This document shows, one piece after another, positions 1-5,576 of a stretch of DNA of 5,576 nt. The stretch spans positions 1 through 5,576 of the forward strand of contig NZ_JAEDAM010000066.1 in assembly GCF_018420025.1 (NCBI RefSeq). The letters are read 5' to 3'. This DNA comes from Candidatus Vampirococcus lugosii. GTDB lineage: Bacteria > Patescibacteriota > Gracilibacteria > Absconditabacterales > Absconditicoccaceae. The position numbers and the translations under genes were made by a program. A model generated the notes under the pieces. That model did not search any database. It saw nothing but the letters and a program-made list of their open reading frames with translations, and was not told where the DNA came from. Positions within the stretch are counted from its first letter, which is position 1, and each line of letters starts with the position of its first letter.

Positions 1-1
1 A

Positions 2-199
2 CCATGGTGTAAAGTTCCTAGACATAGTCTTCCAAGTTGTAAAGAACATAGACAAGAAGCTGTTGTTGATATAGATGTTGGTAATTGAACAATACATAGA
101 TATAATTTTATATGTGTTGAAAAAGACGACTTTAGAACAGGTGGAAAGTTTTTTGAATGGCAGAAAAGAAATTATCGTCCAGAAATAATTAATCAATAA
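2..199 (+). CDS. 3' end of an upstream gene (65 codons visible), product unknown; Cys/His-containing C-terminal segment
   Basis: Frame 2 is open from the window edge to TAA 197-199. It reads PWCKVPRHSLPSCKEHRQEAVVDIDVGNGTIHRYNFICVEKDDFRTGGKFFEWQKRNYRPEIINQ, with one in-frame TGA read as Gly. A hairpin plus T-run follows. I do not recognise the family by eye. Confidence 0.55.
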
Positions 200-238
200 T
201 ATTATCTATAGATAATAAAGAAATTTTGTTTTTATAAA

Positions 239-288
239 ATTGAGAGATTTAGTGATTTAAATTACTTTATTTCTCAATTTTTTGTTTA
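239..288 (+). terminator. Rho-independent terminator of the upstream gene
   Basis: The outer stem ATTGAGAGAT (239-248) pairs with ATTTCTCAAT (269-278), including one G.U pair. The inner stem AGTGAT (251-256) pairs with ATTACT (261-266) around a TTAA loop. TTTTTTGTTT follows immediately (279-288). It lies 40 nt after the TAA at 197-199. Confidence 0.6.
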
Positions 289-452
289 AAAATTATGAAA
301 ATATTCAAAATGTAAAATCTTTTTTAAATTTTCAGATAAATATGAAATACTTTATAATTATAATTCTATTAATAATTCTAATATGTAATATAAACTAGTG
401 TTGTTTGCAGTAGTTGAATATATATTACATAATTGAAAATTTTTCCGAAATA

Positions 453-491
453 GAAATCAACAAAATCACCTACAGAATCAACAAAATTCAC
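453..491. repeat. Two direct copies of AATCAACAAAAT(C/T)CAC at a 21-bp period
   Basis: AATCAACAAAAT occurs exactly at 455-466 and 476-487. The flanks are similar (AGAAATC.../AGAATC..., ...CAC/...TCAC). The repeat lies in non-coding sequence. Confidence 0.6.
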
Positions 492-604
492 TCTTTTCTC
501 TAATTTAGGTGCAGAAGATTAGGATAATTTTCTATTGATTTAATATTTTTGTTATATATAATAATTTTGATTTTATTTTAAATATATAAAAAAATACAAA
601 AATA

Positions 605-866
605 ATGTATACAGATATAAAATCTTTTTCTTTGAAAAAAGGTTTTTTTATTTTAAAAAAATTCTGTTACTCATATTTGATATGGGGCTTTTGCAGATAA
701 TGAAACAGAAAATTATTTTAAAAAACTAAACTCAAGATTCTCTAAATGAATAAATCAATTAAAAAATTATTACAAAAAAACAAACTTTAAATTAGATAAA
801 AAATTTGATTTTGAATTTGAAAATAAAATTGAAAAGAAAAAAATTAAAGTAAAATTAAACTTTTAA
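605..866 (+). pseudogene. Possible decayed or frameshifted small ORF (~87 codons if one A is removed from an A7 run)
   Basis: ATG 605 opens MYTDIKSFSLKKGFFILKK..., which stops at TAA 698-700. The +1 frame is open for 70 codons (657-866, TAA 864-866) but has no ATG/GTG/TTG. That is unexpectedly long for sequence this TAA-prone. The two frames overlap at an A7 run (655-661). No family recognised. Confidence 0.25.
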
Positions 867-1109
867 TTATACCTGTAATATTGTCTAATTTTTATATTTT
901 TTATATTAAAAATATTTAAAAAACAAGAAACATTTTAAATATTTATTTTGATATAGAAAAAGAAGGTTTTATTGAATTTTTGGAAAGTGAGGATTTTATA
1001 AATTATATAAAATAATAAAAAAATCAATTTGCTGATTATAGTGTTTAAAAAGAAGAAATACTTAAAGATTTTATGCAAAAATAATTTCTAATTTTTTGTT
1101 AACAAGTTT

Positions 1110-1159
1110 TTGATTGAAAAAATTTAAATTTTATTTATTATAATTTATAATTTATAATT
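1110..1159 (+). promoter_or_regulatory. Candidate hsdM/operon promoter
   Basis: TTGAAA (1114-1119) is followed by TATTAT (1136-1141, 16-nt spacer) and TATAAT (1139-1144, 19-nt spacer). The hsdM ATG lies 13-33 nt downstream. AT-rich background makes hexamer matches weak evidence. Confidence 0.35.
1139..1159. repeat. Perfect tandem heptamer (TATAATT)x3
   Basis: TATAATT occurs at 1139-1145, 1146-1152 and 1153-1159. That gives three consecutive perfect -10-like hexamers ending 13 nt before the hsdM start. Confidence 0.9.
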
Positions 1160-1171
1160 AAATTTTAAAAA

Positions 1172-2683
1172 ATGACAAAAGAACAACTTTCAAGTGCGGA
1201 GATAAAAAAAGCTTGTGATATACTTAGAAGAGATGATTGAGTATGATCCAAAAATTATATTACTGAAATATCATGGATATTATTTTTAAAACTTTTTGAG
1301 GAAATAGAAAATATCTTTGATGATATATCAGCAAGTAAGATGCAAGATTATCATTTTGTAATAGAAGAAAAATATCATTGGTCATCTTGGGCTCATGATA
1401 AAGAATATAGAAAAAATCCCGAAAAGATGCTTGATTTTGTAAGATGAAAACTTTTCCCTTATTTGAAATTGCTTTCTGGAGATTATGGAACAAAAATTGC
1501 TCAAATATTTAATACTTTGGTGCAACCAAAAATCTTGAGTTGATATAATTTGATAGATGTTGTAGATATTGTAGATAAGATAAATAAAAAAGATTTTGTT
1601 GATTCCCACTTGCTTTCTCATGCTTATGAAGAGATACTTGCCAAGATGTGAAATGAATGATGATGGGCTTGAGAATATTATACTCCAAGGTCAGTAATTA
1701 AATTTTTGATACATACTCTTGATCCTCAAGTTTGACAAAAGATAAAAGATCCATTTACTTGAAGTTGATGATTTTTGGTAGAATCGTTTGAATATCTAAA
1801 ACAAAAATCTAATTGGGATACTTTATCTACAAAAGAACAAAAAAAACTTGCTGATAATAGTTTGTTTTGACAAGAGAAAAAACAAGAATGATATATCTTG
1901 TGAATGATGAACTTGATAACTCATGGAGTGTTAAAACCAAATATAAACCTTGCAAATACTTTTGGTCAAGATCTAAATAATATAACTTGAGAATATGATG
2001 TAATATTGACAAATCCCCCATTTTGAGGGAAAGAAGCATCTCAAGTATATAAACATTATGAATATCCTACATCAGCTACAGAATGACTTGCTCTTCAATA
2101 TATCATGAAAACTTTGAAAAATGGCTGAAAAGCTTGAGTAGTACTTCCAGACGGACAGATACTTTTTGCAACGGGACTTTTTGCAGATATAAGACAGAAA
2201 CTTTTTGAAAAAAATAAGTTAAAATATATCATAAGTTTACCAGCTTGAGTGTTTGCACAGATGTGAACAGGAATCAAGACAGTTTGTATGATATTTGAAA
2301 AATGATGAAATACAAAAAATGTAGTTTATTATAACCTAAATTGAAAATATACTAAGAAAAAATTACTTCCTCTTGAAGATATGGAATCTATACTTGAAGA
2401 TATGAAACAAGTTGATATTTTTGATAAAAATCTTGATGAAAAAGATATAGATGCTTTTAATATCGCTTGAGAAGATACAAATCAAAATTTTGATAGGTGG
2501 GTAGTACCTTTGGAATACTTTGAAAATAATAATTATGACATATCACCAAAAAATCCTTTTGAAAAAAAAGATATAGTTTTGTCAGTAGATGAAAATCTAT
2601 CTTTGATAAATAAAGGAAATACTTGATTTACACAAGAGTTTGAAAATCTTAAAAAACTTTTAAAAGATAATGATTTGGTATAA
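1172..2683 (+). CDS. hsdM: Type I restriction-modification system, DNA methyltransferase subunit HsdM (N6-adenine, gamma class), 503 aa under code 25
   Basis: ATG 1172 to TAA 2681-2683, with 27 in-frame TGA and no TAA/TAG. With TGA=Gly the translation shows several HsdM hallmarks. The N-terminus is HsdM_N-like (CDILRRDDGVGSKNYITEISWILFLKLF). AGEYYTPR is at 1667-1690 and SAM motif I DPFTGSGGF at 1748-1774. LFGQE...MMNLITHG is present, and catalytic motif IV NPPFGG is at 2012-2029. The C-terminal NNYDISPKN is typical of HsdM. Confidence 0.95.
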
Positions 2684-2720
2684 AAAAATACTTGTATTTG
2701 GATGGATTATTTTAATGAAA

Positions 2721-2829
2721 TGTCTTATAAAAAAATAATTATGTCTCATAATAAATGCCTTTATTATAAGTTAAAATAGAATTTTTAATAAAAATAATGT
2801 CCTATAAATACTTGAAAAGTGTCTTATAA
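2721..2829 (+). promoter_or_regulatory. Four direct TGTCYYATAA boxes in two pairs; candidate operator/promoter module upstream of the HTH-Fic gene
   Basis: The boxes are TGTCTTATAA 2721-2730, TGTCTCATAA 2742-2751, TGTCCTATAA 2798-2807 and TGTCTTATAA 2820-2829. Spacing within each pair is 21 and 22 bp, and the pair-to-pair period is 77-78 bp. Each pair is followed by TTATTATA(A)GTT(T)AAAA(A)TA. The full 10-mer is not seen elsewhere in the window. Confidence 0.5.
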
Positions 2830-2867
2830 ATTATATACTTATTATAGTTTAAAAATAAATTAAAAAA

Positions 2868-3917
2868 ATGAGCTTAATAAAAGAAAGAAGAAATAAAATA
2901 TTAGAGTATATCAAAAATCATGAAAAAGTTCAAATTTCTGATTTATCACATTTGATAGAAGATTTTCAAGTAGATAAAAAAACGATACAAAGAGACTTAA
3001 ACAAACTTGTAGAAGAAAAACAAATTATTAAAAAATGAACTTTAAAATCAACTTTTTATGAATTTTCCCATACAAACAAACTTTTTGAAAACATAGATAC
3101 TCAAAAATATTTTGATATTGCTTATCAAGATAGAGATGTTATAGAAAGTTTTAATTTTGATATTTTTGACATTTTAAAAACTGATATTTTTAATCAAAAA
3201 GAAAATGAAAAACTAGAAAATTTACAAAATCAATTTATTAAAAATTTTTCACAATATGATAGTCAAACCTTGATAAATAAAGAGTTTGAAAGAGTAATGA
3301 TAGAATTTTCTTGGAAATCATCTGCTATCGAGTGAAATACTTATTCTTTACTTGCAACAGAAGCACTACTTAAAGAAAATATACCTGATAGTACAAAAAC
3401 TCCAGAAGAAACACAGATGATACTAAATCATAAAGATGCTTTCAATGAGGTTATACAAAACAAAACTGCTTTTTATGATCTAAAATATCAAGATATAGAA
3501 TATATTCATAGTGTTTTGATAAAAAATCTATGAGTAAAAACAAATATAAGAAAATCACCAGTTTGAATAACTTGAACAAAATATAAACCTTTAGATAATG
3601 AATTTCAAATAAAAGAAGCTTTAGAAAAAACAGCTGAACTTATAAATTATAAAGAATCATTTTTTGAAAAATCATTTTTAATTTTAATATTGCTTGCATA
3701 TATACAAGCTTTTGAAGATGGGAACAAAAGAACTTCAAGGATGCTTTCAAATGCAATACTGTTAGCTTATGATAGTATTTCTTTATCTTATAGAGCAGTT
3801 GATATTATAGAGTATAAAAAAGCTATAATACTATTTTATGAACAAAATAATATTTCATTGTTAAAAAAAATATTTATTGAACAGTTTGAAGATTCTGTAA
3901 AAAATTATTTTAATTAA
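2868..3917 (+). CDS. Fic/DOC-fold protein with N-terminal DeoR-type winged-HTH and a non-canonical Fic motif, 349 aa under code 25
   Basis: ATG 2868 to TAA 3915-3917, with 5 in-frame TGA. The N-terminus KILEYIKNHEKVQISDLSHLIEDFQVDKKTIQRDLNKLVEEKQIIKKG resembles a DeoR HTH (TIRRDL-type recognition helix). SSAIEG (3318-3335) matches the Fic inhibitory motif (S/T)xxxE(G/N). IRKSPVGITGTKYKPL matches the conserved Fic core strand region. QAFEDGNKRTSR (3705-3740) aligns to HxFx(D/E)GNGRxxR. The track ORF 3690-3917 is only the tail of this gene. Confidence 0.9.
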
Positions 3918-3933
3918 TATAAAACTTTAAAAA

Positions 3934-4491
3934 ATGGAACAAAATATATGAGATTTGATTAAAAATGTTGAGTGGAGGGAGGTTAGTATATGGAATATAT
4001 TTGAACTTAAAAAAACAAGTTTTTGAAGTAAATTAGAAAAATATATTTCAAATGAAAAACAAAAATGATATATACCATATTTATCAAGTTGATTAGCAAA
4101 TAATCAAATATCTTGATATGTAAAAAAAGAAAAATTGAAAAATGAACAAATTTATAATTGAGGATGTCTATCTTGGACAGCAAATGCTACAGGAATGATT
4201 TTTTATAGAAATGAAGAAGAATTTGCAATAAAATCAGATGCTTGAGTATTGAAATTTAAAGAAGAAATTAGAAATGGTGATAAAGATAAAAAAGAAGATA
4301 AAGAAAGTGAAGAAATTTTATGATTTACATTAAGTGAAATAAAAAAATATTTTAATTACAAATATATTTATTATTCATTGATATGAGAATTTGAAAAAAA
4401 ATGATTTGATTGGGACAATAAAGCAACAAATGAAAAAGTTAAAAAAATAAGTTTTTTAATCCCTTACAAAAAACTGAAAACCTGACATTAA
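3934..4491 (+). CDS. hsdS: Type I R-M specificity subunit HsdS, 5' portion (TRD1), terminated prematurely by a frameshift
   Basis: ATG 3934 lies 16 nt after the Fic stop. There are 185 codons with 10 TGA, ending at TAA 4489-4491. The N-terminal VEWREVSIWNIFELKK and the body (YIPYLSSGLANNQISGYV..., GGCLSWTANATG) fit an HsdS target-recognition domain. The frame breaks exactly where the conserved IPYKNG.PD...QQ.I segment begins. Confidence 0.85.
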
Positions 4492-5395
4492 TGCCCAACA
4501 AAAAATAGCAAATTTTATTGATAATTGTTTTGATAAACTTGATAATGCAGATAAATATTTGCAGTTGATTTTTCAAAGTGTAAATCAAAAAAGATGATGA
4601 TGAGATGTGATTGATAAGAATTTTTTGAATACAAATTTTGAAGATATATTGAAAAAACATGATGAAAAGATAGCAAAACTTGAAAAATTAGAAAAAGATA
4701 AACAAAAAAGAAATTTTAAAGATACAGTGATGAAGTGAAACTTGATTGATAATCTATGGAAAAGTATACTTGAAGGGGTTTTTGATGAAGCATATTTGAA
4801 AGAAAAGTTTAATTGAGTAGAGTGGGAGAAGAATAAAAGCATAGAAAATATTATAGATAATAAAAAAAGAAAAAAATATAAATTTGATGTAATTAAAGAA
4901 AATGAAATTTTAAATTCTTGAAAATATCCAGTTATTTCACAATGAGATGATTATATTAATTGATATTCTACAAATGAAGAAAAATTATTTAAATGAGAAT
5001 TTCCTTTATTAGCTTTTTGAGATCATACATTTAATATTAAATATATTGATTTTGAATTTATACCATCATGAGATTGATTAAAGAATTTGTATTTCATTAA
5101 AAATATAAACTATAAATATGTATATTATTTTATATATATGCAAAAATGAGAAATAGAATGATATCAAAGACATTTTAAAATATTGAAATCTTTAAAAATC
5201 CCAATTCCTTACAAAAACTGATACCCTGACACTGAAACTCAACAAGAAATAGTAGCTATACTTGAAAAAGCATTTATATATTATCAAAGGATGAAAAATA
5301 AAGCTGAAAGCAATCAAAAATATCTACAAAATATGAGAAAATGAATACTTACAAATATATTTGAAACTGCAAATTTACTTTCTAATCAAAAATAA
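4460..5395 (+). CDS. hsdS: HsdS, 3' portion in the +1 frame (central conserved helices, TRD2, C-terminal conserved helix)
   Basis: Frame 2 is open from 4460 (after TAA 4457-4459) to TAA 5393-5395, with 17 TGA. There is no ATG before 4730. It reads ...NGKPDINAQQKIANFIDNCFDKL..., then TRD2 (VEWEKNKSIENII...GKYPVISQGDDYINGYS...LLAFGDHT...), then IPIPYKNGYPDTETQQEIVAILEKAF...RKGILTNIFE. Removing one A from the A6 run at 4468-4473 joins it to 3934-4473 as a single ~486-aa HsdS. Confidence 0.85.
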
Positions 5396-5397
5396 AA

Positions 5398-5576
5398 ATG
5401 TATACAGAAGCTGACACAAAATCAAAACATATAGAGCCAAATCTTAAAAAATCTTGATGGGATGAATCAAACATCGCAAGAGAATATAAGATAACAGCTG
5501 ATAGTATGGTAGTAGTATGAGAAGAATACCACACCAAAAACACTGCCAAATTTGCTGATTATGTTTTGAAGATAAA
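5398..5576 (+). CDS. hsdR: Type I R-M restriction/helicase subunit HsdR, N-terminal fragment (continues beyond window)
   Basis: ATG 5398 lies 2 nt after the hsdS stop. MYTEADTKSKHIEPNLKKSGWDESNIAREYKITADSMVVVGEEYHTKNTAKFADYVLKI matches the HSDR_N pattern (tEAdTr..lIdP.L...GW ... rE..it.g ... aDYvL). It contains 2 in-frame TGA, one giving the conserved GW. Confidence 0.85.

What the first reader, a model, noticed from the sequence alone, without database searches (positions are those of the whole stretch)
1..5576. The window is written in genetic code 25 (UGA = glycine), not the standard code
Under the standard code the supplied track yields only 60-85 aa scraps, mostly antisense. Reading TGA as sense gives a same-strand array of long ORFs (1172-2683, 2868-3917, 3934-5395, 5398 to end), and every complete one ends in TAA. 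The TGA codons fall on invariant glycines. Examples are HsdM motif I D-P-F-T-[TGA]-S-[TGA]-[TGA]-F (1748-1774), motif IV N-P-P-F-[TGA]-G (2012-2029) and A-[TGA]-E-Y-Y-T-P-R (1667-1690). The Fic inhibitory motif reads E-[TGA]-N (3330-3338) and HsdR reads S-[TGA]-W. Trp (code 4) would destroy these motifs. By my hand count TGA is the majority Gly codon: 27 of 37 in hsdM, 27 of 31 in hsdS and 5 of 6 in the Fic gene. This places the sequence in Absconditabacteria (SR1) or Gracilibacteria, or in one of their mobile elements or phages. Any standard-code annotation of it would be wrong.
Basis: partly seen in the sequence, partly recalled or inferred. Interest (0 to 1): 0.75.

Follow-up and report, generated by a model that had tools for sequence, protein, structure and literature searches.

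The report
Known UGA-glycine code, Vampirococcus contig
The window really is written in genetic code 25 (UGA = glycine), but it is a contig of the already published and correctly annotated genome of the predatory bacterium Candidatus Vampirococcus lugosii, so the reading is right and ordinary.

Summary
Under the standard code no ORF exceeds 85 aa. With TGA as sense, a same-strand type I restriction-modification operon appears (hsdM, a Fic-like gene, hsdS, start of hsdR), and every stop is TAA.

Three tests say TGA = Gly, not Trp:
- Pfam N6_Mtase scores 191 bits with Gly, 154 with X and 139 with Trp.
- In 116 distant HsdM homologs, Gly is the majority residue at 19 of 27 TGA columns (Codetta-style score: Gly +52 bits, Trp -114). 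In 120 Fic homologs it is 5 of 5.
- Among four 80%-identical relatives, TGA exchanges with GGN 52 times and with TGG never.

The hsdM product in table 25 is identical to NCBI MBS8122285.1 of Candidatus Vampirococcus lugosii (Absconditabacteria/SR1). Its contig is 5576 bp, the window's length. The 2021 genome paper states UGA = Gly and used table 25.

Corrections:
- hsdS is not one ORF. An extra A in the run 4468-4473 shifts the frame.
- One TGA column (2468-2470) is aromatic in distant homologs.
- Public metagenome gene calls translate these genes with code 4.

tRNA-Gly(UCA) and loss of RF2 could not be checked here. Novelty: already known.

The parts
2..199 (+). 3' end of an upstream ORF (65 codons, one in-frame TGA, TAA stop); function unknown
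   Evidence: Open in code 25 only. No Pfam or NCBIfam match.
200..1171 (.). AT-rich (15% GC) stretch with no credible ORF upstream of hsdM
   Evidence: No open frame of 70 aa or more in code 25, only low-complexity frames. No Rfam match at E<=1, no tRNA, only low-complexity repeats.
1172..2683 (+). hsdM, type I R-M methyltransferase subunit, 503 aa, 27 in-frame TGA (Gly) codons, TAA stop
   Evidence: Pfam HsdM_N + N6_Mtase, 191 bits with Gly. PDB 5ybb_A at E=4e-78 with an X-masked query. Identical to NCBI MBS8122285.1 of Ca. Vampirococcus lugosii.
2468..2470 (+). The one TGA codon (HsdM residue 433) lying on a column that is aromatic (W79/Y11/F6) in distant homologs
   Evidence: Ungapped block anchored by the invariant Trp 443. 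TGA in all four relatives.
2868..3917 (+). Fic/Doc-like gene, 349 aa, N-terminal DeoR-type HTH, 5 TGA (Gly) codons. The inhibitory-helix motif SSAIE-G-N is intact. The core motif is IQAFEDGNKRTSR, with Gln in place of the catalytic His
   Evidence: Pfam HTH_DeoR + Fic. Alignment to FICD TVAIEGNT / HPFIDGNGRTSR. Motif IQxFEDGNKRT[AS]R invariant in 120 homologs, and all 5 TGA columns Gly-majority.
3934..4491 (+). hsdS 5' segment (first target-recognition domain), running into a premature TAA after the frameshift
   Evidence: ORF 185 aa. The N-terminus matches the hsdS genes of L004 and L005. The same truncated call is made in L001.
4468..4473 (+). A6 run holding the +1-nt insertion that breaks hsdS (A5 in the intact relative L005)
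   Evidence: DNA alignment of window and L005. L001 is identical over this stretch.
4472..5395 (+). hsdS 3' segment in the shifted frame: central conserved region, second target-recognition domain, C-terminal conserved region, TAA stop
   Evidence: The repaired X-masked protein matches EcoR124 HsdS 7bst_A at E=4e-7. The conserved regions match L002's Methylase_S-positive HsdS. No Pfam or NCBIfam hit on its own.
5398..5576 (+). 5' end of hsdR (59 codons, 2 TGA), running off the contig
   Evidence: NCBIfam EcoAI/FtnUII-family R subunit, E=6e-11 over residues 3-58. Near-identical to the N-terminus of L002 hsdR.

Best explanation
The window is a 5576-bp contig of the draft genome of Candidatus Vampirococcus lugosii. 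This organism is an epibiotic predatory bacterium of the Absconditabacteria (SR1) and reads UGA as glycine (NCBI translation table 25). UAA, and presumably UAG, remain stops.

Read this way, the window encodes one of that genome's type I restriction-modification loci: hsdM, a conserved His-less Fic/Doc-like gene, a frameshifted hsdS, and the start of hsdR. At 22% GC (GC3 13%), UGA has become the main glycine codon, about 80% of Gly codons here. This is expected because it is the only AT-rich way to write Gly.

Shown here:
- UGA is sense.
- It stands for Gly in the encoded proteins.
- The source organism is Ca. V. lugosii.

Inferred from the literature on the lineage, not tested here:
- Decoding uses a dedicated tRNA-Gly with anticodon UCA.
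- Release factor 2 has been lost.
For: ORFs and stops:
- ORFs are restored only by TGA-sense: 504 codons against at most 174 in shuffles.
- There are 0 TAA or TAG but 61 TGA in frame.

Gly, not Trp:
- Pfam N6_Mtase scores 191.2 bits with Gly, 153.6 with X and 139.1 with Trp.
- Solved HsdM structures show Gly at the X positions of motifs I and IV and of AGEYYTPR.
- In 116 distant HsdM homologs, Gly is the majority at 19 of 27 TGA columns, with 7 columns at 116/116.
- The summed log-odds are Gly +51.6 bits, Ala -69.0 and Trp -114.2. Controls recover G for GGN columns and W for TGG columns.
- In the Fic family all 5 TGA columns are Gly-majority, and FICD has Gly at the E-G-N position.
- In the hsdM genes of four 80%-identical relatives, TGA pairs with GGN 52 times and with TGG 0 times.
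- Composition is normal only under code 25.

Identity:
- The table-25 translation equals NCBI MBS8122285.1 / WP_213349713.1 of Ca. Vampirococcus lugosii, on a 5576-bp contig.
- The taxonomy is Candidatus Absconditibacteriota.
- The genome paper states UGA = Gly and Prodigal table 25 (PMC8080830).

Lineage background:
- UGA = Gly was validated by proteomics (PMC4032931).
- tRNA-Gly(UCA) is described in SR1 genomes (PMC3812714).
- prfB is absent in Gracilibacteria (PMC6851277).
Against: - One TGA column of 27 in HsdM (nt 2468-2470) is Trp/Tyr/Phe in distant homologs, and seven others are not Gly-conserved.
- No tRNA gene lies in the window or in the relatives' contigs, and the parent genome could not be fetched. 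The tRNA-Gly(UCA) and RF2 hallmarks are therefore untested for this organism.
- Contig identity rests on an exact 503-aa match plus equal contig length. It is not a nucleotide comparison, because the look-up found no record.
- The 49-mer from hsdM was absent from the GTDB species genomes.
Confidence: 0.97

Rival explanations
1. Genetic code 4: UGA is read as tryptophan, as in Mycoplasma, Spiroplasma and several insect endosymbionts. This is also how Logan, JGI and ENA gene calls translate these genes.
For: Code 4 restores the same ORFs. The public calls P0001-P0004 and P0244 use it. One HsdM TGA column is Trp-majority in distant homologs.
Against: - Trp scores below an unknown residue against Pfam (139 vs 154 bits).
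- The log-odds over 27 columns is -114 bits for Trp against +52 for Gly.
- It would destroy the invariant Gly of motifs I and IV and of the Fic E-G-N motif.
- There are no TGA/TGG exchanges among relatives, against 52 TGA/GGN exchanges.
- It would give 5.4% Trp and 1.1% Gly.
Confidence: 0.01
2. The standard code applies and the window is a decayed, pseudogenised or error-ridden locus. A variant of this idea is that the TGAs are selenocysteine or read-through sites.
For: Only short ORFs appear under table 11. hsdS does carry one genuine frameshift.
Against: - There are 61 in-frame TGA but no in-frame TAA or TAG in 1394 codons of a 22% GC sequence.
- The TGA positions are conserved across four relatives at 80% nucleotide identity and coincide with functionally invariant Gly residues.
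- The density of 1 in 23 codons is incompatible with selenocysteine.
Confidence: 0.005
3. UGA is read ambiguously, mainly as Gly with a biologically relevant share of Trp from near-cognate tRNA-Trp. In that case table 25 is only an approximation.
For: - TGA sits at an aromatic column (W79/Y11/F6 of 116) in all four relatives, in an ungapped, well-anchored block.
- Hanke et al. detected 1-3 UGA-as-Trp peptides against 40-97 UGA-as-Gly peptides (PMC4032931).
- Shulgina & Eddy note the potential UGA/UGG ambiguity through U34 wobble (PMC8629427).
Against: - It is a single column.
- TGG to TGA is one AT-ward transition, so a tolerated W-to-G replacement inherited by close relatives explains it.
- That column also accepts Q, L and C in other homologs.
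- There is no TGA/TGG interchange among relatives.
Confidence: 0.03
4. The contig is not chromosomal. It would be part of a code-25 mobile element or prophage of an Absconditabacterium that was binned with the genome.
For: - R-M loci are often mobile.
- The contig is short, with a 970-nt ORF-free AT-rich flank.
- The gene slot between hsdM and hsdS holds different Fic genes in different relatives, and hsdS domains are shuffled.
- Code-25 phages and prophages exist (PMC10746230).
Against: - There are no phage, integrase or transposase genes in the window.
- No relative of hsdM was found in the viral contig collection.
- The 69%-identical hsdM in L002 and L003 lies next to the chromosomal genes gatC and recF.
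- This rival does not change the code assignment.
Confidence: 0.1

Closest known systems
[quoted passage not shown] 2013, Rinke et al. 2013, Hanke et al. 2014)
   Same: UGA is a sense codon at Gly positions. UAA is the stop. The genome has very low GC. The source organism belongs to Absconditabacteria (SR1). GenBank already translates this contig with table 25.
   Different: Nothing in the window departs from it. UGA makes up about 80% of Gly codons here; I found no published figure for comparison. Absconditabacteria are also proposed to read CGA and CGG as Trp (PMC8629427). The window has no such codons, so this cannot be seen here.
Translation table 4 (UGA = Trp; Mycoplasmatales, Entomoplasmatales, some insect endosymbionts)
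   Same: UGA is sense, the genome is AT-rich, and the ORFs are identical. Prodigal-type pipelines pick it automatically, as in the Logan, JGI and ENA calls.
   Different: The amino acid is Gly, not Trp.
Type I restriction-modification systems (HsdM/HsdS/HsdR). The nearest solved HsdM is 5ybb_A. The HsdR start resembles the EcoAI/FtnUII (type IB) family. The HsdS resembles EcoR124
   Same: - Gene order is hsdM-hsdS-hsdR on one strand.
- HsdM has HsdM_N + N6_Mtase with motif I (DPFTGSGGF) and motif IV (NPPF).
- HsdS has two variable target-recognition domains separated by conserved regions.
   Different: - hsdS is broken by a +1-nt frameshift.
- A Fic/Doc-like gene is inserted between hsdM and hsdS.
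- hsdS is too divergent for Pfam Methylase_S.
- Only 59 codons of hsdR lie in the window.
Fic/Doc family (PF02661): FICD/HYPE-type class II Fic AMPylases and the Doc kinase
   Same: Fic fold signature by Pfam at E=3e-13. The inhibitory-helix motif [ST]xxxE[GN] is present as SSAIEG, N-terminal to the core. The 'NKR' in the core motif is as in Doc (HxFx[DN][AG]NKR), with a weak DOC_P1 hit.
   Different: The catalytic His of HxFx(D/E)GNGRxxR is Gln, and the second Gly is Lys. The motif QxFEDGNKRT[AS]R is invariant in 120 homologs. The protein also has an N-terminal DeoR-type HTH. Its biochemical activity is unknown.

Membership tests
Genetic code 25 (UGA = Gly) | UGA occurs in frame inside conserved protein-coding genes | tested here: met
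   61 in-frame TGA in 1394 codons. ORFs of 503, 349 and 185+308 aa appear only with TGA as sense.
Genetic code 25 (UGA = Gly) | UGA positions correspond to glycine in homologs from standard-code organisms | tested here: met
   HsdM: Gly is the majority at 19 of 27 columns, with log-odds Gly +51.6 against Trp -114.2 bits. Fic: 5 of 5 columns. PDB alignments agree. One aromatic column is the exception.
Genetic code 25 (UGA = Gly) | UGA and GGN behave as synonymous codons between close relatives | tested here: met
   52 TGA/GGN and 0 TGA/TGG pairings across the four hsdM genes.
Genetic code 25 (UGA = Gly) | UAA and UAG remain stop codons | tested here: met
   All 5 terminations in the window are TAA, and none of the in-frame stops counted in the relatives' genes is TAG. 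TAG is never in frame, although it is common out of frame. UAG was never observed as an actual terminator, so its stop role is inferred from its absence.
Genetic code 25 (UGA = Gly) | Genome encodes a tRNA-Gly with anticodon UCA | not testable with these tools
   No tRNA in the window or in L001-L003. The parent genome could not be fetched. Reported for SR1 genomes in PMC3812714. The Vampirococcus paper and its supplements do not list it.
Genetic code 25 (UGA = Gly) | Release factor 2 (prfB) absent | not testable with these tools
Absence is reported for Gracilibacteria genomes (PMC6851277). The Vampirococcus supplements do not mention it.
Genetic code 25 (UGA = Gly) | Organism belongs to Absconditabacteria (SR1) or Gracilibacteria (BD1-5) | tested here: met
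   Exact protein match to Ca. Vampirococcus lugosii on a 5576-bp contig. Phylum Candidatus Absconditibacteriota. RecF next to a relative's hsdM has only Gracilibacteria-labelled named homologs.
Genetic code 4 (UGA = Trp) | UGA positions correspond to tryptophan in homologs | tested here: not met
   Trp makes up 79 of 3127 cells, all in one column. The Trp version scores 52 bits below the Gly version against Pfam.
Type I restriction-modification system | HsdM with HsdM_N and N6_Mtase domains and catalytic motifs I and IV | tested here: met
   Pfam PF12161 + PF02384. DPFTGSGGF and NPPFGG are present. 5ybb_A matches at E=4e-78.
Type I restriction-modification system | Intact HsdS with two target-recognition domains and two conserved regions | tested here: not met
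   The architecture is present and matches EcoR124 HsdS and the relatives. The reading frame is broken at 4468-4473, which gives a 185-aa product. There is no Pfam Methylase_S hit.
Type I restriction-modification system | HsdR with nuclease and SF2 helicase domains | tested here: inconclusive
   Only 59 N-terminal codons lie in the window. They match the EcoAI-family R model at E=6e-11 and the full-length L002 HsdR.
Fic AMPylases (HxFx(D/E)GNGRxxR) | Catalytic His and the GNGR anion-binding loop in the core motif | tested here: not met
   The core reads IQAFEDGNKRTSR, with His replaced by Gln and the second Gly by Lys. The Pfam Fic domain and the inhibitory motif SSAIEG are nevertheless present.

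The most novel reading that the evidence does not exclude
Table 25 may not be the whole code of this lineage. CGG (and CGA) may be read as Trp, as Shulgina & Eddy proposed for Absconditabacteria.
- The window, from an Absconditabacterium, contains no CGA or CGG in 1465 codons.
- In its relatives, 2 of the 3 CGG codons fall on Trp or aromatic columns. L005 hsdM has CGG where 116 of 116 homologs have Trp. L002 hsdR has CGG where the two closest solved structures have Tyr.
- A single TGA at an aromatic column (2468-2470) hints at some UGA/Trp ambiguity.

If both were true, even table-25 annotations of these genomes would be slightly wrong.
Probability: 0.35. Interest if true: 0.35.

Novelty: already known. 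Interest (0 to 1): 0.1.

Why it matters
For this window the main value is practical. It shows that raw-sequence reading can correctly diagnose a recoded genome. It also shows that large public protein collections still carry these genes in code 4. The Logan copy of this very hsdM has Trp at all 27 glycines, and roughly a quarter of the closest Fic homologs show 'W' at invariant Gly positions. This corrupts catalytic motifs in databases used for homology search and model training.

Biologically nothing new is established. UGA = Gly in Absconditabacteria has been known since 2013, and this genome was published with that code in 2021.

Tried and rejected
Searches for the parent contig:
- An exact 49-mer from hsdM found nothing in the GTDB species genomes, the viral contigs or the JGI metagenome contigs.
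- A code-25-diagnostic pattern (T-N-P-P-F-TGA-x-K-E) in GTDB gave 11 hits. All were in unrelated standard-code taxa with 35-62% GC, and none had tblastn similarity to HsdM. They are chance matches, so the scan gave no lineage information.
- The search for related loci in viral contigs found no relative of hsdM.
- A pattern around the hsdS A-run found nothing in the metagenome contigs, so phase variation could not be assessed.

- The look-up of encoding contigs and the search of protein representatives refuse non-table-11 translations.
- The NCBI protein P0242 is not on record in the contig index.

Negative scans:
- Rfam at E<=1 found nothing in the window.
- ARAGORN found no tRNA in the window or in L001-L003.

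Lineage detour:
- RecF beside a relative's hsdM pointed to 'Candidatus Gracilibacteria' labels.
- The exact match to Ca. Vampirococcus lugosii (Absconditabacteria) supersedes this for the window. The two labels are not in conflict for the relatives; from my own knowledge of GTDB, its class Gracilibacteria includes the Absconditabacteria order.

Readings considered and rejected:
- Code 4, pseudogene decay and selenocysteine (see the rival explanations).
- That column 433 is an alignment artefact. The block is ungapped and anchored.
- That the Fic gene is a lone degenerate copy. The Gln-containing motif is invariant in 120 homologs.

Full report

Yes. Under the bacterial standard code the window has 18 ORFs of at least 40 aa, none longer than 85 aa, and 13 are antisense.

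If TGA alone is made sense, four long same-strand frames open:
- 1172-2683 (503 aa)
- 2868-3917 (349 aa)
- 3934-4491 plus a shifted continuation to 5395
- 5398 to the end of the window

The longest open frame is 504 codons, against a maximum of 174 in 300 first-order Markov shuffles. Making TAG or TAA sense gives nothing comparable.

Within the coding frames there are 0 TAA, 0 TAG and 61 TGA in 1394 codons, while the two off-frames carry 53-74 TAA. All five terminations are TAA.

**2. Which amino acid?**

I masked every TGA as X so that no test assumed the answer.

Profiles and structures:
- Against Pfam N6_Mtase, HsdM scores 191.2 bits with Gly, 153.6 with X and 139.1 with Trp. Trp is worse than no information.
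- Solved HsdM structures from standard-code organisms show Gly at the X positions of DPACGTGGF, NPPFGG and AGEFYTPR.

Homolog columns:
- Gly is the majority residue at 19 of the 27 TGA columns in 116 distant HsdM homologs.
- It is invariant (116/116) at 7 of them.
- Trp is the majority at one column.
- A Codetta-style summed log-odds gives Gly +51.6 bits, Ala -69.0 and Trp -114.2.
- The same score recovers G for the window's GGN columns and W for its TGG columns.
- A second family agrees. All five TGA columns of the Fic-like protein are Gly-majority in 120 homologs. Human FICD has Gly exactly at the E-G-N position.

Close relatives:
- Four relatives with about 80% nucleotide identity in hsdM were fetched (L002/L003, L004, L005).
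- Across them TGA aligns with GGN 52 times and with TGG 0 times.
- TGG aligns with TGG 68 times and with other, non-TGA, non-GGN codons 7 times.

Composition is normal only under code 25 (5.5% Gly, 1.0% Trp). Code 4 would give 1.1% Gly and 5.4% Trp.

**3. What the window is**

- The cluster of the best database hit contains NCBI MBS8122285.1 / WP_213349713.1, 'N-6 DNA methylase [Candidatus Vampirococcus lugosii]'. It lies on a contig of 5576 bp, the window's length.
- That protein is identical to the window's hsdM in table 25. The Logan copy is identical to it in table 4.
- NCBI taxonomy places the species in Candidatus Absconditibacteriota.
- Moreira et al. 2021 (PMC8080830) state that UGA is an additional Gly codon in this genome. 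They predicted CDSs with Prodigal table 25. They report three type I R-M systems among the genome's defences.

It is also already published and already applied in GenBank.

**4. Anatomy of the locus**

- **hsdM** has HsdM_N + N6_Mtase.
- **The last 59 codons** match the EcoAI-family HsdR model and the full-length HsdR of L002.
- **hsdS** has no Pfam or NCBIfam hit. It is still identified three ways:
  - a match to the EcoR124 specificity subunit at E=4e-7;
  - conserved regions shared with L002's Methylase_S-positive HsdS;
  - N-termini shared with the hsdS genes of L004 and L005.
- **The hsdS frame break:**
  - The run 4468-4473 is A6, while the intact relative L005 has A5.
  - The frame therefore breaks just at the start of the central conserved region and ends at a TAA at 4489-4491.
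  - The Logan contig L001 (SRR13241709) shows the same A6. It matches window 470-4553 with 2 mismatches (2152, 2176) and no gaps.
  - That run may belong to the same sequencing project, so this is not certainly independent confirmation.
- **The gene between hsdM and hsdS** is a DeoR-HTH + Fic protein.
  - Its core motif is IQAFEDGNKRTSR, with Gln in place of the catalytic His and a Doc-like NKR.
  - The motif is invariant in 120 homologs. Standard-code Patescibacteria members are still 61-66% identical. It is therefore a conserved subfamily, not a decayed copy.
  - L004 has a different, canonical Fic (HPFYDGNGRTGR) in the same slot.

**5. Mechanism**

Shown here: UGA is sense and encodes Gly.

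Inferred from the lineage literature and not testable here:
- Decoding by a dedicated tRNA-Gly(UCA) (PMC3812714; PMC8629427).
- Loss of RF2 (PMC6851277).

No tRNA lies in the window or in the relatives' contigs. The paper's supplements are silent on both points.

UGA makes up about 80% of Gly codons in the window and its relatives. This fits the idea that UGA = Gly lowers GC content (PMC3812714). The window has 22% GC and GC3 of 13%.

**6. Exceptions and side leads**

- HsdM residue 433 (2468-2470) is TGA in all four relatives. It is W79/Y11/F6 in distant homologs, in an ungapped, well-anchored block. The simplest reading is an inherited TGG-to-TGA change that made a tolerated W-to-G replacement. 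Low-level Trp decoding cannot be excluded.
- Shulgina & Eddy propose CGA and CGG = Trp in Absconditabacteria.
  - The window has no such codons.
  - In the relatives, L005's single hsdM CGG lies on a column that is Trp in 116 of 116 homologs.
  - L002's hsdR CGG aligns to Tyr in 3h1t and 7clg.

**7. Verdict**

Novelty is 'already known' and interest is low. The practical lesson is that public metagenome-derived protein sets still translate these genes with code 4.

Noticed in passing
window 4468-4473 (hsdS, 3934-5395): hsdS is split by a +1-nt insertion in an A run (A6, against A5 in the intact relative L005). This gives a 185-aa product that ends at the start of the central conserved region. 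The same A6 is in the Logan contig L001. It could be a pseudogene, a phase-variable switch or a +1 slippage site (AAA-AAA-C). Without HsdS, neither methylation nor restriction by this system should work.
   Followed up: partly
window 2868-3917 (core motif at about 3702-3740): The Fic-like gene between hsdM and hsdS has Gln in place of the catalytic His and a Doc-like NKR (IQAFEDGNKRTSR). It also has an intact inhibitory motif SSAIEG and an N-terminal DeoR HTH. The Gln motif is invariant in 120 homologs, including standard-code Patescibacteria at 61-66% identity. It is thus a conserved, uncharacterised Fic/Doc subfamily.
   Followed up: partly
window 2468-2470 (HsdM residue 433): This is the only TGA of 27 in hsdM on a column that is aromatic (W79/Y11/F6/Q6) in 116 distant homologs. 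All four code-25 relatives have TGA there. It is either an inherited W-to-G replacement or a hint of some Trp reading of UGA.
   Followed up: partly
L005 816-818 (hsdM) and L002 7903-7905 (hsdR): CGG codons in relatives fall on Trp or aromatic columns. L005 has CGG where the window, L002 and L004 have TGG and 116 of 116 homologs have Trp. L002's hsdR CGG aligns to Tyr in the PDB chains 3h1t and 7clg. This fits the proposed CGG = Trp reassignment in Absconditabacteria and some Gracilibacteria. The window itself has 0 CGA and 0 CGG in 1465 codons.
   Followed up: partly
window 200-1171: About 970 nt at 15% GC upstream of hsdM has no credible ORF in code 25, no Rfam hit, no tRNA and only low-complexity repeats. 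This is an unusually long non-coding stretch for a reduced CPR genome.
   Followed up: partly
window 2-199: The 3' end of an unidentified ORF (65 codons, Cys/His-rich start 'PWCKVPRHSLPSCKEH', one TGA, TAA stop) has no Pfam or NCBIfam match.
   Followed up: partly
L004 3016-3246 versus window about 4900-5000: hsdS target-recognition domains are shuffled between relatives. The first domain of L004 ('TGKYPVISQGDDFINGYYSDDKKLFNGELP') matches the second domain of the window ('SGKYPVISQGDDYINGYSTNEEKLFKGEFP').
   Followed up: no
Public protein collection: P0001-P0004, P0244 and about 30 of 120 Fic homologs: Logan, JGI and ENA gene calls translate code-25 genes with code 4. This produces 'W' at invariant glycines, for example IEWNT and FEDWNKR. 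P0001 equals the window's hsdM in table 4. The result is a systematic annotation error in a large public resource.
   Followed up: partly
P0243 (WP_275052402.1, 123 aa): An NCBI nr entry holds only the first 123 residues of this HsdM, with Gly at the three earlier TGA sites. It ends exactly before the TGA at codon 124. This may be a partial record or an inconsistent re-annotation.
   Followed up: no
L002 9681-10881: The relative's R-M locus is followed by a gene pair that I read, by eye only, as an AbiEi/AbiEii-like toxin-antitoxin pair (no family search was run). The Vampirococcus paper lists this kind of system among its defences.
   Followed up: no

What the first reader, a model, noticed from the sequence alone, without database searches (positions are those of the whole stretch)
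1172..5576. A wHTH-Fic gene is embedded inside the type I R-M operon between hsdM and hsdS
The gene order is hsdM, HTH-Fic, hsdS, hsdR, all on one strand. The gaps after the Fic gene are tiny (16 nt to hsdS; 2 nt from hsdS to hsdR), so the Fic-fold gene is almost certainly co-transcribed with the specificity and restriction subunits. Extra genes nested in type I loci are known from other systems, for example the anticodon nuclease PrrC in the EcoprrI locus and the rlo ORFs of Campylobacter hsd loci. Those act, or are proposed to act, as back-up suicide or defence modules released when phage neutralises the R-M complex. Here the passenger combines a DeoR-type DNA-binding head with a Fic fold, which suggests two readings. 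It could be a C-protein-like transcriptional timer for hsdS/hsdR. Alternatively it could be an R-M-coupled effector or sensor. In a code-25 CPR lineage with very few characterised defence systems, either would be new.
Basis: partly seen in the sequence, partly recalled or inferred. Interest (0 to 1): 0.8.

Follow-up and report, generated by a model that had tools for sequence, protein, structure and literature searches.

The report
Self-regulated Fic cassette inside restriction operon
A gene for a DNA-binding protein with a Fic fold that lacks the usual catalytic histidine sits, with its own promoter and four binding-site repeats, between the methylase and specificity genes of a type I restriction-modification operon in the bacterium Vampirococcus lugosii; the cassette has landed in such operons many times, but most of its relatives live elsewhere and the specificity gene here is broken.

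Summary
The gene order and gaps are as described: hsdM, 184 nt, HTH-Fic, 16 nt, hsdS, 2 nt, hsdR, read with code 25. However, hsdS is split by one extra A (A6 at 4468-4473). A related operon (L168) has A5, an intact hsdS and no Fic gene, so the Fic gene is an insertion.

The 349-aa protein belongs to a large, strongly conserved family. It has an N-terminal DeoR-type HTH and a class II Fic fold with the inhibitory-helix motif. Its active-site motif is QxFxDGNKRxxR in 156/159 loci: catalytic His replaced by Gln, with a Doc-like NKR.

Family-wide, the gene carries its own promoter overlapped by direct repeats 22 bp apart (83/140 upstream regions vs 2/132 downstream controls). The repeat sequence tracks the HTH recognition helix (ARI 0.90), which argues for autoregulation.

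hsd genes or remnants abut the Fic gene in 20/79 close relatives and 0/80 distant ones (p=2e-7). The positions vary, but a short 6-16 nt gap always leads into the next hsd gene.

Best reading: a mobile, self-repressing passenger cassette that rewires hsdS/hsdR transcription. Fic/Doc genes in R-M operons, and HTH-Fic autoregulators (CccR, SoFic), are already known. I rate it a new variant of a known kind.

The parts
1172..2683 (+). hsdM, type I R-M methyltransferase subunit (503 aa, code 25, 27 in-frame TGA = Gly)
   Evidence: Pfam HsdM_N 4.7e-11 and N6_Mtase 3.7e-56. Motifs DPFTGSGGF and NPPFGG are intact. The 3' end is homologous to the hsdM of the Fic-less operon L168 up to window 2685.
2684..2867 (+). 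Control region of the Fic cassette: promoter plus four direct-repeat operators
   Evidence: ATGTCTTATAA with 0 or 1 mismatch occurs 4 times here and nowhere else in the window. The same architecture is found family-wide.
2720..2751 (+). Distal operator pair (copies at 2720-2730 and 2741-2751, 21 bp apart)
   Evidence: Homology between the window and L003 begins exactly at 2720.
2797..2829 (+). Proximal operator pair (copies at 2797-2807 and 2819-2829, 22 bp apart)
   Evidence: The second copy lies in the spacer between TTGAAA (2812-2817) and TATACT (2834-2839). 59/68 relatives have the same geometry.
2812..2839 (+). Sigma-70-like promoter of the Fic gene (TTGAAA, 16 nt, TATACT)
   Evidence: 10/12 match. 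A consensus match alone is weak evidence. The support comes from conservation of the position relative to the proximal operator.
2868..3917 (+). HTH-Fic(Gln) gene, 349 aa
   Evidence: Pfam Fic and HTH_DeoR. PADLOC SoFic 9e-17 and PDC-S04 2e-15. More than 7,700 homologues. AlphaFold model of the 63%-identical P0086 has pLDDT 76 and pTM 0.78, and its best folds are the class II Fic proteins FICD, BT_2513, CdFic and SoFic.
2886..3032 (+). DeoR-type winged HTH (residues 7-55); recognition helix DKKTIQRDL at residues 36-44
   Evidence: The helix class matches the operator class one-to-one in 68 loci, ARI 0.90.
3318..3338 (+). Inhibitory-helix-type motif S151-S-A-I-E155-G156-N157 (G156 encoded by TGA)
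   Evidence: Invariant in the alignments. Present in 159/159 loci. Aligns with the IEGNT of FICD/Fic-1.
3705..3740 (+). Degenerate Fic active-site motif Q280-A-F-E-D-G-N-K-R-T-S-R291
   Evidence: Q aligns with the catalytic His of FICD. QxFxDGNKRxxR occurs in 156/159 loci. Weak match to DOC_P1 TIGR01550, below its cut-off.
3934..5395 (+). hsdS, specificity subunit, disrupted: ORF a 3934-4491 (185 aa), the remainder in the +1 frame to 5395
   Evidence: Removing one A gives a 486-aa protein that is 60% identical over its full length to the intact P0122 (PF01420). PDB EcoR124II S subunit 2.9e-9.
4468..4473 (+). A6 homopolymer that causes the hsdS frameshift (A5 in the orthologue and in the gene's own second repeat)
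2686..4438 (+). Block absent from the orthologous Fic-less operon L168: Fic cassette plus a different hsdS TRD1
   Evidence: blastn of L168 against the window: 74% identity up to 2685 and 90% from 4439 onward, nothing between. L168 gene order is hsdM, 28 nt, hsdS, 2 nt, hsdR.
5398..5576 (+). hsdR 5' end (59 codons, runs off the contig)
   Evidence: NCBIfam EcoAI/FtnUII family R subunit 5.8e-11. Homologous to the HsdR of L168, L012 and L013.

Best explanation
The 349-aa gene is one copy of a mobile, self-contained cassette that was inserted into a pre-existing hsdM-hsdS-hsdR operon. The cassette consists of a sigma-70-like promoter, four lineage-specific direct-repeat operators, and a gene for an N-terminal DeoR-type HTH fused to a class II Fic fold.

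Shown here:
- The cassette has clear boundaries and there is an orthologous empty site.
- The operator architecture is conserved family-wide and co-varies with the recognition helix.
- The active-site motif has an invariant His-to-Gln change with a Doc-like NKR.
- The cassette sits in type I operons recurrently, at varied positions, always followed within 6-16 nt by an hsd gene.

Inferred:
- The protein binds its four operators, probably as an oligomer on sites two helical turns apart, and represses its own promoter.
- hsdS and hsdR follow without room for an intergenic promoter, so they are transcribed from this autoregulated promoter and from whatever read-through from hsdM passes the bound repressor. 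The cassette therefore imposes its own feedback on the downstream restriction genes.
- The Fic domain cannot AMPylate by the canonical mechanism, yet it is the most conserved part of the protein. I take it to be the selected function: a ligand- or target-binding module, or an unconventional enzyme, held shut by the intramolecular inhibitory Glu. On this view it acts on a conserved cellular target or senses a nucleotide, as in stand-alone HTH-Fic modules such as SoFic and CccR.
- Its presence in R-M operons reflects the known tendency of defence passengers to settle at hsd gene junctions. It is not a dedicated partnership.

In this particular genome the R-M part is probably inactive, because hsdS is frameshifted.
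For: Insertion:
- L168 carries the orthologous operon without Fic. Homology breaks at 2685 and resumes at 4439.
- L003 shares only 2720-4044 with the window, that is, operators, Fic and 111 nt of hsdS.

Autoregulation:
- Four copies of ATGTCTTATAA occur only at 2720-2829.
- 10-mer pairs exactly 22 bp apart occur in 38/69 and 45/71 upstream regions, against 1/63 and 1/69 downstream controls and 0/69 and 1/71 shuffles.
- 59/68 proximal operators lie between -35-like and -10-like hexamers.
- Operator class tracks recognition-helix class with ARI 0.90. This includes a single-base operator change paired with a single E-to-A helix change.
- No operator copies lie upstream of hsdM in any hsd locus.
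- Experimental precedent: CccR and SoFic bind their own promoters (PMC9755527; bioRxiv 10.64898/2026.07.09.737422).

Fic domain:
- Pfam and fold matches. Q aligns to the catalytic His.
- QxFxDGNKRxxR in 156/159 loci and the inhibitory motif in 159/159.
- The Fic part is more conserved than the HTH part.

Passenger status:
- hsd linkage in 20/79 close and 0/80 distant relatives, p=2e-7.
- At least four arrangements: M-Fic-S-R, S-Fic-R, S-Fic-M, Fic-R remnant-M, spread over at least five operator classes.
- Other tightly coupled downstream genes are unrelated, including DgkA, a pyrophosphatase, SNase-like nucleases and a glycosyltransferase.
- The downstream gap is 30 nt or less in 24/51 cases, against 3/51 upstream.
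- The hsdS-hsdR junction has been proposed as a hotspot for defence insertions (PMC12255303).
Against: - There is no experimental evidence for DNA binding, repression, transcript structure or any Fic activity.
- Co-variation of operator and helix is partly confounded by shared ancestry. Partial rank correlations did not separate the HTH from the Fic domain.
- The promoter call rests on consensus hexamers in a 15-20% GC region, where such matches are common (48 found, 49.5 expected).
- A regulator that controls only itself makes little sense, so the output function is inferred rather than seen.
- The consistent placement directly upstream of hsdR in most hsd-linked loci could mean a dedicated control role rather than passive passenger status.
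- hsd detection used Patescibacteria-derived queries, so hsd genes in the Bacteroidota loci might be under-detected, although 24-25%-identical HsdM proteins were picked up.
Confidence: 0.6

Rival explanations
1. Dedicated controller of restriction. The HTH-Fic protein is a C-protein-like or RptR-like regulator whose purpose in these loci is to gate hsdR (here hsdS and hsdR) expression. The Fic fold serves as a non-catalytic sensor of a nucleotide or of infection state and switches the repressor on and off.
For: - In most hsd-linked loci the gene sits directly (6-8 nt) upstream of hsdR and after hsdM and hsdS (L012, L013, L100, L110, L119, L142). That is the wiring of C-R operons.
- Two operator pairs, one distal and one overlapping the promoter, resemble the two-site logic of C-boxes.
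- The catalytic His is lost while the phosphate-binding residues are retained, which suits a binding role.
- Type I operons are now known to have dedicated small repressors that bind direct repeats (RptR, PMC12255303).
Against: - 75% of close and 100% of distant family members have no hsd neighbour yet keep the same operators and promoter.
- Their downstream genes are unrelated or sit on the other strand.
- In the window the gene precedes hsdS, and in L009 it precedes hsdM, so methylation would be gated too.
- The Fic domain is more conserved than the HTH, which is unusual for a mere sensor appendage.
- No operator copies occur at other hsd promoters.
Confidence: 0.2
2. Second-line suicide effector coupled to the R-M complex (PrrC-like). 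The Fic-fold protein is held inactive by the intact type I enzyme. It is released to arrest the cell when a phage disables restriction, forming one layer of a multi-layer defence.
For: - It occupies the same place (between hsdS and hsdR) as prrC in EcoprrI and darTG2 in EPEC (PMC3710099; PMC12255303).
- Fic/Doc toxins next to R-M and PrrC-like genes were proposed as a three-level defence (PMC3710099).
- PADLOC SoFic and PDC-S04 models match.
- The homologue operons carry other defence-type passengers: AAA_15/AAA_21 ATPase, Schlafen/AlbA_2 and an RNase H-like protein.
- In L134 a canonical Bro-N/Fic toxin follows directly.
Against: - The catalytic His, which is essential in AMPylating Fic proteins and in Doc (established knowledge of those families), is Gln in 156/159 members.
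- Most members occur without any R-M genes, so they cannot depend on an R-M complex.
- The inhibitory Glu is intramolecular, so no partner is needed for silencing.
- Here hsdS is broken, yet the Fic gene is intact in two assemblies. That argues against dependence on a functional complex, although it would fit an addiction-type survivor.
Confidence: 0.15
3. Decaying locus with no current function. The arrangement is a by-product of recombination that swapped hsdS TRD1 and dragged the Fic cassette along. The operon is on its way to loss, and the linkage carries no functional meaning in this genome.
For: - hsdS is frameshifted about 30 nt beyond the right recombination junction.
- Six relatives retain only short hsd remnants beside Fic.
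- L003 keeps a 37-aa hsdS stub.
Against: - hsdM, the Fic gene and the hsdR start are intact.
- The frameshift is a single base in a homopolymer and could be reversible.
- The Fic family is under strong purifying selection.
- 14 relatives have apparently full-length hsd genes abutting Fic.
Confidence: 0.05

Closest known systems
CccR (Yersinia pseudotuberculosis) and SoFic (Shewanella oneidensis): class II Fic proteins with a winged-HTH domain
   Same: - A Fic fold and a DNA-binding domain in one chain.
- They bind their own promoters. CccR is a shown autorepressor (PMC9755527), and SoFic binds the first 100 bp upstream of its start codon (bioRxiv 10.64898/2026.07.09.737422).
- Both have an N-terminal inhibitory-helix Glu.
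- SoFic is a single-gene phage-defence system, and the PADLOC SoFic model matches this protein.
   Different: - The HTH here is N-terminal and DeoR-type, not C-terminal.
- The catalytic His is Gln and the second Gly is Lys, so canonical AMPylation of FtsZ or EF-Tu is not expected.
- Sequence relatedness is confined to the Fic core (Foldseek TM about 0.47, 14% identity to SoFic).
Fic/Doc-like toxins in R-M operons (Anantharaman et al. 2013, PMC3710099); PrrC in EcoprrI; DarTG2 in the EPEC type I system (PMC12255303)
   Same: - A passenger gene nested between hsd genes on the same strand.
- The commonest position of this family, between hsdS and hsdR, is the position of prrC and darTG2.
- The homologue operons carry further defence-type passengers.
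   Different: - No ABC-ATPase/HEPN or DarT/DarG domains.
- The Fic motif is degenerate.
- The cassette carries its own regulator domain and operators.
- Most family members are not in R-M operons.
Controller (C) proteins of type II R-M systems, and RptR of type I systems
   Same: - A DNA-binding protein encoded directly upstream of restriction genes.
- Multiple operator sites at its own promoter (RptR binds three direct repeats).
- Expected feedback control of the downstream genes.
   Different: - C proteins and RptR are small (about 80 aa) stand-alone HTH proteins, and RptR is strongly hsd-associated (54/117).
- This protein is 349 aa with a Fic fold and a DeoR-type HTH, and its hsd association is 25% in one clade only.
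- In the window it precedes hsdS as well as hsdR.
Doc toxin of phage P1 (Phd-Doc)
   Same: - The active-site loop has the Doc-type N-K-R-T sequence instead of N-G-R.
- Weak match to TIGR01550.
   Different: - Doc keeps the catalytic His, is about 125 aa, has no HTH or inhibitory helix, and is neutralised by a separate Phd antitoxin.
- The match is below the family cut-off (20.5 vs 38.65 bits).

Membership tests
Fic/Fido superfamily (PF02661) | Fic fold | tested here: met
   Pfam Fic 2.8e-13, above the cut-off. The model of a 63%-identical homologue matches FICD, BT_2513, CdFic and SoFic.
Fic/Fido superfamily (PF02661) | Canonical catalytic motif HxFx(D/E)GNGRxxR with the catalytic His | tested here: not met
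   The motif is QAFEDGNKRTSR. Q aligns to the His of FICD. Q is present in 158 of the 159 loci compared, and one locus lacks the motif.
Class II Fic proteins (intramolecular N-terminal inhibitory helix) | (S/T)xxxE(G/N) motif N-terminal to the Fic core | tested here: met
   S151-S-A-I-E155-G156 is invariant and aligns with the IEGNT of FICD/Fic-1. The model is of low confidence in this segment (pLDDT below 50 at 150-162), so the helix position itself is not verified.
Class II Fic proteins | AMPylation or deAMPylation activity | not testable with these tools
   Needs biochemistry. The His-to-Gln change argues against the canonical mechanism.
Doc toxins (TIGR01550 DOC_P1) | HxFx(D/N)(A/G)NKR motif, a score above the family cut-off, and an adjacent Phd-type antitoxin | tested here: not met
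   NKR is present but His is absent. 20.5 bits against a 38.65 cut-off. There is no small upstream antitoxin gene: the neighbours are hsdM and hsdS.
SoFic single-gene defence system (PADLOC PDLC03963) | Fic core followed by a C-terminal wHTH, with a catalytic His | tested here: not met
   The model matches residues 126-302 only (9e-17). The HTH is N-terminal and the His is absent.
SoFic single-gene defence system | Protects against phage | not testable with these tools
   Needs phage-challenge assays.
DeoR-family transcription regulators | N-terminal HTH_DeoR domain | tested here: met
   PF08220 1.6e-8, residues 7-55. Weak matches to GlpR, SrlR and AgaR N-termini.
DeoR-family transcription regulators | C-terminal DeoRC sugar-phosphate-binding effector domain | tested here: not met
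   The C-terminal part is a Fic fold. NCBIfam matches cover only the first 56 residues or so.
Controller (C) proteins of R-M systems | Small Xre-type HTH protein | tested here: not met
   349 aa, DeoR-type HTH plus Fic.
Controller (C) proteins of R-M systems | Gene directly upstream of the restriction gene, with operators at its own promoter | tested here: met
   16 nt to hsdS-hsdR here, and 6-8 nt to hsdR in L012, L013, L100, L110, L119 and L142. Four operators at 2720-2829. The operators are direct repeats rather than palindromic C-boxes.
Controller (C) proteins of R-M systems | Delays or limits restriction relative to methylation | not testable with these tools
   Needs expression time courses. 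In this window hsdS is also downstream, which argues against a delay that spares methylation.
PrrC/RloC-type R-M-embedded anticodon nucleases | ABC-ATPase plus a HEPN nuclease domain | tested here: not met
   Only HTH_DeoR and Fic were found.
Type I R-M system (hsdM, hsdS, hsdR) | All three subunits present and intact | tested here: not met
   hsdM is intact. hsdS is frameshifted. Only 59 codons of hsdR lie in the window.

The most novel reading that the evidence does not exclude
The HTH-Fic(Gln) family is a pseudoenzyme-based one-component switch. The Fic pocket, stripped of its catalytic His but keeping its phosphate-binding residues and inhibitory Glu, senses a nucleotide or an infection-derived signal. 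It thereby releases the HTH from four operators, giving a burst of the genes behind it. In type I operons this makes it the first controller of hsdR expression that is built on a Fic fold, functionally parallel to C proteins and RptR but ligand-gated.
Probability: 0.2. Interest if true: 0.8.

Novelty: new variant of a known kind. Interest (0 to 1): 0.5.

Why it matters
- Type I R-M operons are increasingly seen as landing pads for other defence genes, and how those composite loci are regulated is largely unknown.
- This family offers a compact test case. It is a single protein with a readable operator code: recognition helix and repeat change together across lineages. It also has an invariant His-to-Gln 'dead' Fic site under strong selection, and there are natural operons with and without the insert.
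- It could show what a non-AMPylating Fic fold does.
- It could also show whether passenger cassettes take over control of restriction genes.
- Several relatives (for example L012 and L013) use the standard code, so experiments do not need recoding.

Tried and rejected
- Table 11 ORF calling gave only fragments, so I re-called ORFs with tables 25 and 4.
- Intrinsic terminator scan: none found. This is uninformative in a 22% GC genome.
- Rfam and tRNA scans of the window: nothing.
- Pfam on the frameshift-corrected HsdS gave no hit even at E=10. Identity was established through homologues and the PDB instead.
I modelled the hsd-embedded homologue P0086 instead.
- Neighbour clustering over 88 loci showed no dominant partner family. 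Generic ABC, response-regulator and EF-G clusters were dismissed as housekeeping.
- Partial rank correlation of operator distance with HTH versus Fic-domain distance did not discriminate (0.52 vs 0.47). The categorical helix/operator table was more informative.
- Phage and plasmid collections: no close relatives in phages, and one 48%-identical copy on a Bacteroides plasmid. IMG/VR: no relatives.
- Operator pairs in viral contigs: 5 matches, about the number expected by chance for 18 specified bases (my estimate), so not pursued.
- Short-remnant regex added only three loci. I rejected the idea that most solitary copies are relics of decayed R-M operons.
- One paper listed as mentioning Fic (PMC12455610) had no such mention in its main text.

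Full report
**What is in the window.** The 5,576-nt window is 22% GC, and under table 11 it yields only fragments. Under table 25 or 4 it resolves into four + strand genes. TGA falls exactly at the glycines of the HsdM motifs DPFT-G-S-G-G-F and NPPF-G-G, so the code is 25. A 100% protein match on a 5,576-bp NCBI contig names the source as Candidatus Vampirococcus lugosii. This is an Absconditabacteria epibiont whose genome paper counts three type I systems but does not mention a Fic gene (PMC8080830).

The genes are:
- hsdM at 1172-2683 (HsdM_N + N6_Mtase);
- a 349-aa HTH_DeoR + Fic gene at 2868-3917;
- hsdS at 3934-5395;
- the first 59 codons of an EcoAI-type hsdR from 5398.

**The hsdS gene is broken.** Frame 1 ends at 4489-4491 after 185 aa, and the gene continues in the +1 frame. 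The cause is one extra A in the run at 4468-4473. The gene's own second conserved repeat has A5, and so does the intact 454-aa orthologue in L168. A contig assembled independently from run SRR13241709 (L001) is 99.95% identical over 4,084 bp with no gaps and carries the same A6. Removing one A gives a 486-aa protein that is 60% identical over its full length to an intact PF01420 protein. Its TRD2 matches the EcoR124II S subunit in the PDB at 2.9e-9, although Pfam itself gave no direct hit.

**The Fic gene is an insertion.** L168, from a related code-25 organism, has hsdM, 28 nt, hsdS, 2 nt, hsdR with no Fic gene. DNA homology with the window runs to 2685 (74%) and resumes at 4439 (90%). The block 2686-4438, which holds the Fic cassette and a different TRD1, is therefore specific to the window lineage. 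A 78%-identical relative (L003) shares only 2720-4044 with the window. That span starts at the first operator repeat and ends 111 nt into hsdS, after which L003 continues with unrelated ATPase and C5-methylase genes.

**The protein.**
- More than 7,700 homologues were found, the best 120 of them 62-78% identical across many Patescibacteria. A profile search counts 378 clusters at 50% identity with E of 1e-30 or lower.
- Alignments show the Fic part to be more conserved than the HTH part.
- The active-site motif is QxFxDGNKRxxR in 156 of 159 non-redundant loci. A profile alignment to FICD places the Gln on the catalytic His and the family's IEGNT on FICD's inhibitory-helix IEGNT. The inhibitory motif is present in 159/159 loci.
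- The N-K-R-T loop resembles Doc, but the Doc model scores below its cut-off.
- An AlphaFold model of the 63%-identical, hsd-embedded homologue P0086 (pLDDT 76, pTM 0.78) matches class II Fic structures.
- PADLOC matches the Fic core of SoFic and the candidate PDC-S04.

**A conserved, co-evolving operator.** The 184-nt gap upstream of the gene holds four copies of ATGTCTTATAA (0 or 1 mismatch), at 2720, 2741, 2797 and 2819. There are none elsewhere in the window. The last copy lies between TTGAAA (2812-2817) and TATACT (2834-2839). Relatives have the same layout whatever their genomic context: two pairs of direct repeats, each pair 21-22 bp apart.

| Measure | Close clade | Distant clade |
|---|---|---|
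| Upstream regions with a 10-mer pair exactly 22 bp apart | 38/69 | 45/71 |
| Same, downstream control regions | 1/63 | 1/69 |
| Same, shuffled sequences | 0/69 | 1/71 |

(All.) A 53-bp spacing occurs in 33/69 of the close clade. In 59/68 loci the proximal operator sits between -35-like and -10-like hexamers.

The repeat sequence differs between lineages and tracks the HTH recognition helix one-to-one:

| Operator | Recognition helix | Loci |
|---|---|---|
| TGACGCAAT | SRETITRDL | 31 |
| TGCAGCAAT | ERTTLQRDL | 8 |
| TGTCGC.. | mostly DRKTLQRDL | 13 |
| TGTTACAAT | ER[MI]T[VI]IRDL | 3 |
| TGTCTTATA | DKKTIQRDL | 3 (the window and two relatives) |

A single-base operator variant (TGATACAAT) is paired with a single E-to-A change in the helix. 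The adjusted Rand index is 0.90. Operator copies do not occur upstream of hsdM in any hsd-linked locus. This is the signature of a repressor and its own operator. The experimental precedents are CccR and SoFic, which bind their own promoters (PMC9755527; bioRxiv 10.64898/2026.07.09.737422), and a Coxiella Fic whose activity is induced by DNA binding (PMC10628234).

**Linkage to hsd genes.** I examined 167 loci from reference genomes, metagenomes and exact-match contigs.
- Among 79 non-redundant close relatives (56% identity or more), 17 have an hsd gene or remnant directly abutting the Fic gene by tblastn. The count rises to 20 when a divergent hsdR and short remnants are included. Among 80 distant relatives, mostly Bacteroidota, none do (Fisher p=2e-7).
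- Size-matched control regions gave 0/99 for the remnant motifs.
- The arrangements differ: hsdM-Fic-hsdS-hsdR (window), hsdS-Fic-hsdR (the commonest: L012, L013, L100, L110, L119, L142 and others), hsdS-Fic-hsdM (L009), and Fic-hsdR remnant-hsdM (L126). They are spread over at least five operator classes and at least two divergent type I families (L130 and L134).
- In every case a 126-194 nt control region precedes Fic and only 6-16 nt separate it from the next hsd gene.
- More generally, in the close clade the downstream gene is within 30 nt in 24/51 same-strand cases, against 3/51 upstream.
- About half of those tightly coupled partners are hsd genes. The rest are unrelated: SNase-like nucleases, DgkA, a pyrophosphatase, a glycosyltransferase, small unknowns, and in L134 a Bro-N protein with a canonical Fic motif.
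- The hsd operons of L012 and L013 also carry other passengers: an RNase H-like protein, Schlafen/AlbA_2 and an AAA_15/AAA_21 ATPase.

**Interpretation.** The evidence best fits a mobile, self-repressing cassette that has repeatedly settled at hsd gene junctions. It then places the downstream hsd genes under its own autoregulated promoter. Its Fic domain cannot work as a canonical AMPylase, yet it is the most strongly conserved part and hence the likely selected function. What it binds or does is inferred, not shown.

A dedicated C-protein-like controller of hsdR remains possible and is favoured by the commonest arrangement. It is weakened by the many non-hsd contexts that share the same circuit. 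A PrrC-like suicide effector is weakened by the missing His and by independence from R-M genes.

**What is already known.**
- Fic/Doc-like toxins in R-M operons, and the idea of layered defence, were set out in 2013 (PMC3710099). A Fic/DOC gene and an HTH protein beside a type I system were noted in Corynebacterium (PMC5379612).
- RptR is a direct-repeat-binding repressor genetically tied to type I systems. The paper describing it suggests the hsdS-hsdR junction may be a recombination hotspot for defence insertions (PMC12255303).
- HTH-Fic autoregulators are known (CccR, SoFic).

What I did not find described is this particular family: an N-terminal DeoR-type HTH, invariant His-to-Gln with Doc-like NKR, a four-site direct-repeat operator, and recurrent nesting in Patescibacteria type I operons. 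I therefore rate it a new variant of a known kind, of moderate interest. It is not specific to code-25 lineages.

Noticed in passing
window 4468-4473: The hsdS frameshift lies in an A6 homopolymer (A5 in the orthologue L168 and in the gene's own second repeat), about 30 nt beyond the recombination junction at 4439. It could be a phase-variable switch, a by-product of the recombination, or a fixed inactivating mutation.
   Followed up: partly
window 3934-4438 vs L168 544-954: TRD1 of hsdS has no DNA homology to the orthologue, while everything from the central conserved region onward is 90% identical. This is a target-recognition-domain swap that came in together with the Fic cassette.
   Followed up: partly
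window 200-1171: A 972-nt stretch of 15% GC lies between the end of an upstream gene (2-199) and hsdM. It has no ORF of 40 aa or more under code 25, no tRNA or Rfam match, only short AT-rich tandem repeats, and no homology to any other locus fetched except the same-organism contig L001.
   Followed up: partly
L134 11057-11962: Inside a type I operon, the HTH-Fic(Gln) gene is followed after 9 nt by a Bro-N-like protein with a canonical Fic motif (HPFMEGNGRSTR). That pairs a 'dead' and a 'live' Fic gene, which might hint at an antitoxin-like or regulatory relation.
   Followed up: no
L012 7208-8672; L013 3304-6900: The hsd operons that host the Fic gene in Kuenenbacteria and Moraniibacteriota also carry other passengers between hsdM and hsdS: an RNase H-like protein, a Schlafen/AlbA_2 protein with an HTH, an AAA_15/AAA_21 ATPase, and proteins of unknown function.
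   Followed up: partly
L100 2597, L110 10568, L119 9700: In the TGACGCAAT operator class, a further copy of the operator lies inside the Fic coding sequence, about 565 nt after the start, at the same relative position in three loci.
   Followed up: no
L012 9960-9991; L013 8228-8259: In these relatives the -10-like hexamer ends only 6-7 nt before the ATG, which suggests a leaderless Fic mRNA. In the window the -10 is 28 nt upstream of the ATG.
   Followed up: no
window 3333-3335 and public protein entries P0001, P0002, P0005, P0013 and others: Public protein collections hold code-25 members of this family translated with Trp at TGA (for example IEWNTYSLL instead of IEGNTYSLL). This includes the Gly of the inhibitory-helix motif, and such entries would mislead motif analyses.
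   Followed up: partly
L003 1275-1385: The 78%-identical relative keeps a 37-aa stub of the window-type hsdS start right after its Fic gene. It is followed by an AAA_14/DUF4143 ATPase, an AAA_13 ATPase and a C5 DNA methylase. AAA_14/DUF4143 genes recur near the family in 7 loci.
   Followed up: partly

What the first reader, a model, noticed from the sequence alone, without database searches (positions are those of the whole stretch)
3705..3740. Fic signature lacks the catalytic histidine and carries a Doc-like lysine: QAFEDGNKRTSR
The canonical Fic motif is HxFx(D/E)GNGRxxR. The sequence reads CAA GCT TTT GAA GAT GGG AAC AAA AGA ACT TCA AGG, which is Q-A-F-E-D-G-N-K-R-T-S-R. The His that acts as general base in AMPylating Fic enzymes is Gln here, one third-position change away from CAT/CAC. 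The second Gly is Lys, as in the Doc kinase variant HxFx(D/N)(A/G)NKR. At the same time the protein keeps an intact inhibitory-helix motif S-S-A-I-E-G (3318-3335), which normally exists to restrain an active site. That combination points to one of three states: a recently inactivated enzyme, a pseudo-enzyme reused as a binding or sensor domain, or a non-standard chemistry.
Basis: partly seen in the sequence, partly recalled or inferred. Interest (0 to 1): 0.7.

Follow-up and report, generated by a model that had tools for sequence, protein, structure and literature searches.

The report
Histidine-less Fic autorepressor in R-M operon
The odd active-site signature is real, but it is the fixed hallmark of a large, widely spread family of Fic proteins and not a broken gene; the family also has a DNA-binding head and a conserved four-box operator on its own promoter, and the chemistry of the altered pocket is still unknown.

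Summary
Observation confirmed. Nt 3705-3740 encode QAFEDGNKRTSR, and profile alignments put Gln280 on the Fic catalytic His and Lys287 on the second Gly. The S-S-A-I-E-G reading requires TGA=Gly (code 25), which is demonstrably the code here.

"Recent inactivation" and "assembly error" are refuted. Two independent assemblies carry CAA. 120/120 close homologues, 117/119 motif-bearing 50%-cluster representatives and 79/80 reference-genome orthologues read Q...NKR. Both Gln codons are used. Q280, F282, D284, N286, K287, R288, R291 and the latch E155-G156-N157 are 10 of only 15 invariant columns.

The fold is class II Fic (FICD-like), not Doc. The motif was catalogued in silico in 2015 (clade D2) and I found no biochemical characterisation.

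New here: the protein has an N-terminal winged HTH. The gene travels as a ~1.2 kb cassette with four direct-repeat boxes (22/53/22 nt spacing) over its own promoter, and the box sequence co-varies with the recognition helix. So it is very probably an autorepressor.

In the window the cassette sits inside a type I R-M operon, which holds for only ~9% of family members.

Whether the pocket catalyses non-AMPylation chemistry or only binds a ligand remains open.

The parts
1172..2683 (+). hsdM, type I R-M methyltransferase subunit (503 aa, 27 TGA=Gly codons)
   Evidence: Pfam N6_Mtase E 3.7e-56 and HsdM_N E 4.7e-11; ORF only open under code 25
2719..2731 (+). Box R1, AATGTCTTATAAA (distal operator pair)
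   Evidence: the repeat finder family D1; TGTCYYATAA hit; architecture search
2740..2752 (+). Box R2, TATGTCTCATAAT, 21 nt after R1
   Evidence: TGTCYYATAA hit at 2742-2751
2796..2808 (+). Box R3, AATGTCCTATAAA, 56 nt after R2, immediately upstream of the -35-like hexamer
2812..2839 (+). Promoter-like site: TTGAAA, 16 nt spacer, TATACT (10/12 match). This is the candidate P_fic.
   Evidence: same arrangement in 41/54 array-bearing orthologous loci
2818..2830 (+). Box R4, AGTGTCTTATAAA, 22 nt after R3, inside the -35/-10 spacer
2868..3917 (+). Gene for the wHTH + class II Fic protein with the Q...NKR signature (349 aa, 5 TGA=Gly codons)
2874..3065 (+). [quoted passage not shown]
   Evidence: Pfam HTH_DeoR E 1.6e-8, aa 7-55; AF2 gives three helices plus a beta-hairpin wing; co-varies with box type
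3318..3335 (+). Inhibitory-helix motif S151-S-A-I-E155-G156 (G encoded by TGA)
   Evidence: E155, G156, N157 invariant in 119 sequences
3549..3590 (+). Flap / beta-hairpin region (aa 228-241, RKSPVGITGTKYKP), the usual target-docking element of Fic enzymes
   Evidence: R228 and P241 invariant, V232, G236, Y239 >=90%; aligned with the FICD flap segment
3705..3740 (+). Fic signature variant Q280-A-F-E-D-G-N-K287-R-T-S-R291 (the finding)
3934..4491 (+). hsdS, N-terminal fragment (185 aa), ends at TAA after a frameshift
4468..4473 (+). A6 homopolymer that causes the hsdS frameshift (the internal repeat at 5206-5210 has A5 and stays in frame)
   Evidence: identical in independent assembly L001
4472..5395 (+). 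hsdS, C-terminal part in the +1 frame (second target-recognition domain)
5398..5576 (+). hsdR, 5' end (runs off the window), 2 nt after hsdS
   Evidence: PADLOC REase_I E 2.5e-6

Best explanation
The gene encodes a member of a large, old, horizontally mobile clade of class II Fic proteins. Their active-site signature is QxFx(D/E)(G/V)NKRxxR in place of HxFx(D/E)GNGRxxR.

Shown:
- The Gln/Lys pair is a fixed, selected family trait.
- The fold is FICD-like, with an N-terminal Glu latch.
- The gene moves as a ~1.2 kb single-gene cassette. Its left edge is a four-box direct-repeat array and its right edge is the stop codon.

Strongly inferred (~0.8): the N-terminal wHTH binds those boxes. The proximal pair brackets the -35 hexamer and fills the -35/-10 spacer, and the distal pair lies ~75 bp (about 7 helical turns) upstream. 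The protein would therefore repress its own promoter.

Inferred (~0.45): the Fic pocket is a working site and not a fossil. It keeps the Mg2+-binding Asp, the anion-hole Asn, both Arg and the Glu latch, so it still binds a Mg-nucleotide or phosphoryl ligand. It cannot perform His-base AMPylation. The Doc-type Lys would re-orient the nucleotide. Gln, together with the invariant Glu, would position a water or an already activated nucleophile. That would give phosphoryl transfer or hydrolysis on a conserved cellular or phage target. Two brakes would keep the activity low: autorepression and the Glu latch. This is the logic of a solo toxin or defence-type effector, as shown experimentally for the canonical HTH-Fic protein CccR.

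In this window the cassette lies between hsdM and hsdS-hsdR, with 16-nt and 2-nt gaps and no predicted terminator. Its promoter probably also feeds the downstream type I R-M genes.
For: Fixed trait:
- 120/120 close homologues carry the signature.
- 117/119 motif-bearing 50%-cluster representatives do, down to ~30% identity.
- 79/80 reference-genome loci do.
- Plasmid-borne relatives at 27-48% identity in Bacteroides, Thiothrix, Rhizobium and Cereibacter do.
- 8/10 distant viral-contig relatives do.
- Gln codons at the column are CAA 59 and CAG 20.
- 10 of the 15 invariant columns are E155, G156, N157, Q280, F282, D284, N286, K287, R288 and R291.

Fold:
- AF2 pLDDT 94.5, pTM 0.84.
- Best solved matches are FICD at TM 0.60 and rmsd ~2.5 A.
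- The Doc model TIGR01550 scores 20.5 bits against a cutoff of 38.65.

Operator:
- TGTCYYATAA occurs 4 times, only in the 184-nt spacer, against 0.10 expected.
- 54/80 loci beat all 40 shuffles for the 22/53/22 architecture.
- Locus-specific boxes occur at 16.2/kb upstream against 0.057/kb elsewhere.
- TTG[ACT] precedes box 4 in 78% of loci against 18% at random positions, and TAnnnT follows in 96% against 30%.
- Box variants track recognition-helix variants across 41+ loci.

Cassette: nucleotide homology between loci stops at R1 and within ~20 nt of the stop codon. No conserved neighbour exists.

Precedent: CccR, a class II Fic with an HTH, represses its own promoter and is a toxin (PMC9755527).

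Context: PADLOC SoFic E 9e-17 and PDC-S04 E 2e-15. The cassette is embedded in type I R-M operons in the window and in L008, L013, L018, L023 and L057. No terminator is predicted at 2500-4100.
Against: - No biochemistry exists for any Q-type Fic.
- Every characterised Fic or Doc activity I know of needs the His, and FICD deAMPylation is also thought to use it (from knowledge of the family). C. fetus Fic2, which has a degenerate motif, still needs its His.
- Gln is a poor general base.
- Invariance of the pocket fits tight ligand binding without turnover equally well.
- Only ~9% of loci are next to type I R-M genes, and most immediate neighbours are housekeeping genes. The defence association is therefore weak.
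- The box/helix covariation is confounded by shared ancestry.
- The promoter model assumes sigma-70-like hexamers in poorly studied CPR bacteria.
- The AF2 target was P0001, which carries five Gly-to-Trp miscalls.
Confidence: 0.45

Rival explanations
1. Pseudo-enzyme or sensor. The Fic domain no longer catalyses anything. The pocket binds a nucleotide or another phosphorylated ligand, or docks a protein through the flap. That occupancy tunes DNA binding by the wHTH or sequesters a target, as in BirA-type or NrtR-type enzyme-derived repressors.
For: The general base is lost while the phosphate- and Mg-binding residues are retained. The layout, an N-terminal DeoR-type HTH followed by an effector domain, is that of ligand-responsive repressors. 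The operator array lies on the gene's own promoter. No antitoxin or partner gene is present.
Against: The boxes are found only upstream of the gene itself (0.057/kb elsewhere, which is chance level). A factor that regulates only itself has no selectable output, yet the protein is 60-69% identical across phyla. The inhibitory Glu and its Arg partner are invariant, which is hard to explain if there is no activity to restrain. The flap is also conserved.
Confidence: 0.35
2. Controller of the type I R-M system. In R-M-embedded copies the autorepressed promoter times or limits expression of hsdS/hsdR, as C-proteins do in type II systems. The Fic domain is secondary. This can hold together with the other explanations.
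For: In the window the order is fic, 16 nt, hsdS, 2 nt, hsdR, with no terminator predicted. In L003/L013, L018, L023 and L057 the gene sits <=31 nt upstream of hsdR on the same strand. The HTH resembles those of WYL/CapW-type defence regulators (PADLOC WYL E 8e-5).
Against: Only 7/80 reference loci have type I R-M genes within 5 kb. The cassette keeps the same boxes in non-R-M contexts. Its position within the operon varies (hsdM-fic-hsdS here, hsdS-fic-hsdR elsewhere, hsdS-fic-hsdM in L008).
Confidence: 0.2
3. Doc-type kinase toxin. The Lys marks the protein as a Doc relative that phosphorylates EF-Tu using an inverted ATP.
For: Lys occupies the Doc-specific column. There is a weak TIGR01550 match at E 4e-4. 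The 2015 classification grouped Q...NKR sequences with Doc (PMC4454073).
Against: The TIGR01550 match is below the Doc cutoff (20.5 against 38.65 bits). The fold matches FICD, SoFic and CdFic, with a flap and an internal latch, and no Doc entry is in the top 50. The His that Doc needs is absent. The terminal Arg that the Doc consensus lacks is invariant here. No Phd-like neighbour is present.
Confidence: 0.07
4. Recently inactivated enzyme or assembly error at CAA.
For: CAA is one transversion away from CAT/CAC.
Against: Two independent assemblies agree. Q is universal in the clade, with both synonymous codons in use. The ORF is intact and under strong constraint.
Confidence: 0.01

Closest known systems
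Clade 'D2' of Khater & Mohanty 2015 (Sci Rep 5:10804, PMC4454073): Fic/Doc sequences with consensus Qx[F|Y]x[D|E][G|V]NKR
   Same: The signature is the same, including the G/V alternation that I see between the window's clade (G) and the Thiothrix, Cereibacter and viral relatives (V). The published conclusion is also the same: retention implies the proteins are not simply dead.
   Different: That description is in silico only. It covered 45 sequences, placed them inside the Doc subfamily and called them 'usually single-domain'. Here the family is far larger (>=583 species genomes; 157 50%-clusters at E<=1e-30). It has a class II Fic fold with an internal latch, an N-terminal wHTH and an operator array. 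Formal identity with D2 could not be tested because the supplement gives no clade membership.
FICD/HYPE and other class II Fic AMPylases/deAMPylases (PDB 6i7k, 4u07, 7b7z; C. elegans Fic-1 5jj6)
   Same: These are the best sequence and fold matches. They share the N-terminal inhibitory helix (S/T)xxxE(G/N) with the Glu aligned to FICD E234, the flap, and the D, N, R, R positions of the signature.
   Different: Identity is 17-19%. His363 is replaced by Gln and the second Gly by Lys. TPR domains are replaced by an N-terminal wHTH.
CccR of Yersinia pseudotuberculosis (PMC9755527), a class II Fic with an HTH
   Same: It has a Fic domain with an internal SxxxEG latch plus a DNA-binding domain in one polypeptide, and it binds and represses its own promoter. 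This is the best precedent for how the window's protein probably works as a regulator.
   Different: CccR has the canonical H192PFGNGNGRTVR signature, AMPylates FtsZ, has its HTH at the C-terminus and is secreted by a T6SS. None of this is shown for the Q-clade.
Doc toxin of phage P1 (HxFx(D/N)(A/G)NKR; EF-Tu kinase)
   Same: Lys replaces the second Gly of the signature.
   Different: The His is absent here. The fold class differs: Doc is small, has no flap, and its inhibitor comes from Phd. The terminal Arg is present here. The Doc family model scores below its cutoff.
SoFic single-gene anti-phage system and PADLOC candidate PDC-S04
   Same: Homologous class II Fic proteins acting as single genes; HMM matches E 9e-17 and 2e-15. 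They sometimes sit in defence islands.
   Different: SoFic has the canonical His and a C-terminal wHTH. Anti-phage activity of the Q-clade is untested. The matches show homology, not membership.
C-proteins (controller proteins) of type II R-M systems
   Same: A small-operator, self-regulated HTH gene placed directly upstream of restriction genes.
   Different: C-proteins are ~80-aa HTH-only proteins that bind inverted C-boxes. Here there is a 349-aa wHTH-Fic protein with four direct repeats, and most family members are not in R-M loci.

Membership tests
Fic/Fido superfamily (Pfam PF02661) | Significant match to the family profile | tested here: met
   51 bits against gathering cutoff 24, E 2.8e-13, aa 205-298
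Fic/Fido superfamily (Pfam PF02661) | Fic fold (helical core with active-site loop and flap) | tested here: met
   AF2 pLDDT 94.5; Foldseek probability 1.00 to FICD, Fic-1, BT_2513, CdFic and SoFic, TM 0.5-0.6
Canonical AMPylating Fic enzymes | Signature HxFx(D/E)GNGRxxR with the catalytic His | tested here: not met
   QAFEDGNKRTSR: His to Gln and second Gly to Lys; the other seven specified positions are kept
Class II Fic proteins | Inhibitory helix (S/T)xxxE(G/N) N-terminal to the signature in the same chain | tested here: met
   S151SAIEG156 aligned with the FICD E234 motif; E155, G156, N157 invariant
Doc toxins (TIGR01550 / HxFx(D/N)(A/G)NKR) | Match to the Doc family model above its cutoff | tested here: not met
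   20.5 bits against 38.65
Doc toxins (TIGR01550 / HxFx(D/N)(A/G)NKR) | Lys in place of the second Gly | tested here: met
   K287
Doc toxins (TIGR01550 / HxFx(D/N)(A/G)NKR) | Catalytic His; adjacent Phd-type antitoxin | tested here: not met
   Gln at the His column. No conserved neighbour in 80 loci. hsdM and hsdS flank the gene in the window.
Khater & Mohanty clade D2 | Consensus Qx[F|Y]x[D|E][G|V]NKR | tested here: met
   QAFEDGNKR in the window; G and V variants in relatives
Khater & Mohanty clade D2 | Placement in that clade of their tree | not testable with these tools
   The supplement lists accession numbers without clade labels
HTH-Fic autorepressors (CccR-like) | DNA-binding domain fused to a class II Fic domain | tested here: met
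   HTH_DeoR E 1.6e-8; wHTH in the AF2 model. It is N-terminal here and C-terminal in CccR.
HTH-Fic autorepressors (CccR-like) | Binding to and repression of its own promoter | tested here: inconclusive
   Sequence evidence only: a conserved four-box array over promoter-like hexamers, self-restricted and co-varying with the recognition helix.
SoFic anti-phage defence | Protection against phage through AMPylation | not testable with these tools
   Only HMM similarity, E 9e-17; the canonical His is absent
Type I restriction-modification operon (context) | hsdM, hsdS and hsdR present and co-oriented | tested here: met
   hsdS is split by a frameshift and hsdR is cut by the window end.
Type I R-M accessory gene (family-wide linkage) | Consistent adjacency of family members to type I R-M genes | tested here: not met
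   7/80 loci within 5 kb; the neighbour census is heterogeneous

The most novel reading that the evidence does not exclude
The Q...NKR clade has a chemistry not yet described for the Fic fold. A Gln plus the invariant latch Glu, around a Doc-type Lys and Mg2+, would position water or a pre-activated nucleophile. That would make the protein a nucleotide or phospho/AMP-protein hydrolase, or an inverted-substrate transferase. This activity would be the payload of a very compact self-repressed mobile cassette (four boxes plus one gene) that is abundant in CPR/Patescibacteria. The cassette would act as a single-gene addiction or defence module. Where it has landed in front of hsdR or hsdS, it would double as a controller of type I restriction.
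Probability: 0.25. Interest if true: 0.78.

Novelty: new variant of a known kind. Interest (0 to 1): 0.58.

Why it matters
Fic enzymology is built on the catalytic His. This clade has replaced it with Gln under strong purifying selection and kept every other catalytic residue and the inhibitory latch. It is present in at least 583 species-level genomes. It is therefore either a large unrecognised family of pseudo-enzymes or a missing chapter of Fic chemistry.

The analysis makes the question testable. It defines the family and shows that it is not Doc-like in fold. It supplies a likely DNA ligand, the four-box operator. It also points to tractable hosts: Bacteroides finegoldii, Rhizobium and Cereibacter plasmids, and the cultured patescibacterium Minisyncoccus archaeiphilus.

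There is a practical consequence as well. Code-25 genomes are being mistranslated in public protein databases, with Trp placed at catalytic-site Gly positions.

Tried and rejected
1. Type I R-M linkage as the key to function. Rejected as a family trait (7/80 loci) and kept only as a local, possibly secondary role.
2. A conserved partner or antitoxin. None found by all-vs-all clustering of 136 immediate neighbours (largest clusters 4, 4 and 3) or by a Pfam census.
3. A literal search for the window's box (TGTCNNATA) upstream of orthologues. No enrichment (0.12 vs 0.12 per kb). This was misleading because the box sequence differs by lineage. A motif-agnostic repeat test revealed the array.
4. 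A first motif survey using read-through ORF bounds. It picked up unrelated canonical Fic paralogues in the flanks. I redid it restricted to the matched gene.
5. Handing the correct code-25 protein to the representative search and to structure prediction. I used P0001 instead, which is the same protein with five Gly-to-Trp miscalls.
7. Domain fusions in longer relatives were uninformative: only Fic, with or without an HTH.
8. Phage or viral carriage is minimal. There was no full-length phage hit, and only 10 distant relatives in 2.9 M viral contigs.
9. Literature searches for a characterised Q-type Fic or a described operator array found none. C. fetus Fic2 has a degenerate motif but still depends on its His.
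10. Rfam, tRNA and ORF scans of the ORF-free kilobase at 190-1170 found nothing.
Full report
1. THE OBSERVATION

Window 3705-3740 is CAA GCT TTT GAA GAT GGG AAC AAA AGA ACT TCA AGG = QAFEDGNKRTSR. Under the standard bacterial code it lies in a 75-aa fragment. That is the case here:
- With only TAA and TAG as stops, the window resolves into four co-oriented genes.
- TGA sits where hsdM needs Gly (DPFT*S**F = DPxxGSGGF; NPPF* = NPPFG).
- All five TGAs in the Fic gene fall on Gly-majority columns of a 119-sequence alignment (118/118 at aa 156), while the one TGG falls on invariant Trp149.
- TGA outnumbers GGN 60:15 in the four genes.

The organism therefore uses code 25 (Gracilibacteria/Absconditabacteria). 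This fits the 22% GC content and the closest reference-genome loci, which are from Gracilibacteria and Absconditabacterales MAGs.

Pfam finds Fic (51 bits against a cutoff of 24) and an N-terminal DeoR-type HTH. Single-sequence and profile HMMER alignments to FICD and CdFic put Q280 on the catalytic His, K287 on the second Gly and E155 on the inhibitory Glu.

2. NOT AN ERROR AND NOT A RECENT LESION

The database protein P0001 is the window's protein with the five TGA codons called as Trp. It occurs on contigs from two sequencing runs. Those contigs are 99.95% and 100% identical to the window with no gaps, and the only mismatches are in hsdM.

The signature Q...NKR is present in:
- 120 of 120 closest homologues;
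- 117 of 119 motif-bearing representatives of 50%-identity clusters, down to ~30% identity;
- 79 of 80 orthologues in reference genomes, the exception being truncated before the motif;
- plasmid-borne relatives at 27-48% identity in Bacteroides finegoldii (QPFADGNKR), Thiothrix (QAFIDVNKR), Rhizobium (QPFIDGNKR) and Cereibacter (QPFEDVNKR);
- 8 of 10 distant relatives on viral contigs.

Both Gln codons are used at the column (CAA 59, CAG 20). In 119 sequences running down to 29% identity only 15 columns are invariant. Ten of them are E155, G156, N157, Q280, F282, D284, N286, K287, R288 and R291. So the pocket is the most constrained part of the protein, and Gln itself is selected.

3. WHAT KIND OF FIC PROTEIN

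The AF2 model is confident (pLDDT 94.5, pTM 0.84). Its caveat is that the target row carried the five Gly-to-Trp miscalls. It shows a three-helix winged HTH (aa 3-66), a linker, and then a Fic domain.

The best solved matches are FICD/HYPE (TM 0.60, rmsd ~2.5 A over ~245 columns). Next come Fic-1, BT_2513, Dde_2494, CdFic, SoFic and 7xux, all at 13-19% identity. No Doc entry is in the top 50, and the Doc family model scores below its cutoff (20.5 against 38.65 bits).

The protein is therefore a class II Fic with an internal Glu latch and a flap. The Lys is its only Doc-like feature. Unlike the Doc consensus, it keeps the terminal Arg, which normally pairs with the latch Glu.

4. DISTRIBUTION AND CONTEXT

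The 50%-cluster library has 157 clusters at E<=1e-30 and 815 at E<=1e-10. Hosts are mostly Patescibacteria/CPR. MAGs labelled Gammaproteobacteria, Verrucomicrobia, Ignavibacteria, Kiritimatiellia, Holosporaceae, Endomicrobium, Spirochaetia, Bdellovibrionales and one Nanoarchaeota also carry it. MAG labels should be read with caution. Identities of 57-69% across these groups indicate horizontal transfer under strong constraint.

In the window the gene lies between hsdM and a frameshifted hsdS, followed by hsdR. Similar embedding occurs in L003/L013, L018, L023 and L057 (directly upstream of hsdR) and in L008. But only 7 of 80 loci have type I R-M genes within 5 kb.

No neighbour is conserved. 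A Pfam census of 131 immediate neighbours is heterogeneous: NYN 5, Methylase_S 3, EcoEI_R_C 3, otherwise mostly housekeeping. Some individual contexts are defence-like: a methylase/PD-(D/E)XK/helicase/Dnd-associated island in L006, AAA_14-DUF4143, AAA_13 and a C5 methylase in L092, and a Schlafen-like helicase in L010. Overall the association is moderate.

5. THE UNEXPECTED PART: A CONSERVED OPERATOR ARRAY

The 184-nt hsdM-fic spacer contains four direct copies of AATGTCYYATAAA, starting at 2719, 2740, 2796 and 2818. TGTCYYATAA occurs four times, all there, against 0.10 expected.

I defined that pattern after seeing the region, so I tested orthologues independently:
- A literal search failed.
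- A motif-agnostic search showed that 55 of 75 upstream regions carry a 9-mer family of three or more copies, against 1 of 75 shuffles.
- An architecture search (four 14-mers spaced 20-23 / 50-59 / 20-23 nt) beat every one of 40 shuffles in 54 of 80 loci, almost always at 22/53/22 nt.

The box differs by lineage: ATGTCGC(A/G)AT, ATGACGCAAT, ATGCAGCAAT, ATGTCACAAT, ATGATAC(A/G)AT, and ATGTCTTATAA in the window's lineage. Box type tracks the recognition helix:
- ATGACGCAAT goes with YSRETITRDLSFL (20 loci).
- ATGTCGC(A/G)AT goes with (I/V)D(R/K)KTLQRDLKEL (17 loci).
- ATGCAGCAAT goes with IERTTLQRDLNFL (3 loci).
- ATGTCTTATAA goes with VDKKTIQRDLNKL (3 loci).

Shared descent confounds this correlation. 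However, the same box-helix pairs appear in hosts of different phyla, which points to a binder encoded by the cassette itself.

The proximal pair overlaps a promoter-like site. R3 lies just upstream of TTGAAA, R4 fills the 16-17-nt spacer, and a TAnnnT hexamer follows. TTG[ACT] precedes box 4 in 78% of loci against 18% at random positions. TAnnnT follows in 96% against 30%, and both occur in 41 of 54 loci. The distal pair, ~75 bp upstream, lacks these signals and looks like an auxiliary operator.

Locus-specific boxes are 284-fold denser upstream of the gene than in the other 542 kb examined (16.2 against 0.057 per kb, the latter at chance level).

Upstream of the Cereibacter relative (27% identity) there is ATGTCGCGAC plus three GATCRYGACAT units, which are the same box in inverted orientation. 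Thiothrix has five GGCnGATAAy repeats.

Nucleotide homology between loci ends at R1 on the left and within ~20 nt of the stop codon on the right. The unit that moves is therefore boxes plus gene, about 1.2 kb.

6. MECHANISM

Shown:
- the fixed Q/K signature;
- the class II fold with a latch;
- the wHTH;
- the self-restricted box array over promoter-like hexamers;
- cassette-like mobility without a partner gene.

Strongly inferred (~0.8): the wHTH binds the boxes and represses its own promoter. CccR, a canonical class II Fic with an HTH, does exactly this and is also a toxin (PMC9755527).

Inferred (~0.45): the pocket is functional. A protein that regulated only itself would have no selectable output. 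Yet the Mg-binding Asp, the anion-hole Asn, both Arg, the latch Glu and the flap are all held invariant.

His-base AMPylation is excluded. From published work on Doc (my own knowledge of the family), the Doc-type Lys inverts the nucleotide. A Gln can orient a water or a pre-activated nucleophile, as catalytic Gln residues do in GTPases. That comparison is an analogy only. I therefore favour phosphoryl transfer or hydrolysis on a conserved target, restrained by the latch and by autorepression.

The main rival (0.35) is a non-catalytic ligand- or target-binding module. A local and compatible role (0.2) is C-protein-like control of hsdS-hsdR. This rests on the 16-nt and 2-nt gaps, the absence of a predicted terminator, and the recurrent placement directly upstream of hsdR.

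7. COMPARISON WITH WHAT IS KNOWN, AND NOVELTY

The motif variant is not new. Khater & Mohanty (2015) list Qx[F|Y]x[D|E][G|V]NKR as clade D2: 45 sequences, grouped with Doc, 'usually single-domain', function unknown. They argue from its retention that it is not dead. I could not verify clade identity because the supplement has no clade labels, but the G/V alternation matches.

I found no biochemical study of a Q-type Fic and no description of the operator array. Those searches cover an open-access library only.

Verdict: the feature is real, it is the hallmark of a catalogued but uncharacterised Fic variant, and it sits in a compact self-regulated cassette whose architecture is described here.

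Noticed in passing
window 2719-2830 (boxes at 2719, 2740, 2796, 2818); also upstream of fic in L003, L006-L056, L067, L092: There is a four-box direct-repeat array (22/53/22 nt spacing) over the gene's own promoter. It is conserved in architecture across phyla, and its sequence co-varies with the wHTH recognition helix.
   Followed up: yes
whole window; e.g. TGA at 3036, 3333, 3531, 3564, 3573: The genome uses code 25 (TGA=Gly), and TGA is the dominant Gly codon (60 TGA against 15 GGN in four genes). Public protein databases hold this protein and several relatives translated with TGA=Trp (FEDWNKR, IEWNTY). That puts Trp at catalytic-site Gly positions.
   Followed up: yes
window 4468-4473 (A6 tract), hsdS 3934-5395: hsdS is split by a +1 frameshift in an A6 run: IPYKK|LKTGH* instead of IPYK-NGKPD.... 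The equivalent internal repeat at 5206-5210 has A5 and stays in frame. The same tract length is present in the independent assembly L001. It could be a real truncation to a half-size S subunit, phase variation or a decaying system.
   Followed up: partly
window ~190-1170: About 1 kb upstream of hsdM at 14-22% GC has no credible ORF in either code, no tRNA and no Rfam match. That is unusual for a compact CPR-type genome.
   Followed up: partly
L013 ~9770-9790, L016 ~9770-9790, L023 ~2530-2560: In R-M-embedded copies the hsdS stop codon TAA is the first three bases of box R1 (...GELL-TAA-TATGTCGCAAT). L016 has no detectable hsdS, yet it shows a similar '...aaggggagttaTAA' string just before R1. 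This may be a remnant left by transfer out of an R-M locus.
   Followed up: no
L013, L016, L030, L006, L047, L051 (6-8 nt between the -10-like hexamer and ATG): In many CPR orthologues the -10-like hexamer lies only ~6 nt before the start codon, which implies a leaderless or near-leaderless mRNA. The window's lineage has a ~28-nt leader.
   Followed up: no
L046 (NZ_AP038758.1, Minisyncoccus archaeiphilus PMX.108, 951512-972546): A cultured patescibacterium with a complete genome carries an orthologue (58% identity, QIFEDGNKRSSR) with three ATGACGCAAT boxes. It is a possible experimental system.
   Followed up: no
L055 1848-3008; L091 1-475: Some loci carry a second, canonical Fic gene (e.g. 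ERIHPFMDGNGRIGR) within a few kb of the Q-type gene. This raises the possibility of Fic-Fic interplay like that reported for C. fetus Fic1/Fic2.
   Followed up: no
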